Shown here in pieces: positions 1 to 64,000 of a stretch of 64,000 nt of DNA (positions are counted from its first letter, which is position 1; the number at the start of each line of letters is the position of its first letter). A program made the position numbers and the translations under genes. Origin of the DNA: an archaeon (GTDB lineage Archaea > Nanobdellota > Nanobdellia > Pacearchaeales > GW2011-AR1); assembly GCA_024278335.1 (NCBI GenBank), contig JAJRTJ010000001.1, positions 26,481 to 90,480 of the forward strand, written 5' to 3'. A model generated the notes under the pieces. That model worked only from the letters and a program-made list of their open reading frames with translations, was not told the DNA's origin and ran no database searches.

Positions 1-294
1 ATTAAAAATATCTTTTGCAACATCACCTGCAACAATGATTATCTTGTCCGCTTTTTCTAATAATTTAGCACTAACTCCTTGCGATTTTATTTTAAACCTA
101 ATTCCATGCTTCTTCTTTAAATATCTGTTTCTTTCTTTTTCTCCGAAACTTAATGGATTATTCATTTCAATAATCCCCGAACTCCTTGCTTTCATTAGCC
201 TATTTTTATTTATTTGCTTAAAATATGCTTCAGCAATCTTGCTTCTAAAGCGATTATATTTACATACAAACAAAACTTCCCTCTTTTTTTTCAT
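1..294 (-). CDS. Low-molecular-weight phosphotyrosine phosphatase / ArsC-type reductase family protein (C-terminus runs off the window)
   Basis: My translation of the minus strand from ATG 292-294 gives MKKKREVLFVCKYNRFRSKIAEAYF... It carries the CX5R(S) P-loop motif (C-KYNRF-R-S) and is a paralog of 60572..60961. It is absent from the ORF track because no stop lies inside the window. Confidence 0.7.
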   Translation of the reverse strand, partial: MKKKREVLFVCKYNRFRSKIAEAYFKQINKNRLMKARSSGIIEMNNPLSFGEKERNRYLKKKHGIRFKIKSQGVSAKLLEKADKIIIVAGDVAKDIFN

Positions 295-344
295 ATACAA
301 CAAAACCTAAAAAAGTTTTTAAATTATTACTTTAATCAAAAACT

Positions 345-728
345 ATGCAAAATTATTCATTTGAAGGATTAGGTTATGTTGGGGATATCCTCTGCGGAGA
401 TTTCTCTTTGGACTTTTTTCTTTCCCCTAATTTAGATGATTCTTCTTCAAGAGATGTTGCAAGAAAATTTAAGATAAGATTTGATTTAAGAAAAATAGCA
501 AGATTAGAATTAGAGGATTTTTTAACTTATAATCAAGATGACCCATTATTTGAAAAAATGTGGGGTTTGATAAGGAGAAATCCAACTTGCTTTATCGCAG
601 GCCATGGTTTTTATGATGAATTCGGACAATGGTCAACACAAGCAGATAATCCAAGGGGGTTGAGAGATGTTCCTATTGTGGATTTGGTTGCTGATGCTCA
701 TTTTACTGGAACAGGGTTGTTTTTTTAA
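345..728 (+). CDS. Hypothetical protein; reading frame appears to continue to 865 after a -1 shift in a T7 run (720-726)
   Basis: Track ORF of 127 aa. The -1 frame after the T run reads ...FFLNCCNPRGHLLKKELSQGVIFPSGVYGRFTDSGKKRWRMIVRPPLS*, with its stop at 863-865. Confidence 0.4.
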   Translation: MQNYSFEGLGYVGDILCGDFSLDFFLSPNLDDSSSRDVARKFKIRFDLRKIARLELEDFLTYNQDDPLFEKMWGLIRRNPTCFIAGHGFYDEFGQWSTQADNPRGLRDVPIVDLVADAHFTGTGLFF

Positions 729-896
729 ATTGTTGTAATCCAAGAGGCCATCTCTTGAAAAAAGAACTTTCTCAAGGAGTAATTTTTCCTTCTGGAGTTT
801 ATGGAAGATTTACTGATTCTGGGAAAAAAAGATGGAGAATGATAGTTCGCCCCCCACTTTCATAAAACTTAAAATCTCTTGTTTTCTTTATTAATT

Positions 897-1697
897 ATGT
901 ATAACAAATATTTAATCATTGCATCAAAAAAAGACAAGGCAGGAATAAACATAACCACTTCTTTAAGCCAGTTTGGAAACTTTAATTTTCATTTAGTTGA
1001 AGAAGATATCTTGCATAAAGAAAATTTAGATTTAGAAAGAATTTCTCAGTTTGATTTTATAATTTTTGCTTCAAAACACCAATCTGAAAAAAAAGAAAAA
1101 ACACTTTCAATTCATGTTCCAGGCAATCCATATCCAAGAGCAGATGCAGGAGGAGAGCCAAATAAAGTCTGTCAAGGCTCAGCTTTGTTTAATAAGCAAT
1201 TGTTTGAGAATCTCCAGACCATTGCAAAAGAACACGAACTTGACAAAAAATATAAGATAACTTTAGAAGGCACTCACCATGGGCCTTTAATTAACAAGCC
1301 ATGTGCTTTTATTGAAATTGGCTCAACAGATTTTGAATGGTCTGATAGAAAAGCAGCATTTGTTATTGCAAAAACAATTAAAAAAACCATTGAAGAATTT
1401 AAGGAAAATCCCTACAATGAAATAGCAATTGGAATCGGGGGTCCGCACTACTGCCCTAATTTTAATAAATTGCAGGGAAATTCAAATATTGCTTTAGCTC
1501 ATATAATCCCTCAATATGCTCTGTCATTGACAGAAGAGGTTTTAAAAGAAGTTTTAGATAAAACACAAGAAGAAGTTGATTTCGCAGTTTTAGATTGGAA
1601 GGGGTTGGGAAAATCTGCCCAAAGACAAGAAGTTATTGACTTGCTTGAAAAAAACTATGTTTCTTGGAAAAAGACAAGCGAAATTAAAAAAACTTAA
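897..1697 (+). CDS. dtdA: D-aminoacyl-tRNA deacylase, archaeal DTD2 type
   Basis: About 267 aa from ATG 897 (the track start at 879 is TTG). Motifs SIHVPGN..AGGEP and IGIGGPHYCPNF, and the length, fit archaeal DtdA as I recall the family. Confidence 0.7.
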   Translation: MYNKYLIIASKKDKAGINITTSLSQFGNFNFHLVEEDILHKENLDLERISQFDFIIFASKHQSEKKEKTLSIHVPGNPYPRADAGGEPNKVCQGSALFNKQLFENLQTIAKEHELDKKYKITLEGTHHGPLINKPCAFIEIGSTDFEWSDRKAAFVIAKTIKKTIEEFKENPYNEIAIGIGGPHYCPNFNKLQGNSNIALAHIIPQYALSLTEEVLKEVLDKTQEEVDFAVLDWKGLGKSAQRQEVIDLLEKNYVSWKKTSEIKKT

Positions 1698-1721
1698 ATA
1701 ATCACTTGATTTTTAAAAAAT

Positions 1722-2315
1722 ATGGATAAGAGCTTAAAAGAAAAAATAAAATTTCTTGACCCAAAATTAAGAGACAAGATTGAAGGCATGTTTAATCATA
1801 TGTATGATTCAATTTCTCTTCTTTATGACGCTGCAACAAGAGATGAAAAAACTGGATTGTATAACACAAGATTTTTTGAAACAATTTTTTCTATGGAAAC
1901 TGAAAAAGCAAAAAGAGGACAGCAAAATCTTTCGTTGATTATCTTAGATATAGATTTTTTTAAAAAAATAAATGATAAATATGGGCATGTTCTTGCAGAT
2001 GATTTATTAAAACAACTTGCAAAAGTTATGGTAAAAAATGCAAGAACCGCAGATACTGTTACGAGATTTGGAGGAGAGGAATTTTTGATTCTTTTGCCGG
2101 AAACAAATCTTTCTCAAGCAAAAAGATTTGCAAAAAGATTGCAGAATGCAATTCATAAAGACCGGCTTTTGAAAAAATACAAAGTTACTGCTAGTGGAGG
2201 AATTACTCAATATAGAAAACAAAGAGACTCTAAAAAATCAATGAAGTCAAGAGCAGATAAAGCACTATACCAAGCCAAGAATTCTGGAAGAGATAGATTT
2301 ATTGTCTTGAAATAG
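1722..2315 (+). CDS. GGDEF-domain diguanylate cyclase (short N-terminal region plus catalytic domain)
   Basis: Active-site GGEEF in RFGGEEFLILLPET. An I-site RxxD (RTAD) lies 5 residues upstream. Also DIDFFKKINDKYGH and the C-terminal ALYQAKNSGRDR typical of GGDEF domains. Confidence 0.85.
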   Translation: MDKSLKEKIKFLDPKLRDKIEGMFNHMYDSISLLYDAATRDEKTGLYNTRFFETIFSMETEKAKRGQQNLSLIILDIDFFKKINDKYGHVLADDLLKQLAKVMVKNARTADTVTRFGGEEFLILLPETNLSQAKRFAKRLQNAIHKDRLLKKYKVTASGGITQYRKQRDSKKSMKSRADKALYQAKNSGRDRFIVLK

Positions 2316-2360
2316 CAAATACATAATCTTTTAAAATAGAATTATTCTTTAAATTACATG

Positions 2361-2442
2361 CCCAGGTCGCATAGTGGTTAGTGCACCGGTTTGCTAAACC
2401 GGGCCCTTCGGGGCTCGCAGGTTCAATTCCTGCCCTGGGCGT
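2361..2442 (+). tRNA. tRNA-Ser (anticodon GCU), type II with long variable arm
   Basis: Hand fold: acceptor GCCCAGG/CCTGGGC+G, D stem GCAT/GTGC, anticodon stem CCGGT/ACCGG, loop TTGCTAA. The variable arm is GCCCTTCGGGGCT (UUCG hairpin) and the T arm is GCAGG-TTCAATT-CCTGC. Confidence 0.9.
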
Positions 2443-2496
2443 TAAAACCAATCTTGTCCAAAACCTTTAAAAGCAAGTAGCAAGTTTAATTTTTAT

Positions 2497-2615
2497 AGCG
2501 GGGTGGAGCAGTCTGGAGTGCTCGTCGGGCCCATAAGCAAAGCCGTAGGCTTTCCTTTCCTACGCGTTTGCATAGGAAACCCGGAGGTCGTGTGGTTCAA
2601 ATCCCACCCCCGCTA
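2497..2615 (+). tRNA. Initiator tRNA-Met (anticodon CAU) with a ~43-nt intron at the canonical 37/38 position
   Basis: A1:U72 pair (AGCGGGG/CCCCGCT+A) and three G:C pairs closing the anticodon stem (TCGGG/CCCGG). The loop is CCCATA|intron|A and the T loop is TTCAAAT. Oddities: C at position 33 and a 1-nt bulge in the T stem (GTG-T-GG/CCCAC). Confidence 0.8.
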
Positions 2616-2691
2616 TTATACAATCTCCCCCGATTGAAGAACTCGTCCAATTATCAACAACCCTTAAATACTCTCGGCCCTTTTTTCTTAA

Positions 2692-3363
2692 ATGAACCTC
2701 TTAAAATTAGGGATTGATGATGCTGGCAGAGGACCAGTTATTGGGCCGATGATTCTTGCAGGATGTTTATTAACAAAAGAGGCAGAAAAAGAATTAGAAA
2801 AATTAGGAGTAAAAGACAGCAAGCAATTGACTCCAAAAAGAAGGGAATTTCTTGCAGGCGAAATAAAAAAAAGAGCTACTGCTTATGAAATCCAAAAAGT
2901 CTTTCCTGACGAGATAGATTCCTCTCAAGAAAAAGGGACAAAGCTCAATGAACTTGAAGCAATGAAAATAGCTAAAATAATCAACAAATTAAACAATCAA
3001 AAACAAGACATAAAAGTTATAGTGGACTGCCCCTCTGTAAGCATAGTCAAGTGGGAGGCATTTTTAAAACAGCATATTAAAAATCTCTCAACTTTGATAA
3101 TTTCCTGCGAGCACAAGGCAGATGCAAAACATATCTCAGTTTCTGCAGCATCTATTTTAGCTAAATCAATGAGAGAAAAAGAAATGAATAAAATAAAGCA
3201 AGAATATGGAGAAGAAGTCGGTTCTGGATACACCTCTGACCCATTAACTCAAAAATTCATTAAAAAATATGCAGAAAAATATGCAAATAAGGGAATTTTT
3301 AGAAAATGCTGGGAGACTTATAAAAATGCTTTGCATGAAAAAGCACAAACTACTTTATCTTAA
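2692..3363 (+). CDS. rnhB: Ribonuclease HII
   Basis: N-terminal GIDDAGRGPVIGPM and ...ASILAK...GSGYTSDP motifs of RNase HII; 223 aa. Confidence 0.9.
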   Translation: MNLLKLGIDDAGRGPVIGPMILAGCLLTKEAEKELEKLGVKDSKQLTPKRREFLAGEIKKRATAYEIQKVFPDEIDSSQEKGTKLNELEAMKIAKIINKLNNQKQDIKVIVDCPSVSIVKWEAFLKQHIKNLSTLIISCEHKADAKHISVSAASILAKSMREKEMNKIKQEYGEEVGSGYTSDPLTQKFIKKYAEKYANKGIFRKCWETYKNALHEKAQTTLS

Positions 3364-3394
3364 TCTTTAAAAACAAAATTCTCCTAAAACAATC

Positions 3395-6253
3395 ATGGTT
3401 TATATTAAAAAATTGGTGATGCACGGATTTAAGAGTTTTGTTAAAAAAACAGAGCTTCCGTTTACTCCAGGAATCAATGTAATTCTTGGTCCAAATGGTT
3501 CAGGAAAATCAAATGTTTCTGATGCGCTTTGTTTTGTTTTGGGAAGATTAAGCATAAAATCCTTAAGAGCTGCAAAAGCAAAAAACCTGATTTTTATGGG
3601 TTCAAAAACAGCAGGACCTGCAAAAGAAGCTTCAGTAGAAATTATTTTTGATAATTCTGATAAAGTTTTTTCAATTGATTCAAAAGAAATTTCTTTAAAG
3701 AGGATTGTTAAAAGAAATGGCTCCAGTATTTACAAAATAAACAACCAGACAAAAACAAGGCAGGAAGTTCTTTCTCTTTTAGCTCAGGCAGGACTAGACC
3801 CAAATGGGTTTAATATTATTCTTCAGGGGGAAATCCAAAATTTTGTCAAGATGCAGACAGAAGAAAGAAGAAAAATTATTGAAGAAGTTGCAGGAATTTC
3901 AATCTATGAAATGAGAAAGGCAAAATCCCTAAAAGAACTTGAGAAAACAGAGGCAAGGTTAAAAGAAGTAACAACTGTTTTAAAGGAAAGAACTGCTTTT
4001 TTAAATAATCTTGAAAAAGAAAGGCAACAAGCTTTGAAATTCAAGAAATTAGAAAAAGATGTTAAAGTATTCAAAAAAAGTATTCTTTCTTATGATTTAA
4101 TAAAAAAACAAAAGCAAGTAGAAAAAGTCCAATCTGCAATAAAAGAGAATCAGGAAAAAATTGCTAAACTTAAAAAGAAAATACTTGCCCTTAAATCAGA
4201 AATATCTGAATCTGAAGCAAAGATTGTCTCAGTTAATTCTAAAATGCAAAAAGAAACTGGTCTTCAGCAAGAACAACTTAATAAAGAAATGGCAAATATC
4301 CGGGCAGATTTAGCAGGGCTTACAGTTAAGAAAGAGGGTAATGAAAGAAAACTCTCTTCCGTTGAAAAGCAAAAAAGGGATTTGTTTGAATCAATTCAGG
4401 AAATTGAAAAAACTCTCAAAGAGCTTCAAAGAGAATCTCCTTCTATTGAAAAAAATCAAAAGCAAATTGAGGCAAAAAAACTTGAATTAGAATTTCTTGA
4501 AAAAGAAAGAAAAAAATTTTACATGACTCGTTCAGAATTAAAAACTCTTGAATCGCGGATTCAGGATAAAAAGAATCTGCTTCAAAATTACATCAATGAG
4601 GCAGATTTTTTACTAAAGCAAATAAATTCCCTTTCTCTTGACCTTTTTGATTCTCGCTCTACTCCAGAAATACTCAATAAATTAAAGACTATTTTATCTG
4701 AGAAAAGAAAGCAATTAGAAGAGCTTAATTCAAGAGAAAGGGAGCTGGAAAAAATTTCTCATACAAATGAATATGAAATTGAAAATCAAAAAAAGATTAT
4801 TGAGCAAATCTCTAAGATAGATATCTGCCCTATGTGCAAGAGCAAGATAACTCAAGAACATGTTTGTTCTATAAAAACTGAAATATCTCCAAAATTAGAA
4901 AAATTAGAAAAAGAAATTTCTGATGCAGATGCAGAATTAACTGCACTTTATAATAAAAGAGAGATATTGAAAGAAGACATAGAGCAATTGTCAAACGAGA
5001 TTTCCAGAAGAGAATCTGATATTTTAAAAATTGCAAATATTGAGGGAAAAAAACAGCAGATTAAGGTCCTGCAGGAAAAAATAGACCAGATAAAAGAGGA
5101 GCTGGATTCTTTGGCTAAAAAAAGAAAAAGTCTTGAAGAAAGTTTTGATGAAAATTCTAATATTGAGCATAGATATGAAACATTGCAGTTAGAAGTGCAG
5201 GAGATTTCTCTTAGGACAAAGGAAAATGTAACTTCAGAGATTTCATTTAAGCAAAAAGAATTAGAACGAGCCAAAATATCTTTAAAGCAATTAAAAAGAG
5301 AAAAAGAAGATATTCAAGAAGAATTAAAAGGGCTGGAAAACAGTATAAAAGAAAACCAAAATCTTCTTGAAGCAAAAAGACAGCAAGAAGCAGAACTGAC
5401 TAAAAAATATGAAAAATTAATAAGAGAAAGAGAGGATATTCAAAAACAGATTAGAGAAAAAGAAATTCTTTTGACTGAAAAAAATAATCATGTTTCAAAT
5501 ATTGAAGCAGAGATAAATAACTTGAATGTTGAAAAAGCAAGGCATAGTGCAGAGTTAGAAGCATTAGAAATGGAGCTTTTAGAATTTCCAAACATTGAAA
5601 TTATTAAGGCAAGCAGAGATGTTTTAATGAAGAAGCTCGCTAAAACCCAGGATATTCTTTCAAAAATAGGGTCTGTAAATATGAGAGCTCTTGAGACTTA
5701 CGACGAAGTGAAAGAAGAATATGATAAAATTCAGGAAAAAGTAGAAATTATTGAAAAAGAAAAACAAGGAATTTTTAAGATTATTCATGAAATTGATGTA
5801 AAAAAGAAAAAAGCCTTTCTTTCTACACTTGCTGACCTCAATGAAATTTTCTCTCGGAATTTTGCACAAATTTCAACCAAAGGCACGGTTTCTCTTGAAA
5901 TTGAAAACAAAAAACACCCTTTTGAAGCAGGGGTCAACATTATTGTAAAAACAGGGCATGGAAAATATTTTGATGTAACCTCTCTTTCAGGCGGAGAGCA
6001 GACAATGGTTGCACTCTCTTTAATTTTTGCAATTCAAGAATTAAAACCATATTACTTTTATATTTTAGATGAAATAGATGCAGCACTTGATAAAAGAAAT
6101 TCAAATCGCCTTGCAGGATTATTAAATAAATACATGGAAAAAGGGCAGTATATAATTATCACACACAATGATGAGATAATCTCAAATGCAACTAATCTCT
6201 ATGGAGTTTCAATGCATGACGGGATTTCTAAGGTAGTTAGTTTGAAAATATGA
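3395..6253 (+). CDS. smc: SMC-family chromosome-organisation ATPase with a central CxxC (zinc-hook-like) motif and no recognisable hinge
   Basis: SMC-type head: FKSF...GPNGSGKSNVSDALCFVLG (Walker A), ILQGEIQNF (Q-loop), LSGGEQTMVALSLIFAIQ (signature) and YILDEIDAALD (Walker B/D-loop). Long heptad-rich K/E/L arms. CPMC lies at aa 478-481 of 952 (nt 4826-4837). Confidence 0.85.
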   Translation: MVYIKKLVMHGFKSFVKKTELPFTPGINVILGPNGSGKSNVSDALCFVLGRLSIKSLRAAKAKNLIFMGSKTAGPAKEASVEIIFDNSDKVFSIDSKEISLKRIVKRNGSSIYKINNQTKTRQEVLSLLAQAGLDPNGFNIILQGEIQNFVKMQTEERRKIIEEVAGISIYEMRKAKSLKELEKTEARLKEVTTVLKERTAFLNNLEKERQQALKFKKLEKDVKVFKKSILSYDLIKKQKQVEKVQSAIKENQEKIAKLKKKILALKSEISESEAKIVSVNSKMQKETGLQQEQLNKEMANIRADLAGLTVKKEGNERKLSSVEKQKRDLFESIQEIEKTLKELQRESPSIEKNQKQIEAKKLELEFLEKERKKFYMTRSELKTLESRIQDKKNLLQNYINEADFLLKQINSLSLDLFDSRSTPEILNKLKTILSEKRKQLEELNSRERELEKISHTNEYEIENQKKIIEQISKIDICPMCKSKITQEHVCSIKTEISPKLEKLEKEISDADAELTALYNKREILKEDIEQLSNEISRRESDILKIANIEGKKQQIKVLQEKIDQIKEELDSLAKKRKSLEESFDENSNIEHRYETLQLEVQEISLRTKENVTSEISFKQKELERAKISLKQLKREKEDIQEELKGLENSIKENQNLLEAKRQQEAELTKKYEKLIREREDIQKQIREKEILLTEKNNHVSNIEAEINNLNVEKARHSAELEALEMELLEFPNIEIIKASRDVLMKKLAKTQDILSKIGSVNMRALETYDEVKEEYDKIQEKVEIIEKEKQGIFKIIHEIDVKKKKAFLSTLADLNEIFSRNFAQISTKGTVSLEIENKKHPFEAGVNIIVKTGHGKYFDVTSLSGGEQTMVALSLIFAIQELKPYYFYILDEIDAALDKRNSNRLAGLLNKYMEKGQYIIITHNDEIISNATNLYGVSMHDGISKVVSLKI

Positions 6254-6297
6254 TTGTGATTTTTATATGAATTAGCTTAAGGTTGCAAACAAAATCT

Positions 6298-6852
6298 TTA
6301 ATACAGCTCCACTGTGCGAATACCTCTTTCTATGCTCGTAGGAGAAATTAATTCCTTTAATCTTCCCTTCATAAGATTAAAACCCTCCTTTCCAAAAATT
6401 ATCTTTTTTTCAACAAGATGGTAATATGTAAATTCTCTTGGAAATTCATCTCTTAACCTAAAATTAGGGGCTTCCACCGCCCCCCTTTTATGCCGGGGAT
6501 TTTCAACCCATGGCAGGATTCTTTCCCCCCTCAAATAAGTCAATAAATCTCTTGGAGTGGAGCGATTATTTAAACAAAGGGGAAAATAAACTCTTTTACA
6601 ATGTCTACCCAATCTATCTGAAATATTCTCCCACACAATAACAATCTTCCTTGATTCTTCTTCAGGATTAGCAACAAGTCTTTTATAAGCTTCTTCTCTT
6701 TCACTTATGGACAAATCTTCTTTAATATTTGGAGGAACAAACTCTTTTCTAATTCTTTTTATTCTTCTTTTTCCTTCGTATAAATCAATCCCTGGAGCAT
6801 CTAACCTCCTTGGTTTGTTTTTACTTTTTGTTGTTCTTTGAGCAAGATTCAT
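6298..6852 (-). CDS. Hypothetical protein
   Basis: Track ORF 6298..6927. The more likely start is ATG 6852 (MNLAQRTTK...), because the first 25 codons overlap the tail of the upstream TrmB-like reading frame. No family recognised. Confidence 0.45.
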   Translation of the reverse strand: MNLAQRTTKSKNKPRRLDAPGIDLYEGKRRIKRIRKEFVPPNIKEDLSISEREEAYKRLVANPEEESRKIVIVWENISDRLGRHCKRVYFPLCLNNRSTPRDLLTYLRGERILPWVENPRHKRGAVEAPNFRLRDEFPREFTYYHLVEKKIIFGKEGFNLMKGRLKELISPTSIERGIRTVELY

Positions 6853-6892
6853 AAAAATAAGGCAGAATATTTGATTTAAAAAGATTTCTTTT

Positions 6893-7609
6893 CTAACTTT
6901 TTTTCGCAACTTTCCACAATAACTCAAAATATTTTTTATATCCTTCGCTGACTTCTGAATTTTTAATTACAATCACAAAAGGATTTTCTTTGCTCCACAA
7001 GATTATTGCAACTTTTTCTCCATAAATATTTACTGCAAGAGGGGAGGCGTATTTTTGAGGAAGAAATTTTATTTATGATAAAGGGATTTTGGGAGTTTTC
7101 TTTGCTCTTTGATTGAAGATTATTCTTGTTTTAATTTTTCTTTTTTTCCTCTTTTCATCAAACCATTTAAAATAAAATTGCAATACTTCATGAGCCAGAG
7201 GAGAAGCCCCTAAAATTAAAATTTCTTCCCCAGTTTCAATCTGGTCTTCAAAAACAGTTTTTAACCCAAGTTTCCCTCTGTAAAAGTTAGTCTCTTCTTT
7301 TTTCTTAACTTGCTCATAATTTAAAAGCATCTCCGGCATAATTTCTTCTAATTTTTTTTCTTTTTCTTTTATGATTTCCATAAATCTTTTTGGATTTGCT
7401 GCTTTGAAGATTTTTCTTCTATTTTTTAAAATATATCCTACTAATCCTTTTTTAATAAGCATTTCAATACTATCATAAACAGTTCTGCGATGAAGTCCTG
7501 TTTTTTGAGAAATAATTCCTGCTAAACATGGTCCTTGGGTGAGCAAGGCAGAGTAAACTTTTGCCTCGTTTTTTGTAAGACCAAATTCAATTAAAATCAC
7601 TTCTTTCAT
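6893..7609 (-). pseudogene. TrmB-family transcriptional regulator interrupted by an in-frame TAA (7073-7075); the homologous reading frame continues to TAG at 6893-6895
   Basis: N-terminal wHTH: FGLTKNEAKVYSALLTQGPCLAGIISQKTGLHRRTVYDSIEMLIKKGLV. After the stop the same frame reads IKFLPQKYASPLAVNIYGEKVAIILWSKENPFVIVIKNSEVSEGYKKYFELLWKVAKKS*. This looks like the end of a TrmB C-terminal domain, for a total of 238 codons. Confidence 0.65.
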
Positions 7610-7718
7610 AATTAATTTATTTCTTTGAAGATTATAAATCTTGTGGTAATCTTTTTCACCACAATACTTAATATACTCTTTAAGGTTATCTATTATTAGT
7701 TAAATAATTAAAAATAAA

Positions 7719-8207
7719 ATGAGAGATTTGCAGAGAAAAATATTGGAATTAATTGCAACAGACAGAATTGCTATTCCAATAAAATCTATTGCAGGAAAAA
7801 TAGACAGAACAAGGCCAAAATTAGGAAAAGAAATTAATTCCGCTGGTTTTGAAGGGGAGTTTGTTGGAGATAGATGTTATGCAAGAGTTGAAGTGGAAAA
7901 TGTTGAAAAATCAAGAAGGATTTCAGAAGCAGTTGAAGAATTTTGCCAGGAGCATCCAAGATATGGGGATATTTTAAAAGGAAAAATTGCAGAAAAAAGA
8001 GTTCAGGCAGAAACTCATCTTTACTTTGGAATGAATCAAGGATGTAGATTAACTTCCGAGGATTATATGCAAGTATTAACAAATATGGGGTTTACACCTG
8101 CAACTGCAAGGGGCCTTTATTCTGAATTAATTGAAGTTTCAAGAAAAATTTCCAGAAAAAGAGTCCAATTTCAGGAAGAAACTGAAAGAAGTGTTTTAAT
8201 AGGATAA
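7719..8207 (+). CDS. Hypothetical protein
   Basis: Track ORF of 162 aa with balanced composition; no motif recognised. Confidence 0.4.
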   Translation: MRDLQRKILELIATDRIAIPIKSIAGKIDRTRPKLGKEINSAGFEGEFVGDRCYARVEVENVEKSRRISEAVEEFCQEHPRYGDILKGKIAEKRVQAETHLYFGMNQGCRLTSEDYMQVLTNMGFTPATARGLYSELIEVSRKISRKRVQFQEETERSVLIG

Positions 8208-8252
8208 TCTTTAAAACAATAAATAAAAAAATAAAAAATAAAAAAAAGAAAA

Positions 8253-9479
8253 TTAATAATAGCTTTCTCCAAATTCTTCAGCTTTATCTGATTTCTTTCC
8301 AATTAAAACAATCAATACAATTAGCAATACCACAAAGATAATTGCCAAGATGATTGTTAAAATAGTTACTGCATCAACAGACCCTCTTCCTTCAACATTT
8401 AGATTAAGAGTTGCTACGCTTGCGCTAGAATCTGCAGACAATACAGTCACATCAAAGCTGTATTGGCCTTCTTCTTCTGCTTTAGCAGCAACAGTAATGG
8501 TCTTACTTGATCCTGCAGGAACTGCAATTACTGAGTTGCTTACCCTTGAACTTACGTCTTGATTGTTTTCAGAAATAACTCTGAATACAGTAAGTTCATT
8601 AGTTGGGTTGATAACCAATAACTCGTATTCTGCTTCTTCTCCTGCAGATGCAGTTTTACTGGAAGCTGTAACAATCACATTCTCTGGGAATGAGTTGCCA
8701 ATTGCGATTTGAGTTACCTTGTTTGCTGTTGTATCATCATTTGATACTTCAACTTCCAAAGCATAAACACCTTGTTCTGCAGAATAAGGGACTTTTATGT
8801 AAAGTCTTCCGCTTGCAGTGTCAGTGTCATCGTCATCATCGCAAGAATTAGAGCAACTTTCAATAGCTACTAAATCTCCGAAATATGCAGTTTTTTCCAC
8901 ATCTAATGAGGGGATAGAAACTGCCACATAAACATCGTCAAGGTCATTATAACCTCTGTTTTTAATAACAATGTCTACTGGAATTGTCTCTCCAGCACGG
9001 ACATTTTTGTCAACACTAACTGACTTAATGTCAATGTTATACGATGGTCTTTGGAGATTAATGGTGTATTCTTTAATTTCTTTATAATTCTTGCCGTCTA
9101 TTTCAACAGTAAGAGTTGCAGAGTCGCTTACTTGGTCTTTAAGTTCATAAGGAACTTTTATACCAATAACTTTTCTGTAAGTTTTTCCGTCCTCTACATC
9201 GAATACACTTGTAGCTTCTTTTGTTTCCACTTTTTCACCTTCAATCTCTACTTCCATAGAGACATCAGTGTCGTTTGCTTTAGCTTCAAACCAAACCTTT
9301 ACTTCAATAGTCTCTCCAGCAACAACACTTACATTGTCTTCCAAAGAAACTCCGTCAACAGTAACAAGGTCGATGGTATAACCGCTAGCACTTACAGTGG
9401 AAACTAACAAAAAAAAGCTCATGATTGCCACAAGATAAAAAACTGGAAGTTTTTTGTCTATGTTCATATTATATTCCAT
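8253..9479 (-). CDS. Putative cell-surface protein (signal/anchor, beta-rich repeat modules, C-terminal TM anchor)
   Basis: N-terminal hydrophobic segment LPVFYLVAIMSFFLLVSTVSA. T/V/S/E-rich modules resemble CARDB/Ig-like repeats. There is an acidic CDDDDDTDT run, and the C-terminal TM segment ILTIILAIIFVVLLIVLIVLIGKK is followed by a short tail. Confidence 0.6.
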   Translation of the reverse strand: MEYNMNIDKKLPVFYLVAIMSFFLLVSTVSASGYTIDLVTVDGVSLEDNVSVVAGETIEVKVWFEAKANDTDVSMEVEIEGEKVETKEATSVFDVEDGKTYRKVIGIKVPYELKDQVSDSATLTVEIDGKNYKEIKEYTINLQRPSYNIDIKSVSVDKNVRAGETIPVDIVIKNRGYNDLDDVYVAVSIPSLDVEKTAYFGDLVAIESCSNSCDDDDDTDTASGRLYIKVPYSAEQGVYALEVEVSNDDTTANKVTQIAIGNSFPENVIVTASSKTASAGEEAEYELLVINPTNELTVFRVISENNQDVSSRVSNSVIAVPAGSSKTITVAAKAEEEGQYSFDVTVLSADSSASVATLNLNVEGRGSVDAVTILTIILAIIFVVLLIVLIVLIGKKSDKAEEFGESYY

Positions 9480-9589
9480 CTTAAATTTAATTAACAGAAA
9501 TCATTGATTTCTGCGCTATTCCCAAATGATTTTTGTTTATAAACTTTATTGTAGTAACAAGATATAGTAATTTTCCAATGCTAAATAAT

Positions 9590-10390
9590 TCACTGGTTGT
9601 CATGACAAAAAGTTTCAGAATTGTTTTTGATATTAATCGTCTTGATTGCATCTTTAATTGGATTCGGAGACTCATAAATAACAACAATGGATTTATTTTT
9701 TGGAAGTTCTTTCAATAATCTTTTTATTTCTTTTTCTTCTGTTGCAAGATGTCTTTTCTCTCCTTTTTTTCCATATTCAATTCCAGAAAAATGCACATGC
9801 CAATCTTTATATTGCTTAAAAACTTTTTTTACTTCCTTAAAATTATATGTTTTATATCTTGCAATCATATGTGCAAAGTCAATGCAAAAACTGCACCGAG
9901 TGTCTCTGACAAGTTGTGCTATCTCATTTAGGCTTCCAAATACATTAGCTTTTCCAATAATCTCTGGAGCAAGTTTGGGGGTGTATTTGTTCTTTTTAAT
10001 TTCTTCTTGCATCTCTAAAATTCCTTTTTTAATGCTTTCATAAGTTTCTTTTTTTGAAAACTTTCCATAATAACCGCAATGAAAAACAACTTTTTTTGCT
10101 CCAAGCCAAGTTCCAACTTCACAAGACCTTAAAATTCTCTTTTTGCTTGCTTTAATTTTTTCTTTATCCTTAGAATTAAGATTAATCCAGTAAGGCGCAT
10201 GGATTGTAAGAGAAATATTAAATTTTTCTGCAGCCTTCTTAACTTTCTCTGCAACTTCTTTTGATTTAATAAAAACTCCGTAAGTAAAGGAGATTTCTGC
10301 AGCTTGTATTCCCAGCTCCTTGTATCTTGCAAAAGTTTCTTCAACATCTTTCACAGAACCAATTCCTGCAGGACCTATTTTTATTGCCAT
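9590..10390 (-). CDS. nfo: AP endonuclease family 2 (endonuclease IV-like, TIM barrel)
   Basis: IHAPYWINLNS (compare HxxYLINL of Nfo), then VVFHCGYYG, CIDFAHM, HVHFSG and YESPNP, spaced like the metal ligands of endonuclease IV. Confidence 0.7.
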   Translation of the reverse strand: MAIKIGPAGIGSVKDVEETFARYKELGIQAAEISFTYGVFIKSKEVAEKVKKAAEKFNISLTIHAPYWINLNSKDKEKIKASKKRILRSCEVGTWLGAKKVVFHCGYYGKFSKKETYESIKKGILEMQEEIKKNKYTPKLAPEIIGKANVFGSLNEIAQLVRDTRCSFCIDFAHMIARYKTYNFKEVKKVFKQYKDWHVHFSGIEYGKKGEKRHLATEEKEIKRLLKELPKNKSIVVIYESPNPIKDAIKTINIKNNSETFCHDNQ

Positions 10391-10415
10391 GAATTTAAAA
10401 AAAGAAACTCCTTTT

Positions 10416-10883
10416 TTATATCTTCTTCAACTCCTCACCAATTTCTCCAAGATTATCAACAAGATATGTGTGAAGTTTTTGAATTATTTGATTCTGAATT
10501 TCTTCTCTTAACTCTCCATGGCATTTTGTTAAATCTATCTCTGGATTCCTCCTGTTCCCATAATTAAGAGAACAAATCATCTCCTTATTTTCAAGAACTT
10601 TCATTTTAATATCCCCTTTTTTGATATGAAGCAAGGTTACTTCTATATCGCACTTATTTTCATTTTTGCCAAGAATTTTGTAGACCCATGTTTTTTCTGG
10701 ACCATCATTGATAAATTTTGCCTTTCTGCATTTTTCTTGATGAGCAACATAGCAAGACATATTATCGCATTTAGGAAAATAATACCATGTAAAGTAAACT
10801 GCTAAAAATAATACAATTATAATTGAAATAAGAATCACCCATCTAAAAATTTTACCTCTTTCTGCCATATTATAAATCGTCAA
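10416..10883 (-). CDS. Hypothetical membrane-anchored protein
   Basis: Single N-terminal TM segment (WVILISIIIVLFLAVYFTWYYF) followed by a Cys-containing soluble domain. Confidence 0.4.
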   Translation of the reverse strand: MTIYNMAERGKIFRWVILISIIIVLFLAVYFTWYYFPKCDNMSCYVAHQEKCRKAKFINDGPEKTWVYKILGKNENKCDIEVTLLHIKKGDIKMKVLENKEMICSLNYGNRRNPEIDLTKCHGELREEIQNQIIQKLHTYLVDNLGEIGEELKKI

Positions 10884-10938
10884 TCATTATATTTAAAGTT
10901 TTGGAAAAATAAAAAAGAAGTTAGGATTTTCTCCTAAC

Positions 10939-12090
10939 TTAAAAACTCAAAAGTTCAATAGTTGTGTCTGTTGCTCCAAAATTAGGGGCTGCAATTGCTT
11001 TACATCCAACTTCTTCAGCAGCACTTAATAAAGAGCCGGTCACTGTTCCGTCAAGGACAATAACCCCTGGTTTTTCTCTTATTCTTTTTAAGACTCCTGA
11101 AACAGACTTTGCAGAAACTTCTTTATATGCTTCTAAAGAGTCATCTAAAAGAACAGCTTTTCCTGTTCCTTCATTCTCTTCATAAATTTCTTTTATTTTT
11201 GCTTTAGCCTTTTCATCTAAAGTAAAACTTTCTTGAGAGGTCTCTGGTTTATCTGCAGAATCTTCGCCAGAACCTTCCCTTAGGAAAAGTTCAGGAGAAA
11301 CTTTTTTCCTTAAATACATAAGGATTTCCTTGCTTGTCAGCTCTTCAACTTCTTTTCCGTCTGGAGCACTTGCAATATATTTGACATTTGCATTGTCAAC
11401 AACATTTTGCGCAATCAGTTTTCCCCCTCTGTCTCCATCTACAAAAAGAGTCAATTCTTTTTCCTTTCCAAGTTCTTTTATTGCTTCAGGAAGTTTTGTT
11501 CCATTCATTCCAATGACATTTTTAATTCCTGCTTTTAACAGATTAATAACATCAGCTCTTCCTTCTACAACAATAATTTCTTTTTCAGAAAGGTCTCCTC
11601 CGCAAGGAAGTTTTTCGTCTCCATATTCTTGAACTCCAGAAGTTTTTGTTGCATCCTTAATCTCATTTGAGATTGCTCTTGAATCAGTAGCCCCTTGAAT
11701 ATTTTGCATCAGTTTTTTTGCCCTTTCAAGAATATAGTCTCTTTTGCTTCCTCGCACATCTTCAATTTTTTCAATTTCAATTTGTGCATCGCATGGACCA
11801 ATTCTTTCAATGGTTTCAATAGCTGCTGCAATCAAGGTTGTCTCTGACTGGTCAACTGCAGTGGGGATTTTAATTGTTCCAGTAGTTAATTTATCTTTTC
11901 TTTCTAAATCAACTTCAATTCTTCCAATTTTTCCTTCTTTTTGCAGTTCTCGCATTTCAAGGTCAGCTCCAAGCAAACCTTCTGTTTGTCCAAAAACAGC
12001 TCCAATTACATCTGGCTTTTCTAAAGCTCCTTCTGCTGTAAAGTTGGCATGTATCATATACTTAATTGATACTGGACTTATTTTTGCCAT
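10939..12090 (-). CDS. dnaG: Archaeal DnaG primase-like protein (Toprim domain)
   Basis: N-terminal YMIHANFTAEGALEKPDVIGAVFGQTEGLLG typical of archaeal DnaG. Toprim motifs IIVVEGRADV and LFVDGDRGG. Confidence 0.85.
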   Translation of the reverse strand: MAKISPVSIKYMIHANFTAEGALEKPDVIGAVFGQTEGLLGADLEMRELQKEGKIGRIEVDLERKDKLTTGTIKIPTAVDQSETTLIAAAIETIERIGPCDAQIEIEKIEDVRGSKRDYILERAKKLMQNIQGATDSRAISNEIKDATKTSGVQEYGDEKLPCGGDLSEKEIIVVEGRADVINLLKAGIKNVIGMNGTKLPEAIKELGKEKELTLFVDGDRGGKLIAQNVVDNANVKYIASAPDGKEVEELTSKEILMYLRKKVSPELFLREGSGEDSADKPETSQESFTLDEKAKAKIKEIYEENEGTGKAVLLDDSLEAYKEVSAKSVSGVLKRIREKPGVIVLDGTVTGSLLSAAEEVGCKAIAAPNFGATDTTIELLSF

Positions 12091-12241
12091 TTTTTCTCCG
12101 TTATTTAATTTATTTGAAATCTAATGATTTCTAGAAAAATAGTTCCCACTTACTTTTGTGAAATTTCTTTCTCAAATAATTGAAAATGAATGTGAAAATG
12201 ATAATCACAATACGACTATTTTTCTACTTTTATTAAGAAAT

Positions 12242-12525
12242 TTAAATGGTTTTTAAATTATTCGGTTTTATCCCCTCTTTTTCTAATAGTTCTTTCTCTA
12301 ATCTTGAATCTTTAACTCCTTTATATCCTCCAATTTTCCCATTAGAGTGTATAACTCTATGACATGGGATTTTGACTGGCACAGCTGGTTTCTTTTTAAA
12401 GCCTGTCCAACTGCTCTTGGAGAACTATTTAAGGTTTCTGCTATTTCTTTGTAGCTAATGGCCTTGCCTTTTGGGATTTTTTTAACAATTTCATAAACTT
12501 TTCTCTGAAATTCTGTTATTTCCAT
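12242..12525 (-). pseudogene. ogt: Methylated-DNA-protein-cysteine methyltransferase (MGMT/Ogt DNA-binding domain only) with a -1 frameshift near 12386-12389
   Basis: The track ORF (12298..12525) reads ...SSPRAVGQALKRNQLCQSKSHV. The -1 frame from AAC-C|CA reads PAVPVKIPCHRVIHSNGKIGGYKGVKDSRLEKELLEKEGIKPNNLKTI*, with its stop at 12242-12244. That frame restores the NPxxxxIPCHRV active site. Confidence 0.65.
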
Positions 12526-12597
12526 AATTAAAAATAGAATTTAAATTCTTTCTTCTTTTTTAATAAGTTCAGAATAAATTAATCCCCTCTGTCCTTA

Positions 12598-13875
12598 TTA
12601 CTTTTTTTCAGTAAGTTCAACGCAAACACCTGCTGCCACTGTTGCACCAGCATCTCTGATTGCAAATCTTGCCATATGCGGGTTGTCAGCCTGCGTTTCA
12701 AGAACAAGGTTTCCCATTGGTTTAATCCTTACCTTAGCAAGGTCACCATTCTTCAAAAAGTCTGGGTTTTCTTGCTTTGTTCCATCAGGCGATGTTTTTT
12801 CAATAAGCTCAACAAATTGACATGGAACTTGAGCAGTGTGAACATGAAATACTGGAGTATATCCTTTAGCTAAGACTGAAGGATGCGCAATAACTGCAAC
12901 TTGTGCTACAAATTCATCAACAATCTTTGCTGGTTTTTCTGCATCACAAATAACATCTCCTCTTGCAATGTCTTTTTTACCTACTCCTCTAATATTAACT
13001 CCAACATTATCTCCTGCTTCTGCTTCAGGCAATGTTTCATGATGGGCTTCAATTGTTTTAATTTCTCCTTCAATTCCTTTACCGCTTCTTCCTGGAAGAA
13101 CAATAACTTTGTGTCCTTGTTTCATTACCCCTGTTTCAATTTTACCTACTGGAACAGTTCCAATACCCGTAATTTCATAAACATCTTGAACAGGCATTCT
13201 CATAGGAAGGTCAACAGGTCTTTCTGGTGCAGGGAACAAATCAAATTGCTCTTTCACAGTTGGACCTTTATACCAAGCCATTTTATCGGATTTATTGACA
13301 ACATTATCTCCTTGTAATCCTGAAATAGCAAGGAATGGAACTTCTTCGGGATTATATCCAACTTGTTTTAATAATTTTGTAACATCTTCTTTTACTGCAT
13401 TGAATTTTTCTTCAGAATATTCAACTTCATCCATTTTATTAACTGCAACAGCAACTGCTGAAACACCCATTGTTCTTAATAGCCATAAATGTTCTGTAGT
13501 TTGTGGCTGAACTCCGCTTGGAGCCGCAATAACTAAGAATGCCGAATCAGCTTGTGAAGCACCAGTAATCATGTTCTTAACAAAGTCCCTGTGACCTGGC
13601 GCGTCAATAATTGTAATCTGATACTTCTGAGTCATTAATTTCTTATAAGCTAAGTCAATTGTAACTCCTCTTTCTCTTTCTTCTTTAATATTATCCATGA
13701 TATAAGCAAATTCAAAACCTTGCTTTCCGTGTTTAGCAGCTTCTTCCTTAAGCTTAGCCATTTCTTGTTCAGAAACCGCACCACCATCAAACATTAGTCT
13801 ACCAACTGTTGTTGATTTTCCAGCATCAACATGCCCTACAAAAACAACGTTCATGTTTGGTAATTCTTTTGCCAT
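12598..13875 (-). CDS. tuf: Translation elongation factor aEF-1alpha
   Basis: [17 protein letters not shown] and NKMD G-motifs with full-length EF-1alpha-like sequence; 425 aa. Confidence 0.95.
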
Positions 13876-13988
13876 CTTATTTTTAATCGTAATTTTTTTA
13901 CGTAATGTTTAATGAAAAAATGTATTTAAAAACCTTTCTATTTTCCAAAACAATATTAAAAAAGGGTTTTTATCGTCGGTAAAACCTT

Positions 13989-14309
13989 TTAAGAGCATGC
14001 TCCTGTTAAAAAAACCTCTTCAACTCTTTTTCTTATTTCGTCTTTGTTCTCTTTCAAATATTTTCTCAAGTTTTTAGGAACTTCCCTTCCGTCCAATTCT
14101 TCCAGAGTGTCACAATTTATTCTCAATTGTTTGCCACTGAAAAATATATGATAATGTAGAGGAGAATGTTCTGCTCTCCCCGAGTCTACTACCTCTGGGC
14201 CAGGAAAAGCAACTATGCGATATCCATTGTAATTCATTCCAATCCCACAATAAAATTCTCCTTCTGGAATTTTCTGAAGCATTTCTTTTAAAACCTTTTC
14301 AATTGCCAT
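13989..14309 (-). CDS. Hypothetical protein (possibly DUF4160-like)
   Basis: 106 aa. The HSPLHYHIFFSGKQLRI segment resembles the HFHV motif of DUF4160; this is a weak call. Confidence 0.35.
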   Translation of the reverse strand: MAIEKVLKEMLQKIPEGEFYCGIGMNYNGYRIVAFPGPEVVDSGRAEHSPLHYHIFFSGKQLRINCDTLEELDGREVPKNLRKYLKENKDEIRKRVEEVFLTGACS

Positions 14310-14404
14310 AAGAGATTAGTTTAGAATTAATTTAAAAATCTACTGATTCTCCGCCAGCCCCTTTATACAAATCACTGCGTGGATTTGCGTCCAATAATTA
14401 ATAA

Positions 14405-16588
14405 TTATTGGTTTTCAGCCAGCCCTTTTCTATCTCTAATTTTTCTAATAACTTCATCTTGCATTGCTGCAGGAAGTTTTTCAAATAACTGGTCTTTTAA
14501 CGACGAGACTCCCCTTCCTTCTGTAGCGCTTCTTAAATCAGATGACCATCCAATCATCTCTGCAACAGGGATTTTTGCCTCCATCTCCGCATTATCCCCT
14601 TCTTGATTAACATTAAGCATCTGCCCTCTTTTTCCTCCAATAAGTTTTGTAACTGCTCCAAGATATTCTCCGGGCATTTCAATTAAATGAATCTGTAATG
14701 GCTCAAGAATCGAAGGAGAAGCACCTTGCATAGCTCCTTTAATGGCGTCTCTGACTGCAGGATAAACTTGTGCAGGTCCTCTGTGAATCGCATCTTCGTG
14801 AAGCCTGATGTCTACTAAAGAAACTTTCATTTTCATGCAGGGCTCACGAGCCAACGGACCTTCGTTCATAACCATTTCAAAAGCGTCTAAAATCATTTCA
14901 ATTACTTCCAACATATGGACTTCCCCACGAGTTTCATCTAAAAACACATTTCCTCTGTAAACATGCTTGAGATTTCTGATAGTGTCTCCATCCCAGCCCA
15001 ATTCCCTTAATGAATCTGCAACACCTGTATCTATCTTCTTTTTAATTCTTCCCTCAGGAATTGTTCCATTTTGAATTGCCTCATAAATATTTTCCTCTAA
15101 TGGGGCGACCTTAATAAAAAAGCTGTTGTGCTTGTTTGGAGAACGCCCTTCAAATGCCTGCGGACTTTCTTTTGCAACAGTTTCTCTGTAAACAATAATT
15201 GGAGGAGAGCTCTTTACATCAAGGCCTTTTTCTGTCTTAATCCTGTTTTCAATAATTTCTAAATGCAACTCTCCCATGCCTGAAATAAGACTCTCTCCTG
15301 TCTGTTCATTAATTTGAACTTTGATTGAAGGGTCTTCTTTCCCAACCTGCCTCAAAATTTCAACAAGCTTTGGCAAGTCTGCAGCTTTTGTAACTTCAAT
15401 GGATTTTGTTACAACCGGTTCAAATAAATGTTTAATTGCTTCAAATGGTTCAATTTTGTTTTTTGAAACAGTCTCTCCTGCAAAAACATCCTTTAATCCA
15501 ACAATTCCGACGACATTTCCAGCAGAAACCTCTTCTGTAACAATCCTCTGAGCACCCTTGTAAACAGAAACTTGCTGAACTCTTGTCTGGGTCCCTGAAA
15601 GATTCATATAAACATCCTCCCCCTGTTTTAATGTTCCAGAGAACATTCTTCCTGCTGCAACTTCTCCTGCATGCTTGTCAACAACAATCTTAATTGGAAC
15701 AAAAACCGGCTCTCCATTTGGGTCGCATTCTAAGAGATTTTTCCCAACAGGGCTCTCTAAATCTCCGTGCCAGATTTTCTGAATTCTGTATTTTTGAGCC
15801 TCAACAGGATTTGGGTGGTGTCCAATAGTCATATTTAATACAACCTCGTGAATAGGGGCTTTTTTTGCAAGTGCTTTCCACTCTTCTTCATTATCTGAGC
15901 TATAAGCTTCAATTATATCTTTAAAAGTAATATTCTTTTCTTTCATATATGGAACAGATAAAGCCCAGTTGTGAAATGCAGAGCCAAAAGCAACACTTCC
16001 GTCAGCAACATTAACTTTCCATTTTTCTTTATATCCCTCTGGAGCAATCTTCTCAATTAATTCATTAACATGATTAATAATGCTCATAAATTTTTCCTGC
16101 ATTGCTTCTGGAGTTAACTTAACTTCTTTGATTAATCTATCAACTTTATTGATAAATAAAACTGGCTTTACTAATTCTTTAAGTGCTTGTCTCAAAACAG
16201 TTTCTGTCTGGGGCATTACTCCTTCAACCGCACAAGCCAAAACAATACATCCATCAACTGCCCTCATTGCGCGGGTTACATCTCCTCCAAAATCAACATG
16301 GCCCGGAGTGTCAATTAAATTAATCAAATATTTTTCTCCTTTAAATTCATGAACCATAGAAACTGAAGCACTGTCAATTGTTATTCCTCTTGCAGCTTCA
16401 TCTTCATGAAAATCCAGAGCTCTTTGCTTTCCTGCTGTCTCTTCAGAAAGCATCCCTGCCCCTGCAAGCAAATTATCTGAGAAAGTTGTTTTCCCGTGGT
16501 CAATATGCGCGGCAATAGCAATATTTCTAATGTTGTTTTGCTTTTTCATTAATTCTTCAAATTTTTCTTCCGGCATTTTAATCTCCAA
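14405..16588 (-). CDS. fusA: Translation elongation factor aEF-2
   Basis: AHIDHGKTT, DTPGHVDF and NKVDR motifs. The diphthamide-region sequence HEDAIHRGPAQ is present; 727 aa. Confidence 0.95.
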   Translation of the reverse strand: MEIKMPEEKFEELMKKQNNIRNIAIAAHIDHGKTTFSDNLLAGAGMLSEETAGKQRALDFHEDEAARGITIDSASVSMVHEFKGEKYLINLIDTPGHVDFGGDVTRAMRAVDGCIVLACAVEGVMPQTETVLRQALKELVKPVLFINKVDRLIKEVKLTPEAMQEKFMSIINHVNELIEKIAPEGYKEKWKVNVADGSVAFGSAFHNWALSVPYMKEKNITFKDIIEAYSSDNEEEWKALAKKAPIHEVVLNMTIGHHPNPVEAQKYRIQKIWHGDLESPVGKNLLECDPNGEPVFVPIKIVVDKHAGEVAAGRMFSGTLKQGEDVYMNLSGTQTRVQQVSVYKGAQRIVTEEVSAGNVVGIVGLKDVFAGETVSKNKIEPFEAIKHLFEPVVTKSIEVTKAADLPKLVEILRQVGKEDPSIKVQINEQTGESLISGMGELHLEIIENRIKTEKGLDVKSSPPIIVYRETVAKESPQAFEGRSPNKHNSFFIKVAPLEENIYEAIQNGTIPEGRIKKKIDTGVADSLRELGWDGDTIRNLKHVYRGNVFLDETRGEVHMLEVIEMILDAFEMVMNEGPLAREPCMKMKVSLVDIRLHEDAIHRGPAQVYPAVRDAIKGAMQGASPSILEPLQIHLIEMPGEYLGAVTKLIGGKRGQMLNVNQEGDNAEMEAKIPVAEMIGWSSDLRSATEGRGVSSLKDQLFEKLPAAMQDEVIRKIRDRKGLAENQ

Positions 16589-16629
16589 GAATATAATTTA
16601 ATCAGAAAGTTTGTTTAAAAGTCTTTTGT

Positions 16630-16905
16630 TTATTTGCAGTCTGTTTTTTCTTCTGCATAGGATTTAACTTTTCTTGCCAGATCCAAAATATCTGCCATGT
16701 GCATTTTTTCCAGTTCTTCAGGAGGATTCAAAATATACTCTTTAATTAATCTGGCTAAATGAGGCCTTTTTCCGTCATCTTCTGAATAATTCCTAACTAT
16801 CTCCTGAGCCTCATTAACACTTATCTCTCTAACCTCGCAGGCATCTAATCTGCTAGATGTTTTTTCTTCAAGACCCTTTCTTCCACCATAAGAATTGTTT
16901 TGCAT
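16630..16905 (-). CDS. Hypothetical protein between uS7 and aEF-2
   Basis: Track ORF of 91 aa on the same strand as the flanking translation genes; no family recognised. Confidence 0.35.
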   Translation of the reverse strand: MQNNSYGGRKGLEEKTSSRLDACEVREISVNEAQEIVRNYSEDDGKRPHLARLIKEYILNPPEELEKMHMADILDLARKVKSYAEEKTDCK

Positions 16906-16958
16906 AGAAATTTTGATAATTAACTATTTAAAAAAATTATCGCACTAAAATAATTACT

Positions 16959-17580
16959 TTATCTTGCAGAATCTGCCTGTTTTTCATACTCATTTTTTCT
17001 TTTTACTGCAAAACTTTCACCATTGTTTTCTGCAGCAAGCATGATTTCTTCTGCAAGTGCTTGAGCAATTGTTTTCTTTTTTCCAAATGCTTTATCAGAA
17101 GCTCCATGGCAAATATTTCTCAAAGCAAGATTAACTCTTCGTAATGGAGCGCAGTCCACTGCTTGAGGATATCTTGCCCCCCCATATTCAATGACAGTAA
17201 CCTCATCTCTCGGAGCTCCGTTCTCAATTGCATTTACTAAAACTTGAATGGGATTTTTTCCTGTCTTTTTTTCAATCATTCCAAATGCCTCAAGAACAAT
17301 TTTCATATTTCTTTCATATTTTCCCGTCACATGCCCGATTTCAATTTTATGTTTTTTATTTCTATGCCCTGCAACAGCCAGTTTATTCATTAATCTTTCA
17401 ATAATATTAACTTTTATTTGCCCGTGCTTGACAACATTTCTTCCCTGGCTTTTAATAATTAATTTTGGCTCAAGATTAATCACATCTTTTAATCCCGGGT
17501 CTTTAATTGCAATTTCAGATAAGTCATATTTATCAAAAACTTTGAATACAGGTAAATTAATTTGCTTTGTTTCTGCCATT
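16959..17580 (-). CDS. rps7: Ribosomal protein uS7
   Basis: Typical archaeal S7 sequence (...IIERLMNKLAVAGHRNKKHK..., NPIQVLVNAIENGAPRDEVT). The likely start is ATG 17580 (MAETKQ...), immediately after the stop of the upstream ORF. Confidence 0.9.
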
Positions 17581-17877
17581 TTACAATAACTTAATATATG
17601 CTCCTTTATTGTCTTCACTCAAAAAGGCATTTACCAGTCTTGCTTCTCCATAATGCCAGTTTGCAATAGTTATTCCTGGAACATTTTCATCTCCCCCATG
17701 AGCTCCTGCAGGAAGGTTCTTAGTTAATCTTTCTCCTTTTGGACTTATAAGCGGTTTTTCTTCTCCATTAAGATATACTTGATTCACTATTCCAGAAATT
17801 GTGAATGGTTTCCCTCCCTCTAACCTCAATTTTTCAATTCTTTGTCCTGGTCTGATTCTTCTTGAAATTCCTGTCAT
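17581..17877 (-). CDS. Hypothetical 98-aa protein inserted between uS12 and uS7
   Basis: MTGISRRIRPGQRIEKLRLEGGKPFTISGIV...GAHGGDENVPGITIANWHYGEARLV... It is tightly packed: the S12 stop reads TAAGATG into its start, and its own stop reads TAAAATG into the S7 start. Confidence 0.5.
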   Translation of the reverse strand: MTGISRRIRPGQRIEKLRLEGGKPFTISGIVNQVYLNGEEKPLISPKGERLTKNLPAGAHGGDENVPGITIANWHYGEARLVNAFLSEDNKGAYIKLL

Positions 17878-17878
17878 C

Positions 17879-18301
17879 TTATCTTCTACCTTTTTCAATC
17901 TTTCCTTTTACAAGTCTGTGCAAAGGCTGGTCATTTACTTGAATAACTTTATATCTAACACCAGGAATATCTCCTTTTGAACGCCCTTGTTTTCCGCCAA
18001 TTCTTTCAATCATAACTTCATCATGTTCATTAATAAATTTCTGCCCAAGATTTCCAGGAATAAAAGCTGTAACTTGTTTTCCATTTTTAGTAAGCTGAAC
18101 TTTACAACATTTTCTCATTGCAGAGTTCGGCTGTTTTGCTTCTTTCTGGACTTTTGCAAGAACAATTCCCTTTGCTTGGTTTGCTACTTCCAACGGGTCT
18201 GACTTTGCATAAAGGTCAAGAGCTCTAACTTTATATTTCCGAGATTTCCATCTAAATTTTTTCCTGTCTTTTTGTTTTTTTACTGCACTTTTTAGTCCCA
18301 T
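17879..18301 (-). CDS. rps12: Ribosomal protein uS12
   Basis: ...[28 protein letters not shown]...[14 protein letters not shown], typical of S12. Confidence 0.95.
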
Positions 18302-18375
18302 GTTATAATATTAACAAAATCATAAAACGATTTTTAAATCTTGTTATAAATTTATTGAGAAAATGCTTTTTAAAG

Positions 18376-18792
18376 CTAACTAATTTTAAATTCCTTGCCA
18401 AAAAAATCTTGAATTATCTTTTGCATTTCTAAAAACCTTCTTTTGTTTCTTCCAATTAAAGCAGCTTTGCTGTTTTTTCCGGCAGTTATATTAATTTGAT
18501 TGCCTTCTAATGACAGGTCTTTAAACTCAACAGGGCTGACAATTGATTGAACAAACTTTTTAGCATCTCCCAAGCCAGAAGGAATGACAATAATCTTTAC
18601 TCTTTTTTTTATAATTTCATTAATTTTTCTGACATTTTTCCCCCCCTCGCCAATTGCCTTTGAAAGCACGTGTTTTGGAACACAAAAAAATAAAGTCTCA
18701 TTATACATAAAACAAAAACGAGTATTTACTCTTGTCACTTTTCTAAATAAATTAAGATACCTTAGTGTCTGCATATCAAGAGTTCTCACCAT
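18376..18792 (-). CDS. nusA: Archaeal NusA-like transcription factor (two KH domains)
   Basis: 138 aa with AIGEGGKNVRKI and ALIGRNKRRF GxxG-type KH motifs. The position after rpoA is as in archaeal operons. Confidence 0.8.
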   Translation of the reverse strand: MVRTLDMQTLRYLNLFRKVTRVNTRFCFMYNETLFFCVPKHVLSKAIGEGGKNVRKINEIIKKRVKIIVIPSGLGDAKKFVQSIVSPVEFKDLSLEGNQINITAGKNSKAALIGRNKRRFLEMQKIIQDFFGKEFKIS

Positions 18793-18880
18793 ATTAAGTT
18801 CATTAAAAATCTATTTATAAATGTTTGTTTATAGCTTTTTAAGTTATATATAATTTATCGTCGGAAAAAAGAATTTAAAT

Positions 18881-21800
18881 TTATTTATTTGCTTTTTCTA
18901 CAACTTTCTTTTCAGCAGTTTTTTTCTCACTTTCTTTTTTTATTAATGGACCAATGACTTTAACCATCAATCCAGGAAGACCAGTTCCAACTGGAACAGG
19001 CTGGTTAAGAATGATATTTTCAATAACACTTGAAAGCTGTTCTTTTTCTCCTTTAATTGAAGCATTAACAAATTGCTTAACTGGAGTTTCAAAAGTTGCT
19101 CTTGCAAGAATCGAAGATTTTTGGGCAATTATCCCCATTCTTGTAACTCCCCGCACAGTTCCAGTGTTAGTCATAGCATCGGTAATTAATTTCAAGTGCC
19201 GTTCATCAATATCAAGACCCTGAGCTTTAACAGTCTCAGATATTTCACTGATAATCAAATTTCTGGCAACTTCAATTCCAAAAACCTCTGCAACTTCATG
19301 AAGGTCATTTGAAATGGTTTTATCTTTATTTACTTCTTTTAATGCAAGAATCTCTTTCAAATTTGTCCCAAGAGTCATAATTACATAGTCAGAATTCTTT
19401 TTAACAACTAAAACCTGTTCTACATTTTTCACTCCAGAAATAATAGTTTCTTTTAATTTTTCCTTTAATTTATAAATTTCTTTAAAATCAAATTCTGAAG
19501 CATTTAGAGAAATAACATCTCCTTTTTCTTTTACATTAAATCCAATTTCATTTAACCTTTCAACTACTTTTTTTAATGAAGTGTGTGTTTGTTTTAGTCC
19601 TTTGGAATCAATTTTGATTTCTACTTTTTTCTCGCTAAAATTCAAATTAATCTCTGAAGCAATTTCTTTTACCTTTACTTCTTTTATTTTTTCAGCAAAA
19701 GTTCTTGCATTGTTTTCATTATTATATTCTTTTTCCAGATAAATTTCCATTTTTGGAGAAGAAGGAGTTCTTCTGGCGTCAAAGATTTCAATTAATCTTG
19801 GAAGGCCTGTTGTAACTTGCATTTCTGAAACACCTGCCATGTGGAAAGTGTTTAAAACCATCTGTGTTGAGCTTTCTCCAAATGATTGGGCTGTTACAAT
19901 TCCAACTGCTTCTCCAGAATCAATTTTTCCGTCTTTTTGATGCAATCGTGAAACATCCTTCCCATCATCCCCATAGACAAATTGTATTATATTGTTATTG
20001 CTGTCTCTCACAGTTTTATCATACTCCACGCGAATATCTTGCAGTGCATTAGCAAGTCTTCTATATAAGTATCCAGATTTTGGAGTTCTAAGAGCAGTAT
20101 CCATTAATGAATCCCTGCCAGTAATTGACTGAAAGAAAAATTCATCTGGTCTTAAACCTTTAATAAATGGGCTGTGAATAAATCCTCTTGCCCGAGGAGA
20201 AAGTTCTCCTTTTTTAAAGAATGATAATGTTCTTCCTTGATAACCAAAATTAATTCTGCCTCCTGCAAATGCCTGCTGACCAACACATGAAGCCATTTGG
20301 GTTATATTCAAAGCATTTCCCCCGCCACCAGATTGAATCATGTGATTAACAGGATTTGTCTTAGGAAACTCTTCTTTAACAATTGCCCCAATTTTTGCTC
20401 TAACCTCATTTAGTGTTTGAAGAATTGCAATTTCTCTGGATTCCTCCAAGGTCTTGCCAGGAACAATCTCAAGTTCTCCTCTTTCATATCTTTCAATAAT
20501 TTCCTCTGTTTTTTTCTCAGCTTTTTTAATTATCTCCTCTCCCCTATTAATCAGGTCTTGGCTTAAATCTAAGTCTTCAATAGAAATTGTAATTCCCCTT
20601 TCTGTTAAATAATTCTTAGCTAAATTAAATGCTCTCTTAATAGTTATAAAAGTTTCTTCTCTCCCAACAGCTTTATCAAGCTCTTTAATAAGCTCCCCGT
20701 CTTCTTCTCCAAACGCAGTTTTATCAATATCTCCTTTAATAAATTCTCCATTTTTCACTTTCAAAGATTTGTTTTCAAAATTAATTTTTGGGAGGATTTG
20801 AGAGATAAGCTCTTTTCCTTCTATTTCTTTTTTAGATAATTTGCTATTGATTCCAGATTTGTATAATAATTGGTTTGCTTCCTCTAAAGATAATTTTGCT
20901 TTGCTTAAAAGGTAAACGCCCGTTATTGCATCTTTGATGCATCCAATCCAGTTTGTATTGTTTTTTGGAGAAATTAAGTTTTTCTTAACATCGAGGAGGA
21001 TTTTTGCTTCTGCTCGTGCTTCTTCTGTTTGAGGAGAGTGAATATTCATTTCATCTCCGTCAAAATCTGCATTGTATGGGGCTGCCGCAGCTGGATGGAC
21101 TCTGAATGTTCTTCCAGGAAGAATTTTGGCATAATGAGCCATTAAACTTCCTTTGTGCAGGCTTGGATGACGATTAAATAAAACAATGTCTCCATCTTGA
21201 AGATGTCTTTCAACCTTATACCCGACTGCAAGTTCTTCAATAATCTCCTCTTTCAATTCAGGAGTGACTTTCTTTCTTTTTCCGTCTGGTCTTATGATGT
21301 AATTTGCTCCAGGATATTCTTCCCCTTTCTTAATAAGCGCCTTTAATTTCTCGATATTTAAATCATTGACCATCTCTGCAACTGTTACTATCTTTGCAAT
21401 TTCCATCGGAACTCCAACTTCATTAATTTCAATATTCGGATCTGGAGAAACAACTGAACGAGCAGAATAATTTACTCTTTTACCTGCCAAGTTTTTCCTA
21501 ATTCTTCCTTCTTTTCCTTTTATTCTCTCTGTAATTGTTTTCAAAGGCTGTCCGCTTCTGTGCCTTGCAGGAGGAACCCTTGCAACAGTGTTGTCAAAAA
21601 ATGTTGTTACATGATATTGAAGCAAATCCCAAAGGTCTTCAATAATCACTTCAGGAGCTCCTGCATTTAAATTTTCCCAAAGCCTTTGATTTGCACGAAT
21701 AATATCTGATAATTTATGGGTTAAATCATCTTCAGATCTTTCTCCACTTTCAAGAATAATACTTGGTCTGACTGTAACTGGAGGAACGAGAAGCATTGTT

Positions 21801-22372
21801 AGAATTGCCCATTCAGGTCTTGCATATTTTGGATTTATTCCAACTTTTTCAAGCTCCTCATCAGGAATCTTAACAAGACGCTCTCTTATTTCTGTTGGAA
21901 AGATTCTTCTTTTTCCTTGATAAAAACTTGTGGGTTTATCCAGCTTAATTTTTTCTTGTTCAACTCCGCAATGAGGGCATTTTTTCTTATCTTTTGCTTT
22001 TTTTGCTCTCTGGCTTTTTGTATATTTTTCAAGTTCTTTTTCTGCAAGCATTAATTTACCGCAATCCTGGCAAAAACATCTCAGACCCATTTCAATTAAA
22101 GGAACATATTTTAGGTGAATAACTGCTCTTGCAAGGTCAATGCTTCCTGGATGACCGAGACATTCTTTGATTCTTCCTCCGCAAGTCCTACACCTAACCC
22201 CCGGGTCAATTGCTCCGAGTCTCAAGTCCATTAATCCTCCGTCAACCGGGAATCCGTCAATATCATATAATTCTGGAGTTACAATCTTTGCTGCAGATAT
22301 TTTCTTAATCTCTTCTGGAGAAATTAATCTAAATCCAATGCTTTCAATTATTTTTCTTATTGGTTTATTCAT
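18881..22372 (-). CDS. rpoA: DNA-directed RNA polymerase largest subunit, A-prime and A-double-prime parts in one ORF
   Basis: Zn motifs CRTCGG...C.GH, catalytic NADFDGDEMN, and bridge-helix region SGYLYRRL. The same ORF continues into the A''-type trigger-loop region GEAVGIVTAQSFGESSTQMVLNTFHMAGV and the C-terminal ...GTGLPGL; 1163 aa. Confidence 0.9.
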   Translation of the reverse strand: MNKPIRKIIESIGFRLISPEEIKKISAAKIVTPELYDIDGFPVDGGLMDLRLGAIDPGVRCRTCGGRIKECLGHPGSIDLARAVIHLKYVPLIEMGLRCFCQDCGKLMLAEKELEKYTKSQRAKKAKDKKKCPHCGVEQEKIKLDKPTSFYQGKRRIFPTEIRERLVKIPDEELEKVGINPKYARPEWAILTMLLVPPVTVRPSIILESGERSEDDLTHKLSDIIRANQRLWENLNAGAPEVIIEDLWDLLQYHVTTFFDNTVARVPPARHRSGQPLKTITERIKGKEGRIRKNLAGKRVNYSARSVVSPDPNIEINEVGVPMEIAKIVTVAEMVNDLNIEKLKALIKKGEEYPGANYIIRPDGKRKKVTPELKEEIIEELAVGYKVERHLQDGDIVLFNRHPSLHKGSLMAHYAKILPGRTFRVHPAAAAPYNADFDGDEMNIHSPQTEEARAEAKILLDVKKNLISPKNNTNWIGCIKDAITGVYLLSKAKLSLEEANQLLYKSGINSKLSKKEIEGKELISQILPKINFENKSLKVKNGEFIKGDIDKTAFGEEDGELIKELDKAVGREETFITIKRAFNLAKNYLTERGITISIEDLDLSQDLINRGEEIIKKAEKKTEEIIERYERGELEIVPGKTLEESREIAILQTLNEVRAKIGAIVKEEFPKTNPVNHMIQSGGGGNALNITQMASCVGQQAFAGGRINFGYQGRTLSFFKKGELSPRARGFIHSPFIKGLRPDEFFFQSITGRDSLMDTALRTPKSGYLYRRLANALQDIRVEYDKTVRDSNNNIIQFVYGDDGKDVSRLHQKDGKIDSGEAVGIVTAQSFGESSTQMVLNTFHMAGVSEMQVTTGLPRLIEIFDARRTPSSPKMEIYLEKEYNNENNARTFAEKIKEVKVKEIASEINLNFSEKKVEIKIDSKGLKQTHTSLKKVVERLNEIGFNVKEKGDVISLNASEFDFKEIYKLKEKLKETIISGVKNVEQVLVVKKNSDYVIMTLGTNLKEILALKEVNKDKTISNDLHEVAEVFGIEVARNLIISEISETVKAQGLDIDERHLKLITDAMTNTGTVRGVTRMGIIAQKSSILARATFETPVKQFVNASIKGEKEQLSSVIENIILNQPVPVGTGLPGLMVKVIGPLIKKESEKKTAEKKVVEKANK

Positions 22373-22377
22373 TTTAA

Positions 22378-25300
22378 TTATTCGTATTTATTCTTTAAAT
22401 TTAATTTAGTATGAATATGCAATCCTTGGAGCTCTTCAATCAATAATTTAAAGGCATATGAAACTTCAACAGGCTCTACATTTTCTGTCTCGCAAATAGG
22501 GCAGAATGTTTTGCCTCTTAAGTTGTCTTCAATTCCAATTGCCCCGCATTCTGCACAAATTGGAAGTATAACTCTGTCTGAATCATATCTTTCCTTTAAT
22601 AATAATGAGGAGCCATGAGCTACAAGGGCTTGCTGTTCCATTTCTCCAAGTCTTAATGCTCCTCCCCGAGCACGGCCTTCAACAGGCTGTCTTGTCAAAA
22701 GAGCAACTTTTCCTGAAGCACGACCATGAATCAGGTTTTTAACCATTCGCTTTAGTTTTAAATAATAATGGCTTCCAACATAAATTTTTGACTCCATTCT
22801 TTTTCCAGTAATGGCATTATACATTGTCTCTTTTCCATTATAGCTGAATCCCAATGCCTCTAACTGCTCTTCTAATTCTGCCTTTGTTGCTCCTGAAAAT
22901 CCTGTTCCGTCGATGATTTCTCCCTTAAGGCATCCGACTTTTCCTCCAAGAAGTTCAAGCAAATATCCAACAGTCATACGGCTTGGGAGGCCATGTGGAT
23001 TAAAAATAACATCCGGCCTGACTCCATTTGATGTAAAAGGAATGTCTTCTTCTGGGATAACAAGTCCAATTACTCCTTTTTGTCCATGAGCAGTTGCATA
23101 TTTATCTCCTGGTTCAGGAATCCTCTGGTCTCTAGTTCTTACTTGAATAATTTTATTTCCTTCAGCATCTGCAGTGATAAAAACAGCATCAACAACACCC
23201 TCTTCTCCTTGTTTTGTTGTAACACTTGCTTCTTTTTTTGTTCTTACAGAAATATCTCTTGCTTCTGAAAGGAATTTTGGCGGAGACATTTTCCCAATTA
23301 AGACATCTCCTCCGACTATTTCAGCTTCAGGATAAACCACCCCGTCATTTTCTAAATACTGGTAGCTGGATTCCATTCTATATCCAGAAGTATCTTTGTC
23401 AGGAATTCCAATTTCATCTTTTAATCCTCCTGCATAATTCATTTCAACTGTGCTGTATGGTTTAAAGTAAAAGCTTCTTCCCACCCCTCTGTCTAAAGAA
23501 CCTTTATTAAAAATTAATGCATCTTCCATATTATATCCTTCATATGCCATGACCGCAATAGTAAGGTTCTGTCCTGCAGGATAAGTGTTTAAGGTGTCAT
23601 AAATAAAGCTCCTGACAATTGGTTTTTGAGGATATTCTAAAATACTTACATTTGTATCCAATCTTGTAAAATAATTTGCTACATATAAGCCCAAAGACTG
23701 CTTTTGTGTTTTTGAACCTCTATTTAAACGAGAACTCTGGTCATGGTTGCAGTAAGGAACAAGCCCAGTGATTACCCCAAACAAATCCACGCTGTCAATT
23801 TCAAGGTGGGTGTGCTCTGTTGTCAGCTCTTCTTTATAAAGTGCAACTAATGCATTTTCTTCTTCAGCAGCATCAAGATATTCAATTACTCCAAGTTTTA
23901 TTAAATCATCCCATTTAATTTCATCTTGTTCAATTTTGACCATTAATTCTTCAGTAAGTTTTGATGCCCCTTCTTCAACAATTATAACTGGTCTTAAAAC
24001 TCTGCCAGGTTCAATTGAAATAAGAACAGACCCAAAATCAACTTCTTCTCTAAAGCTCATTTGAATTGGAAGCTCTCCTGCCCTTCTTTTTTCTCTTAAA
24101 TTTTTAACAAAAGAGTTCGGAGAATCAACAGTTCCAATAAAGTTTCCATTGAAAAATACATCTGACCCTCCAATTCCTTCTTCATTTAGTCCAAGTTCCT
24201 TTAAAGTTTTTATAAATTTGGCTTCGTCTAATTCAACTCGTGTTGAAACTTTTGAGAGTAATGCAAGATTTTTTCTTAATCCAATCTCTGTTCCTTCAGG
24301 AGTTTCAATCGGGCAGAATCTCCCATAATGAGTTGGATGAAGAGTCCTTGCCATTGTGTTTTCTTGGTCGCTTTTTAACATGCTTGAGACTCTTTGAAGT
24401 TGGGAAATCATTGCAAGATAATTTGTCTTGTCAATGTTTTGGGTAACTCCAGATCTTTCTCCAGTCCAGCTTCCAGTAGCAATTGCTGATTCAACTCTGT
24501 GGCTGAATAAGGTAGATTTTGCAATTGTTTTAATTGAATAAAATTTTTTCCTCTTTGAAGATTTCTGCAAAGAATATTGAATATCTCTTACAAGAATTCC
24601 CAAATTCACTCTGAATAAGCTTGAAAGTAAATCTCCAGAAAGCCTTACTCTTTTATTTGAATAGTGGTCCTTATCTGTTCTGAGATTTGGGCTTTCTTTT
24701 GCAATTAAAAACTGTTTGAGCAGTTTGCATAGTGTAATTGCTTTTTTTATTCTAAATTCTTTTCCTTCTCCAATATGGGGGAGAAGATAGGAATCAATTC
24801 TTTGTTTTACTCTGTCTAAAATTTCTTTTTTTGTTCCTTGAAGATTTGCCTTTTCAGCGAGATACATCATGGCATCTTCAGGAGTAGCAATATTTACAAA
24901 CTCGTATAAATTCACAATTACGCTGTCTGTTTCTTTTCCAATATATTTTGCAATATCTGACTCTTTTGTCAATCCAAGAGCTTTTAATAAAACAATCACT
25001 GGGACATCTCTTAATCTTGAAAATGTAGCTTCAAAAATTCCTTCTTTATTTTCTATAATTGTAGTTGGAATACGATATGTTCCTCTTAAGGAAAACATTC
25101 TTAGCATTAATTGTTTTTTTGAGTTTTCTTCAATAAATGGCTGATTTTCTGCCAAGTCTTCTGCCATTACCATGACTCTTTCATTTCCGTTAATGATAAA
25201 ATATCCTCCCGGGTCTTGGGGGTCTTCATAATTTTCAATTAATTCTTCTTTTGACATCCTGTAAGTATTGCACGCTTTGCTTCTCACCATTACAGGAATT

Positions 25301-25635
25301 TTTCCAATATCTACAACCTCTGAATCAACTTGGGCGTCTTTTTTAACCGTCAATTCAATTTTAATTGGAGCAGAATAAGTAAGGTTTCTTAATCTTGCTT
25401 CTGCCGGAGTTAACATAGAAGAGCTTCCGTCAGCCTCAATTACAACAGGCTTTCCGACTTCTATCTTTCCGAGAGTGATTTCAAAATCATCATTGTCAAT
25501 TGTTCCTTGAATGCTCTCAACAATTTCTTGCATTTGATGGTCAAGAAAATTATTAAATGAAATAATATTTGATTCAACTAAAGAATGCTCGTTTAAATAC
25601 TTCTTTACAACAATGTGTTTATTATCTGAAGCCAT
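22378..25635 (-). CDS. rpoB: DNA-directed RNA polymerase subunit B (unsplit)
   Basis: 1085 aa with GYNMEDA, HGQKGV and GEMEQQAL, plus C-terminal Zn ribbon CAECG...CPIC. Confidence 0.95.
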   Translation of the reverse strand: MASDNKHIVVKKYLNEHSLVESNIISFNNFLDHQMQEIVESIQGTIDNDDFEITLGKIEVGKPVVIEADGSSSMLTPAEARLRNLTYSAPIKIELTVKKDAQVDSEVVDIGKIPVMVRSKACNTYRMSKEELIENYEDPQDPGGYFIINGNERVMVMAEDLAENQPFIEENSKKQLMLRMFSLRGTYRIPTTIIENKEGIFEATFSRLRDVPVIVLLKALGLTKESDIAKYIGKETDSVIVNLYEFVNIATPEDAMMYLAEKANLQGTKKEILDRVKQRIDSYLLPHIGEGKEFRIKKAITLCKLLKQFLIAKESPNLRTDKDHYSNKRVRLSGDLLSSLFRVNLGILVRDIQYSLQKSSKRKKFYSIKTIAKSTLFSHRVESAIATGSWTGERSGVTQNIDKTNYLAMISQLQRVSSMLKSDQENTMARTLHPTHYGRFCPIETPEGTEIGLRKNLALLSKVSTRVELDEAKFIKTLKELGLNEEGIGGSDVFFNGNFIGTVDSPNSFVKNLREKRRAGELPIQMSFREEVDFGSVLISIEPGRVLRPVIIVEEGASKLTEELMVKIEQDEIKWDDLIKLGVIEYLDAAEEENALVALYKEELTTEHTHLEIDSVDLFGVITGLVPYCNHDQSSRLNRGSKTQKQSLGLYVANYFTRLDTNVSILEYPQKPIVRSFIYDTLNTYPAGQNLTIAVMAYEGYNMEDALIFNKGSLDRGVGRSFYFKPYSTVEMNYAGGLKDEIGIPDKDTSGYRMESSYQYLENDGVVYPEAEIVGGDVLIGKMSPPKFLSEARDISVRTKKEASVTTKQGEEGVVDAVFITADAEGNKIIQVRTRDQRIPEPGDKYATAHGQKGVIGLVIPEEDIPFTSNGVRPDVIFNPHGLPSRMTVGYLLELLGGKVGCLKGEIIDGTGFSGATKAELEEQLEALGFSYNGKETMYNAITGKRMESKIYVGSHYYLKLKRMVKNLIHGRASGKVALLTRQPVEGRARGGALRLGEMEQQALVAHGSSLLLKERYDSDRVILPICAECGAIGIEDNLRGKTFCPICETENVEPVEVSYAFKLLIEELQGLHIHTKLNLKNKYE

Positions 25636-25638
25636 TGA

Positions 25639-25845
25639 TTATACAACCACCCTATAATATGCATTTATTTTATCTTCTTCTTTTCTCTCTAATTTTATTA
25701 CATTCCCAATTTCACATTCCTCTGGAAGTGCCGGGTCAGTAGAGAGTATTTTTGGAAGCTGAGATTTTGAAATGTTTAGTTTTTTCAATAGTTCTTCAAT
25801 CTCTTTTTCTTTAAGCTTTACGTGTTTTGGTTGTAGAATGTGCAT
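25639..25845 (-). CDS. rpoH: RNA polymerase subunit H (Rpb5 C-terminal domain homolog)
   Basis: 68 aa with HILQPKH...LPKILSTDPALP...YYRVV, located immediately upstream of rpoB. Confidence 0.85.
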   Translation of the reverse strand: MHILQPKHVKLKEKEIEELLKKLNISKSQLPKILSTDPALPEECEIGNVIKLERKEEDKINAYYRVVV

Positions 25846-25960
25846 GGTAAAGAATAGTTAAAATTACATAATTCTATCTGTAACTTTAACAACTTTATAA
25901 TAATAAAAGAGACAAAAATTTGGTTTAAAAACCTTTTGGTGGTTTGGAAAATATTGAAAA

Positions 25961-26079
25961 TGGCCCCGATGGGATTTGAACCCACGACACCTGGATTGCT
26001 TTGAGACATGTCTCAATGCAGGTGAGACGAATGTCAAGCCTAAAAGTCCAGTGCTCTAACCAGGCTGAGCTACGGAGCC
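25961..26079 (-). tRNA. tRNA-Lys (anticodon UUU) with a ~44-nt intron at 37/38
   Basis: Hand fold: GGCTCCG/CGGGGCC+A, D arm GCTC-AGCCTGGTTA-GAGC, anticodon stem CTGGA/TCCAG, loop CTTTTA|intron|A. A BHB-like helix CTTT/AAAG is flanked by 3-nt bulges. T arm GTGGG-TTCAAAT-CCCAT. A TATA-like ATATAAATA lies ~-33..-25. Confidence 0.9.
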
Positions 26080-26269
26080 ATAGCATTAAATAAAGTGAAA
26101 TGCTATTTATATCTTTGTAGTCAGGGTGGTTTTAGCCAGAATCTCGTTAGAGATCTTCTGAGCCTAACCAGGCTGAGCTACGGAGCCATGTATGTAATAG
26201 CAAGCGAAGCCTCTCTTAGGCTGAGGCCTTACGAAGCAAGGTCATCCCTGTGGGAAGCTACGGAGCCAT
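26080..26269 (-). repeat. Two tandem partial copies of the tRNA-Lys 5' end with structured spacers
   Basis: Minus-strand GGCTCCGTAGCTCAGCCTGGTTAG (24 nt, 26164-26187) is identical to tRNA positions 1-24. GGCTCCGTAGCT (12 nt, 26256-26267) matches positions 1-12. All three copies are preceded by AT. Neither copy has a T arm or a 3' acceptor strand. Confidence 0.7.
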
Positions 26270-26346
26270 TAATATAATTTAGAATTCTGGTTTAAAAAAG
26301 CTTTGGATATTCTAAAACAAAAATTTTTCTTTTAAAAGATATAATC

Positions 26347-26673
26347 TTATAAATACCCTTTCAAAGCTTTTTCTAATTCTTCTTTTGGAAGAGAACCAAT
26401 AAACTGCTCAATAACCTTTCCATCCTTTAATAAAGTCATGTTTGGAATAGAACTTACTCCAAATTTTACTGCAAGCTCTTGATTCTCAGAAACATCTACT
26501 TTTCCAAATTTAATCTTTCCGTCTAACTCTTCGCAGACTTCTTCTAAAATTGGAGCCATCATCATGCAGGGCATACACCAGTCTGCGTAAAAATCAATTA
26601 AAACAAGTCCCTCTTTTGTAAAGTTCTCAAATTCTCCTGCACTTAATTCAGGAATGCATTTTCCTTCTGCCAT
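26347..26673 (-). CDS. trxA: Thioredoxin (CMPC active site)
   Basis: LIDFYADWCMPCMMMAPILEE...SIPNMTLLKDG. The likely start is ATG 26673 (MAEGK...), since the longer track ORF overlaps dut. Confidence 0.85.
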   Translation of the reverse strand: MAEGKCIPELSAGEFENFTKEGLVLIDFYADWCMPCMMMAPILEEVCEELDGKIKFGKVDVSENQELAVKFGVSSIPNMTLLKDGKVIEQFIGSLPKEELEKALKGYL

Positions 26674-26707
26674 TTTAAAATACAAGTATTCTGTTTTATA
26701 AGGTTTT

Positions 26708-27127
26708 CTATGCCCCAGTGCTTCCAAATCCTTCCTCTCCTCTATCTGTTTTAGAAAGCTCCTCTGCTTCTTCAAATTCTATCTTTGGATATGGTAAAAT
26801 TATTATCTGCCCAATTCTCTCTCCTACCTTATAAACTTCTTCTCCAATTTTCTTAAATCTAAGTCTTAATTCTCCTCTATATCCAGAATCCAACACTCCG
26901 ACGTGATTAGATAAAATCAAATCTTTTTTTGATAAACTGCTTCTTGGAAATATCAGCATAACATATCCCTCTGGAAGCTCAAATGAGAGTCCAGTTCCAT
27001 ATTCAATAAATTTTTCATTTTCTGTTTTTGAAATTGCAATCACATCCATTCCAGCATCTCCTGAATTAGCGTATTTTGGGATTGTTGCTCGTTCATCTAA
27101 TTTTTTTATTTTTATTTTTATTTTCAT
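26708..27127 (-). CDS. dut: dUTP diphosphatase (trimeric dUTPase)
   Basis: SGDAGMDV, GVLDSGYRGEL and the C-terminal RGEEGFGSTG motifs. Confidence 0.9.
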   Translation of the reverse strand: MKIKIKIKKLDERATIPKYANSGDAGMDVIAISKTENEKFIEYGTGLSFELPEGYVMLIFPRSSLSKKDLILSNHVGVLDSGYRGELRLRFKKIGEEVYKVGERIGQIIILPYPKIEFEEAEELSKTDRGEEGFGSTGA

Positions 27128-27828
27128 GCTCTTACTTTAATTTCTTTAAAATAATTTTTAATTTTTTCTTTAATTTCATTTAAAAATTCCTCGCCAGTAT
27201 TTTTTATTTTCTTGAAATCTTCATCAAGAAGTTTTGCCTCTTTTTTAAATCCTTGCAAAACAAATTTTTCTGGCTTTTTTCCAGCAACCTCATTCAGCCA
27301 TTTGGAGATTTTTTCAACGTCTTTTATTTCATGCAGTCCTTCTATGATTGTAGTTCTAAATTCATAATTTTTTAATTGAGAAATTAGTTTTATGCTTTCT
27401 TCAATTTTTGTTAAGTCAATCTTAACATTTATTGTTTTTTCATATTTCTCTTGGCTGTTCTTAATATCCATAGCAACAAAATCAACAAGCCCTTCTCCAA
27501 TAAATTCTTTTAATTTTTCAGGAAAACTTCCATTAGTGTCTATCTTTATCAAATATCCGAGCTCTTTTATCTTTTTTAAAAACTCTTTTTTTAAGGTCAA
27601 TAAAGGTTCTCCTCCAGTAATACAGATTCCTTCAAGATATTTTTTTCTTGATTTTAAAAATTCAAAAATTTCTTTTTGCAAATATTCTTCAAAATCTTTT
27701 CCCTCAACAACCAGATTTGGGTTATGGCAAAATCCACACCGAAAGTTGCATCCAAAAATAAACAAAGTGCAGGCAATTTTTTCAGGATAGTCAATTAAAG
27801 TTACTTTCTGCAATCCAAGGATTTTCAT
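27124..27828 (-). CDS. nrdG: Anaerobic ribonucleoside-triphosphate reductase activating protein (radical SAM)
   Basis: GCNFRCGFCHNP radical-SAM CxxxCxxC motif and GGEPLL, adjacent to nrdD. Confidence 0.85.
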   Translation of the reverse strand: MKILGLQKVTLIDYPEKIACTLFIFGCNFRCGFCHNPNLVVEGKDFEEYLQKEIFEFLKSRKKYLEGICITGGEPLLTLKKEFLKKIKELGYLIKIDTNGSFPEKLKEFIGEGLVDFVAMDIKNSQEKYEKTINVKIDLTKIEESIKLISQLKNYEFRTTIIEGLHEIKDVEKISKWLNEVAGKKPEKFVLQGFKKEAKLLDEDFKKIKNTGEEFLNEIKEKIKNYFKEIKVRA

Positions 27829-27829
27829 T

Positions 27830-27958
27830 TTATATCTTTATCTTAAACATTACCCGGTCATTCCATTCTGCCTGCTTTCCATCATTCCACTGAGCAACAG
27901 GTCTAAAATATCCAACGACTCTGGAATATCTTTCGCATTTTGTTCTCTTTTTTTCCAT
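27830..27958 (-). CDS. Stand-alone 42-aa glycyl-radical peptide corresponding to the C-terminal loop of NrdD
   Basis: My translation is MEKKRTKCERYSRVVGYFRPVAQWNDGKQAEWNDRVMFKIKI*. RVVGY matches the NrdD RVxGY glycyl-radical motif, and NDGKQAE resembles FNxGKxxE. A strong RBS (AAGGAGGGGAAAATATG) precedes it. The frame differs from the large nrdD ORF. It is too short for the ORF track. Confidence 0.7.
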   Translation of the reverse strand: MEKKRTKCERYSRVVGYFRPVAQWNDGKQAEWNDRVMFKIKI

Positions 27959-27972
27959 ATTTTCCCCTCCTT

Positions 27973-30129
27973 TTATTTATTAAGTTTTATTAGTTCAATG
28001 CTTGTTGAACTTTCTGAATCTTTGACCAATAGATTCTCTGACTCTTTAATTCCTGCTTCTCCCTTTATAGCGTGTATAACTTCTGCACGAGTGGCATTTT
28101 CTATTTTTTCTGTTTCTTCTACATATCCAATTTCCTCGTCACATTTTGGACAATATTCATGGTCTCCTTCAAGATATCCATGTTTTGGACAGATAGAGAA
28201 AGTAGGAGTAATAGTGAAATAAGGAAGATGGAAATTTTCAGCTATTTTTTTAACTAATTTTTTAACTGATTCTTTTTCAAGTCTTTCTCCAATAAATCCA
28301 TGAAGAACTGTTCCGCCAGTATACTGAGTTTGCAAATCATCTTGGAGCTCTAATGCCTCAAAAATATCTGGAGTATAGTTTACTGGAAGCTGGGTTGAGT
28401 TTGTATAGTATGGCTCTGCTTTTTTGTTTTTAACTGCTTCTTCATTTGCTACCACAATTCTTCCATACTTCTTTTTATCTGTTCTTGCAAAGCGATAGCC
28501 AGTGCTTTCTCCTGGAGTTGCCTCTAAATTATAAATGTTCCCTGTCTCTCCTTGAAACTCCTCTAATTTTTTTCTCATGAATTTTAAAACCCTGACTGTA
28601 AATTCCTTTCCTTTTTTTGTGGTAATGTTTTCTCCAGGCATAAAATTTATAACTGCTTCATTCATACCAATTAATCCAATTGTTGCAAAATGGTTTTTCC
28701 AATATTCATTATATCTTTTTTTAACCATTCTCAAATAAAATTTTGAATAAGGATAAAGCCCCTTTCTAGTGAGGTTCTCAATTGCTTTTCTTTTTATCTC
28801 CAGGCTTTCTTTTGCAAGAATCATAAGTTTCTCAAGTCTTTTTAAAAAATCTTTTTCATCAACTGAAATAAACCCCAATCTTGGCATATTTATTGTAACA
28901 ACTCCAATTGAGCCAGTTTGAGGATTAGCTCCAAATAACCCCCCCCCTCTTTTTCTTAATTCAGTTTGGTCAAGCCTGAGCCGGCAGCACATACTTCTTG
29001 CATCTTCAGGACTCATGTCTGAGTTAATAAAATTTGAAAAATAAGGAATCCCATATTTAGCAGTCATTTCCCAGATTAAGTCATAGTTTGGATTATCCCA
29101 ATCAAAATCCTTTGTGACGTTATATGTTGGAATTGGAAAAGTAAAAATTCTTCCATGAGCATCTCCTTCCATCATACACTCTGCAAAAGCTTTGTTTAAT
29201 ACGTCCATTTCTTTTTGAAATTCTTTATACTTTTCTTTTTGAGGCTGGCCTCCAATTATAACTGCTTCATCTTTCATATAATCTGGAACTTTAAGGTCAA
29301 GAGTGATATTTGTAAACGGGGTTTGAAAGCCGACTCTTGTTGGAACAGCAAGGTTAAATAAGAATTCCTGCATTGCTTGTTTAACTTCCTTATATGAAAG
29401 ATTGTCATATCTGATGAATGGTGCAAGGAGCGTATCAAAATTTGAAAATGCCTGTGCCCCGGCTGTTTCTCCTTGTAATGTATAGAAGAAATTAACTATT
29501 TGCCCAAGAGCTGTTCTTAAATGTTTTGCTGGCTTAGAAGAAACTTTTCCTTGAACCCCTGTAAACCCTACTGACAAGAGGTCTTTTAAATCCCATCCAA
29601 CACAATAAGCACCAAGAGTTCCTAAATCATGAATATGCAAATCTCCATTCTCATGAACTTTTCTTATTTCTTCAGGATAAATTCTTCTCATCCAATAATT
29701 TGTTACAATTTTTGTAGCAATATAATTATTCAATCCCTGAAGAGAAAATCCCATGTTTGAATTTTCCTTTACCATCCAGTCTTCCAGTCCAATATAATCA
29801 TCAACAACCTCAATTGTATCAAATAAGCCCTTTACATTTCTTAGTTCTTCGTGGCTTTTTCTATAAAGAATATATGCTTTGGCAACCTTTGCATGCCCTT
29901 CTTCAATAAGAATTTTTTCCACTCTGTCCTGAACTTGTTCTACATCTGGGAAATCGTTTCCTTCTTTAAGCAGACTTTCAACAACCATGTCTGCAAGAAT
30001 TTCTGACCTCTTTTTATCATGCCCTCCAACGGCCTTTGCAGCCTTCCAAATAGCGTCGGCAATTTTATCTTTCTGAAACAAAACCACGCTTCCGTCTCTT
30101 TTTCTTATTTTTTTAATCTCTTTTTTCAT
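27973..30129 (-). CDS. nrdD: Anaerobic ribonucleoside-triphosphate reductase, large part (ATP-cone plus catalytic barrel plus Zn site) lacking the glycyl-radical loop
   Basis: N-terminal ATP-cone (IRKRDGSVVLFQKDKI), class III RNR core, and a C-terminal Zn motif CPKHG...CPKC. A non-homologous ~50-aa tail and a stop follow. Confidence 0.85.
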   Translation of the reverse strand: MKKEIKKIRKRDGSVVLFQKDKIADAIWKAAKAVGGHDKKRSEILADMVVESLLKEGNDFPDVEQVQDRVEKILIEEGHAKVAKAYILYRKSHEELRNVKGLFDTIEVVDDYIGLEDWMVKENSNMGFSLQGLNNYIATKIVTNYWMRRIYPEEIRKVHENGDLHIHDLGTLGAYCVGWDLKDLLSVGFTGVQGKVSSKPAKHLRTALGQIVNFFYTLQGETAGAQAFSNFDTLLAPFIRYDNLSYKEVKQAMQEFLFNLAVPTRVGFQTPFTNITLDLKVPDYMKDEAVIIGGQPQKEKYKEFQKEMDVLNKAFAECMMEGDAHGRIFTFPIPTYNVTKDFDWDNPNYDLIWEMTAKYGIPYFSNFINSDMSPEDARSMCCRLRLDQTELRKRGGGLFGANPQTGSIGVVTINMPRLGFISVDEKDFLKRLEKLMILAKESLEIKRKAIENLTRKGLYPYSKFYLRMVKKRYNEYWKNHFATIGLIGMNEAVINFMPGENITTKKGKEFTVRVLKFMRKKLEEFQGETGNIYNLEATPGESTGYRFARTDKKKYGRIVVANEEAVKNKKAEPYYTNSTQLPVNYTPDIFEALELQDDLQTQYTGGTVLHGFIGERLEKESVKKLVKKIAENFHLPYFTITPTFSICPKHGYLEGDHEYCPKCDEEIGYVEETEKIENATRAEVIHAIKGEAGIKESENLLVKDSESSTSIELIKLNK

Positions 30130-30130
30130 T

Positions 30131-30568
30131 TTAAACTTGTTTTATTGCCTGTTTAAAATCCACAACATCTTTAAAATTTTTATAAACTGAAGCAAACCTT
30201 ATATATGCAACATTGTCTATTTTCTTAATCTTCTTCATAACTAAGTCCCCTAATTGGCTGCTTGTTATCTCTTTTTTTCCTTTTCTTTTTAATTGCTCTT
30301 CAATTTCACTTATCATTTTTTTAATTTTTTCTTCTGGAACAGGTCTTTTTTCAAATGCTTTGTAGACCCCTCTTTCAAGTTTTTCTCTTGAAAATTTTTC
30401 TCTTCTTTGGTCTTTTTTTATAATGTAAAAATGCGGGTCTGCTACTTGTTCATAAGTAGTAAACCTTCTTTTGCACTTCAGGCACTCTCTTCTCCTTCTA
30501 ATGCTCTCATTTGAGCTTCTTTTGTCAGTTACTTTTGATTTCAAATGAGCGCAAAAAGGGCATTTCAT
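30131..30568 (-). CDS. nrdR: NrdR-type transcriptional repressor (Zn ribbon plus ATP-cone)
   Basis: MKCPFCAHLKSKVTDKR...CLKCKRRFTTYE followed by an ATP-cone. Start chosen at ATG 30568 rather than the track start at 30622. Confidence 0.8.
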   Translation of the reverse strand: MKCPFCAHLKSKVTDKRSSNESIRRRRECLKCKRRFTTYEQVADPHFYIIKKDQRREKFSREKLERGVYKAFEKRPVPEEKIKKMISEIEEQLKRKGKKEITSSQLGDLVMKKIKKIDNVAYIRFASVYKNFKDVVDFKQAIKQV

Positions 30569-30749
30569 TTTATTAATATAAATACAATATATTGTATAGA
30601 TGTTCTTATAAAACATCAACAAATTGTAGGGTAAATATATAATATAACCGCTTTTATTTAAACATTTATAACCACTTAAAAGAACAACACCAAAAATTTT
30701 GTGCGAACTTTTTAATTAACTTTTTAAACCCTTTTTTCATTATAAAAAA

Positions 30750-31001
30750 ATGGACGCAGGATATTTAACAATGGCTTCTCAAGAGTTTGGAATTCCGCTT
30801 TGGCTTTTAATGATTATATTATCTTGGACATTGGTGTGGAAACTTCTGGCAATGTGGAAATCTGCAAGAAAAGGCTCTGCTATCTGGTTTATTGCTCTTG
30901 CTGTTTTAAATACTGTGGGTATTCTTCCGATACTTTATATTTATGTTTTCTCTGAAATGAAATTTAAAAAATCTCAGAAAAGAACAAGCAGAAAAAAATA
31001 A
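30750..31001 (+). CDS. Small 2-TM membrane protein (DUF5652-like)
   Basis: 83 aa with ...WTLVWKLLAMWKSARKGSAIWFIALAVLNTVGILPILYIY..., which resembles the DUF5652 pattern as I recall it. Confidence 0.5.
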   Translation: MDAGYLTMASQEFGIPLWLLMIILSWTLVWKLLAMWKSARKGSAIWFIALAVLNTVGILPILYIYVFSEMKFKKSQKRTSRKK

Positions 31002-31823
31002 TCATTTTTTTATAATTTCGCACATTTTGCATATTTTATTTCTTGAAGGCTCCCCGCACATCGAACAATATGAAATTTCTTTTTCTTGTTTTTTAATTTT
31101 TTTAATCATCTTTTCAGAGTTTTTAACAATCTTTCTTTTTTCTTTTTCAGAAATTTTATTGAGAAATTTTCTGATTTCAATTCTATAAGAATTTAAAGCA
31201 CAGGGACAAGGCTCATAAACAACCGGCAGTTTTTTGTTTTTAGAATATTTTCTAACATCTTCTTCTAAAACATAAAACAATGGCTTGATTCTTGTAACAA
31301 ATTTTTTGTCTGCAATATTCTTTGTTTTTATCCCAATATTTGAGCTTAGTTTTGGGCTTCCTTTGAAGATGTTCATTAAAAAAGTTTGGGCTTCATCGTC
31401 GAGGTTATGTCCAGTTGCAATCATTTTTGCTTTGAGTTTTCTTGCTTCTTTATTCATTATCCATTTTTTAATAACCCCGCAAATCGCACAATTTCTAAGT
31501 TTGTTTCCTTGCTGTTTTGATTGAATAGCACTTCTCAGATAACACATGGAATTGCCCATCTGCTTTTTTATATCATAAGTATGGAGTTTGATTTGTAAAA
31601 GGTTGCAAAGTTCTTGAATTGTTTTAAAGCACTTCTCACTATAAGAGCCAATTTTTAAATCAATATGAAAGCCTTCAATGTTATATCCAAATTTTTTCAA
31701 AAGATAAGCAGTAACACTTGAATCTTTTCCTCCAGAAAGCGCTACTAAAATTCTGTCTTTTTTTGACAAGCCAATCTCTTTAAGTGTTTTTTTGACTTGG
31801 GCTTCAACTTTTTGTTCTAACAT
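31002..31823 (-). CDS. PP-loop ATPase, tRNA 2-thiolation family (TtuA/NcsA/TtcA-like)
   Basis: SGGKDS PP-loop with Cys clusters CAICG, CPC and CSMCG...CKMC. Confidence 0.75.
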   Translation of the reverse strand: MLEQKVEAQVKKTLKEIGLSKKDRILVALSGGKDSSVTAYLLKKFGYNIEGFHIDLKIGSYSEKCFKTIQELCNLLQIKLHTYDIKKQMGNSMCYLRSAIQSKQQGNKLRNCAICGVIKKWIMNKEARKLKAKMIATGHNLDDEAQTFLMNIFKGSPKLSSNIGIKTKNIADKKFVTRIKPLFYVLEEDVRKYSKNKKLPVVYEPCPCALNSYRIEIRKFLNKISEKEKRKIVKNSEKMIKKIKKQEKEISYCSMCGEPSRNKICKMCEIIKK

Positions 31824-31940
31824 TTTAATTATTAGAGTTTGTTGTTTAAAAAGCTTTTAAGGTATTTTAGCAGAGCATGTTTAAATTATTTTTACCAGCA
31901 AAAACCAAAATCTTAAATACTTTAAATTTCTTTTATATTT

Positions 31941-32036
31941 GTTTAACTTCGGTTAAACACCGGGAGAGGGAACTTCGGTTTTTTCTCCCACCTTTTTATA
32001 ATTTCAAGGAGATAAAAAGGTGAGCTTCTCGCCTTT
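31941..32036 (+). ncRNA. Candidate structured small RNA (four consecutive hairpins, two with cUUCGg loops)
   Basis: GTTTAAC-TTCG-GTTAAAC (31941-31958). GGGAGA...TCTCCC encloses GAAC-TTCG-GTTT (31962-31989). ACCTTTTTAT...ATAAAAAGGT forms a 10-bp stem (31990-32021). GGTGAG-CTT-CTCGCC is followed by TTTTAT. A TATA-like CTTAAATA lies ~25-30 nt upstream. Strand is inferred from the UUCG loops. Confidence 0.4.
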
Positions 32037-32088
32037 TATCAATTTTCATAAGATTGGTATACCCATATTCTCACACTCTTCCAAAAAA

Positions 32089-34533
32089 TTAAATCTTTTT
32101 CCTTCTCAATAAATTAGCATTTGTTACAACACTAATTGAAGATGTGGCCATAGCTATTTCAGCAATAACTGGATGTAAAATTCCAATTACTGCCAAAGGC
32201 ATAGCAATAATATTGTATGAAAACGCCCAGAATAAATTTTGTTTTATTTTAGAAAAAGTTGCCTTTGATAAGTTAATGGCTTTAACAACTCCTTCCAAAG
32301 ACCCTTTTGTTAAAATAATGTCTCCAGATTCAATTGCAATATCTGTCCCTGTGCCCATTGCTATTCCAACATTTGACTGCTTTAATGCAGGAGCATCATT
32401 AATCCCATCCCCGACAAAAGCAACAAATCCTTTTCTTTGCAGTTCTTCAACCTTTTTTGATTTTTCTCCAGGTAAAACATTTGAAACAACTTCATCAATA
32501 CCAACTTCTTTTGCAATTGCTTTTGCAGTTCGTTCATTATCTCCAGTAATCATGACGGTCTTGTATCCTTTTTCATTAAGTTTTGCTATTGCTGAAACAG
32601 AGTCTTCTTTCACAGAATCAGCAATGCCAATAATACCAATTGCTTTTCTATTTTCAGCAACAATTATTGTAGTATTTCCATTGTTTTCAAATTCTTCTAT
32701 TTTTTTGTTAAATTCCTTTAATTGAACTCCTCTTTCTTTCATTAACGCATTATTGCCAATAATAATTTCTTTTACCCCTATTTTTCCTTCCACCCCCCTG
32801 CCCCTTAAAATCCTGAAATTTTTTACTTTCTTGTATCTTTTTAAATTTGCTTTTTTAACAACTGCTTTTGACAGCGGATGCTCAGATAATTTTTCCAAAC
32901 TTCCTGCTATTTCTAAAAGATACTTTTCACTAACATTTGCTTTAATTTCTCTGACCTCTGGCTTTCCTTTTGTAATTGTTCCGGTCTTGTCAAAAATAAT
33001 TGTTTTAACATCTTTCATGGTTTGAATTGCCTCTCCTTTTCTGATTAAAATTCCGTTTTTTGCTCCAATTCCAGAGCCAACCATTAAGGCAGTAGGAGTG
33101 GCAAGTCCCAGAGCACAAGGGCAGGCAATAACAAGAACAGCAATTGAAGCAAATAGAGCAAGTGCAATTGTTCCTACATTAAGATTAATCCACGGCAAAA
33201 AGTCAAAAAACCCTGCAATACTCTGCATAAAATTTGGAAAAATAATCCATGCAAAAAAAGTTAAGATTGCAATTACAATGACTGCAGGAACAAAATAAGA
33301 AGTTATATTGTCGGCAAATTCTTGGATTGGAACTTTGCTTCCCTGAGCTTCTTCAACAAGCTTAATAATATTTGATAAAAAAGTATCTTTTCCTATTTTT
33401 GTTGCCTTGACATACAAAATCCCGTCTTGATTAATTGTAGCCCCAATAACTTTGTTATTTTTCTTTTTATCAACAGGCAGACTCTCTCCAGTAACCATTG
33501 ATTCATCAACTGCACTTTCTCCTCTAACAATAATTCCATCAGTAGGAATTTTTTCTCCGGGCTTTATAATCATAATGTCACCCACCCTAACTTCAGAAAT
33601 AGGAACTTCAATTTCCTCTTTATTCCTAATAATTACTGCTTTTTTTGCTCCCAACTCAAGAAGCTTTTTGATTTCTTGGCTTGCCTTTCCCCTTGCTAAT
33701 GCTTCAACATATCTTCCTGTTAAATGAAATCCCATAATCATGCTTGCAATAGCTGCATAATTTTCAATAGGGAGAAAGAACTTAATTATCCCGCTCAAAA
33801 AAGCAATAAAAGTTCCGAGAACAATTAAAAAATCCATGTTAAATGAGAAATACTTTGCTGACTTGATTCCAGAAACATAGGTATGCCATCCAAAAATAAA
33901 CAAAACCGGAATTGCAGCTAAGATAAATATTACATCAATATAAGGAATCTTAATTAAACCAAACATATCTACCAGCATTAAAATTGCAATTGGAAGTGCA
34001 AAAGCCCATGCACCATACATTCTTTTTTTTGCTTCATTCATCTCCTTTATTTCTGCATCTTCATGCTCTTCCCCCTCTTCTCCCAAAACTTTGTATCCTG
34101 CATCTTCAATTGCCTTTTCAATATCTTCTTTTTTGCCGCTATAAATAACTTTTGCTTTATGAGAATTAATATTTAATTCAACATTTTTAGTTCCTTTAAC
34201 AGTTTTAATTGCCTTTTCAACTGTCTTAGCACAATGAGGATTATCTAACCCCTGAACAATAAAAATTGTTTTTTTTGTTGAGTTTTCTCCTTCATCCTCT
34301 AAAGTAGCTTTGTAATCTCCAACATCTGAAACTGCCTTGATAATGTCTGAACTTTTTGCATCTCCTTCAACATAAAGCTTTTTCATTCCAAAATTTATTC
34401 TGGCACTTTCTACGCCCTTTACTTTTTTGACAAATTTTTCAATATTATTTGCACAGCTGACACAGGACATGCCTTCAATTTTATATCTTTTTTTATTTAC
34501 TCCCATCTTTATAATAGTTGAAAAGTTAATCAA
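32089..34533 (-). CDS. copA: Copper-translocating P1B-type ATPase with two N-terminal HMA domains
   Basis: GMSCVSCA (HMA 1), a second degenerate HMA, TGES, CPC (ACPCALGLATP), DKTGT and GDGINDAP. Confidence 0.9.
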   Translation of the reverse strand: MINFSTIIKMGVNKKRYKIEGMSCVSCANNIEKFVKKVKGVESARINFGMKKLYVEGDAKSSDIIKAVSDVGDYKATLEDEGENSTKKTIFIVQGLDNPHCAKTVEKAIKTVKGTKNVELNINSHKAKVIYSGKKEDIEKAIEDAGYKVLGEEGEEHEDAEIKEMNEAKKRMYGAWAFALPIAILMLVDMFGLIKIPYIDVIFILAAIPVLFIFGWHTYVSGIKSAKYFSFNMDFLIVLGTFIAFLSGIIKFFLPIENYAAIASMIMGFHLTGRYVEALARGKASQEIKKLLELGAKKAVIIRNKEEIEVPISEVRVGDIMIIKPGEKIPTDGIIVRGESAVDESMVTGESLPVDKKKNNKVIGATINQDGILYVKATKIGKDTFLSNIIKLVEEAQGSKVPIQEFADNITSYFVPAVIVIAILTFFAWIIFPNFMQSIAGFFDFLPWINLNVGTIALALFASIAVLVIACPCALGLATPTALMVGSGIGAKNGILIRKGEAIQTMKDVKTIIFDKTGTITKGKPEVREIKANVSEKYLLEIAGSLEKLSEHPLSKAVVKKANLKRYKKVKNFRILRGRGVEGKIGVKEIIIGNNALMKERGVQLKEFNKKIEEFENNGNTTIIVAENRKAIGIIGIADSVKEDSVSAIAKLNEKGYKTVMITGDNERTAKAIAKEVGIDEVVSNVLPGEKSKKVEELQRKGFVAFVGDGINDAPALKQSNVGIAMGTGTDIAIESGDIILTKGSLEGVVKAINLSKATFSKIKQNLFWAFSYNIIAMPLAVIGILHPVIAEIAMATSSISVVTNANLLRRKKI

Positions 34534-34559
34534 CTATTTAAATGCTTTGTTTTTTAATC

Positions 34560-35462
34560 TCACTTATCTTTTGAATTAAAGTCTATTTCTTTGGCTCCCC
34601 GATAATAATCAATAAACTCTTTTTCTATTTGAATTGTTGAAAAATAAAATCCAAATTTCTCCTTCAATATTTTATTTATTTTCTTTAATGCTTTTTGTGA
34701 ATTTGCTGATTTATTTATTTGCACATGTGCTGAAAAAATATCTTTCCCAGAAGTAAGTGTCCATGCATGAATATGATGCATCTGTTTAACTTCGGGGATA
34801 GATTGGATAATTTTTTTGAGTTTATCTAAATCAATATTCTTTGGGGAGGATTCTAAAAGAATGTCAAAAGATTCTTTGATTATCCCCCAAGAAGCATAGA
34901 AAAGAACCAATCCAAATAACATTCCAAGAATAGAATCTATTGCATTAAAACCTGTCATCCAAATAACTATTGCCACAACAATGATGATGATGCTTCCTAC
35001 AAAAGTCTGCATTACATGCCAAAATGCCCCTTTCATATTAAGATTGTCTTTTTGTTTTGAGAACAAAAGCTTTATTGAAATTACTTCGGTCACAAGACCC
35101 CCGAAAGCTGCAATGAGCATTGGAATAAGAGGAAGCTCAATAGGATTAAACATCCTCTTAAATCCCATATACATAACAAATAAAGCCATTAAAAATAGAA
35201 AAAATCCGTTCAATAAAGCTCCGATTATTTCTGCACGAAAAGAGCCAAATGATTTGTATTTATCTGCAGGCCTCATTGCTATTTTTCCTGCGATTAGTGC
35301 AAGCAAAATTCCCCCCACTGCAGAAAAAGTATGAAAAGCATCGGAAATAACTGAAATAGATCCACTGTAAAATCCCAATCCCAATTCAATTAAAAAATAG
35401 ACTCCCGTCAACCACGAAGTAATTTTTAGGGCTTTTGCATTTTCTTTATGCATTTCAGGCAT
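34560..35462 (-). CDS. Cation diffusion facilitator (Zn/Co/Cd efflux) family transporter
   Basis: 300 aa with six TM segments, ISDAFHTFS and the HxxxD-like WHVMQTF, and a C-terminal cytoplasmic domain with HHIHAW. Confidence 0.85.
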   Translation of the reverse strand: MPEMHKENAKALKITSWLTGVYFLIELGLGFYSGSISVISDAFHTFSAVGGILLALIAGKIAMRPADKYKSFGSFRAEIIGALLNGFFLFLMALFVMYMGFKRMFNPIELPLIPMLIAAFGGLVTEVISIKLLFSKQKDNLNMKGAFWHVMQTFVGSIIIIVVAIVIWMTGFNAIDSILGMLFGLVLFYASWGIIKESFDILLESSPKNIDLDKLKKIIQSIPEVKQMHHIHAWTLTSGKDIFSAHVQINKSANSQKALKKINKILKEKFGFYFSTIQIEKEFIDYYRGAKEIDFNSKDK

Positions 35463-35505
35463 ATATATGGTTTTGTGTCATTTTTTCCTTATTTGGTTAT
35501 TTTTA

Positions 35506-35679
35506 TTAACGGCATTTTTTTAAACTAATCTCTTTTTCATAAATCTCTGCATGCTCTAATGAACAAAAAGTTTTTTCTTTCAAGTTCTTAAAAACAGGGT
35601 CATTTATTTTTTTAGATATCTCTCTGCCCCTTTTGATTTTCTTTCTACAATATTCACATTTTTTTTTAAATAAGCCCAT
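35506..35679 (-). CDS. 57-aa TRASH/YHS-like Cys miniprotein
   Basis: My translation is MGLFKKKCEYCRKKIKRGREISKKINDPVFKNLKEKTFCSLEHAEIYEKEISLKKCR*. The CxxC...CxxxH spacing resembles TRASH metal-binding domains. It is below the ORF-track size cutoff. Confidence 0.5.
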   Translation of the reverse strand: MGLFKKKCEYCRKKIKRGREISKKINDPVFKNLKEKTFCSLEHAEIYEKEISLKKCR

Positions 35680-35712
35680 TTTTTATTAATTTTTCTAAGA
35701 TTTTTTATTGAT

Positions 35713-35862
35713 TTACTCTCCTTTATGAATTTTCATATAGATTTTCTTGCATTTTATTGAACAAAATTTTTCTTCCTTTTTCAAGGGCATTCCACACATA
35801 ATACATCCAAAATTAATTTCACTAACAAGTTCATTATTGCATAAAGGACAGCTTTTTTTCAT
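35713..35862 (-). CDS. 49-aa zinc-ribbon/TRASH-like miniprotein
   Basis: My translation is MKKSCPLCNNELVSEINFGCIMCGMPLKKEEKFCSIKCKKIYMKIHKGE*. Its start overlaps the upstream stop (ATGA). Confidence 0.5.
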   Translation of the reverse strand: MKKSCPLCNNELVSEINFGCIMCGMPLKKEEKFCSIKCKKIYMKIHKGE

Positions 35863-36488
35863 TGTTTCCTTGCCTCAATTTTTTTAAATACATCAAAAAA
35901 AGCGAGATTCTTGTATTTATAATCTAATCCTGCTTTTTTAATATTTTCAAGTGTATCTCTATTTACATTAAAGCCAAATAAAAACCTTGTTAATGGATTG
36001 TGAATATGCTGAAGTATCTTAATTAAAAAATGTCTGCTCTTTGTATGTTCTAACATCAAGATTTTTCCATTTTTTTTAACAACCCGTTTCATTTCTTTTA
36101 ATACTTTGACAGGATATGGAACAGAGCACAAGACAAAAGTGCAGACAACATAATCAAAACTCTCGTCGTTAAACTTGAGATTTTGAGCATCCATTCCAAT
36201 TAATTTGATTTTTTTATTATTTAAAATTTTCAACTTTTCTTTTGCCTTTGCTATCATTTTTGCACTCAAATCAATTCCGATAACTTTTGCATTTTTTGGA
36301 TAGTATTTCAAATTTTTTCCTGTTCCTACTCCAATTTCCAGAACACTTCCCCTTAAATTTTTAAGAAGGTTTTTTCTCCATTTATCCAGAGTTCTTTTTT
36401 CAAAATCTTCTTCTATCCAGTCATAAAAATACGAAAATCTGTCATATCTTTTTTGAACTTTTTTTGTTTTTTTATCCAACATTTGCAA
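35859..36488 (-). CDS. Class I SAM-dependent methyltransferase (UbiE/type 11-like)
   Basis: VLEIGVGTGKNL motif I, VIGIDLS and DYVVCTFVL. Confidence 0.8.
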   Translation of the reverse strand: MQMLDKKTKKVQKRYDRFSYFYDWIEEDFEKRTLDKWRKNLLKNLRGSVLEIGVGTGKNLKYYPKNAKVIGIDLSAKMIAKAKEKLKILNNKKIKLIGMDAQNLKFNDESFDYVVCTFVLCSVPYPVKVLKEMKRVVKKNGKILMLEHTKSRHFLIKILQHIHNPLTRFLFGFNVNRDTLENIKKAGLDYKYKNLAFFDVFKKIEARKQ

Positions 36489-36858
36489 GAACCTCTTTTA
36501 ATTTATCTTCTACTCTTTCAGCAATTTCCTTTAATTTTGTATTCTCAACTGCTTCCATGGCGACTCTTGGGTTTATTACAGATACAAAAGTTTTTCCATT
36601 AGTTTGATAGATAATAACATTACATGGAAGAAGCAACCCAATATCTTTCTCTGCTTTTAATGCATTATAAGCAAATTCTGGATTGCACGCACCAAGTATA
36701 ATATAGTTTTCATAATTTATATCAAGCTTTTTCTTTAGGGTTTCTTTAACATTGATTCCTGTCAAGACCCCAAATCCTTGTTTTTTCAATTCATCTTTCA
36801 CTGATTCAACAGCTCCATTAAATTCTGAATTTATTTCTTTTTTATATCCGTATTTCAT
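36472..36858 (-). CDS. DUF302 domain protein
   Basis: ...GFGVLTGINVKETLKKKLD...YIILGACNP...LLPCNVIIY, typical of DUF302. Start moved to ATG 36858 (MKYGYKK), just after the upstream stop. Confidence 0.75.
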   Translation of the reverse strand: MKYGYKKEINSEFNGAVESVKDELKKQGFGVLTGINVKETLKKKLDINYENYIILGACNPEFAYNALKAEKDIGLLLPCNVIIYQTNGKTFVSVINPRVAMEAVENTKLKEIAERVEDKLKEVLANVG

Positions 36859-36859
36859 C

Positions 36860-37033
36860 TTATATCTTTTCAAGTATTTTTTTAATTGAATGTCTTGTTA
36901 TTCCAAGATCGCAGGTTTTATTCTTTTTGCACCCTCTCTCACACTCTTCAGCCCATTTTTTGTCTTCATATAAAAGTTTGCAACTTTCACAATAAAAATA
37001 TCTTCTACCTTGTGCTTCTACTTCTTTTACCAT
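36860..37033 (-). CDS. 57-aa Cys-rich miniprotein
   Basis: My translation is MVKEVEAQGRRYFYCESCKLLYEDKKWAEECERGCKKNKTCDLGITRHSIKKILEKI*; below the track cutoff. Confidence 0.45.
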   Translation of the reverse strand: MVKEVEAQGRRYFYCESCKLLYEDKKWAEECERGCKKNKTCDLGITRHSIKKILEKI

Positions 37034-37069
37034 TTTTCTTCCTTATGTTCTTTTAATCTATCCAAGAAA

Positions 37070-37291
37070 TTATTCTTTTATTTTTTTAATCAGCCATAGG
37101 ACTAAAAGACCCAAAATAAGAACTATTAAAATTCCAATAAGCCATCCAAAAAACATTCCAATTGGACCGTATGAGCCATACATTGCGCCCATCATCCAGT
37201 CATGATGAGAATAGTCGTCTCCTCCAATGTTGGCAGATACGAAACTGATTAAAACTAACAAAGTCCCGGCAAAGCTCCATAGTTTTTTCAT
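37070..37291 (-). CDS. Small secreted/membrane His-Met-rich protein
   Basis: The start at ATG 37291 has an AGGAGG RBS. Sequence: MKKLWSFAGTLLVLISFVSA...DDYSHHDWMMGAMYG...C-terminal TM. Confidence 0.55.
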   Translation of the reverse strand: MKKLWSFAGTLLVLISFVSANIGGDDYSHHDWMMGAMYGSYGPIGMFFGWLIGILIVLILGLLVLWLIKKIKE

Positions 37292-37295
37292 TATA

Positions 37296-37607
37296 TCAAA
37301 TTCCTCCTTTTGATTTTTTATTTTTGAAGTGTTTAATGGCGTCTTTAAGCACACACCAGCAAAAATTCCCAGACAAAGAATAATATTTCTCTCTCCCTTT
37401 TTTTTCATAATTAATTATATTTAAACTATCCAATAATTTTAATTGATGTGACACTGCAGAAAGGGTTATATTTTCTTTTAGGTCTTTGTGAATTTGGTTT
37501 ACTGTTTTATCTCCCTCTACCAATAATGAAATTATTTGAAGTCTTGTTTCATCTGCTAATGCAGAAAAAAATCCGGTTAATCTCTTGTTTAATTTTTTAC
37601 TTTTCAT
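37296..37607 (-). CDS. ArsR/SmtB-family metalloregulator
   Basis: LADETRLQIISLL...VNQIHKDLK...LSAVSHQLKLL wHTH. Confidence 0.85.
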   Translation of the reverse strand: MKSKKLNKRLTGFFSALADETRLQIISLLVEGDKTVNQIHKDLKENITLSAVSHQLKLLDSLNIINYEKKGREKYYSLSGNFCWCVLKDAIKHFKNKKSKGGI

Positions 37608-37645
37608 AAAATTTAATAGTTGAACAACTATTTAAATGTTTCTAT

Positions 37646-38143
37646 CTACTTTATCTCACATGTTTCACATTTATTTAGACTCTTTATTGTAAGATATGTT
37701 GCTATGATAAGAATAATTATTGATAAAACTCTTAACTCCATCCCTTTATACGGAAAATACATTAATGCTAAAGGCGACCCTATTAATCCAAAAAGAACTG
37801 CTCCGCAAGTAGGGCACCCTGCTCCAAATGCCCCCACAAGTGCTCCAACAAATCCAAAAAAGCCAAAAGAGTTTTTCCTTAATTTTTTGCTTGCTTCATA
37901 TTTATAGATAATAACACTTAGATAAATTCCAAATAAAGCAGAGATTATAGCAAAGCTAAGAAGGCTAAAATAAGTAAAATTATATCCTGACATCATAATA
38001 TAAATTTTCAGGCTGTTGTCAGCAATTTTGGCTACAGTCAGCTGATAAAAAATAATGAATGAAATTATTGCAGTAATCAAACTAATATAAACATACTTTT
38101 TGTTTTTGTAGATTCTTTTTAGTGTTTCAAACATTTTATTCAT
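37646..38143 (-). CDS. 4-TM membrane protein with intramembrane CPTC and C-terminal CETCE
   Basis: GALVGAFGAGCPTCGAVLFGLIGSP lies in a predicted TM segment; the sequence ends ...NKCETCEIK. Confidence 0.55.
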   Translation of the reverse strand: MNKMFETLKRIYKNKKYVYISLITAIISFIIFYQLTVAKIADNSLKIYIMMSGYNFTYFSLLSFAIISALFGIYLSVIIYKYEASKKLRKNSFGFFGFVGALVGAFGAGCPTCGAVLFGLIGSPLALMYFPYKGMELRVLSIIILIIATYLTIKSLNKCETCEIK

Positions 38144-38387
38144 AATATTTAAGGCAATACCAAGTTTCTTTATCGTGTCTTAGGTTTTTCTTCCATTCTT
38201 CTAAATCATTTTCGTATTCTGGAAGCCGGCAGTCTTCTGGGAGGTCTTTAGACCTATACCAAGCAAGAGCATCTTCTTGTTTTATATTCTTAGAATTTGA
38301 GGAAATAACAAGGGTAACAATTAAGCTTCCAGCTATTAAAAGCAAAAAAATTCCAATTGCAATTTTATCAAGTATTTTTCTTTTCAT
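38136..38387 (-). CDS. Small membrane-anchored protein, paralog A (PEDCRLPEYE...YCLKYY)
   Basis: 83 aa with an N-terminal TM. It shares a conserved block with the adjacent 38384..38656 ORF. Confidence 0.55.
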   Translation of the reverse strand: MKRKILDKIAIGIFLLLIAGSLIVTLVISSNSKNIKQEDALAWYRSKDLPEDCRLPEYENDLEEWKKNLRHDKETWYCLKYYE

Positions 38388-38656
38388 TTAGATTTTCCTG
38401 TATCTTGATAATATTTTAAACAATACAAGGTATTTTGGTGGTGGCTTAGATGCTCTTTCCAAGATTTGACATTTGTTTCATATTCAGGAAGCCGGCAGTC
38501 TTCTGGAATATTTTCTGCACGATATTTTTCTAATTCTGGATTTTTTACTTCAACCACACTTTTCCCGCTGATTTTTAAATATCCTGCAAACAAGCTTCCG
38601 ATTAATAAAAACACAAATATTCCTGCACTTGCATAAGTTATTTTTTTATTTTTCAT
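38384..38656 (-). CDS. Small membrane-anchored protein, paralog B (PEDCRLPEYE...YCLKYY)
   Basis: 90 aa with an N-terminal TM. Tandem paralog with a 4-nt ATGA overlap to the next gene. Confidence 0.55.
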   Translation of the reverse strand: MKNKKITYASAGIFVFLLIGSLFAGYLKISGKSVVEVKNPELEKYRAENIPEDCRLPEYETNVKSWKEHLSHHQNTLYCLKYYQDTGKSK

Positions 38657-39089
38657 TTTTTGATTTATGTTTTTTTACTTGATAATAAATAATTGCAATT
38701 CCAAGAGCATTTGATATTATCCCAAACCAGAGAAAATAAGGTATGTATTTTGTTAAAATCATTAATCCGGAAAATCCAACCAGTGCTCCTAAAAAAGGAA
38801 GTATGTTTATTAGATAGTGGCTGCAGCAGAGAATCATGCTGAATGTAGAAATTCCTCCAGAAGCAATAGTTGTTGAACAGCTAAGAGCATTTAAACTTTT
38901 AAAATAAACAAACAATCCCACCTGAAGGCCGAATCCTCCAATAAGAAGAATTAATAAAATAAAGTATCTTTTAATAATTTCAACAGCCATTAAAGGAAAC
39001 CCAAGCAAAGATAAAACAATTAAATTAACAAGTAAGACTCCGATTACTGCAAGGCCTCCCCATAACACTGCTTTTATTTTTAAATCCAT
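38646..39089 (-). CDS. 4-TM membrane protein with SCS and CCSHY motifs
   Basis: 147 aa, hydrophobic throughout, with ...NALSCSTTIASGG...SMILCCSHYLINILPF. Confidence 0.5.
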   Translation of the reverse strand: MDLKIKAVLWGGLAVIGVLLVNLIVLSLLGFPLMAVEIIKRYFILLILLIGGFGLQVGLFVYFKSLNALSCSTTIASGGISTFSMILCCSHYLINILPFLGALVGFSGLMILTKYIPYFLWFGIISNALGIAIIYYQVKKHKSKNEK

Positions 39090-40144
39090 TTTCCTTCTTG
39101 GTATTTTTGCTTAGTTGCCTTTAAGTTTCTAAATATAAATGCCCCATCATTTTCAATTGTTCCAATTTGATTGAGAAGTTTTTTCATTCCAAAATAATCA
39201 TTAATTTCTTTAGACAAAATAATTGTAGGTATTGAAGTAATATTATATTTTTTAATTAATAATCTTCCTGCAGAATCAGACAAGTCAATTTTCTCTTCAC
39301 TTCCAATATATACTCCCAATTGTTTAAATGCATTTCCTAGCTCTGCAGGATTAAAACAATCTTCACAGCTTTGGTTGATTAAATAAGTTGCTTTTACTTT
39401 TCCTTTAATCTCCTTTGTATTTAAATCAAAGTAAGGATAAACTTTATTTGTAAAAAGCAAATAGTCTTTTTTCTCTTCAATATTTCCACCAATTGCCTTT
39501 GTTATCCACCAATACTCTTTAAATTCTTTATCTGTAAGTAAAGCTGGAAGAGATTGTATATTATTTTCTTTAATTAATTTTTTTCCTTGTTCAGAGTTTG
39601 AATCCAAGAATAGGAGGTTCTCCTTTTTCATTCCTGCTTCTTCTAATTGTTTTATAAAAGAAAAATAACTCTCGCATTCACTGCATGAACTTTCTTGTAT
39701 TTCAATTAAGTTTACAAATCCTCTTTTCTCTTCAGTAAAAAGGTCTATATATGGAACCCCGCCTTCAAATAAAATATAATCTTTTTTAATTAAGACCTGG
39801 TTTTTTTCAAAAATTTTAAGACTTATCTTTTCAATATCTCTTGATTTAATTATTAATGCAGGAATCTTTCTTACATTGTATTTTTTTATTAATTCCTGTC
39901 CTTTTTTTGATTGGTAATCCACTTCTTGCGTGTCTTTAAAATAAATGTCTTGCTCTTTTATTAGCTTAGGAATTAATTCATTCATATCAAAACAATCTCC
40001 ACATCCAGTTAAAAGAATTATTTCTGCACTCTCTTGTTTTTCATAAAAAAATTGAAAACCAAGTGACAAAATTAAAATTCCTGTCATTACTGCAATAATT
40101 AAAGTCAATGCATCTTCGTCATAAATAATTTTTTTAAATTTCAT
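39080..40144 (-). CDS. Membrane-anchored protein with three tandem thioredoxin-like CxxC modules
   Basis: N-terminal TM, then three repeats: LLTGCGDCFD...KKYNVRKIPALII, ESSCSECESY...ENNIQSLPALLL and NQSCEDCFNP...KKYNITSIPTIIL. Confidence 0.6.
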   Translation of the reverse strand: MKFKKIIYDEDALTLIIAVMTGILILSLGFQFFYEKQESAEIILLTGCGDCFDMNELIPKLIKEQDIYFKDTQEVDYQSKKGQELIKKYNVRKIPALIIKSRDIEKISLKIFEKNQVLIKKDYILFEGGVPYIDLFTEEKRGFVNLIEIQESSCSECESYFSFIKQLEEAGMKKENLLFLDSNSEQGKKLIKENNIQSLPALLTDKEFKEYWWITKAIGGNIEEKKDYLLFTNKVYPYFDLNTKEIKGKVKATYLINQSCEDCFNPAELGNAFKQLGVYIGSEEKIDLSDSAGRLLIKKYNITSIPTIILSKEINDYFGMKKLLNQIGTIENDGAFIFRNLKATKQKYQEGKWI

Positions 40145-40626
40145 TCTTTACAGCAGTCTAATAATTTTTTAATTGATTCAGAGATTTTAGACAATTTTGA
40201 TTCTGCAATATTGCCTTTTTTTGATAGGCTGTTGCCTCCAACCCCATTTATTGTCCAGAACAGGCTATAAAGATTAAATGAGTCATAAAACATTTCTTCA
40301 GCTTCTTCTTTTTTTCCAGAATGCAGAGATTTTATTCCAACTTCAAACAATCTCATTGATGTTGCCAAAAGATGTTTGCTGATACACCATTTTTCACTTC
40401 CATCATCTTTTTTCACTATTTTTGCAAGAAGTTTTTTTCTAAGCTCTCTTGTTTGTTCTAAAAAATCAAGAAATTTTCTTTCATTTGTTTTTAAAAAACT
40501 AAATAAAAAATGCTCTTCTAAGGAAATAAGATTCATCAATCCAATGCTCAAGTCTTCCCCAATAGAAAGGTCTAATTTGTTTTCGTTTTTTATCTTGTCA
40601 ATAAATTGTTTTAATTCCTTTTTCAT
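40141..40626 (-). CDS. Hypothetical soluble helical protein
   Basis: 161 aa with no TM segment. Both ends overlap neighbouring genes by 4 nt. Confidence 0.45.
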   Translation of the reverse strand: MKKELKQFIDKIKNENKLDLSIGEDLSIGLMNLISLEEHFLFSFLKTNERKFLDFLEQTRELRKKLLAKIVKKDDGSEKWCISKHLLATSMRLFEVGIKSLHSGKKEEAEEMFYDSFNLYSLFWTINGVGGNSLSKKGNIAESKLSKISESIKKLLDCCKE

Positions 40627-41147
40627 TTAAAAATCACCTGCAAAATAATTCCTATAATTAAAAGAAGGGAAAAGGTAATTATAATTCCTTGATAAGGAAT
40701 ACCTTTTCCTCCACGTTTTTCTTTTATTTTTTTATTTAATGAAGGGGAGATTAATGTGATGATTCCTCCGAGAAAACTGCTTGCTAAGGAATAATTAAAA
40801 GCATATGTTGTTCCGTATTCCCCTAAAAAAGGAATGTAAAGAGGGCCAATTGCTCTAAAAATTGGTAATAAAGGAAGAATTGTTGAAAAAAACACTATGA
40901 AAATGATAATTGAATTTTGAAATGGGAAGTATTTCTTCTTTATTATTCTTGAAAACCACATTCCCATTGACATTGCAAATGCCCCAATAAACAAGCCTAT
41001 AACGACTTTGCTTACTCCAAGCCACGCGGCTCCTGCAGCCGCAGCACCTGCTCCAATTGTGCAAAGAGGGCAATGCGCGCTGACAAACTCTGCTAAAGAA
41101 ATAATTAATCCTCCAAATAAAAAACTAAGTTGAGCTTTTTTTATCAT
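40623..41147 (-). CDS. Polytopic membrane protein with N-terminal HCPLC motif
   Basis: ...AEFVSAHCPLCTIGAGAAAAGAAWLG... followed by further TM segments. Confidence 0.5.
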   Translation of the reverse strand: MIKKAQLSFLFGGLIISLAEFVSAHCPLCTIGAGAAAAGAAWLGVSKVVIGLFIGAFAMSMGMWFSRIIKKKYFPFQNSIIIFIVFFSTILPLLPIFRAIGPLYIPFLGEYGTTYAFNYSLASSFLGGIITLISPSLNKKIKEKRGGKGIPYQGIIITFSLLLIIGIILQVIFK

Positions 41148-41148
41148 C

Positions 41149-41628
41149 TTAAACTTGCATGAATTCCCAAGAAGAGCCGTCTTTATTTACTGCATAAACT
41201 GTAAACTTTCCATATTTTTGTCCAGGCATTCCCGGAGAGCCAGAAGGCATTCCAGGAAGAGCTATGCCTGCAATATCTGGCTTCTCTTTCAATAATTTTT
41301 CAACTGCTTCAAGTGGAACATGCCCTTCAACAAAATAATCTCCAATAATTGTTGTATGACAGCTTGTTAGTCCCGTAGGAACCCCGTATTTTTCCTTTAT
41401 TGAATTAATATCCTGAGAAACAATTATCTTTGCATTTGAATTTCCTTTGCTTTTAAAATAGCTCCCATATATTCCGCAACATCCACAGCTTGAGGATTTG
41501 TAAATTTCAATTTTTCCATCAAAATTTTTTATTTCAGCAAATTCATTTGCTTTTAAGTTTTGAAAAATTAAAAAGCCTCCTAAGAGAAGTAAAGCTAATC
41601 CTAAGAGGTAAATTTTTTTCTTTATCAT
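41149..41628 (-). CDS. CopG/DUF411-like metal-binding protein (signal-anchored)
   Basis: SSSCGCCGIY (CxCC), LTSCHTTIIGDYFVEGHVP and GIALPGMPSGSPGMPG match the DUF411 pattern. Confidence 0.75.
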   Translation of the reverse strand: MIKKKIYLLGLALLLLGGFLIFQNLKANEFAEIKNFDGKIEIYKSSSCGCCGIYGSYFKSKGNSNAKIIVSQDINSIKEKYGVPTGLTSCHTTIIGDYFVEGHVPLEAVEKLLKEKPDIAGIALPGMPSGSPGMPGQKYGKFTVYAVNKDGSSWEFMQV

Positions 41629-41653
41629 TTTAGAAATTAAAATTTAACAAAAT

Positions 41654-41926
41654 TTAACACCCGCCAACCATGCCGCCATAACTGCTTTGTGCAGCTTGAC
41701 TTGCGCTTTTAGCAGCAGAAATTGAAGAAGCACTTGAGCTTCCGTCTCCACTGAAAAAGAGGACATATAAGACTGCTATTGCCAAAAGTGCAATCACCCC
41801 CCACAAAATAAATGTTTTCAAATCTCCTTTCATTTTACCTCCTTTTGAATCAATTTCTCCAAATTGTTCCTGATGTTCTTCATTGTTTATTTTTTCTCTT
41901 TTTTCTCCACCACAGCATCCACTCAT
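41654..41926 (-). CDS. Single-TM protein with N-terminal MSGCCGG and C-terminal GGMVGGC
   Basis: Start placed at ATG 41926, 1 nt after the upstream stop. The sequence has a TM segment, a Ser/Ala-rich linker and ends ...SSYGGMVGGC*. Confidence 0.55.
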   Translation of the reverse strand: MSGCCGGEKREKINNEEHQEQFGEIDSKGGKMKGDLKTFILWGVIALLAIAVLYVLFFSGDGSSSASSISAAKSASQAAQSSYGGMVGGC

Positions 41927-41927
41927 T

Positions 41928-42563
41928 TTAACATCCTCCAACCATTCCTCCTCCAGAGGATCGGCCTCTTTCTATTCCTCTATACTTATTGCTTGCAAGA
42001 TTGATATAATTCACTTCTATTCCCTTTTCCTTTAAAGCACGCGCTTTTTGTTCATGTATTCCAGGAAAAAATAATACTTTCCATTTTCCCATTTCTGCCA
42101 AAATTTCTTCATCACTAAACTCCTCCCCATGATTTAAGATTAAATATTTTGCAAGTCCTCTCATAGCATAACTATGAGCGCATCCGCATGCAGGTCTGCC
42201 GTCACTGAATATAACTGATTTTGCTCCACAGCAATATTCACAAGAAATTTTGCTTGCAATTGAAATATATCTTTCTAAATCTGCCCCAGTCAAAGTCAAG
42301 GTTCTGTCTAAATTTGCCATAACTGAAATTGTTTCATCTGCTAAACGAGGGTTTGCAGCACTAACCCCGTCATAAGAAATTCCTAATTCTTGTCCATAAA
42401 TTTTTGGAGTTCCTGAAGGAATTATTTCTGAAGCAGAAACAGTTTGAATCCCTGTTGAAAAATCTTCTGTAGCACTTTTCCCAATTCCATACATCAAAAG
42501 CCCTACAAGGACAACTATTGTTGCCATTTGAATGAAGAAAGTTGTCTCTTTTTTGTTTTCCAT
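41928..42563 (-). CDS. Signal-anchored Cys-rich protein (PCYCGC-like) ending in GGGMVGGC
   Basis: ISCEYCCGAKSVIFSDGRPACGCAHSYAMRGL, with C-terminus ...RGRSSGGGMVGGC*. Confidence 0.55.
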   Translation of the reverse strand: MENKKETTFFIQMATIVVLVGLLMYGIGKSATEDFSTGIQTVSASEIIPSGTPKIYGQELGISYDGVSAANPRLADETISVMANLDRTLTLTGADLERYISIASKISCEYCCGAKSVIFSDGRPACGCAHSYAMRGLAKYLILNHGEEFSDEEILAEMGKWKVLFFPGIHEQKARALKEKGIEVNYINLASNKYRGIERGRSSGGGMVGGC

Positions 42564-42704
42564 TTTATAACTGAAAAATCAAAGAATCTCCCTTATAAAT
42601 GACTTGTTAAAATAAAATCAAGAATTACCTTTCACAAGCTTTAAAAACCATCTTTAAACCCTTAAAAAGGAAAACAATAAAAACCTCTCTTTCTCATTTT
42701 TAGT

Positions 42705-43367
42705 ATGGTTCACTTCAATCCCCTTCCATCTTGGATTCTGAATTATACTTTATTCTCAGAAATAGCTTTTGCGATTATCACTTTTGCTGTTTGTTTGTAT
42801 TCCTTTAAAATTTACAAGCTTTCTGGAGAGAAAAAATCCCAGTTATTTGGATTTGCCTTTCTCTTTATTTCAATTAATTATTTTCTTCAATCTTTTCTTA
42901 CTCTTGCAGCTTTATTTAAGTTAGAGCAAAATATCTGCAGTTTAATGAAAATACAAGACTTGCAAATGCTTACTCTTTATGGAATTTATTCCCACCTTTT
43001 CTTCTTCATCATTGGTCTTATTACTCTTGTTTATATGACACTAAACATCAAAAGCATAAAAACATATATCCTTATTTTAGCAATTTCAATTGTTTCTATT
43101 TTATTTTCTTCAAATAAAATCTACATTTATTATGTCCTGGCATCAATTCTTTTGATTTACATATCTTTCTATTATCTAATGAATTATACAAAAAATAAGC
43201 AGATAAAAACCCTTCTTGTATTGATTGCATTTCTTTTTCTTTTATTTGGGAATATTCATTTTATTTTTTCAATTAATCATCAGGTCTATTACCTAATTGG
43301 GCATTTTTTAGAATTTATTGCTTATCTTTTAATCTTGTTAAATCTATTCTTGGTTTCTAGAAAATGA
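42705..43367 (+). CDS. Polytopic membrane protein, unknown function
   Basis: 220 aa with ~7 hydrophobic segments, divergent from the Cys-protein operon. Confidence 0.45.
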   Translation: MVHFNPLPSWILNYTLFSEIAFAIITFAVCLYSFKIYKLSGEKKSQLFGFAFLFISINYFLQSFLTLAALFKLEQNICSLMKIQDLQMLTLYGIYSHLFFFIIGLITLVYMTLNIKSIKTYILILAISIVSILFSSNKIYIYYVLASILLIYISFYYLMNYTKNKQIKTLLVLIAFLFLLFGNIHFIFSINHQVYYLIGHFLEFIAYLLILLNLFLVSRK

Positions 43368-43642
43368 GTAAAAAAAGAAGCAGATTGGAAGTAATACACG
43401 ATATTTTAGAAGCAATAAAAAGAAAAAATAAAATAATCAAACCAACTCACATAATGTATAAATCAAATCTTTCTCACAAAATGATGCAGTCTTATCTTAA
43501 AGAGCTTCTGGAGAAAGATTTGATTAAAGAAATAAATGATTCTGGAAAAGGCAAAACTTTTTCTCTGACTCAAAAGGGAATTGAATATCTTGACCAATAT
43601 AAAAAAATGATTGGATTTATGGATTCTTTTGGGTTGTATTAG
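43364..43642 (+). CDS. Small winged-helix DNA-binding protein
   Basis: 92 aa. EVIHDILEAI...THIMYKSNLSHKMMQSYLKELLEKDLIKE...SLTQKGIEYL resembles archaeal wHTH (HTH_45-like) proteins. Confidence 0.5.
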   Translation: MSKKRSRLEVIHDILEAIKRKNKIIKPTHIMYKSNLSHKMMQSYLKELLEKDLIKEINDSGKGKTFSLTQKGIEYLDQYKKMIGFMDSFGLY

Positions 43643-43736
43643 ATAAATATTTTAGACCTTTGCTAAAATTGAGATTAAAAGGTGTTAGTAGAAATAAAAA
43701 TCAATTTTCTTGCCCACCCTAAATTTGTGCGTATGC

Positions 43737-44555
43737 TCACTTAAATTTATTTAGATACTTATTATCCATTAGTGTTCCAATCTTGGACAATCTTTCCAAA
43801 CTTTCTTTCGAAAACTTATTTTTCTTTAGAGATTCCAAATCTTCTTTCACTTTTTCTTTTGCCACATTGTTTGTTTTTAATGTTGTAACAATGTGTTTTT
43901 TATCTAAAATTTTGAACTTTTGATTTATTCCTTTGATGAAAACAGCCTTCCTATCAAATTTAACTCCATAAACATCTGCTATCAATTTGTATCTTGCATA
44001 ACTTTTTAAGGGTTTATTTTCCCGCGGATAATGTATCACTTTAAACCCCTTTTTATTTAGCAAACTTCTAATTATTGCAAGAGGCAACCCCATTTTTCCT
44101 CCAATTGGTTCAAATGTAATTGTCCAGTCAAATTCATTTTCTTTTTTCGGAACATTCACATAGTTTGCACAAGTAAATTTTAAGATATTCTTGTTTTTTC
44201 CAAACTTTCTTCTAGCAAAATTTACTAGTGTTTTGGATAGTTCACTATAAATTACCTTACACCCTGCTTTCGCAATAGCATTTGTCCAATCCCCATAATA
44301 TCCAGCAATAGTTAGAATTTTATCTTTTTTATCTAATCCGATTTTCTTTAGCAGATGTTTATCATTAACAATAGTATGTTGGCTTCTGGCTGTTTTCTTT
44401 TTCCACACCTTTCGGTTTCCTTTCTGTTTTTGAATTGCAGAAACCTTCCACGCTTCTGCCTCTTTCAAAATTTTCTGAAGATTTGGAATTAACATTTTAC
44501 CTCTTTTTAATAAAGAGATATAATCATTTAATAAGTTTTCTAGACGCACACGCAT
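43737..44555 (-). CDS. Hypothetical protein (possible Rossmann-fold methyltransferase-like)
   Basis: ILTIAGYYGDWTNAIAKAGCKVIYSELS weakly resembles SAM-MTase motif I. Confidence 0.35.
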   Translation of the reverse strand: MRVRLENLLNDYISLLKRGKMLIPNLQKILKEAEAWKVSAIQKQKGNRKVWKKKTARSQHTIVNDKHLLKKIGLDKKDKILTIAGYYGDWTNAIAKAGCKVIYSELSKTLVNFARRKFGKNKNILKFTCANYVNVPKKENEFDWTITFEPIGGKMGLPLAIIRSLLNKKGFKVIHYPRENKPLKSYARYKLIADVYGVKFDRKAVFIKGINQKFKILDKKHIVTTLKTNNVAKEKVKEDLESLKKNKFSKESLERLSKIGTLMDNKYLNKFK

Positions 44556-44593
44556 TATTAATTTTCCCCTCTGAAAATTGATTTTTACTCTTC

Positions 44594-44788
44594 GCCAGCC
44601 CTTCGGGACATTGCATTCTGGCTCGGTTTTTTCTGCGAAAAAACTCTACTAACAGCGATTAAAACTCTGCTCACTTGCAGTTCGCTACGCCCTCACTTTT
44701 CAGCTCGTCGCTTCATTCCATTCCGCTCCAGAGGAAAAGTTCGGGGAAATAAATCCTGCGGATTTACTTCTCTTAATCGCAATGTTAG
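44594..44788 (+). ncRNA. Candidate structured RNA in a GC-enriched 260-bp intergenic region
   Basis: GCCAG-(CCCTTCGGG...)-CTGGC at 44594-44622. GTTTTTT-CTGCG-AAAAAAC at 44626-44644. A long-range 14-bp helix pairs CTAACAGCGATTAA (44649-62) with TTAATCGCaaTGTTAG (44773-88). It encloses CCCTCACTTTTC/GAAAAGTTCGGGG (44690-44746) and TAAATCC-TGC-GGATTTA (44750-66). Strand is uncertain. Confidence 0.4.
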
Positions 44789-44815
44789 TTACAATTTCCT
44801 ATTCAATAATTGATT

Positions 44816-45970
44816 TTACCTTCCACAGCTAGGACTTCCACAACTACCCCCACATCCCCTCCCGCACCTTCCTCCACAGCTTCCTGAAGGTGCTACCTTT
44901 TTGTTTGCCTCTTCTATTTGCAAATCTGTAACCGATCCATTACTTGTAACAATAAATATTCCAGGAATCATTCCCATCCAACAACTCCATGAAATTATCC
45001 CTTCTTTATTTGGAGTAAATTTAATCACTTGCTTTCCTTTTTTTATATTAAATTTTAATCCTAATTTTGGGACTTGAATTGCATTATTACATCTGGTTAT
45101 TTCATTTCCATAAATTTTCCATTTTACTGGAACTCCTTTTTTCAAAACAAATCTGTCTGGAGTCCAGCCATTTTTGTCAACTTTCATTTCAATAACTTGA
45201 TAACCCCCTGAATCAACGATAATGTTTTGAGAAATTTCTTCTGCCCCTTTTATTTTTTCAATAATACTTGTAATATCATAACCCCCCCCACTTAAAACAA
45301 GCCCTCTGTTCAGCATAATCAATCCTAAAATTAAAACAAAAACTGCTGTAATTTTTAAAATTCTTTTAGTTGCTTTACGACTAATTATTGAGGTTAAACT
45401 GCCGAATCCAATCAAAACAGGAAGGGTTCCAATTCCAAATACCCCTAAAGATAAAAATCCCCCCAAAAAACTTCCTGTTCCAGCCGCATATAAATATAAT
45501 GCCTGCAAGGGTCCGCATGCAATAAACAATCCACTGAGTATTCCAGTCATAAAAGGGGCTTTGTAAAAACCCTTGGCATTGTTGGTTGTTTTTGAAGCCC
45601 ATTTGTCCAATAACTTTGGATTAAATTGAAAATGTCTGAAAAAGCTAATACCCAGTATACTCATAGCAAAAGCAATCATAAATAATCCTGCAAAGATGGC
45701 AACCCCTGCACGAAGTCCAACACTAAAAGCAAATGCTCCCCCAATCAACCCAAAAATCCCCCCAATAACAGAATAAGAAATAACCTTTGCACCCCCATAG
45801 ACAAAGTGCTGTTTTAATCCTTTATGCCCCTGCTGAGCATTCTTGGTTGTATATCCAATTACAAATCCCCCGCACATTGAGATGCAGTGAAAACCTGTTA
45901 AAAGACCTGCAAAAAATAACAGGAATAGGGAAGTTTTTTGAGAGTCAAGATTAAATTCAGGAAATTTTAT
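44816..45970 (-). CDS. DsbD_2/TauE-like membrane domain fused to a cupredoxin-like domain with a Cys/Gly-rich tail; the reading frame is open up to the TAA of the upstream HMA gene
   Basis: The motif GLLTGFHCISMCGG spans the track start codon (45877). The C-terminal domain has ...ITRCNNAI...WSCWMGMIPGIFIV (Cupredoxin_1-like). The tail is SGSCGGRCGRGCGGSCGSPSCGR. The 31 codons upstream (IKFPEFNLDSQKTSLFLLFFAGLLTGFHCIS) contain no ATG/GTG/TTG. Confidence 0.65.
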   Translation of the reverse strand: MKFPEFNLDSQKTSLFLLFFAGLLTGFHCISMCGGFVIGYTTKNAQQGHKGLKQHFVYGGAKVISYSVIGGIFGLIGGAFAFSVGLRAGVAIFAGLFMIAFAMSILGISFFRHFQFNPKLLDKWASKTTNNAKGFYKAPFMTGILSGLFIACGPLQALYLYAAGTGSFLGGFLSLGVFGIGTLPVLIGFGSLTSIISRKATKRILKITAVFVLILGLIMLNRGLVLSGGGYDITSIIEKIKGAEEISQNIIVDSGGYQVIEMKVDKNGWTPDRFVLKKGVPVKWKIYGNEITRCNNAIQVPKLGLKFNIKKGKQVIKFTPNKEGIISWSCWMGMIPGIFIVTSNGSVTDLQIEEANKKVAPSGSCGGRCGRGCGGSCGSPSCGR

Positions 45971-46270
45971 TTATCCAGTTATTTTGTAAAGAATAAATAA
46001 AAGCAATAAGACACTAATTCCAAAAATAATCCAAGCAATAATGTTTTTTTTGTTTATCTCCTTATTTTTTTTATTTTCTACTCCATAACCTTCATTTTTT
46101 ATAATTTGTTCAATTTCTTTTGCAGAGATTTTTTCAGGATAAAATTCAATTTCTGCTGTTTCTTTTGCAAAATTAATGGAAATGTTCTTAACCTTGTCTT
46201 TTAGCGCATCTTCAATTTTTTGTGCACAGGAATTGCAAGTCATTCCCTGAATCATAAAACTCTTTTTCAT
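45971..46270 (-). CDS. Heavy-metal-associated (HMA) domain protein with C-terminal TM
   Basis: MIQGMTCNSCAQKIEDAL (GMTCxxC) followed by the TM segment IIAWIIFGISVLLLLFILY. Confidence 0.8.
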   Translation of the reverse strand: MKKSFMIQGMTCNSCAQKIEDALKDKVKNISINFAKETAEIEFYPEKISAKEIEQIIKNEGYGVENKKNKEINKKNIIAWIIFGISVLLLLFILYKITG

Positions 46271-46318
46271 AAAATTTTCATAAAAATATTCCTTATAATT
46301 ACTTTGGAGAAACTAGTT

Positions 46319-46972
46319 TCATCTACTCCTCCCAACACCAACTTTCTTACAATATTTCTTAACAGGACACTTTGAACACCAAGGAGAAATCGGTTGACAA
46401 GTCCCTCTTCCAAATTGAACAAAGATTGCATTAAACTCCCCCCAATATTTTTTAGGCAAGATTTTTATCAATTCCTCCTCGGTCTTTTCTGCTGTTTTTG
46501 TTTTAACCCATCCTAATCTATTTGGAATCCTATGGCAGTGAGTATCAACAGGAATCACACATTCTCCAAAAGCAAAAGCCAAAACAATGTTTGCAGTTTT
46601 TGGTCCAATTCCTTTAATAGACATAAGATTCTCACGGGTCTTTGGAACTTTCCCATCAAATCTTTTCAAAAGTTCTTGAGAAACATGCTTTAGTGTCTGG
46701 GCTTTTTTCTTATAATGTCCTGAGGAAAAAATCAACTTTTCCAATTTTTTTGTTGAAAGAGCAAGGATTTTTTCTGGAGTATCTGCAACTTCAAAAAGTT
46801 GTTTTGAAACTTTTTCAGTGTTTTCATCCCGAGCCCTAAGAGAAAGCAAACATGCAATAAGAACTTTAAAAGCATCTGGACGCTTTCGCATACGATTCAA
46901 AGTTGTGTTTGAACTAGAAGTATATTTTTTAGACAAAATTTTCATCACAGGGGTTATTGTTTTGTTTTTCAT
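46319..46972 (-). CDS. nth: Endonuclease III (HhH-GPD DNA glycosylase with 4Fe-4S cluster)
   Basis: LMSIKGIGPKTANIVL, VDTHCHRIPNRLG and CQPISPWCSKCPVKKYC. Confidence 0.9.
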   Translation of the reverse strand: MKNKTITPVMKILSKKYTSSSNTTLNRMRKRPDAFKVLIACLLSLRARDENTEKVSKQLFEVADTPEKILALSTKKLEKLIFSSGHYKKKAQTLKHVSQELLKRFDGKVPKTRENLMSIKGIGPKTANIVLAFAFGECVIPVDTHCHRIPNRLGWVKTKTAEKTEEELIKILPKKYWGEFNAIFVQFGRGTCQPISPWCSKCPVKKYCKKVGVGRSR

Positions 46973-47439
46973 TATTTCAAAACAACAATATTATTCATTC
47001 CCCTTCTTTTTCTTTCAATAATCTGTTTTGCCTCCAGCTTATCAAGTAAGCGAGTCATTCCAACTTTGCCTATTCCTAATTTCTCTGCAATATCTGCCTG
47101 AAACATCCCCCCTTCTTTTTGCAGCATTTTAACAACTGTTTTTTCATTTTTATCTAATTGACTTAAATCAATTAAGTCTTTCTTTGATTTTTCTCTGATT
47201 TTCTTGATAATAATTTTCTCCTTTGGTTTTGTATTCATAATCATTATTCCAATAATAATTATCACTGCAACAACAGCAAAACTTACCCATGTCTGTATTT
47301 TAATTGTGTCATACATTGTGCATTGGTGTGTGCAAGTTGTCCCAACAATTTTTCTAAGAGAATAATTAAAAATCCAAACAATAAAGCCCATAACAATTCC
47401 AATTCCTATAATCAATCCCCCAACATGTTTATTTTCCAT
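46972..47439 (-). CDS. Membrane-anchored MarR-like winged-helix protein
   Basis: Two N-terminal TM segments, then ...MFQADIAEKLGIGKVGMTRLLDKLEAKQIIERKRRG. Confidence 0.5.
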   Translation of the reverse strand: MENKHVGGLIIGIGIVMGFIVWIFNYSLRKIVGTTCTHQCTMYDTIKIQTWVSFAVVAVIIIIGIMIMNTKPKEKIIIKKIREKSKKDLIDLSQLDKNEKTVVKMLQKEGGMFQADIAEKLGIGKVGMTRLLDKLEAKQIIERKRRGMNNIVVLK

Positions 47440-48190
47440 TTATCTTAATAACCTCTGCTTTTAATTCAATTTTTCTGCCAGATTCTTTTACTGCTTCCTC
47501 AACGATTATCTTTAATCCAAAACAGCAAGGAACTTCCATTATTAAAATATTAACTTCCTTTATATTATTTTTTAAAAAAATTTCTTTAAGCTTTTCTTTA
47601 TAAAATTCTTTATCATCTAATTTTGGACATCCAATAACCAGACTTTTTTCTTTCAAAAAATCATCGTGAAAATTCTTATATGCAAATGCAACGCAGTCTG
47701 CACAAATAAGTAATTTTTTGTTTTGAAAATATGGTGCTTCTGGATTAACAAGGCTAAGTTGAATTGGCCACTGACTTAATTCAGAATTTTCATTGGGTTT
47801 AATCTCCATACACCCCGGACAAGAAAATTGCTTTTCTTTAAAATCAATTTCAATATTTTTCTCCTTTAAAAATTCTTTAGCTTGATTTAAATACTCTATT
47901 TGCCCGTGTTCTTTTAAATGTTTTAGATGAGCCTTTATTGTATTTTCTCCTTGTTTTACAATATTTTCCATTACCTTTTTTTCATCATACGCCTCTGCTT
48001 CTCTTTCTTCTATTTCAATTGCTCCTTGAGGGCAATGCCCAACACATGCACCTAAGCCATCGCAAAACAAATCACTGACTAATCTTGCTTTTCCGTCTAT
48101 TATTTGAAGGGCTCCTTCTGGGCAGTTTGGAATGCAAAGAGAACATCCGTTGCATTTTTCTTCGCTGATTTTAATTATTTTTCTTTTCAT
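47429..48190 (-). CDS. 4Fe-4S dicluster domain protein
   Basis: CNGCSLCIPNCP and CDGLGACVGHCP ferredoxin motifs, plus a Cys-containing C-terminal domain. Confidence 0.7.
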   Translation of the reverse strand: MKRKIIKISEEKCNGCSLCIPNCPEGALQIIDGKARLVSDLFCDGLGACVGHCPQGAIEIEEREAEAYDEKKVMENIVKQGENTIKAHLKHLKEHGQIEYLNQAKEFLKEKNIEIDFKEKQFSCPGCMEIKPNENSELSQWPIQLSLVNPEAPYFQNKKLLICADCVAFAYKNFHDDFLKEKSLVIGCPKLDDKEFYKEKLKEIFLKNNIKEVNILIMEVPCCFGLKIIVEEAVKESGRKIELKAEVIKINGK

Positions 48191-48522
48191 TTAAACAAAG
48201 TTAATAAAAAAGCAGTATTTTCTTTTGCCTTTAATGAATGAAGCGCATTTGCATTCATGTAAATAAATACTCCTGGCTTCATCTTAATTTCCTCTCCTTC
48301 TAATTTAAAAATTCCTTCTCCTTCTAAAACATAGACTGTTCCAGCTTTTGTAGAAGTATGGTCGCCAATTTCTTTTCCAGAAGCCATGCAAAACAAAGTA
48401 ACATCTACTTCATCATTTTTCAGAACCTCTTTTGATAAAATTCCCCCTTCGGGATATTCAATCATGTCTATTATTTGTCGATTCATTTTACTTAGATTTA
48501 CCTCCTTTTTGATTCTCTTCAT
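48187..48522 (-). CDS. Cupin domain protein
   Basis: 111 aa with GDHTS...GTVYVLEGEG...HSL, a cupin-like pattern. Confidence 0.55.
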   Translation of the reverse strand: MKRIKKEVNLSKMNRQIIDMIEYPEGGILSKEVLKNDEVDVTLFCMASGKEIGDHTSTKAGTVYVLEGEGIFKLEGEEIKMKPGVFIYMNANALHSLKAKENTAFLLTLFK

Positions 48523-48895
48523 AATTTTTAATTGCTTTTTTGAGAGCTTGAATTCCCAAGATAGAGCAGTGGATTTTTATTGGGGGCATTCCTCCAAGTT
48601 TTTTTACAATATCATTTTTTGAAATCTTTTTTGCCTTTGCTAAAGTTCTCCCTTTTGCTAATTCACAAACAACATCAGATGTAGCAATAGCAGCTCCGCA
48701 CCCAAAAGTCTGAAATCCAATATCTGAAATCTCGTGGTTTTTAACTTTAATTTCAAGATGCATAATGTCCCCGCATTTCATATTTCCAACTTCTCCAACT
48801 GCATCAGGTTTTTTTAATCTCTTCACAAATTTTGGATTTGTAAATCGTTTCATTAATTTTTTTGAATATAATGTGTTGGTTTTCATTTCTCCCAC
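48488..48895 (-). CDS. iscU: IscU/NifU-like Fe-S cluster scaffold
   Basis: GNMKCGD, FGCGAAIATS and HCSILG, giving three conserved Cys. Confidence 0.85.
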   Translation of the reverse strand: MGEMKTNTLYSKKLMKRFTNPKFVKRLKKPDAVGEVGNMKCGDIMHLEIKVKNHEISDIGFQTFGCGAAIATSDVVCELAKGRTLAKAKKISKNDIVKKLGGMPPIKIHCSILGIQALKKAIKNYEENQKGGKSK

Positions 48896-49293
48896 ACCTC
48901 TGAATCTCTTGCTCCTTTCTTTTTTTCTTTAAACTTAAATCCAAACTTTTTGTAAAGTTTTCTTGAAGGATAGTCTTTTTTTCGAACACCAACAAGTAGT
49001 ATTTTCTTTCCTGCAATCTTTTCCGTTTTTTTTAATAAATCCCAAGCAATGCCCTTTCTTTGATATTTAGGAAGAACATATAAATCACAAATGCAAAGAG
49101 AATTTTTTTCAGACAAGAACATTAAATAAGCAATAATTTTTCTTCTCTCTTCTACAACTAAAGTATTTTCTATAAGTTTAGAATATTGCTTCTCCCACTC
49201 AACAACACTTTTTGGAGACCCTCTAGAATAAAGCCCCCTAACTAATTTCATTGTCTCTTCCCTATCTTGCAATGTTGCATAGTGTATTTTCAT
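48883..49293 (-). CDS. GNAT family N-acetyltransferase
   Basis: YVLPKYQRKGIAWDLLKK (Q/RxxGxG/A acetyl-CoA motif). Confidence 0.75.
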   Translation of the reverse strand: MKIHYATLQDREETMKLVRGLYSRGSPKSVVEWEKQYSKLIENTLVVEERRKIIAYLMFLSEKNSLCICDLYVLPKYQRKGIAWDLLKKTEKIAGKKILLVGVRKKDYPSRKLYKKFGFKFKEKKKGARDSEVWEK

Positions 49294-49490
49294 TCTTTAT
49301 TCAACTCCTTAACAATCTTTTCAACTTCTTTTTTTGACAAACCATGCCCTAAACAACCTTGTTCAAGAGTTTCCTCTTGTGCCATTGGACAATAAACACA
49401 GCCCATACCAACCTCCATTAAAACTTCTATGCCTTTCTCCCCTTTTTCTTCAAGGATTTTCCCTATTTTTGTGTTCTTTGTTATTTTCAT
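49290..49490 (-). CDS. DUF1858 / redox-disulfide small protein
   Basis: 66 aa with GMGCVYCPMAQEETLEQG, typical of DUF1858 as I recall it. Confidence 0.65.
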   Translation of the reverse strand: MKITKNTKIGKILEEKGEKGIEVLMEVGMGCVYCPMAQEETLEQGCLGHGLSKKEVEKIVKELNKE

Positions 49491-49493
49491 TTT

Positions 49494-50651
49494 CTAAGCC
49501 AACGGACTAATCTTCCGCAACCTCTCAACGGCTTTTTTAATTTTTTCAAGTGCATAATCAATCTCTTCTTTTGTTGTATATTTGCTGATTGAAATTCTTA
49601 CAGAAGAGTTTGCCTCTAAAGGAGTCTTACCCAAAGCAAGTAAAACATGGCTTGGTTCAAGATTGTGAGATGAGCACGCAGAACCAACAGAAGTAAAAAT
49701 TCCCTCAACATTCAAAAAGCTTCCAACAGATTCAGCTTCAATATTATTAAAACAAACATTAATGTTATTGCACAGTCTGTTTTTCCCATCTGCTCCATTT
49801 AGATTAACTTTAGGAATTTTCAAGAGTTCTTTAATAAAATAATCTCTTAACTTATACATAACTTTTACTTCTCTTGGAGAAGCAATTTTAATCGCTTTTG
49901 CAAAGCCAGCAATTCCAGCAACATTTTCCGTAGAGCTTCTCAACCCAAATTCATGCCCCCCGCCATGAAGCAACGGAGTAATACTAATCCCCTCCCTGAT
50001 ATACAAAGCTCCGACTCCTTTTGGTCCGTGAATCTTATGTGCATTTAAAGTCATTAAATCAATAAACTGCTTTTTTACATTAATTGCAACTTTTGTAAAA
50101 CTCTGGCAAGCATCTGTATGAAATAAAACTCCTTTTTCTCTGCAGATTTTGCCGATTTTCTCCAAATCCTGAATTGTCCCAATTTCATTGTTTCCGTGAA
50201 TAACAGAAACTAAAAAAGTCTTGTCTGTAATTGCAACCTCAATATCTTTAGGATTCACAAAACCATATGCATCAACATCAAGGTAAGTTATTTCTGCCCC
50301 CTGGCTTTCAATCCATTTGCAGGCATTTAAAATACAATCATGCTCAATCTTTGTTGTGATTATATGGTTCTTTCCTTTGTCTTTCATTTCAAAAAATAAT
50401 CCCTTAACTGCTGTGTTGTTGGCTTCTGTTCCAGAACCAGTAAAAATAATTTCCTTGTATTTTGCACCAATTGATTTAGCAACAATCTCCCGAGATTCTT
50501 CAATTGCTCTTCGCGCAGCCTCCCCCTTTAAATGAGTTGAAGAGGCATTTCCATATTCTTCTGTCTGATACTTCTCCATCACTTCTGCAACTTTTTCATC
50601 TACTTTTGTCGTTGCTGCATTATCTAAATATATTTCTTTCATCATACGCAA
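49494..50651 (-). CDS. nifS: Cysteine desulfurase (NifS/IscS class V aminotransferase)
   Basis: YLDNAATT, the HKIHGPKG PLP-lysine region, and the active-site loop SVGSACSS. Confidence 0.9.
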   Translation of the reverse strand: MRMMKEIYLDNAATTKVDEKVAEVMEKYQTEEYGNASSTHLKGEAARRAIEESREIVAKSIGAKYKEIIFTGSGTEANNTAVKGLFFEMKDKGKNHIITTKIEHDCILNACKWIESQGAEITYLDVDAYGFVNPKDIEVAITDKTFLVSVIHGNNEIGTIQDLEKIGKICREKGVLFHTDACQSFTKVAINVKKQFIDLMTLNAHKIHGPKGVGALYIREGISITPLLHGGGHEFGLRSSTENVAGIAGFAKAIKIASPREVKVMYKLRDYFIKELLKIPKVNLNGADGKNRLCNNINVCFNNIEAESVGSFLNVEGIFTSVGSACSSHNLEPSHVLLALGKTPLEANSSVRISISKYTTKEEIDYALEKIKKAVERLRKISPLA

Positions 50652-50953
50652 ATCTCACAAGATACGCATTTACTTCCGCAAAATGTTTGGGCATGGTTGT
50701 CAATTAATTTGAGAATAGGCAGAATTGTCTTTTTGTTTAAAGAATAGATTCTCTGCTTCCCTTTTTGTTCAGCTTCTACAATGTTGCATGATTTAAGAGA
50801 AGCCAATGCATGCGAAACTTTGCTTTGTTCTTCCTCAATTTTTTGTGAGAGTTCAGAAACACTTCTTGCTTTTTCTTTTAAACAAGAAATGATTTTTATC
50901 CTAAGAGGATTTGCAAGGTTGCTGAAAAAAATATGGTATGTTGATTTATACAT
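50642..50953 (-). CDS. ArsR-family wHTH regulator with C-terminal Cys cluster
   Basis: LANPLRIKIISCLKEKARSVSELSQ...SHALASLK; the tail is FCGSKCVSCEICV. Confidence 0.7.
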   Translation of the reverse strand: MYKSTYHIFFSNLANPLRIKIISCLKEKARSVSELSQKIEEEQSKVSHALASLKSCNIVEAEQKGKQRIYSLNKKTILPILKLIDNHAQTFCGSKCVSCEICV

Positions 50954-51056
50954 ATGAATAGAATTTCATACAAGTATATAAAGTTTATGGATGTTTTTTA
51001 CTATGTCATACAATTGTCGGGTTTAAATAAACAAAGACAACTGCATAGTCTGGGAA

Positions 51057-51127
51057 TGGGCGCGAGGGGAGTCTAACCCCTGTCTTCCGGGCTGGAGCCG
51101 AATATAATAACGTTATACTACGCACCC
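51057..51127 (-). tRNA. tRNA-Trp (anticodon CCA), no intron, short GG-less D loop
   Basis: Hand fold: GGGTGCG/CGCGCCC+A, anticodon stem TTCGG/CCGGA, loop CTCCAGC, T arm AGGGG-TTAGACT-CCCCT; 71 nt. Confidence 0.8.
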
Positions 51128-51204
51128 ATAAAACACTAAGAAATATCTTGTTTTTAAAATTGTTGATTAAGAACATTTAAAAATAAATAAACAACTAGAT
51201 TTAT

Positions 51205-51594
51205 ATGAATGATTCAAAATATTGTCATTGTCCTGAATTGCAAAATTTAAGAGAATTGAGAAATAGAGTAAAACAAGCAGAAAAAATCTATTCTCAAATG
51301 AGAAGTGAATCTCTTTTAGAAACTCCAGAAGAATTGGATGAAAGCGATATCTCTTTTTTAAGATTACTTGAAAAAAATAGGAGAAAATGCAATTCCTTTG
51401 ATGAAGAATATTTTGACTGCGTTAGTGAAAATCTGGAAAAAGAAAGGGTTATTCTCCTTTTAGAACAAAAGGAATATCGTTTTAATGATTTTGATGAGAT
51501 TCATGAAGATGCTTCTTCTTTAGAAGTCAGATGTTCTTCTTGCAGAGGATTTATAGATGAAATTCATTTACAGTGTTCTGAAGAAGGTTCATAA
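51205..51594 (+). CDS. Hypothetical protein
   Basis: Track ORF of 129 aa, acidic, Cys-containing; no family recognised. Confidence 0.35.
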   Translation: MNDSKYCHCPELQNLRELRNRVKQAEKIYSQMRSESLLETPEELDESDISFLRLLEKNRRKCNSFDEEYFDCVSENLEKERVILLLEQKEYRFNDFDEIHEDASSLEVRCSSCRGFIDEIHLQCSEEGS

Positions 51595-52001
51595 AATAAG
51601 AGATGGACCTCATTATTTTTATAAGTATAATGAACCCTTGATCCTTTATCAACCCTTCTGCTATAATGGTCTTCATGACTTAAAAATTCCTCTTTTGGAC
51701 CACCTTCTCCGATTTTTTTGATTGTTTCTGCTATTCTCCTGACATCTCCCCTGCTTCTAATCCCCTTAAGGAATTTATTTGCCCATCTAACTCTCAATCC
51801 CCTATTTGTCTTTGTTGGAAGTTTACCCTCAAGACTCTTTCTTGCCATAAACAAAACAATCCCTCCAATCATCAAGCCCAATCCAATAATTGAAACAATT
51901 CCAAAACTATTCCCAGAACCAATTGTCCATCCAGTTATGCCTTTAAGAGAAAGAAACTGCAGAGCAATTCCTGCCACAATTAAAGAGTAATCTAACCTCA
52001 T
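51564..52001 (-). CDS. Hypothetical membrane-anchored protein
   Basis: Two N-terminal TM segments followed by a soluble tail; no family recognised. Confidence 0.35.
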   Translation of the reverse strand: MRLDYSLIVAGIALQFLSLKGITGWTIGSGNSFGIVSIIGLGLMIGGIVLFMARKSLEGKLPTKTNRGLRVRWANKFLKGIRSRGDVRRIAETIKKIGEGGPKEEFLSHEDHYSRRVDKGSRVHYTYKNNEVHLLFYEPSSEHCK

Positions 52002-52046
52002 TATTTAGATTAGGAAAATTCTGTTTTTAAAATTATTGATTGATTT

Positions 52047-52772
52047 TCATCCCAATCTCTTAATCTCTTCAATTTCATCTGAAGTAATTGCACATCCATG
52101 AGATTTAAGAGCCCAAAGTAATGCATCTAAAACATCTCCTTTTTTTAAATCAATTAATCTCTTTTTATATGCAAGATACATTAATTCTGCAGACCTGATA
52201 AACTTAAAATTTTTAAATTCCTTAAAATTTTCATTCCTCATTTTAATTCTTAGATGAAGTTTTCTTTCCATAAGATTCTTTAAATTCTCTGGCTTTTCAA
52301 CAAGAATTCTGATTGTTCTTTCATCTACTACAATTACACTTTTTACTCCTTTGTTCTGAAGAATTTTGTTCAGTGCAAGGCATGACGATTCTCCTTTGCT
52401 TAAAATTTTAACCCCCCTTCCCCTGCTCTCAAAAATAGAATTTGCAAGACTGACAAATCTTTCTGTTTCAGCATTAATCTCTCTGTCTTTAATACCAATT
52501 GATTCTGGAAGTTCCAGCACCTTCTCTGACAGCAGTTTTTCAAGCATCATTGCTTGAAGCTCAAATCTTTTTATTGTTAATGGCTTGTCAATAATTTCTC
52601 TTTTAACTTCATGGGTAATCAAAAATTTTCCATGAAAATTTTCTCTTAATTTTTCAAGCTCTTCTAAAAGATTTTACATAGCAATACTAATTAAAGCTCC
52701 TGAATCAAAGATAATTGCCTTTTCTATTTTTTCCCCTTCTTCAATATTTTCTGGTTTTATTGACGGTATCAT
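52047..52772 (-). pseudogene. PIN-like domain protein interrupted by an in-frame TAA (52674-52676)
   Basis: From ATG 52772: MIPSIKPENIEEGEKIEKAIIFDSGALISIAM-TAA-NLLEELEKLRENFHGKFLITHEVKREII... all in one frame. IIFDSGALISIA resembles a PIN N-terminal strand. The track ORF begins at an internal TTG (52622). Confidence 0.5.
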
Positions 52773-53203
52773 TTTATCTTTTTTCCCATAATAACCATAT
52801 CCTTGCTTACACTGTATTTCATCTTTTTGTAAAATTTAAATGCTTCTGATTTTTTATGTGTGCTAAAATATATTGTAGCAACTTTTTTCTTTTTAGCAAA
52901 ATCTTCTAATCGCTCTACTAACTTTTTCCCAATTCCTTTTCTTTGAAATTTCCTTCCTACAACAAGTTCTTGAATTTCCCAATAAGTTCCTTTAGCATAA
53001 GGCTCTTCATTAGCAATAATCGCACCAATAATTTTATTTCCTTCAGTTGCAACAAATCCCAGGCCCTTTTTCAAAAAACTTCTTACTGCCTTTTGAGATG
53101 TGAAGTCAGTCCAGCCATCATTATAAGGTTTTTTATTAAATTCTGTTTTCACTAATTTTGCAATTGCATTAACATCTTTCAAAGTAGTTTTTCTTATTTT
53201 CAT
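52769..53203 (-). CDS. GNAT family N-acetyltransferase
   Basis: VVGRKFQRKGIGKKLVERL acetyl-CoA motif. Both ends overlap neighbouring genes by 4 nt. Confidence 0.75.
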   Translation of the reverse strand: MKIRKTTLKDVNAIAKLVKTEFNKKPYNDGWTDFTSQKAVRSFLKKGLGFVATEGNKIIGAIIANEEPYAKGTYWEIQELVVGRKFQRKGIGKKLVERLEDFAKKKKVATIYFSTHKKSEAFKFYKKMKYSVSKDMVIMGKKIK

Positions 53204-53763
53204 CTAAATATTTCCTCTGCAATTTTTATTCTGTCTTTTGCTCTAAGAGTTTTGTTTTCTGAAACATCTGAAAGTTCTTTCTGTCCAGAATAATTCGCAA
53301 GCTCCCATAATGTAATCCCAAGAATCCTTGCAGTCTGCTCCATTGAAATCCCATGCTCATAAATTTTTGATGCTTTGTTAATCTTTGCTTTTCTAAAAAT
53401 ATCTTCAATATATTTTTTCAGCTCTCCAGAAATTTTTGAAATTGCTTCTCGGATTTTTTTAATATCTTCTTTAAATGCAATTTCATTTTTGTTTTCTAAA
53501 TTTTCAATTGCCTTTTCTAATGCACTAAGAATTGTCTTATAAAATTCATCCCACCCTTCTAACTTGTGGTATTTTTCTCTTTCTATAATCTTGCTAAGTG
53601 AATAAACAATCACTGCAACGGCAATATTTCCTGGATCTTGAACAAGAGATACAGAATGAATTGTTTGATTGCTCAATTTTCTAAGTTTGTCTCCGTCCTT
53701 TGCTTCAAGAGCATCAGCAGTCTCTCGAAGAATACGCAAGACATTTCTCACCTCAACTACCAT
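53200..53763 (-). CDS. Hypothetical protein with C-terminal HTH-like segment
   Basis: 187 aa, helical, with ...ISMEQTARILGITLWELANY near the C-terminus. Confidence 0.4.
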   Translation of the reverse strand: MVVEVRNVLRILRETADALEAKDGDKLRKLSNQTIHSVSLVQDPGNIAVAVIVYSLSKIIEREKYHKLEGWDEFYKTILSALEKAIENLENKNEIAFKEDIKKIREAISKISGELKKYIEDIFRKAKINKASKIYEHGISMEQTARILGITLWELANYSGQKELSDVSENKTLRAKDRIKIAEEIFR

Positions 53764-53834
53764 ATTCTAAAATATATTTTATGGTTAATAAATCTTTCAA
53801 CATGTTTAAAAATTCCTTTAACAAACAAAATTAA

Positions 53835-54131
53835 ATGAAACCCCTAACAATTATGATAATTATTTTAATTTCTTTCATATCCGAAATACTGGAAAATAAT
53901 TTTATTTTTACTGTAAAAGTAATTGAACAACAAAATGAAGAATTGGTTGAGAATATTTCAAAAAATTACACTTGGACTACTGCAATTTGCAATCTTAAAA
54001 AAGAATGTATTGATGTTACAATTCATTGTGAAAATGGGAAAGTAAAATCTATCATTCCTTCTTCAAAATTAATTAAAAATCATGATTCTTGGATAGATCC
54101 CAGAGGCGATAAAATAGAATTTTGTTCTTAA
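53835..54131 (+). CDS. Small secreted/anchored hypothetical protein
   Basis: 98 aa with an N-terminal hydrophobic segment and four Cys. Confidence 0.35.
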   Translation: MKPLTIMIIILISFISEILENNFIFTVKVIEQQNEELVENISKNYTWTTAICNLKKECIDVTIHCENGKVKSIIPSSKLIKNHDSWIDPRGDKIEFCS

Positions 54132-54168
54132 GCCTTAGATTTTTATACTTCCCTTTCTTGTTTTTTTT

Positions 54169-54543
54169 ATGAAAAAAGTATTGCTTGATACAAATTTTAT
54201 AATAACCTGCATAAAGCAAAAAATAGATTTCTTTAAAGAGATTTATGAAATAGGAGCAGAAATTATTATTCCAAAACAAGTTTTGCAGGAATTAAAAAAT
54301 ATTTCTGATGACAAGAATCAAAATAAAATCTCAAGGGCAAATGCACAACTTGCATTAAAAATAATTGAGAAAAATAAATACACTCCATTGCTTTTTGAAG
54401 GAGGCTATGTTGATAAAGAGATAATTAAATATTCAAAAGAGCATCCAAAAATAATTATTGCAACTCTTGATAAAGATTTGCAAAAAAATATTAAATCAAG
54501 AAAAATGATAATTAGGGGGAGAAAAAGGTTAGAGGTCATATAG
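54169..54543 (+). CDS. PIN-domain protein (Fcf1/Utp24-like)
   Basis: VLLDTNFII, ...PKQVLQEL... and IIATLDKDLQKNI acidic PIN signature positions. Confidence 0.7.
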   Translation: MKKVLLDTNFIITCIKQKIDFFKEIYEIGAEIIIPKQVLQELKNISDDKNQNKISRANAQLALKIIEKNKYTPLLFEGGYVDKEIIKYSKEHPKIIIATLDKDLQKNIKSRKMIIRGRKRLEVI

Positions 54544-54584
54544 GATAAGCTTTTTAAACCACTTTTACTCTGTTTTTTAAGAAA

Positions 54585-55199
54585 ATGTTCTATGAAACTA
54601 TGATTCAAGACCATGTAAGGGTTGAACCAAAGCTATTTGGACTTCCAACACAAGAAGCAGTTGAAAAACAGCTGAAAGAGACATATAATTTCAAATATGA
54701 AAAAGAGTTTGGAATGGCAATTGCAGTAATAGAAGTTCTGGAAGTAGGAGAAGGAATTTTAATCCCTGGCGACGGAGCTGCTTATTATAATTGCAAATTT
54801 AAATTACTCACCTGGAGACCAGAACTGCAGGAGCTTGTTTATGGGACAATATCAGAAATCACTAATTTTGGGGCATTTATTGATATGGGAGCAATGAGAG
54901 GAATGATCCATATTTCTCAAACAATGAATGACTATGTCTCTTTTAGTAAAGAAAATTCTTTGTCAGGAAAACAATCAAAAAGAGCTTTAAAAGTAGGGGA
55001 TTTATGTTTGGCAAGAATTGTAGCAATTTCTCATAAAGGAGATGAACCAAAAATTGGCTTGACAATGAGACAGCCAGGATTAGGAAAGCTTGAATGGATT
55101 AAAGAAGACCAAGCAAAAAAAGAAAAAGAAGCTGCTAAAATTGCAAAAGCAAATGAAAAAGCTGCAGCAAAAGGAGCAGATAAAGGAGGAAAGAAATAA
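54585..55199 (+). CDS. rpoE: RNA polymerase subunit E' (Rpb7 homolog, S1 domain) with K/A/E-rich tail
   Basis: MFYETMIQDHVRVEPKLFG..., ...GTISEITNFGAFIDMGAMRGMIHISQ (S1 fold). Confidence 0.9.
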   Translation: MFYETMIQDHVRVEPKLFGLPTQEAVEKQLKETYNFKYEKEFGMAIAVIEVLEVGEGILIPGDGAAYYNCKFKLLTWRPELQELVYGTISEITNFGAFIDMGAMRGMIHISQTMNDYVSFSKENSLSGKQSKRALKVGDLCLARIVAISHKGDEPKIGLTMRQPGLGKLEWIKEDQAKKEKEAAKIAKANEKAAAKGADKGGKK

Positions 55200-55399
55200 T
55201 GGTCTCTTCAAATACTTTAATTTCTATAGGCCAATGTTTATTCTTTGAACTTTTAAGAGATTGTGGTGAAGGAAACTGCAAAGCATATGAAATTTTAAAT
55301 AACTCTCCTAGAGCTGTTTATAAAAATGCCTGTGACGTTGAGAACTGTTTAGATAGAAAAATATATGAAGGAAGATTTGGGGGTTCTGAAAATGCCTAA
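55199..55399 (+). CDS. Hypothetical 66-aa Cys-containing protein between rpoE' and spt4
   Basis: Its start overlaps the rpoE stop (TAATG) and its end overlaps the spt4 start by 8 nt; five Cys. No family recognised. Confidence 0.35.
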   Translation: MVSSNTLISIGQCLFFELLRDCGEGNCKAYEILNNSPRAVYKNACDVENCLDRKIYEGRFGGSENA

Positions 55400-55583
55400 A
55401 AACAAAGCATGCAAAATTTGCAACACAATTTATGAGACAGAAGATAAATGCCCTAAATGTGGAGCTAAAGAAAATACAGATAATTATAAAGGAAGAATTG
55501 TAATTCTTGACCCAGAAAAATCAGAAATTGCTCAAAAAATAAATCTTAAACAAAAAGGCAATTATGCCATTAAAACACGATAA
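55392..55583 (+). CDS. spt4: Transcription elongation factor Spt4 (RpoE'')
   Basis: MPKNKACKICNTIYE..DKCPKCG Zn ribbon followed by YKGRIVILDPEKSEIA. Start at ATG 55392. Confidence 0.8.
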   Translation: MPKNKACKICNTIYETEDKCPKCGAKENTDNYKGRIVILDPEKSEIAQKINLKQKGNYAIKTR

Positions 55584-56038
55584 TGGAATTTAATATTGTA
55601 ATAGAAAAAGACAACCCTCTTTTTAAGAGAAAAGAAATTGAAGGGACAATTAAAGCAGAAGTTTGTCCAAGCAAACAAGAGGTGGCTAAGGCGCTTTCTA
55701 AAAAATATTCCGTTGCAGAAGAAAATATAATTATTGAAACTATTGAAGGAAGGTTTGGAGCAAGAGAGTTTTTGCTTGTTGCCCAATTATATGAATCTAA
55801 AGAAGCAAAAGATTTTGCTGAAGTAAAAACAAAAAAACAAAGAGAAGCAGAGGCAAAAGCTGCTGAAGATGCGGCAAAGGCAACTGAAGGAGTTGAAAGT
55901 AGTGCTCCTGCTCAGCCCCAGCAAGAACCTCCAGGGGGGACCTCTAACGAGGACTCAAAGGAATCAGTAGAATCAAAATCTGAAGCACCAAAGCAAGAAG
56001 AGATAAAAGAAGAATCAAAAGAGGAGAAAAAAGAATAA
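55583..56038 (+). CDS. rps24e: Ribosomal protein eS24 with acidic/lysine-rich C-terminal extension
   Basis: NPLFKRKEIEGTIKAE...PSKQEV...LSKKY...IIIETIEGRFG. Confidence 0.85.
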   Translation: MEFNIVIEKDNPLFKRKEIEGTIKAEVCPSKQEVAKALSKKYSVAEENIIIETIEGRFGAREFLLVAQLYESKEAKDFAEVKTKKQREAEAKAAEDAAKATEGVESSAPAQPQQEPPGGTSNEDSKESVESKSEAPKQEEIKEESKEEKKE

Positions 56039-56039
56039 A

Positions 56040-56264
56040 ATGGCAGGAAAGGAAAAAAAAGGAAAAAAGCCAAAAAAGAACAAACCAACAAGCAAGAAAT
56101 ATTCAAAATATAAAATTGAAGGGGACAAGATTACTTTGAATGCAAAATTTTGTCCTCGTTGCGGTCCAGGAATTTTTTTAATGCAAAGCAATGGAAGAAA
56201 ATATTGTGGTAAATGCCATTATAGCGAGTTTGAAGGCAAAGAGCCAGTAAAAAAAGAAGCTTAA
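56040..56264 (+). CDS. rps27ae: Ribosomal protein eS31 (S27ae)
   Basis: KFCPRCGPGIFLMQ...YCGKCHY Zn ribbon after a Lys-rich N-terminus. Confidence 0.85.
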   Translation: MAGKEKKGKKPKKNKPTSKKYSKYKIEGDKITLNAKFCPRCGPGIFLMQSNGRKYCGKCHYSEFEGKEPVKKEA

Positions 56265-56328
56265 AAAGATTCAAAAAAGAGATTAAAGAAAGAGTGTAAA
56301 TTATTCTAAATAATCAATTTTTTTAAAA

Positions 56329-56383
56329 CCCGTGGGATAGATGTTTTAGACATCAAATAGTTACCTAAAACCTCTATCCTGGG
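56329..56383 (+). terminator. Long imperfect hairpin downstream of rps27ae (terminator or small RNA)
   Basis: CCC(gtg)GGATAGA-t-GTTTTAG-[15-nt loop]-CTAAAAC-c-TCTATCC(t)GGG, about 17 bp in total. Confidence 0.35.
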
Positions 56384-56596
56384 TAAAAAGAGGTGATATA
56401 ATATAGACACTTTACTACTATTTAAACCTTTCGCTAATGTTACTCTTAAAAAATGACAGCAGTTTCCCCACTTTAAATGGTAACACTTGTTTATAAATAA
56501 ATAATTTTGTTAGTCACTACATTTTTATAAGGAGTAGTTACTATAAATAAAATTTCCCAACATATACTTTAAATAATCTTTAATTCTAATTGATTT

Positions 56597-57421
56597 ATGG
56601 AAAAAGAGGTTAAACATACTTCCCCTTCTGTAAATCAAGAGCAAGTTCATGACCTTTTATTTGGAAGAGAGCTCGGTTGGCAGGAAATGATTTATGATTT
56701 AATTAATACAGAGCAACTTGACCCTTGGGACATAAACATTACTCTATTAACAGATAAATATCTTGAAAAAATAGAACAGCTTGAAAAAGCAGATTTTTTT
56801 GTTTCCAGCAAAGTTCTCTTAGCGGCGTCGCTTCTTTTGAGAATTAAATCAGAGATTCTTTTAAACCGCTTTATTAAATCAATAGACGAGATACTCTTTG
56901 GAAAAGAGCAAGAGCCTAAAAAAACTTTTGAAAAGCTTGAACTTGAAGGGGAACTTCCAGAGCTTGTTCCAAAAAGCCCAATGCCTCGTTTTAAAAAAGT
57001 TACATTAGAAGAATTAATGGAAGCTTTAAATAAGGCAATTATCACAGAAAACAGGAGAATTAAAAAAGAAATCATAAACAAAAATGCTCTTCGGGAATCA
57101 GCTATTTCTTTGCCCAAGAAAACAATTAATATCAAAGATAAAATAAGGGAAATTCATCAAAAACTTTTAAATCACTTTGAATCAAATAATACAAAAAAAA
57201 TTTCCTACACTGAATTTATTGGAGAAGATAAAGAACAAAGAATTCTTGCATTTTATCCCCTGCTTCAGTTAGAGAATAATAATAAAATATGGCTTGACCA
57301 GCCAGAGCATTTTGAAGAAATAGATATCTGGCTTAAAAAAATATTTTTAAAGCATAATGAAGACCCTTTTGCTGATTTAAAAGAAGAGCTTGAAGAATTA
57401 GAACTTGAAAAAACTAAATAA
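56597..57421 (+). CDS. scpA: Segregation and condensation protein A (kleisin)
   Basis: ...MIYDLINTEQLDPWDINITLLTDKYLEKIEQL...FFVSSKVLLAASLLLRIKSEILL, typical of the ScpA N-terminus; 274 aa. Confidence 0.75.
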   Translation: MEKEVKHTSPSVNQEQVHDLLFGRELGWQEMIYDLINTEQLDPWDINITLLTDKYLEKIEQLEKADFFVSSKVLLAASLLLRIKSEILLNRFIKSIDEILFGKEQEPKKTFEKLELEGELPELVPKSPMPRFKKVTLEELMEALNKAIITENRRIKKEIINKNALRESAISLPKKTINIKDKIREIHQKLLNHFESNNTKKISYTEFIGEDKEQRILAFYPLLQLENNNKIWLDQPEHFEEIDIWLKKIFLKHNEDPFADLKEELEELELEKTK

Positions 57422-57424
57422 ATT

Positions 57425-57889
57425 TTAAATTCTCACTTTTATTTCATATTGATAAATACATCTTCCTCTGTAATTATTATGCCAGACAATAATTTTTCTT
57501 CTATGAACATAAATGCCTTTTGATGTAATTTCTTCCATAAACAATCTGTCTTTTAAATCACTTTGAATTTCTCTAATGCCCTTTTCTTCAAGCCATTTTT
57601 CTAATTCCCCCTTTATATGGTTATGTGCTAAAGAGGCATAAAAAGCCCAAACTCTTTCACTATCATTCATTTGATTTAAAAATCTTGTAAGTCTTCGCTT
57701 GTTTCCAGGACCGAATTTTCCTCCTGCAAGATGTATATCAAATAAGCCTCTTTTTATTTTTCTTCCTGATTTTCCAAAAACAGCCAATGCTAATTCTCTG
57801 CTTTTTTCAACATAAATAACTTCATCCTCGTCAGAAGTAACTATGGGGTTTCCTGCCTGAATCTCCGTGGTTTTAAGAGACATTAACAT
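57425..57889 (-). CDS. Hypothetical protein
   Basis: Track ORF of 154 aa; no family recognised. Confidence 0.35.
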   Translation of the reverse strand: MLMSLKTTEIQAGNPIVTSDEDEVIYVEKSRELALAVFGKSGRKIKRGLFDIHLAGGKFGPGNKRRLTRFLNQMNDSERVWAFYASLAHNHIKGELEKWLEEKGIREIQSDLKDRLFMEEITSKGIYVHRRKIIVWHNNYRGRCIYQYEIKVRI

Positions 57890-57917
57890 TTAAAAGAATT
57901 CAAACTATAAATAATTT

Positions 57918-58586
57918 ATGAAATTGGCATTTCTTTTGTCTGGGGGAAAAGATTCTCTGTATGCAGCATATTTAGCAAAACAAGCAGGGCATGAACTTGT
58001 TTGTGCAATTACAATTTATTCTAAAAATAAAGACAGCTACATGTTTCATACTCCCTGTGTTGAAAAAACAAAAAAACAAGCAAAGTCAATGAGCCTTTCT
58101 CTGCTTGCCTGTAAAACAAAAGGAGAAAAGGAAAAAGAATTAAAAGATTTAGAAAAAGCCATAAAAAAAGCAAAACAAAAGTATAATATTCAGGGAATTG
58201 TAACTGGAGCAATTGAGTCTTGCTATCAAGCTTCACGAATACAAAAAATTTGCGATAAATTAAATTTAGAATGTTTTAATCCATTATGGCAAAAGCCTCA
58301 ATTAGAATTGCTAAATGATTTAATTAAAAATGGATTTAAAGTTATTGTAACTTCTGTTGCAGCTTATCCTCTAAACCCCTCATTGCTTGGAAGAAAAATT
58401 GACAAAAAATTTATTCATGAAATAAAATTACTTCAAGAAAAATTTAAAATCAATCCTGCAGGAGAGGGGGGAGAATTTGAAACCTTTGTCTTAAACTGCC
58501 CTCTTTTTTCTAATTCTCTAAAGATAATTGACAAAAAAATAACTGGAAAAAATAATTCTTGGAAAATGGAGGTAAAACTAAAATGA
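57918..58586 (+). CDS. PP-loop ATP-binding protein, MJ0570/diphthine-ammonia ligase (Dph6)-like
   Basis: MKLAFLLSGGKDSLYA PP-loop, ...GAIESCYQASRIQKIC... and GEGGEFETFV. Confidence 0.75.
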   Translation: MKLAFLLSGGKDSLYAAYLAKQAGHELVCAITIYSKNKDSYMFHTPCVEKTKKQAKSMSLSLLACKTKGEKEKELKDLEKAIKKAKQKYNIQGIVTGAIESCYQASRIQKICDKLNLECFNPLWQKPQLELLNDLIKNGFKVIVTSVAAYPLNPSLLGRKIDKKFIHEIKLLQEKFKINPAGEGGEFETFVLNCPLFSNSLKIIDKKITGKNNSWKMEVKLK

Positions 58587-59122
58587 AAATTCTTTTAATT
58601 AAAACAAATAAAGAATCTTTTCATGAATTAGAATTTGTAAGGTCAATTGAAAATATTTTAAAAAACAATAAAATAAAATTTTTTACTTCCCATTATAAAG
58701 ACTTAAAAAAACAAGACTTAAAAAATGCTGATAAAATAATAATCTGCGGGACATCTTTAAAAGATAATCACTTTCTTAAAAATATAGATTATTTTAAGTG
58801 GATAGAAAATTACAATAAGCCAATTTTAGGAATTTGTTCTGGAATGCAGATAATTTCAAAGATTTTTAAAGCAAAACTAAAACACCGGCAGGAAATTGGC
58901 CTAAAAACATTAAATTTCAAAAAAGAATTTTTAGGATTAAAAAATAAAAAAGAAGTTTATGAATTACATAATAATTATTTTGATTTGCCCAAGAACTTTA
59001 CTAAATTTACAGATTCAAAAATACCTCAAGCAATAAAACATAATCAAAAACCCCTCTATGGAACACTTTTTCATCCAGAAGTTAGAAATAAAAATTTGAT
59101 TTTAGAATTTTGTTTGTTTTAA
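58583..59122 (+). CDS. Class I glutamine amidotransferase (GMP synthase subunit A-like)
   Basis: GICSGMQII nucleophile elbow and the LFHPEV His/Glu pair. Start at ATG 58583 overlaps the upstream stop (ATGA). Confidence 0.7.
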   Translation: MKILLIKTNKESFHELEFVRSIENILKNNKIKFFTSHYKDLKKQDLKNADKIIICGTSLKDNHFLKNIDYFKWIENYNKPILGICSGMQIISKIFKAKLKHRQEIGLKTLNFKKEFLGLKNKKEVYELHNNYFDLPKNFTKFTDSKIPQAIKHNQKPLYGTLFHPEVRNKNLILEFCLF

Positions 59123-59383
59123 TTATAATCTCTGTCCTTTTATGGACCTATCATCTCCTGCATGGATTCTTTTTCCACTATTTTCAAACCAATATTCTTC
59201 AAGACCGCCCATTTTATCAATAAACCTTTCTTCAGGAGAAAGCTGACTAACTAAAGAGGCATTTGGCAAAAGCGGGTTTGTTCCAGGTTTTAAAACTATT
59301 TGGACATTCTTCCTCTCTTGACCTTTAGTTTGTCTTTGCCTTTGTCTATATTGCGCCTGATAACCGGCATCATCTTTAGCCAT
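59123..59383 (-). CDS. Hypothetical protein
   Basis: Track ORF of 86 aa with a Q/R-rich N-terminus. Confidence 0.3.
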   Translation of the reverse strand: MAKDDAGYQAQYRQRQRQTKGQERKNVQIVLKPGTNPLLPNASLVSQLSPEERFIDKMGGLEEYWFENSGKRIHAGDDRSIKGQRL

Positions 59384-59429
59384 TTTATTAATTTTATTTT
59401 TTAATATTTAAAGTTTTTTACATTAAACC

Positions 59430-60575
59430 TTATACTTTCAATACACTTTCTTTTCCACTATCCATGTCTTTGACTTTGAATTTTTTTGCTTTTACTTCTC
59501 TTTCTCCAACAAAAACAACTTTTTTAATCTTATAAGAGTTGGCATATTCCATTGCCTTAGAAGGTTTTCCATAAAACATTGAAACCCTGTTTCCTTTTTT
59601 CCTTAAATTCTGGGCAAGTTTAATTGCAGGCCTGTCTTGTTCAAGTGAAACAATTAAATATTTTTCTTTATTTAACTTCAAATTTGACAAACTCGAAACT
59701 CTTTCAAGCCCAATACTGCATCCGAAGCATTTTATATTGTTAAAAGTATATGCTCCTCCTCCACAAATAGTTTCTTTTGCATTTTTTGTCTTAACTTCAA
59801 ATACAATCCCATCATAATAACTTAATCCTCTTACAATTGTTGGGGAGAACTTTACTTCAACTCCATATGTTCTGCAATAATCTATTAATGAAATAATTTT
59901 TTTATAAGATTCAAATTTATCAAAATATTTTTCTCCTTTTTTAATTTGGCTTAAAACTTTTTCTGCATTATATTTTTTAAGATTCTTTTTTATTTCTGAT
60001 TCAGGAAGCTTGTCAAATTTATCTATTTCTCTTAAAACTTGCTCTTTGTCTTTTTCCTTTATTTTTTGCTCTTCTAAAATTTCATCTATTAATTCTCTGC
60101 TATTAATTAAAATAATGGGCTCTATCCCAATCTCTTTTAATGCTTGATTGATTGTAGAGATAACTTCTGCCTCGTCTCTTGCAGAAATTTCTGAGATGCC
60201 GACAACATCAATATCACCTTGTGTAAACTGCCTTAATCTGTTTTCTGAAACAGGTTCATCTCTGAAAACAGGTCCGATTTGATATCTCTTGAAAGGGAGT
60301 TTTTTATTTTGCATTAATCTTTTTAGCTGAAATGTAAATTCATATCTAAGAGCAAGTTTTCTCTTTCCTTTGTCTTCAAGTCTGTAAATATCTGAAACAG
60401 CTTCGTCGTTTTGGTTGTCTCCTTCAACAAATTTTCTATCTTCAATTATGGGAGTTTCAACTGGTTCAAAACCATATTTCTCAAAAGTCTTTACTAAAAC
60501 TTCTCTAATTGCTTCTCTTTTTATTGCTTCTTCTCCTGTAAAGTCCCTAAATCCCTTGATTAATTCACTTTTCAT
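59430..60575 (-). CDS. hisS: Histidyl-tRNA synthetase (compact, 381 aa)
   Basis: KGFRDFTGEE, LRYEFTFQ and FRDEPVSENRLRQFTQGDIDVVG (class II motif 2), then GGGAY, plus a C-terminal anticodon-binding-like domain. Confidence 0.8.
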   Translation of the reverse strand: MKSELIKGFRDFTGEEAIKREAIREVLVKTFEKYGFEPVETPIIEDRKFVEGDNQNDEAVSDIYRLEDKGKRKLALRYEFTFQLKRLMQNKKLPFKRYQIGPVFRDEPVSENRLRQFTQGDIDVVGISEISARDEAEVISTINQALKEIGIEPIILINSRELIDEILEEQKIKEKDKEQVLREIDKFDKLPESEIKKNLKKYNAEKVLSQIKKGEKYFDKFESYKKIISLIDYCRTYGVEVKFSPTIVRGLSYYDGIVFEVKTKNAKETICGGGAYTFNNIKCFGCSIGLERVSSLSNLKLNKEKYLIVSLEQDRPAIKLAQNLRKKGNRVSMFYGKPSKAMEYANSYKIKKVVFVGEREVKAKKFKVKDMDSGKESVLKV

Positions 60576-60961
60576 TTTATTTCTTTTACTAGTTTTTCAA
60601 CCTTTTTATTAATATCTCCTGCAATCTCACGAATTCTTTCAAGATTCTCTTGCCCTGTATCGGGTATTTTCCAAACTATTAATTTTTTTGCTCTATTAAA
60701 CAAACTCTTTGGAATATTATCTGCAACAATTACAAATAAATCTGCATTAATTAAATCCCTTTCATCAATTGTTTTTGTTTTTCCAGTTCTTATCCCAAAC
60801 TCCTTTGCAACTTTTTTAACAATTGGCGCAACAGGAAGCCCTTTAAAAATTCCTGCGCTCTTTGCCTTGATGTTCTTGTTTTTATTCCATTTATTAAAAA
60901 ACCCTTCAGCCAATTGGCTTCTGAATCTGTTGTGTCTGCAGACAAAAATTATTTGTTTCAT
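60572..60961 (-). CDS. Low-molecular-weight phosphotyrosine phosphatase / ArsC-type family protein
   Basis: IIFVCRHNRFRS, the CX5R(S) motif. Confidence 0.75.
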   Translation of the reverse strand: MKQIIFVCRHNRFRSQLAEGFFNKWNKNKNIKAKSAGIFKGLPVAPIVKKVAKEFGIRTGKTKTIDERDLINADLFVIVADNIPKSLFNRAKKLIVWKIPDTGQENLERIREIAGDINKKVEKLVKEIK

Positions 60962-60985
60962 TTTTCCTCTTTTAAATTATTGAAG

Positions 60986-61058
60986 GGCGGAAGGAGGGAA
61001 TCGAACCCTCTTCTTGCGGACCACAACCACACGTAATAGCCATTATACCACAACCGCC
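60986..61058 (-). tRNA. tRNA-His (anticodon GUG) with encoded G-1
   Basis: Hand fold: G-1 pairs with C73, anticodon stem TGTGG/CCGCA, loop TTGTGGT, T arm GAGGG-TTCGATT-CCCTC. The acceptor GCGGTTG/CTTCCGC has tandem U-U mismatches at 5:68 and 6:67. Confidence 0.75.
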
Positions 61059-61200
61059 ATCATATTTAATTAACATATCAAATGCTTTTAAAGGTTTTCT
61101 GAAGAAAGAAGTAAAACTAGGAATATTATCAATTCTATTGATGCCGACAATAACCTAGTTTAATTGCCATATTATATTTAGAAATGATGAGTATTTAAAA

Positions 61201-61407
61201 TTATTGATAATTTCTTTTAACACGCCCATAATATTCAGATAATTCCCTTTGAGCACTTTTGTCTTTTCCTACATTACCAATAAATTCTCTGACAAAAGAA
61301 TCTATTCTTGTTTTTTGCCATCTTCTTCCACTAAACCAATTCTCTGCAAATTCTCCCAAGGTCTTTCTTACAATTTCATCTCTTGTTTTTGGTTTACACA
61401 TATCCAT
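61201..61407 (-). CDS. Hypothetical protein
   Basis: Track ORF of 68 aa. Confidence 0.3.
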   Translation of the reverse strand: MDMCKPKTRDEIVRKTLGEFAENWFSGRRWQKTRIDSFVREFIGNVGKDKSAQRELSEYYGRVKRNYQ

Positions 61408-61450
61408 TCTTTTACAAAAGCCTTTTTAAAGATATTGACTATTTTTAAAT

Positions 61451-62653
61451 ATGAAAAAATACGAACTTTTGGCTCCAGCAGGAAATTTTCCAATGCTTAT
61501 TACAGCAATTAATGCCGGAACAGATGCAGTTTATTTTGGATTAAAAAAAGGATTCTCAATGAGGGCAAATGCAAAAAATTTCACAATTAAAGACTTGGAT
61601 AAAATAAATCAAATCTGTGGGAGTAAAATAAAAAAATATTTGACTCTCAATACAATAGTTTATGACGAAGAATTAAAAGAACTGGAAAAAACAATTAAAC
61701 AAATAAAAGGAAAAGTGGATGCAGTAATTTGCTGGGATATGTCAGTTATTCAGCTTTGCAAAAAATATAAAATTCCTTTTCACATCTCAACACAAGCATC
61801 AGTTTCTAATTCAGAAACAGCGAAGTTTTACAAAAAATTAGGAGCAGAAAGAATTGTTCTTGCAAGAGAGTTAAATTTAAAGCAAATTAAAAAAATCTCC
61901 AAAATAATTGATATTGAAGCTTTTGCCCATGGAGCAATGTGTGTCGCTGTTTCAGGAAGGTGTTTGATGTCCCAGTTTTTATTTAATCGTTCAGCAAATC
62001 GGGGGGCATGCATTCATCCTTGCAGGAGAAGTTATATTATAAAGGATAAACAAGAAGGATATGAACTTGAAATAGAAAATAACAAGGTTCTTTCAGCGAA
62101 AGATCTCTGCACTTTGCCTTTTATTGAAAAGATGAAGAAAGCAGGAATAACTTCATTTAAAATTGAAGGAAGAAACAGAGACCCGAGATATGTTGAAGCA
62201 GTTGTAAAAATTTATAGAAGAGCTTTAGATAAGAGACTAACAAAACAAGAATTAAAGCAATCAATGCAAGAATTAGAAAGAGTCTATAATAGAAAATTCT
62301 CAACAGGTTTTTATTTAGGCAAACCTTCTGCTAAAGATTTTTCAGATGTAGAACATAGTGCTGCAAAAGAAAAAAAGGTTTTTGTGGGTAAAATAACTCA
62401 TTACTTTAAAAAAATAAACGTTGCCAAACTTCTTCTTGTTGCGCAATTAAAAGTAGGAGATAAAATAATAATCATTGGGAATACAACTGGATTAAAAAAA
62501 GCAGAAGTTAAAAGAATAGAGATAAATCACCGGGCCGTTGAAAAAGCAATTAAAGGGCAGGAAATTGGAATTAAGCTTCCTGAAATAAGAAAAAACGATG
62601 AGGTCTATAAAATAATAAAAAATAAGACCCTAAAAATAAAGGGGTCAAAATAA
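61451..62653 (+). CDS. Peptidase U32 family protein
   Basis: ELLAPAGNFPMLITAINAGTDAVYFG N-terminus and ...ARELNL...EAFAHGAMCVAVSGRC; 400 aa. Confidence 0.85.
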   Translation: MKKYELLAPAGNFPMLITAINAGTDAVYFGLKKGFSMRANAKNFTIKDLDKINQICGSKIKKYLTLNTIVYDEELKELEKTIKQIKGKVDAVICWDMSVIQLCKKYKIPFHISTQASVSNSETAKFYKKLGAERIVLARELNLKQIKKISKIIDIEAFAHGAMCVAVSGRCLMSQFLFNRSANRGACIHPCRRSYIIKDKQEGYELEIENNKVLSAKDLCTLPFIEKMKKAGITSFKIEGRNRDPRYVEAVVKIYRRALDKRLTKQELKQSMQELERVYNRKFSTGFYLGKPSAKDFSDVEHSAAKEKKVFVGKITHYFKKINVAKLLLVAQLKVGDKIIIIGNTTGLKKAEVKRIEINHRAVEKAIKGQEIGIKLPEIRKNDEVYKIIKNKTLKIKGSK

Positions 62654-62654
62654 A

Positions 62655-63107
62655 TTAAGCTGCAGGGTTTTCCCAAGAAAATACAGAGCAAAGATGCCTT
62701 TCTCCGCTATCATCCTTAATAAAATAGGCATTTGCATCAACTCTTTCAAGAGAATCAACTCCAGTGCAATCAACCTCAATTGTTGCTACAGAAGCAATTG
62801 AGCTATCCCAATCAGTTTCAGTGCCTGCGTCATTATTGGCGGTTAGCAAAATCCCATCAACAACTTCTGTTGAGATTCCTGCAACTCTTTCAATAACAAC
62901 ATTGCAAGTTTCTGTATCTGGGTCAAGCGAAGCAGATTTTATCTTAAAGGTTGCTCCAAGACATTTTTGGCTGTAATCAATTGTCTCCTTGCTGGAATTG
63001 ACCATATTTATTACAACCATTGCAACTATTCCAATAGCAACCACTGCCACTGTTATTAAAAGCACAGTTGTGATTACTCCTGAAATACCTTTTGTATTCA
63101 TATTCAA
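62655..63107 (-). CDS. Archaeal type IV pilin-like protein (class III signal peptide)
   Basis: MNMNTKG|ISGVITTVLLITVAVVAIGIV has the KG cleavage context followed by a hydrophobic helix. An AAGGAGG RBS lies upstream. Confidence 0.6.
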   Translation of the reverse strand: MNMNTKGISGVITTVLLITVAVVAIGIVAMVVINMVNSSKETIDYSQKCLGATFKIKSASLDPDTETCNVVIERVAGISTEVVDGILLTANNDAGTETDWDSSIASVATIEVDCTGVDSLERVDANAYFIKDDSGERHLCSVFSWENPAA

Positions 63108-63165
63108 CCTCCTTTCATATTCATTTATAATATTCTATCTAATGTTTTTCACTATAAAAAGATTG

Positions 63166-64000
63166 TCATTTGTTAAATTTATCTAATAATGCAAAAAAAT
63201 CATCTTTATTAATTACCTTATCAACCTCACTAAGCCCTCTTTGTTCAGCTATTTCCCAAAAAACTTCTGGTTTATATTTTTTCATTAATGCTTGTATGGT
63301 TGGAAGTTTCGGGTCATCCCATCCAGAGTATTTGCCCGCTTCAACATCTTTTGTAATTTGGCTTGCAGATAATCTCATTCCTTGAATATGCCATCTCCCA
63401 AGATAAGCCTCCCAAGGGTATTTTTTTCCAAATGCCTTGAAAATCATCTTTTGTCTTTGCGAATTATCCCTATGCTCTTTTGCTCTTATAATGTGGGTCA
63501 TTTTCATTTCAATATCGTCGACAGAAACGCAAAGATTCATCAGGGGCCAAACCCGATATTTTTTCTTTTGTCTTGGGTGTGGAGTTTCATTAATTCTTGC
63601 AAGAGGAAAATCCCTCATTGCAGGATTTTTATGTTTCATGCTTGATTTAAATCTTAAAACAGCCTCTCCAGGATTAAATCCTTTTTTTGCCCCAGAACTC
63701 CGAGCTTTGGGGTATGCCGATTGGCCTAGCATTCTTTTCCAGTCAGCCTGATTTTCTTTCAAATTCTTTTTTCTACAAGGACAATTTTTTTTCTGTTTTG
63801 AAAATTCTCTAAATTTATCCCCAGAACATGTGCAAACATAAGAGTAGCCTTGTTTTATTAATTTCTCAGCATATTTATAATACAAATTCATTCTGTCTGA
63901 TTGAATAACGACTTCAACCTTTCCCTTAGTAAGCCACTTGATATCTTCTTTTATTAAATCATACGCTTTTGGATAAATATTATCTGGATTGGTATCTTCA
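63166..64000 (-). CDS. gltX: Glutamyl-tRNA synthetase catalytic domain (N-terminus outside window) ending without an anticodon-binding domain
   Basis: The frame is open to the window edge: EDTNPDNIYPKAYDLIKEDIKWL...VIQSDRMNLYYKYAEKLI..GYSYVCTC. It continues through MKHKNPAMRDFPLARI, VWPLMNLCVSVDD and THIIRAKEH, then MRLSAS (KMSKS position) and GWDDPKLPT. The stop comes ~40 aa later (…LLDKFNK*). Confidence 0.8.
   Translation of the reverse strand, partial: EDTNPDNIYPKAYDLIKEDIKWLTKGKVEVVIQSDRMNLYYKYAEKLIKQGYSYVCTCSGDKFREFSKQKKNCPCRKKNLKENQADWKRMLGQSAYPKARSSGAKKGFNPGEAVLRFKSSMKHKNPAMRDFPLARINETPHPRQKKKYRVWPLMNLCVSVDDIEMKMTHIIRAKEHRDNSQRQKMIFKAFGKKYPWEAYLGRWHIQGMRLSASQITKDVEAGKYSGWDDPKLPTIQALMKKYKPEVFWEIAEQRGLSEVDKVINKDDFFALLDKFNK

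Follow-up and report, generated by a model that had tools for sequence, protein, structure and literature searches.

Relays for soft metals are known from several proteins: MerP, MerT and MerA, the last of which feeds its active site from a flexible C-terminal cysteine pair, Atx1 and CopZ together with the HMA domains of CopA, and Ctr1 with its C-terminal HCH. Cysteines placed on flexible ends or loops hand Cu(I) or Hg(II) from one protein to the next. Envelope reductant systems that serve copper proteins are also described, i.e. ScsBCD, and CcdA/TlpA with ScoI. SoxY presents to its partners, on a flexible extracytoplasmic tether, the single reactive cysteine of an invariant Gly-rich C-terminal peptide, and its cargo is sulfur, not metal. 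CopG/CutG (DUF411, PF04214), a periplasmic protein of thioredoxin fold, holds copper outside the cytoplasm by closely spaced Cys and Met residues: a tetranuclear copper cluster is bound via its CxCC motif, and the protein adds to copper resistance (PMC7558416).

The window, i.e. the whole stretch of 64,000 nucleotides of archaeal DNA analysed here, contains two adjacent minus-strand genes whose products recall the SoxY arm in concept. Gene A (41928..42563; supported by its ORF, its homologues and an AF2 model) encodes a protein of 211 aa with an N-terminal TM anchor, an extracytoplasmic helical domain and the ending GGGMVGGC. A putative archaeal TATA box (TTTATAA, 42593..42599, minus strand), read from the sequence, lies about 30 nt upstream of its ATG. 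Gene B (41654..41926; ORF and homologues) encodes 90 aa: a cytoplasmic N-terminus MSGCCGG, one TM helix, a Ser/Ala-rich linker and the ending SSYGGMVGGC. B is a small single-TM protein on the same strand as A, and its ATG follows the stop of A after a single base. The 3' end of A reads GGA GGA GGA ATG GTT GGA GGA TGT TAA and that of B reads GGC GGC ATG GTT GGC GGG TGT TAA; the M-V-G-G-C codons are at 41931-41945 and 41657-41671, directly followed by the TAA stops at 41928-41930 and 41654-41656. The peptide GGMVGGC is common to both termini and all four of its glycine codons differ. The sequence-only reading had reported this identical ending in different codons, as well as the MSGCCGG start of B, and both are found in the DNA. 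The domain of A contains the motifs CEYCCG (C108, C111, C112) and ACGCAHS (C126, C128, H130), whose Cys and His columns are invariant across the homologue alignment. The family proposed here is defined by a CxxCC...CGCxH domain with an [M/Q]VG-x-C-COOH end and by a small single-TM protein with the same tail, encoded downstream on the same strand; A and B show both features.

Searches for described relatives gave no match. A and B have no match in Pfam or NCBIfam, and none of 24 A members matched a family at E <= 10. An hmmsearch against the PDB found no relative of the A family, and Foldseek against the PDB with two confident AF2 models found nothing below E = 1. The likeness to the SoxY arm, which the sequence-only reading had pointed out, is one of principle, and a kinship is not supported: there is no SoxY or SoxZ match by family or fold (Pfam, NCBIfam, Foldseek), no SoxZ and no soxAX/B/CD context, and the cysteine is the last residue, whereas in the GGCGG end of SoxY it is followed by Gly-Gly. 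SoxY is moreover a soluble beta-sandwich paired with SoxZ, whereas A is helical and TM-anchored with a Cys5-His domain, and the Sox system has no arm-only partners. A and B are not CopG/DUF411 proteins either: they do not match PF04214, whereas their neighbour at 41149-41628 does; A has CxxCC...CGCxH and another, mainly helical predicted fold, and CopG lacks a terminal Cys arm. With the Mer, Atx1/CopZ and Ctr1 systems the locus has in common that the membrane proteins next to A and B have Cys pairs on both membrane faces. It differs from them in that the arm ends in one Cys, as part of an invariant pentapeptide, and in that some proteins are dedicated arms and nothing more; A and B have no MerP, MerT or HMA homology and no GMxCxxC motif, and a MerA gene is absent. 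An HMA/CopZ-type metallochaperone (PF00403) was rejected for both A and B, unlike the two HMA proteins of the window (45971-46270 and 32089-34506), which match this family. The resemblance to Scs and to CcdA/TlpA/ScoI lies in DsbD/CcdA-type and thioredoxin-like proteins encoded together with Cys-based copper-binding envelope proteins; these systems use CxxC thioredoxin folds throughout and are not known to have the C-terminal Cys pentapeptide or an A-like domain. Two other candidates were rejected for A. PCYCGC proteins (PF13798) are encoded by separate neighbours of A; A has no Pfam match, and hhalign against PCYCGC proteins of the same loci aligned the TM helix only, with a probability of 5%. 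A literature search on PCYCGC returned only a lipoproteome survey. CcmH/NrfF (PF03918), with its three-helix LRCxxC domain, was found neither in the 24 members at E <= 10, nor among the Foldseek PDB matches of the two models, nor in the PDB hmmsearch. We propose the tail cassette (A plus the arm-only B) as a new family.

The distribution of the tail was then analysed. Of the 5098 ORFs in the 575-kb genome that reach 40 aa, only A and B end in this way. In the phylum, the MVGGC-stop DNA pattern is found in 88 of 401 genomes, about 75 of which hold two to four copies, mostly clustered on one strand; a control with the reversed pattern gave a single match in the 401 genomes. Among 184 tails, Met is always ATG, Val, Gly and Cys use all their codons, and all three stop codons occur after the terminal Cys (TAA 128, TAG 29, TGA 27). 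The A and B tails of one locus differ on average at 2.30 of 4 synonymous sites, compared with 2.58 of 4 between loci. The peptide is fixed while its synonymous sites are scrambled, i.e. selection acts at the peptide level, as had been argued from the window's two tails against a duplicated DNA segment. It is next to impossible that the identity of the tails comes from chance, from mis-called stops, or from a short piece of DNA that was recently duplicated or converted: codon and stop usage, the synonymous divergence between A and B and the reversed-pattern control refute this, and the motif is kept across archaea and bacteria. The ending shared by A and B is more than chance.

The tail belongs to A: only one of 80 tail-pattern-negative genomes has an A homologue, and this homologue ends IVGEC. 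We found at least 2284 A homologues, with relatives in CPR and other bacteria, and these almost always end [M/Q]-V-G-x-Cys-COOH. All of the best 120 homologues end MVG[G/A/E]C and all 118 members of a bacterial-type subfamily end MVG[G/D]C. Among 150 representatives of 50% identity clusters, 124 have the terminal Cys; the other 26 are mostly fragments, and a few have a short extension beyond the Cys. Hundreds of uncharacterised relatives within copper-handling gene clusters retain the tail with hardly a change, and it is one of the most strictly conserved C-terminal motifs that we have seen outside sorting signals. A literature search on MVGGC returned nothing relevant. The AF2 model of A (mean pLDDT 85) is mainly helical, with pLDDT of only 66-69 in the tail of the window's own A. 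In the model of a homologue from another locus (L082), the tail block (residues 251-259) reaches pLDDT 89, compared with 62-75 for the linker before it; because the confidence of the tail exceeds that of the linker, the model suggests that the tail docks on the A domain.

A is accompanied by small proteins of the B type. Downstream of A, and on its strand, 78 of 80 related archaeal loci have one to three small single-TM ORFs with an MVGGC end, and one more locus, in which both genes end MVGDC, raises the pairing to 79 of 80. In total 109 small tail proteins adjoin A in the 80 loci. About 30 of them carry GWTxxExMxYEMHG and two carry EEMMARMHP. The eight homologues of B all end [Y/A]-G-MVGGC. 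Three bacterial loci (L081, L105 and L106) have A without a B partner. Lys and Arg are richer before the TM helix than after it in 73 A proteins (the reverse in 2) and in 82 small proteins (the reverse in 10), a bias which indicates a predicted N-in, C-out topology for both. The linkers before the tails of A and B are variable, Ser/Gly/Ala-rich and 13-62 residues long. These two results agree with the sequence-only reading, which had placed both termini outside the cytoplasm and had described a flexible Cys-tipped arm.

Residue -5 of the tail is either Met or Gln, and A agrees with B at this position in all 88 loci (77 M/M, 11 Q/Q). At least five concordant M/Q switches are seen on the tree, and one genome carries one M pair and one Q pair, although only three independent contrasts are well supported (sign test p = 0.25). 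A variants ending MVGAC or MIGSC adjoin a B which ends MVGGC. Raw associations between columns of the A domain and the M/Q residue vanish in phylogenetically independent contrasts, in which no column is significant.

The gene neighbourhood of A and B is a same-strand run, all on the minus strand. The next gene in the operon (41149..41628) encodes a DUF411/CopG-like exported protein (PF04214, E = 2e-25) with a CGCC (CxCC) motif and a GMPSGSPGMPG stretch. In 49 loci a DUF411 gene follows A/B; the sequence extends far enough downstream in about 60. At the genome level, DUF411 is found in 40 of 80 tail-positive and 0 of 80 tail-negative genomes of the phylum (p = 2.5e-15); the other 40 tail-positive genomes have none. 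It is followed by a multi-pass membrane protein of 174 aa with a signal-like N-terminus and then HCPLC (40623..41147; family in 51 loci, median offset +1.6 kb from A, no Pfam match) and by a helical soluble protein of 161 aa ending LLDCCKE (40141..40626; family in 25 loci). Another 25 loci have, at a similar position to the latter, a 146-aa membrane protein ending ECCKKW. Further along are a membrane-anchored protein with thioredoxin-like modules (39080..40144; Thioredoxin_3 and Thioredoxin matches, family in 11 loci), a 147-aa membrane protein with CCSH within a TM helix (38646..39089; family in 41 loci, median offset +2.8 kb, no Pfam match) and, last of the run, a 165-aa membrane protein with CPTC in a TM helix (37646..38143; family in 20 loci). 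The HCxLC, CCSH, ECC and mini-protein neighbour families correspond to no Pfam or NCBIfam family.

On the other side of A, a membrane-bound winged-helix regulator (DUF7343/MarR; PF24034 and PF01047) carries CTHQCTM in an extracytoplasmic loop between two TM helices. In the window it is encoded 4.4 kb upstream (46972..47439, minus strand), and in most relatives it is directly upstream of A; homologues are present in 59 loci, where the median offset from A is -0.6 kb, and 69 loci extend 1.2 kb or more upstream. No operator common to the A promoter and copA was found in the window, and the palindrome of copA and arsR is absent upstream of A. The window also encodes the two HMA-domain proteins already mentioned, including a CopA-type ATPase, a DsbD_2-cupredoxin protein, DUF302 and ArsR. 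Met-rich proteins and cupredoxins are found in the loci of relatives.

The invariance of the motif, the selection on the peptide, the pairing of A with B, their M/Q agreement, the synteny and the genome-level linkage to DUF411 are direct observations. From the gene context we infer that the cargo is copper. Metal had been one of the cargoes listed in the sequence-only reading, and it is the best supported of them because of the copper genes nearby. The tail is probably an undescribed cysteine-tipped arm handling copper outside the cell, and we give about an even chance to the proposal that A and B form an extracytoplasmic relay for copper or another thiophilic metal, built on tethered terminal-cysteine arms. 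In ultra-small archaea, A and B would be the central pair of a conserved but accessory cassette of the envelope, which most likely handles copper or another thiol-loving metal at the outer face of the membrane. A would be a membrane-anchored receptor domain with a Cys5-His cluster (CxxCC...CGCxH), and its C-terminus a flexible leash whose invariant [M/Q]VGGC-COOH may dock back on the domain. B-type proteins would offer little beyond an anchor in the membrane, a leash and that pentapeptide, some adding a Met/His motif or a cytoplasmic CC motif. The terminal thiolate, with the side chain of Met or Gln and the free carboxylate assisting, could capture Cu(I) near the membrane, and ligand exchange would move the metal to the A cluster and from there to the CxxC membrane proteins and CopG/DUF411, or the other way round. 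Both this direction and a docking of B tails on A in trans are conjectural. Thioredoxin-like and CcdA/DsbD-type proteins may keep the thiols reduced, and the membrane-embedded sensor-regulator may turn the operon on. We also consider, tentatively, that the cassette is an envelope machinery of a kind not recognised before, in which the new-fold Cys5-His receptor works with arm-only "plug" proteins, the plug changing with the receptor's tail: tethered terminal cysteines would insert into a pocket of A in turn or together, and there build up or pass on their cargo, either a multinuclear Cu-thiolate cluster or a group carried covalently, a carrier-arm principle without a described counterpart.

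Two features of the tail weigh against copper: Val-Gly-Gly are strictly invariant yet are non-ligand residues, and some lineages have Gln, which binds Cu(I) poorly, in place of Met. The copper relay is also weakened by the 40 tail-positive genomes that have no DUF411, by the bacterial loci in which A has no B partner or stands among thiol-redox genes, by the MVGAC and MIGSC variants of A next to an MVGGC B, by the small number of well-supported M/Q contrasts, by the lack of A columns that covary with M/Q and by the low pLDDT of the tail of the window's own A. Strict invariance of non-ligand residues is seen more often in motifs for recognition or modification than in plain metal sites, and [M/Q]VGGC-COOH might be a tag for an enzyme which modifies the terminal Cys (thioether lipid, carboxyl methyl ester, or cross-link to the S-layer or a host cell) and so fixes the C-terminus. 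All five tail residues are invariant, the tail resembles a lipobox ([LVI][ASTVI][GAS]C), the same -5 residue in A and B is expected of a common recogniser, and an ICMT-family gene adjoins the cluster in one bacterial locus (L106). The tail is nevertheless limited to A and its small partners, with no diverse cargo proteins, and no enzyme-like family, transferases included, is conserved in the operon; a TM helix already anchors the proteins; AF2 places the predicted tail of the L082 homologue on A itself; and separate M and Q pairs in one genome point to an operon-specific partner, not a cell-wide enzyme. A search with PF01889 (AliA/AliB) found none in the 83%-complete genome, control genomes being matched, and ICMT (PF04140) was found neither in this genome nor in the 80 loci. 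These points make the lipidation or processing signal of the sequence-only reading less likely, and a modification tag in general improbable. A lipobox lipoprotein of the Lgt/Lsp or AliA/AliB type is rejected, the Cys being the C-terminal residue, 13-62 residues past the TM anchor, and so is CaaX prenylation with ICMT, the gene-encoded Cys being terminal and not four from the end.

Thiol chemistry of another kind could also be at work: through mixed disulfides, the terminal Cys of A and B might move oxidising or reducing equivalents among CcdA/DsbD-type membrane proteins, thioredoxin-like proteins and substrates in the envelope. A copper tolerance, if there is one, would then come about indirectly, as it does with Scs or TlpA. 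Thioredoxin-like and DsbD_2/CcdA proteins are present in the window and in relatives, DsbA-like genes lie close by in 17 loci, and the L082 locus has a DUF411-like domain fused to a CcdA-like membrane domain. The neighbours of A in L105 and L106 are thiol-redox genes (DUF1573, a TlpA-like thioredoxin, CcdA) with no obvious copper genes, and a TlpA-like thioredoxin and CcdA accompany A in the CPR loci. Yet each arm has one Cys and no resolving partner, the reductase modules are equally expected as helpers keeping metal-binding thiols reduced, and the Met/His motifs, the DUF411 linkage and the CopA, HMA and cupredoxin neighbours suggest metal; we regard such a relay as rather unlikely. A SoxY-like persulfide carrier, whose terminal Cys would ferry sulfane sulfur between envelope enzymes, finds support in the Gly-Gly-Cys on a flexible leash, which recalls the SoxY arm, and in a cysteine desulfurase upstream in 19 of 80 loci and NifU-like genes in 12 of 80, both being also present in L105. 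It is very unlikely: IscS/IscU are cytoplasmic housekeeping proteins whereas the tails are predicted outside the cell, A has no SoxY or SoxZ match, and no sox, dsr or rhodanese family is among the conserved neighbours.

DPANN archaea and CPR bacteria are two abundant groups with few cultured members, whose envelopes are very poorly understood; the operon described here consists of unannotated families. In the sampled genomes of the phylum, CopG is found only alongside the tail. An arm that carries copper would represent a new mode of toxic-metal handling at a single-membrane cell surface and would give a function to more than 2000 "hypothetical" proteins; an arm that is modified would be a new kind of tag at protein C-termini. 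On either reading, the motif can be used now as a simple and specific annotation marker.

Gene A (41928-42563, minus strand, 211 aa), which encodes a transmembrane anchor and a Cys/His domain predicted to be extracytoplasmic, is followed after a single base by gene B (41654-41926, minus strand, 90 aa), a single-TM protein that begins MSGCCGG. The 3' ends read GGA GGA GGA ATG GTT GGA GGA TGT TAA in A and GGC GGC ATG GTT GGC GGG TGT TAA in B. As a sequence-only reading had reported, together with the MSGCCGG start, both proteins thus end in the same heptapeptide GGMVGGC written in different codons; indeed all four Gly codons differ. No other such ending is found among the 5098 ORFs of 40 aa or more in this genome (575 kb, 32% G+C, four contigs).

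The database search for MVGGC-type ends suggested in that reading returned many relatives, with the tail ([M/Q]VGGC-COOH) kept across archaea and bacteria. A large protein collection holds at least 2284 homologues of A; the best 120 (61-72% identical) all end MVG[G/A/E]C, and the named ones among them are Pacearchaeota or Nanoarchaeota. Using a profile of A against 1.84 billion representatives, we obtained 298 clusters. Among the 150 listed, 124 are Cys-terminal, with consensus (L)P-x-[M/Q]-V-G-[G/S/A/D/E]-C, and the other 26 are mostly fragments, a few having a short extension past the Cys. A subfamily with the ending EFPEFLPQMVGGC, whose names include Paceibacterales (CPR), Anaerolineae, Bipolaricaulia and Hodarchaeales, shows that A-type proteins occur in CPR; its 118 members all end MVG[G/D]C. 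Judged from these sequences, the tail is a hallmark of the A family. B has eight detectable homologues (51-81 aa), all ending [Y/A]GMVGGC, five of them with an N-terminal CC motif (e.g. MDCC, MTCC). No Pfam or NCBIfam model matched A or B, and nothing was found in PDB sequences with the A profile, in the PDB by Foldseek below E = 1 with two AlphaFold models of good confidence (mean pLDDT 85 and 82), or in a literature search for the MVGGC motif.

A is encoded by 241 species-representative genomes, from which 80 loci were fetched. In 78 of these, one to three small same-strand ORFs (43-149 aa) after A likewise end MVGGC; in locus L023 A and its small neighbour both end MVGDC, and in L079 only 12 nt of contig are left beyond A. 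Each of the 109 small tail proteins crosses the membrane once, and its helix leads into a leash of 13-62 residues rich in Ser, Gly and Ala. Among them, about 30 contain GWTxxExMxYEMHG and 2 contain EEMMARMHP, while 21 have an N-terminal Cys motif, predicted to be cytoplasmic, like MSGCCGG in the window. Lys+Arg counts predict an N-in, tail-out orientation for A (73 vs 2) and for the small proteins (82 vs 10), in agreement with the extracytoplasmic termini proposed earlier. Three bacterial loci (L081, L105, L106) and one archaeal locus (L102) have A but no B partner. One of 80 phylum genomes negative for the MVGGC-stop pattern has a divergent A homologue (L107, contig C5 of G199, 1513-2118), with a DUF7343 regulator upstream and without a B partner. 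It ends IVGEC, which marks how far tails vary, and Cys remains the last residue there too. The tail is a feature of A itself. The cassette (regulator, A, B and the associated genes described below) is accessory: 88 of the 401 genomes from the phylum have it, and 5 of 28 from the window's own family.

Codon usage was examined in 184 tails. Met is ATG throughout, Val is GTT, GTC, GTA or GTG (77/47/36/24), all four Gly codons occur at both Gly positions, Cys is TGT or TGC (113/71), and the stops are TAA, TAG and TGA (128/29/27). Scrambled codons and three stops in use indicate that the peptide is under selection and the stop real; chance or artefact as the source of the shared tail is excluded. 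Of 4 synonymous sites, 2.30 differ between the A and B tails of one locus and 2.58 between tails of different loci, so gene conversion, ruled out by these scrambled sites, does not explain their identity. The original argument for selection on the peptide rather than recent DNA duplication is therefore upheld.

Residue -5 (Met or Gln) is the same in A and B in 88 of 88 loci (77 M/M, 11 Q/Q): wherever A ends QVGGC the small neighbour does too (L084-L086, L100, L101, L103, L104 and four phylum-scan genomes). A tree built from the A domain, with the tail left out, implies 17 or more changes of the A tail type across 185 sequences. Loci with known B type account for at least five changes, all concordant, three of them on supported branches (sign test p = 0.25, underpowered). 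Genome G139 has an M pair and a Q pair on different contigs (C3:53592-53824 and C6:21751-22009, loci L090/L097), with MVGGC on A and B of one and QVGGC on A and B of the other. Exceptions concern position -2, where A with MVGAC or MIGSC stands beside B with MVGGC. A and B tails change together.

A free tail is expected to have low pLDDT. In the AlphaFold model of the L082 homologue (259 aa), the last block SLPNMVGGC reaches 89 vs 62-75 for the linker before it, and the tail is predicted to dock on the A domain. For the A protein of the window itself, the tail value is 66-69.

In the window, A and B open a same-strand run (42563 to 37646) that continues with a DUF411/CopG protein (CGCC motif), an HCPLC signal-peptide membrane protein, a helical protein ending DCCKE, a thioredoxin-like protein, a CCSH membrane protein, two mini-proteins and a CPTC membrane protein. 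In its vicinity are a CopA-type ATPase with two HMA domains, a CDF transporter, DUF302, ArsR regulators, an HMA protein and a DsbD_2-cupredoxin protein. In the 80 loci a DUF7343/MarR membrane regulator, whose loop carries Cys, His and Met, comes first, then A and B; the regulator is present in 59 loci, upstream sequence being sufficient in 69. Outside the Nanoarchaeota-type loci, its place in further archaeal lineages is taken by a BlaI-like repressor and an M48/M56 membrane protease; the repressor (BlaI/CopY family, PF03965) and protease beside A in L084, L086, L101, L103 and L104 form a BlaR1-like sensor pair. On the downstream side about 60 loci extend far enough, and there we found DUF411 (49), the HCxLC protein (51), a helical or ECC protein (25 + 25) and the CCSH protein (41), with cupredoxin, CopA and HMA genes more distal. 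In L082, from a GC-rich relative, a DUF411-like domain is fused with a CcdA-like membrane domain. DUF411 was found in 40 of 80 tail-positive vs 0 of 80 tail-negative genomes (p = 2.5e-15), often less than 1 kb from tails. Through CxCC, proteins of the CopG/DUF411 family hold a tetranuclear Cu cluster, and they contribute to copper resistance (PMC7558416).

The HCPLC protein (40623-41147, minus strand, 174 aa) belongs to a family without a Pfam model, kept in 51 of the 80 loci. Its signal-like N-terminus runs ...FVSA then HCPLCT; if cleaved after FVSA, the mature protein would begin His-Cys-x-x-Cys, a possible N-terminal metal site. Vicinal Cys also lie near the C-terminus of other cassette proteins (...LLDCCKE, window 40141-40626, minus strand; ...LEDCC, L082 10265-10732; ...VECCKKW, a 146-aa family in 25 loci), so terminal Cys motifs recur across the operon. 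A palindrome, ATAGTTGA...TCAACTAT beside TTTAAATG, is common to 34507-34559 (5' of the CopA-type ATPase gene) and 37608-37645 (5' of the ArsR gene 37296-37607) and probably serves both as an ArsR-type operator. No copy precedes A in the window, where the A promoter and copA share no operator.

A few kb upstream of A are genes for cysteine desulfurase and NifU-like proteins (window 48488-50645, minus strand); the former is found in 19 and the latter in 12 of 80 loci, and both in the CPR locus L105 (855-2997), there with Rrf2. Chance proximity in small genomes may account for this, or there may be a shared thiol or metal regulon. Separate PCYCGC-family (PF13798) genes occur in the same islands (L003 10621-11028, L034 4356-4805, L042 2328-2738, L054 8800-9159, L086 5480-5986), one immediately upstream of A. 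In bacterial loci, two or three DUF1573 proteins with SC[G/A/M]CT flank A, with no small tail protein (flanks and further genes: L105 5953-7232 and 9566-10195, L106 5692-6934 and 9056-9637, L081 7075-7377). One of these DUF1573 proteins carries a CPCCG...CCG block at its N-terminus, and a TlpA-like thioredoxin and CcdA are also present.

The most economical reading, to which we give about an even chance, makes the cassette an inducible system that uses cysteines to handle copper, or some other soft metal, outside the cytoplasm. A would be the receptor domain and the [M/Q]VGGC end a tethered thiolate arm docking on it; B proteins, some with Met/His copper motifs, would be additional arms, CopG and the CxxC membrane proteins downstream partners, and thioredoxin-like and CcdA proteins the supply of reductant. 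The identity of the metal, the direction of transfer and the docking of B in trans are what we infer. A pure thiol-disulfide relay, favoured by the bacterial contexts of A, is unlikely. That the tail is a covalent modification or anchoring tag is less probable again: the invariance of Val-Gly-Gly speaks for it, but the restriction of the tail to A and B and the failure to find a candidate enzyme speak against it. ICMT enzymes act on C-terminal modified cysteines, and an ICMT/PEMT-family methyltransferase gene (L106 9639-10262) ends one bacterial cluster, but neither the 80 archaeal loci nor the window's genome yielded an ICMT homologue. A persulfide carrier is very improbable. Thus, of the roles first proposed for the terminal Cys, that of metal carrier is favoured by the copper gene context, and that of lipidation or processing signal is weakened.

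The SoxY GGCGG swinging arm, invoked at the outset, is still the nearest analogy to the tail, but A and B show none of SoxY's defining features. Nor is A a member of DUF411, PCYCGC, CcmH or HMA, and no CcmH fold was found for it. The cassette resembles soft-metal thiol relays in its working while being a member of none, and we suggest, tentatively, that it may represent a new carrier-arm principle.

Follow-up and report, generated by a model that had tools for sequence, protein, structure and literature searches.

The minus strand of the window (the whole stretch of DNA analysed here, 64,000 nucleotides in length) carries two ORFs that lie in a single frame and are separated only by a TAA codon (Table 1). 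The upstream ORF is preceded, about 25–30 nt ahead of its ATG, by the TATA-like sequence AATTATAAGG and matches the Pfam HMA domain over residues 5–62 (E = 9e-15). As reported in the preliminary description of this DNA, it ends with ...YKITG-TAA, after which the same frame continues IKFPEFNLDSQKTSLFLLFFAGLLTGFHCIS-M-CGG, and the 31 codons that follow the stop contain no ATG, GTG or TTG, the first such codon being the ATG at 45877 (codon 32). Translated, these 31 codons give a loop plus the N-terminal half of DsbD_2 helix 1, where the first Cys of the HCISMC motif lies. Counted from the TAA, the Pfam match to DsbD_2 (E = 8e-40) starts at residue 18, which lies 14 residues ahead of the Met at 45877. 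The cupredoxin-like domain is matched weakly by Pfam Cupredoxin_1 (22 bits, cut-off 27). Counting the TAA, the interrupted gene comprises 484 codons; the 353-residue downstream ORF corresponds to the deposited protein P0001 of the source contig.

Table 1. Features of the interrupted genes and of the shared 14-mer (positions in the window).
Feature	Position	Strand	Description	Basis
Interrupted HMA/DsbD_2 gene	44816..46270	-	orthologue of fused HMA-TM1-DsbD_2 (6 TM)-cupredoxin-like-Cys/Gly-rich-tail proteins	translation, Pfam/NCBIfam, homologues
Upstream ORF	45971..46270	-	HMA domain (GMTCNSC metal site) and one TM helix, 99 aa, ends at the TAA	
In-frame TAA	45971..45973	-	follows ...YKITG	alignment to homologues
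14-mer A-TAAATAAAATTTC	45961..45974	-	stop of the HMA/DsbD_2 gene, then ATA AAA TTT C	
Codons following the TAA	45878..45970	-	31 in-frame sense codons without ATG, GTG or TTG	
Downstream ORF	44816..45877	-	from the sole ATG: truncated DsbD_2, cupredoxin-like domain, Cys/Gly tail, 353 aa	
Inverted repeat, upstream arm TTTTATTTATTC	45994..46005	-	11/12 match; partner GGATAAATAAAA at 45976-45965	
TrmB-like regulator gene	6893..7609	-	second interrupted gene, 238 codons; TAA at 7075-7073 in the shared 14-mer	
PIN-like/DUF3368 protein gene	52047..52772	-	third interrupted gene, 241 codons; TAA at 52676-52674	
Third 14-mer copy	56543..56556	+	intergenic, 41–54 nt upstream of the scpA ATG, TATA-like setting CTATAAATAAAATTTCC	

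The best 120 of 1,506 homologues, together with 80 related genome loci, are nearly all single fused HMA-TM-DsbD_2-cupredoxin proteins, and among these best 120 the fused proteins span about 464–528 residues and cover 92–100% of the fused query. They come from Pacearchaeota, Woesearchaeota and Nanoarchaeota, where the source annotations call them 'sulfite exporter TauE/SafE / copper chaperone CopZ' or 'heavy metal transporter', and the closest of them are 63–64% identical over 95% of the fused query. In 55 of the 80 loci the fused query is matched by a single uninterrupted HSP, and none of the 80 has a stop at the position of the TAA. Homologues carry G, N, E, D, S, H or Q at this variable position, which belongs to the loop joining TM1 to the first DsbD_2 helix. 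The interrupted gene retains 115 of 119 residues that are invariant in the homologues. Its N-terminal HMA domain carries the CxxC metal site with the invariant M10, C12, N13 and C15, its DsbD_2 core has the invariant TGFHCxxMCGG and ACGPLQA motifs, and its C-terminal cupredoxin-like domain and Cys/Gly-rich tail, with the invariant CNN and WSCWMGMI, align end to end; the one family trait that is missing is a continuous ORF, which is broken by the TAA at 45973-45971. Since the best homologues are fused, the HMA and DsbD_2 ORFs are one ancestral gene, of which the ATG at 45877 is not the natural N-terminus. Indeed, the comparison with homologues proposed earlier finds none among the best 120 of 1,506 that starts at the MCGG Met.

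The downstream part has no initiation signal of its own. By inspection, no SD-like sequence was found upstream of either the ATA next to the TAA or the ATG at 45877, and no TATA-like signal in front of the post-stop ATA. The sequence TAAATAAAA was considered as an internal promoter for its likeness to TATA boxes of the TATAAATA type found in this genome, but was rejected, because the transcript predicted from it would not begin at a start codon and the following gene lies too far off. Three explanations had been offered previously, namely read-through of the TAA, initiation at the ATA that follows it and a broken gene. Their common premise of one gene is borne out by the fused homologues, whereas a start at the ATA finds neither an SD or TATA signal nor a homologue with such an N-terminus. 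Changes of frame are likewise not needed, since the frame is the same on both sides of the stop, and frameshifting or hopping was rejected as the +1 frame meets a second TAA and matching take-off and landing codons are lacking.

Two further genes in the window are interrupted in the same manner, giving three in-frame TAAs in 64 kb. The interruption of the TrmB-like regulator gene, already recognized in the preliminary description, is real: its TAA aligns with the Glu of the consensus IPLSEIKYLPQKY, and this Glu is encoded by GAA in 85 of the 120 orthologues listed, so that one G-to-T change would be enough to create the stop. Across the whole collection, in which at least 120 orthologues supply a codon at this position, none has TAA, TAG, TGA or TGG there. 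The in-frame TAA of the PIN-like gene is an addition to the two noticed before; it aligns with Ser or Asn and lies in a different context, ATG TAA AAT CTT. All three genes thus show a premature stop relative to intact orthologues, as expected of pseudogenes, and their deposited proteins are fragments (P0001, P0123 and P0241). The further decay typical of pseudogenes, such as more stops, frameshifts or lost conserved residues, is missing: no second lesion was found over 651 downstream codons of the three genes, and the retention of conserved columns lies within the range of the homologues for the HMA gene (0.959, homologue mean 0.979) and the TrmB gene (0.953, mean 0.961). This lack of further decay is compatible with a very recent event, while undegraded downstream frames would fit continued selection as well as they fit recency. 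As far as alignments can tell, the three TAAs are private to the source genome among the relatives examined, which include no close relative, and a conserved recoding site was rejected as the stops are absent from these relatives. The GTDB representatives that were scanned do not include the source genome itself. In a census of tblastn hits filtered against antisense ORFs, in-frame stops are about 12 times denser in the window than in relatives; other DPANN contigs contain sporadic cases, about 6 in 1.1 Mb of DNA covered by homologues, among them another TrmB orthologue that is interrupted by a different TAA. Simple frameshifts were not seen in the 64-kb window.

Fission of the genes, with the downstream part made separately by reinitiation at the AUA (MKFPEF...) or from the ATG at 45877, would have parallels close at hand. 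Split protein genes are known from Nanoarchaeum equitans (Nanoarchaeota), and the window itself holds a genuine split of NrdD into ORFs of 718 and 42 residues; as at the interrupted genes, a protein that is single elsewhere lies in two consecutive pieces in a DPANN genome. In addition, UAA and AUA are adjacent at two window sites and at another DPANN in-frame TAA (locus L242). However, in a true split gene the second piece brings its own start codon and ribosome-binding signals, as the second NrdD ORF does with its GGAGGGG SD and ATG, whereas the HMA/DsbD_2, TrmB and PIN pieces have neither. Moreover, a start at 45877 would remove the first Cys of HCxxMC and 14 residues of the DsbD_2 match, N-termini at the ATA or the MCGG Met do not occur in the best 120 of 1,506 homologues, and a free 59-residue TrmB tail, or a PIN domain deprived of its N-terminal acidic strand, would be unlikely to fold or function. 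We therefore consider fission highly improbable.

The stops of the HMA/DsbD_2 and TrmB-like genes share their sequence context. The 13-mer TAAATAAAATTTC is identical at 45973-45961 and 7075-7063, both on the minus strand, in agreement with the earlier report. A third copy is intergenic and interrupts no ORF, and since an A precedes all three copies, the shared string is in fact a 14-mer. For a pair of in-frame codon positions picked at random, the probability of agreeing over the following 10 nt is 1–2e-5, and that two of the three stops should have the 14-mer in common is beyond chance (about 1e-5 to 1e-4). The 13-mer itself occurs three times in the 64-kb window versus five copies across 2.14 Mb of DNA from related DPANN archaea, and a scan of viral contigs for the 14-mer gave single, unsorted hits that were uninformative. 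Each of the two contexts belongs to the native coding sequence of its own family (x-I-K-F), meaning that nothing was inserted; for the TrmB-like gene, the commonest 10-mer after the affected codon is ATAAAATATC, present in 24 of the 120 orthologues listed. The alignments contain no extra residues at the stops, which excludes an intron, intein, insertion scar or target-site duplication there. A broader motif, TAAATNNNATTTC, was also tried, with seven occurrences observed versus 1.6 expected, or four versus 1.6 once the 13-mer copies are removed, and was rejected; its count is not independent evidence, since the 13-mer itself makes up three of the seven.

A context this similar at two unrelated stops raises the possibility of read-through, in which a suppressor tRNA, or a near-cognate one, would usefully decode UAA before AUA AAA UUU C or, more loosely, before A-rich codons. 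One gene would then yield a short anchored HMA chaperone and a full transporter, and the TrmB-like gene likewise a short and a long protein, with in-frame TAAs persisting only where their context makes them tolerable. The enrichment of the 13-mer would fit such a signal, as would the roughly 12-fold excess of in-frame stops, every one of which is TAA, and the fact that no simple frameshift was seen in the window. The downstream frames are intact, keep their conserved residues and have no initiation signal of their own, so that the genes present what is seen at read-through sites, an in-frame stop followed by a conserved coding continuation. Furthermore, ATA follows three of the five in-frame TAAs in the DPANN data. 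Eukaryotic read-through motifs were themselves recognized through common stop contexts.

Although the shared context is statistically real, the argument that it represents a signal is weakened by four results: the contexts are native to their families, the TAA of the PIN-like gene stands without the 14-mer, the stops are missing from every relative examined, and the bases flanking the internal TAAs are those typical of terminators. When +4 is a purine, UAA normally terminates strongly. Among the genuine TAA terminators of the window, A is the commonest base both at +4 (28 of 53) and at -1 (28 of 53), and the internal TAAs mostly match these bases, UAA-A thus being the commonest genuine terminator context in the window. 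The motif also exists without a recoding role, as AAA-ATAAAATTTC occurs once in frame without a stop and the third 14-mer copy is intergenic. Neither a stimulatory RNA structure nor a BHB intron was found at the stops (fold z-scores -1.0 to +0.4), and the window contains no suppressor tRNA or tRNA(UUA), its tRNAs being Ser-GCU, Trp-CCA, His-GUG and an intron-containing Lys-UUU. To our knowledge, programmed UAA read-through is without precedent in archaea, and a context-programmed case here would be the first described in this domain. On balance, we regard useful read-through, the main rival of the explanation preferred below, as possible but rather unlikely. The more specific proposal that this DPANN archaeon decodes UAA ambiguously within UAA-AUA-AAA-UUU-C, and that the same signal would tune the length of the TrmB-like protein, appears doubtful.

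Comparison with known recoding systems reveals likenesses and differences. Archaeal aRF1 is a homologue of eRF1. In the read-through motifs UAG-CAAUUA (TMV type) and UGA-CUAG of eukaryotes and viruses (see the review PMC13517186), a short sequence directly 3' of the stop is common to unrelated genes, as it is here, but the stop codon and the sequence are others, and the stops in the window do not appear to be evolutionarily conserved. A functional precedent is E. coli copA, which produces a chaperone, CopA(Z), and a transporter from one gene by recoding, according to PMC6747150, which cites Meydan et al. 2017. In both cases an N-terminal HMA domain would be released as a short metallochaperone-like product and the full product is a metal-handling membrane protein; copA, however, employs -1 frameshifting at a slippery site with a stimulatory structure and makes the full-length protein by default, whereas the default product of the window gene would be the short one and the event would be UAA read-through. 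In-frame stops within otherwise intact prokaryotic genes have been surveyed by Belinky et al. 2021 (PMC7918605). The cases collected there resemble ours in having a nonsense codon opposite a sense residue, good flanking alignment and no other lesion, and pose the same question of pseudogene or read-through. This survey differs in counting only stops common to at least two genomes and in discussing TGA as the known leaky stop, while the stops in the window are private to one genome, are all TAA, and in two cases share a 14-nt context.

The stops could also be an artefact of sequencing, assembly or consensus, the true codons being sense (for example GAA) and a motif-specific T miscall affecting the first base of GAAATAAAATTTC. 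Such an error would account for all three copies of the 13-mer having one and the same base at this position, for the fact that no GAAATAAAATTTC is left in the window, and for the otherwise perfect state of the interrupted genes; ancestrally, the site would form a perfect 5-3-5 palindrome, which may represent a methyltransferase-type site. We nevertheless consider an artefact improbable. The stops stand in the deposited record, where the called proteins are fragments, and the absence of homopolymer frameshifts in 64 kb of very A/T-rich DNA speaks against an error-prone long-read consensus. In addition, the TAA of the PIN-like gene lies outside the motif, three true GAAATAAAATTTC sites in 64 kb would be unlikely given only four in 2.14 Mb of relatives, and substitutions at conserved positions carry no G-to-T signature. 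Genome-wide reassignment of TAA to a sense codon would likewise explain three in-frame TAAs at conserved-gene positions in 64 kb, but the stop-codon usage of the window effectively refutes it, leaving it a negligible probability: TAA is the terminator of 59 of 91 ORFs and accounts for only 3 of some 20,000 in-frame codons, coding sequence read with the standard code fills 92.5% of the window, and no tRNA(UUA) is seen there.

The explanation we tentatively prefer is that the three TAAs are recent nonsense alleles, that is, incipient pseudogenes or truncations. It is favoured by the fused homologues, the placement of the HMA/DsbD_2 stop at a variable residue, the private nature of the stops, their terminator-like flanking bases and the sporadic in-frame stops of other DPANN contigs. 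In the HMA/DsbD_2 gene, a single base substitution would have produced a TAA in the loop that links TM1 with the DsbD_2 core. Under ordinary decoding the ribosome would stop there and release a 99-residue membrane-anchored, CopZ-like HMA protein, whereas the remaining 384 codons, which lack a start codon, an SD and a promoter of their own, would go untranslated or be translated only as far as background stop suppression allows. The HMA, TrmB-like and PIN-like TAAs would accordingly be three lineage-private nonsense alleles that arose under AT-biased mutation. We infer that the stops are recent and that the downstream part has lost its function. Several observations sit uneasily with nonsense alleles, namely the identity of 10 nt after two unrelated stops, the roughly 12-fold excess of stops, the exclusive use of TAA, the lack of any simple frameshift and the undegraded state of all three genes.

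If the stops are plain nonsense alleles, the annotation should be corrected such that two called proteins become one broken gene, and the MAG would carry an unusually high load of fresh TAA truncations, a load relevant to inferring metabolism from DPANN genomes and to how these genomes shrink. If instead the 14-mer is a read-through signal, it would constitute a new archaeal recoding mechanism that parallels copA/CopA(Z).

With nonsense alleles as the preferred explanation, the common context could reflect a mutational hot spot, at which GAAATAAA would be converted to a perfect tandem (TAAA)2 and a GAAAT-AAA-ATTTC palindrome disrupted. The idea is a post hoc one. The window has a further 24 in-frame xAA-ATA-AAA sites that are unmutated, and TTTC follows at just three sites, which include both TAAs, an identity that the (TAAA)2 idea leaves at p about 0.009 by our own calculation. 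At the HMA/DsbD_2 stop, the 11/12 inverted repeat would template the T of the TAA, making a quasi-palindrome hot spot possible, and this repeat is not significant by itself (hairpin z -1.0). The TrmB-like site has only an 8-mer partner of chance quality, and templated mutation as the cause is hypothetical.

The HMA and DsbD_2 reading frames are one ancestral gene. The frame of the upstream ORF continues for 384 codons past the TAA at 45973-45971 on the minus strand, with an HMA domain (Pfam, E=9e-15) on its 5' side and DsbD_2 (Pfam, E=8e-40) on its 3' side; Cupredoxin_1 alone is sub-threshold (22 bits vs a Pfam cut-off of 27). A homology search with the joined sequence returned 1506 matches, of which the 120 best, the fragment itself set aside, are single proteins of ~464-528 aa that carry HMA and DsbD_2, often with a cupredoxin, and cover 92-100% of the query; these best homologues are therefore fused rather than separate, a choice that the preliminary description had left to alignment. 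This alignment shows neither insertion nor deletion in the query at the TAA, which falls in the loop joining TM1 to the first DsbD_2 helix; the residue at this point varies among the homologues (G, N, E, D, S, H or Q). Of 80 related genome loci, 55 yield one HSP without interruption and no locus carries a stop here, and 115 of the 119 homologue-invariant residues are kept by the interrupted query. Fused homologues, uninterrupted loci and retained invariant residues thus show one gene cut by a single codon.

As had been stated, no ATG, GTG or TTG occurs for 31 codons past this TAA, the first being ATG 45877; the DsbD_2 match already begins ahead of this Met, at residue 18 after the stop, and takes in the first Cys of HCISMC. 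Every earlier sequence statement on this junction proved correct on re-inspection. ATG 45877 is no natural N-terminus. Genuine starts of the genome are preceded by TTTAAATA-type boxes at a distance of ~25-30 nt, or by GGAGG, and no SD-like or TATA-like signal was seen before this ATG or before the ATA that follows the stop, at which translation could resume; such AUA reinitiation, or a fission into two genes, strikes us as very improbable. The protein belongs to the DPANN fused HMA-DsbD_2-cupredoxin family and departs from it solely in the interruption of its ORF. In many relatives a stand-alone HMA (CopZ-like) gene lies directly upstream of the fused gene; the window has no such gene, so a truncated 99-aa product would be the only small HMA protein of the locus.

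The interruption previously described in the TrmB-like gene is likewise borne out: its homologues are single proteins of ~236 aa, and its in-frame TAA replaces the Glu of the consensus IPLSEIKYLPQKY. A PIN-like gene, which came to light on checking long start offsets, has homologues (family PF11848) of 225-245 aa, each a single protein, in which Ser or Asn occupies the TAA column; its TAA comes after codon 32, and its real ATG overlaps the stop of the upstream GNAT gene (ATGA). This PIN site ranked top among in-frame stops flanked on both sides by coding sequence in a codon-usage scan of the window, which yielded no additional clear interrupted gene. The deposited fragment proteins of the interrupted genes, P0001 (the DsbD_2 ORF from ATG 45877), P0123 and P0241, all come from a single NCBI contig (158,961 nt). 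The window (32% G+C, 92.5% coding), which is DPANN archaeal DNA, carries archaeal housekeeping genes for EF-1alpha, NrdD, SMC/ScpA, ribosomal proteins S24e and S27ae and an intron-containing tRNA-Lys, and its proteins match most closely those of Pacearchaeota, Woesearchaeota and Nanoarchaeota MAGs.

In a filtered homology census, 200 related loci had roughly 6 in-frame stops in ~1.1 Mb of homologue-covered DNA, against 2 in 31 kb covered in the window, a ~12-fold excess to which the PIN case, invisible to the census, is added. The stop is TAA at all three sites, no simple frameshift was seen in the window, and the 651 downstream codons of the three genes contain no second lesion. The excess, the sole use of TAA, the context common to two sites and the fact that the frames stay intact beyond the stops favour tolerated or programmed UAA read-through, which would supply a chaperone and a transporter from one HMA-DsbD_2 gene, much as copA/CopA(Z) does by frameshifting, according to PMC6747150. 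Nevertheless, we consider read-through unlikely. The stops do not show the conservation by which programmed read-through is recognized, and conserved recoding sites were rejected because a scan of a metagenome collection gave no TrmB orthologue with TAA, TAG, TGA or TGG at the stop codon position, compared with at least 120 matches when any codon is allowed (GAA in 85 of the 120 listed). No suppressor tRNA lies within the window, and RNA structure around the stop sites is not significant. A changed code in which TAA is reassigned is next to inconceivable, as TAA terminates 59 of 91 ORFs in the window.

The HMA and TrmB sites share A-TAAATAAAATTTC, a 14-mer comprising A and a 13-mer (TAA, then ATA AAA TTT C), in agreement with the identity noted before between the HMA context and 7063-7075. 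Because two random in-frame positions would have the same next 10 nt with a chance of 1-2e-5, and because the 13-mer is rare in related DNA (5 copies in 2.14 Mb, none interrupting a gene, vs 3 in the 64-kb window), the link between the two sites is real. Nothing was inserted at either. TrmB orthologues most commonly have GAA ATA AAA TAT C there (24 of 120 listed), with 21 of the 120 listed matching 11 of the 13 bases, and the HMA family often has x-I-K-I/F-P-E (CAA ATT AAA ATT CCA at the related locus L028). Given these native family sequences, each 14-mer stop is a single substitution, of G or C by T, before a pre-existing ATA AAA TTT C.

The change to TAA yields a perfect (TAAA)2 tandem and, if the ancestral base was G, also destroys a perfect GAAAT-AAA-ATTTC palindrome; at the HMA site only, an 11/12 inverted repeat would template the T. 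Across the window, xAA-ATA-AAA stands in frame at 26 sites; two of these are TAA, both within the three that have TTTC next (p ~0.009, our own calculation). Together, these features make a templated-mutation hot spot possible. TAAATNNNATTTC occurs seven times in the window, compared with 1.6 expected from shuffles (0 of 100 reach 7), and VAAATNNNATTTC three times vs 6.4 expected; the TAAATNNNATTTC excess is not independent evidence, since 3 of the 7 copies are the identical 13-mer. An artefact would account for the same motif changing at the same base, but fits neither the PIN site nor an assembly that is otherwise clean, and presumes a true motif that is rare; we judge it improbable.

Ordinary, recent nonsense alleles are the reading that we tentatively prefer. 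The stops are private to the genome, they lie in native contexts, the bases closest to them form no unusual terminator context (among genuine TAAs, A stands at +4 in 28/53 and at -1 in 28/53), and the 14-mer is absent at the PIN stop (ATG TAA AAT CTT). The product of such an HMA-DsbD_2 allele would be a 99-aa anchored HMA protein, with the remainder silent. No mundane explanation known to us accounts fully for the 14-mer identity. As a phenomenon, the case falls into the class surveyed in PMC7918605, in-frame stops within prokaryotic genes that are intact in other respects.

The census background of roughly 6 stops is made up of sporadic interruptions of conserved genes on other DPANN contigs, for instance a TAA opposite Leu/Ile/Val in 61 queries (longest alignment 757 aa). 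Another of these cases, a DPANN TrmB orthologue on metagenome contig Ga0247841_10109713 (L242:1500, minus strand), has a TAA elsewhere in the gene (GPSLAG*IARKTG, Gln in consensus; context GGA TAA ATA), and GGATAAATA is common to this stop and the HMA site.

Coordinates of interrupted genes, sequence motifs and neighbouring features
Feature	Position	Strand	Remarks
ORF upstream of HMA-site TAA	46270..45971	-	99 aa, ends ...YKITG-TAA
TrmB-like gene	7609..6893	-	In-frame TAA 7075-7073
PIN-like/DUF3368 gene	ATG 52772, TAA 52676-52674, frame to 52047	-	Third interrupted gene
Third 14-mer copy	56543-56556		Intergenic
TAAATNNNATTTC copies	7063-7075, 19537-19549, 26097-26109, 30954-30966, 45961-45973, 53472-53484, 56544-56556		
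Split NrdD	27829-30129	-	Anaerobic ribonucleotide reductase
tRNA-Lys	25961-26079	-	Anticodon UUU, 45-nt intron; found by Rfam, missed by ARAGORN
Stand-alone HMA genes in relatives	Loci L036, L040, L046, L054, L065, L072, L078		~position 10000 in most
Sporadic stops, other DPANN contigs	L046:15004	+	
	L028:1520, L285:2436, L293:5208		

Directly downstream of the cupredoxin gene, the gap 44556-44815 has 41% G+C compared with ~20% in typical spacers, and its relatively G+C-rich stretch 44590-44800 folds stably on either strand (minus, -63 kcal/mol, z -2.8; plus, -54 kcal/mol, z -3.5). Since Rfam gave no match to it even with E<=1 allowed, this stretch is a candidate structured RNA of no assigned class. 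A candidate non-coding RNA is the intergenic segment 2452-2691 (46% G+C), which adjoins tRNA-Ser and has no convincing ORF or Rfam match. NrdD is split into a 718-aa ORF, which matches Pfam NRDD positions 1-530 and continues with a ~50-aa tail beyond the match, and a 42-aa ORF (MEKKRTKCERYSRVVGYFRPV...) in a separate frame with its own GGAGGGG SD and ATG, which covers the glycyl-radical motif at positions 530-562. Either a true fission of the gene or a spare-part-like organization could underlie the split. Finally, a TATAAATAGCATTTC box upstream of tRNA-Lys resembles the intergenic 14-mer copy (CTATAAATAAAATTTC, 56541-56556).
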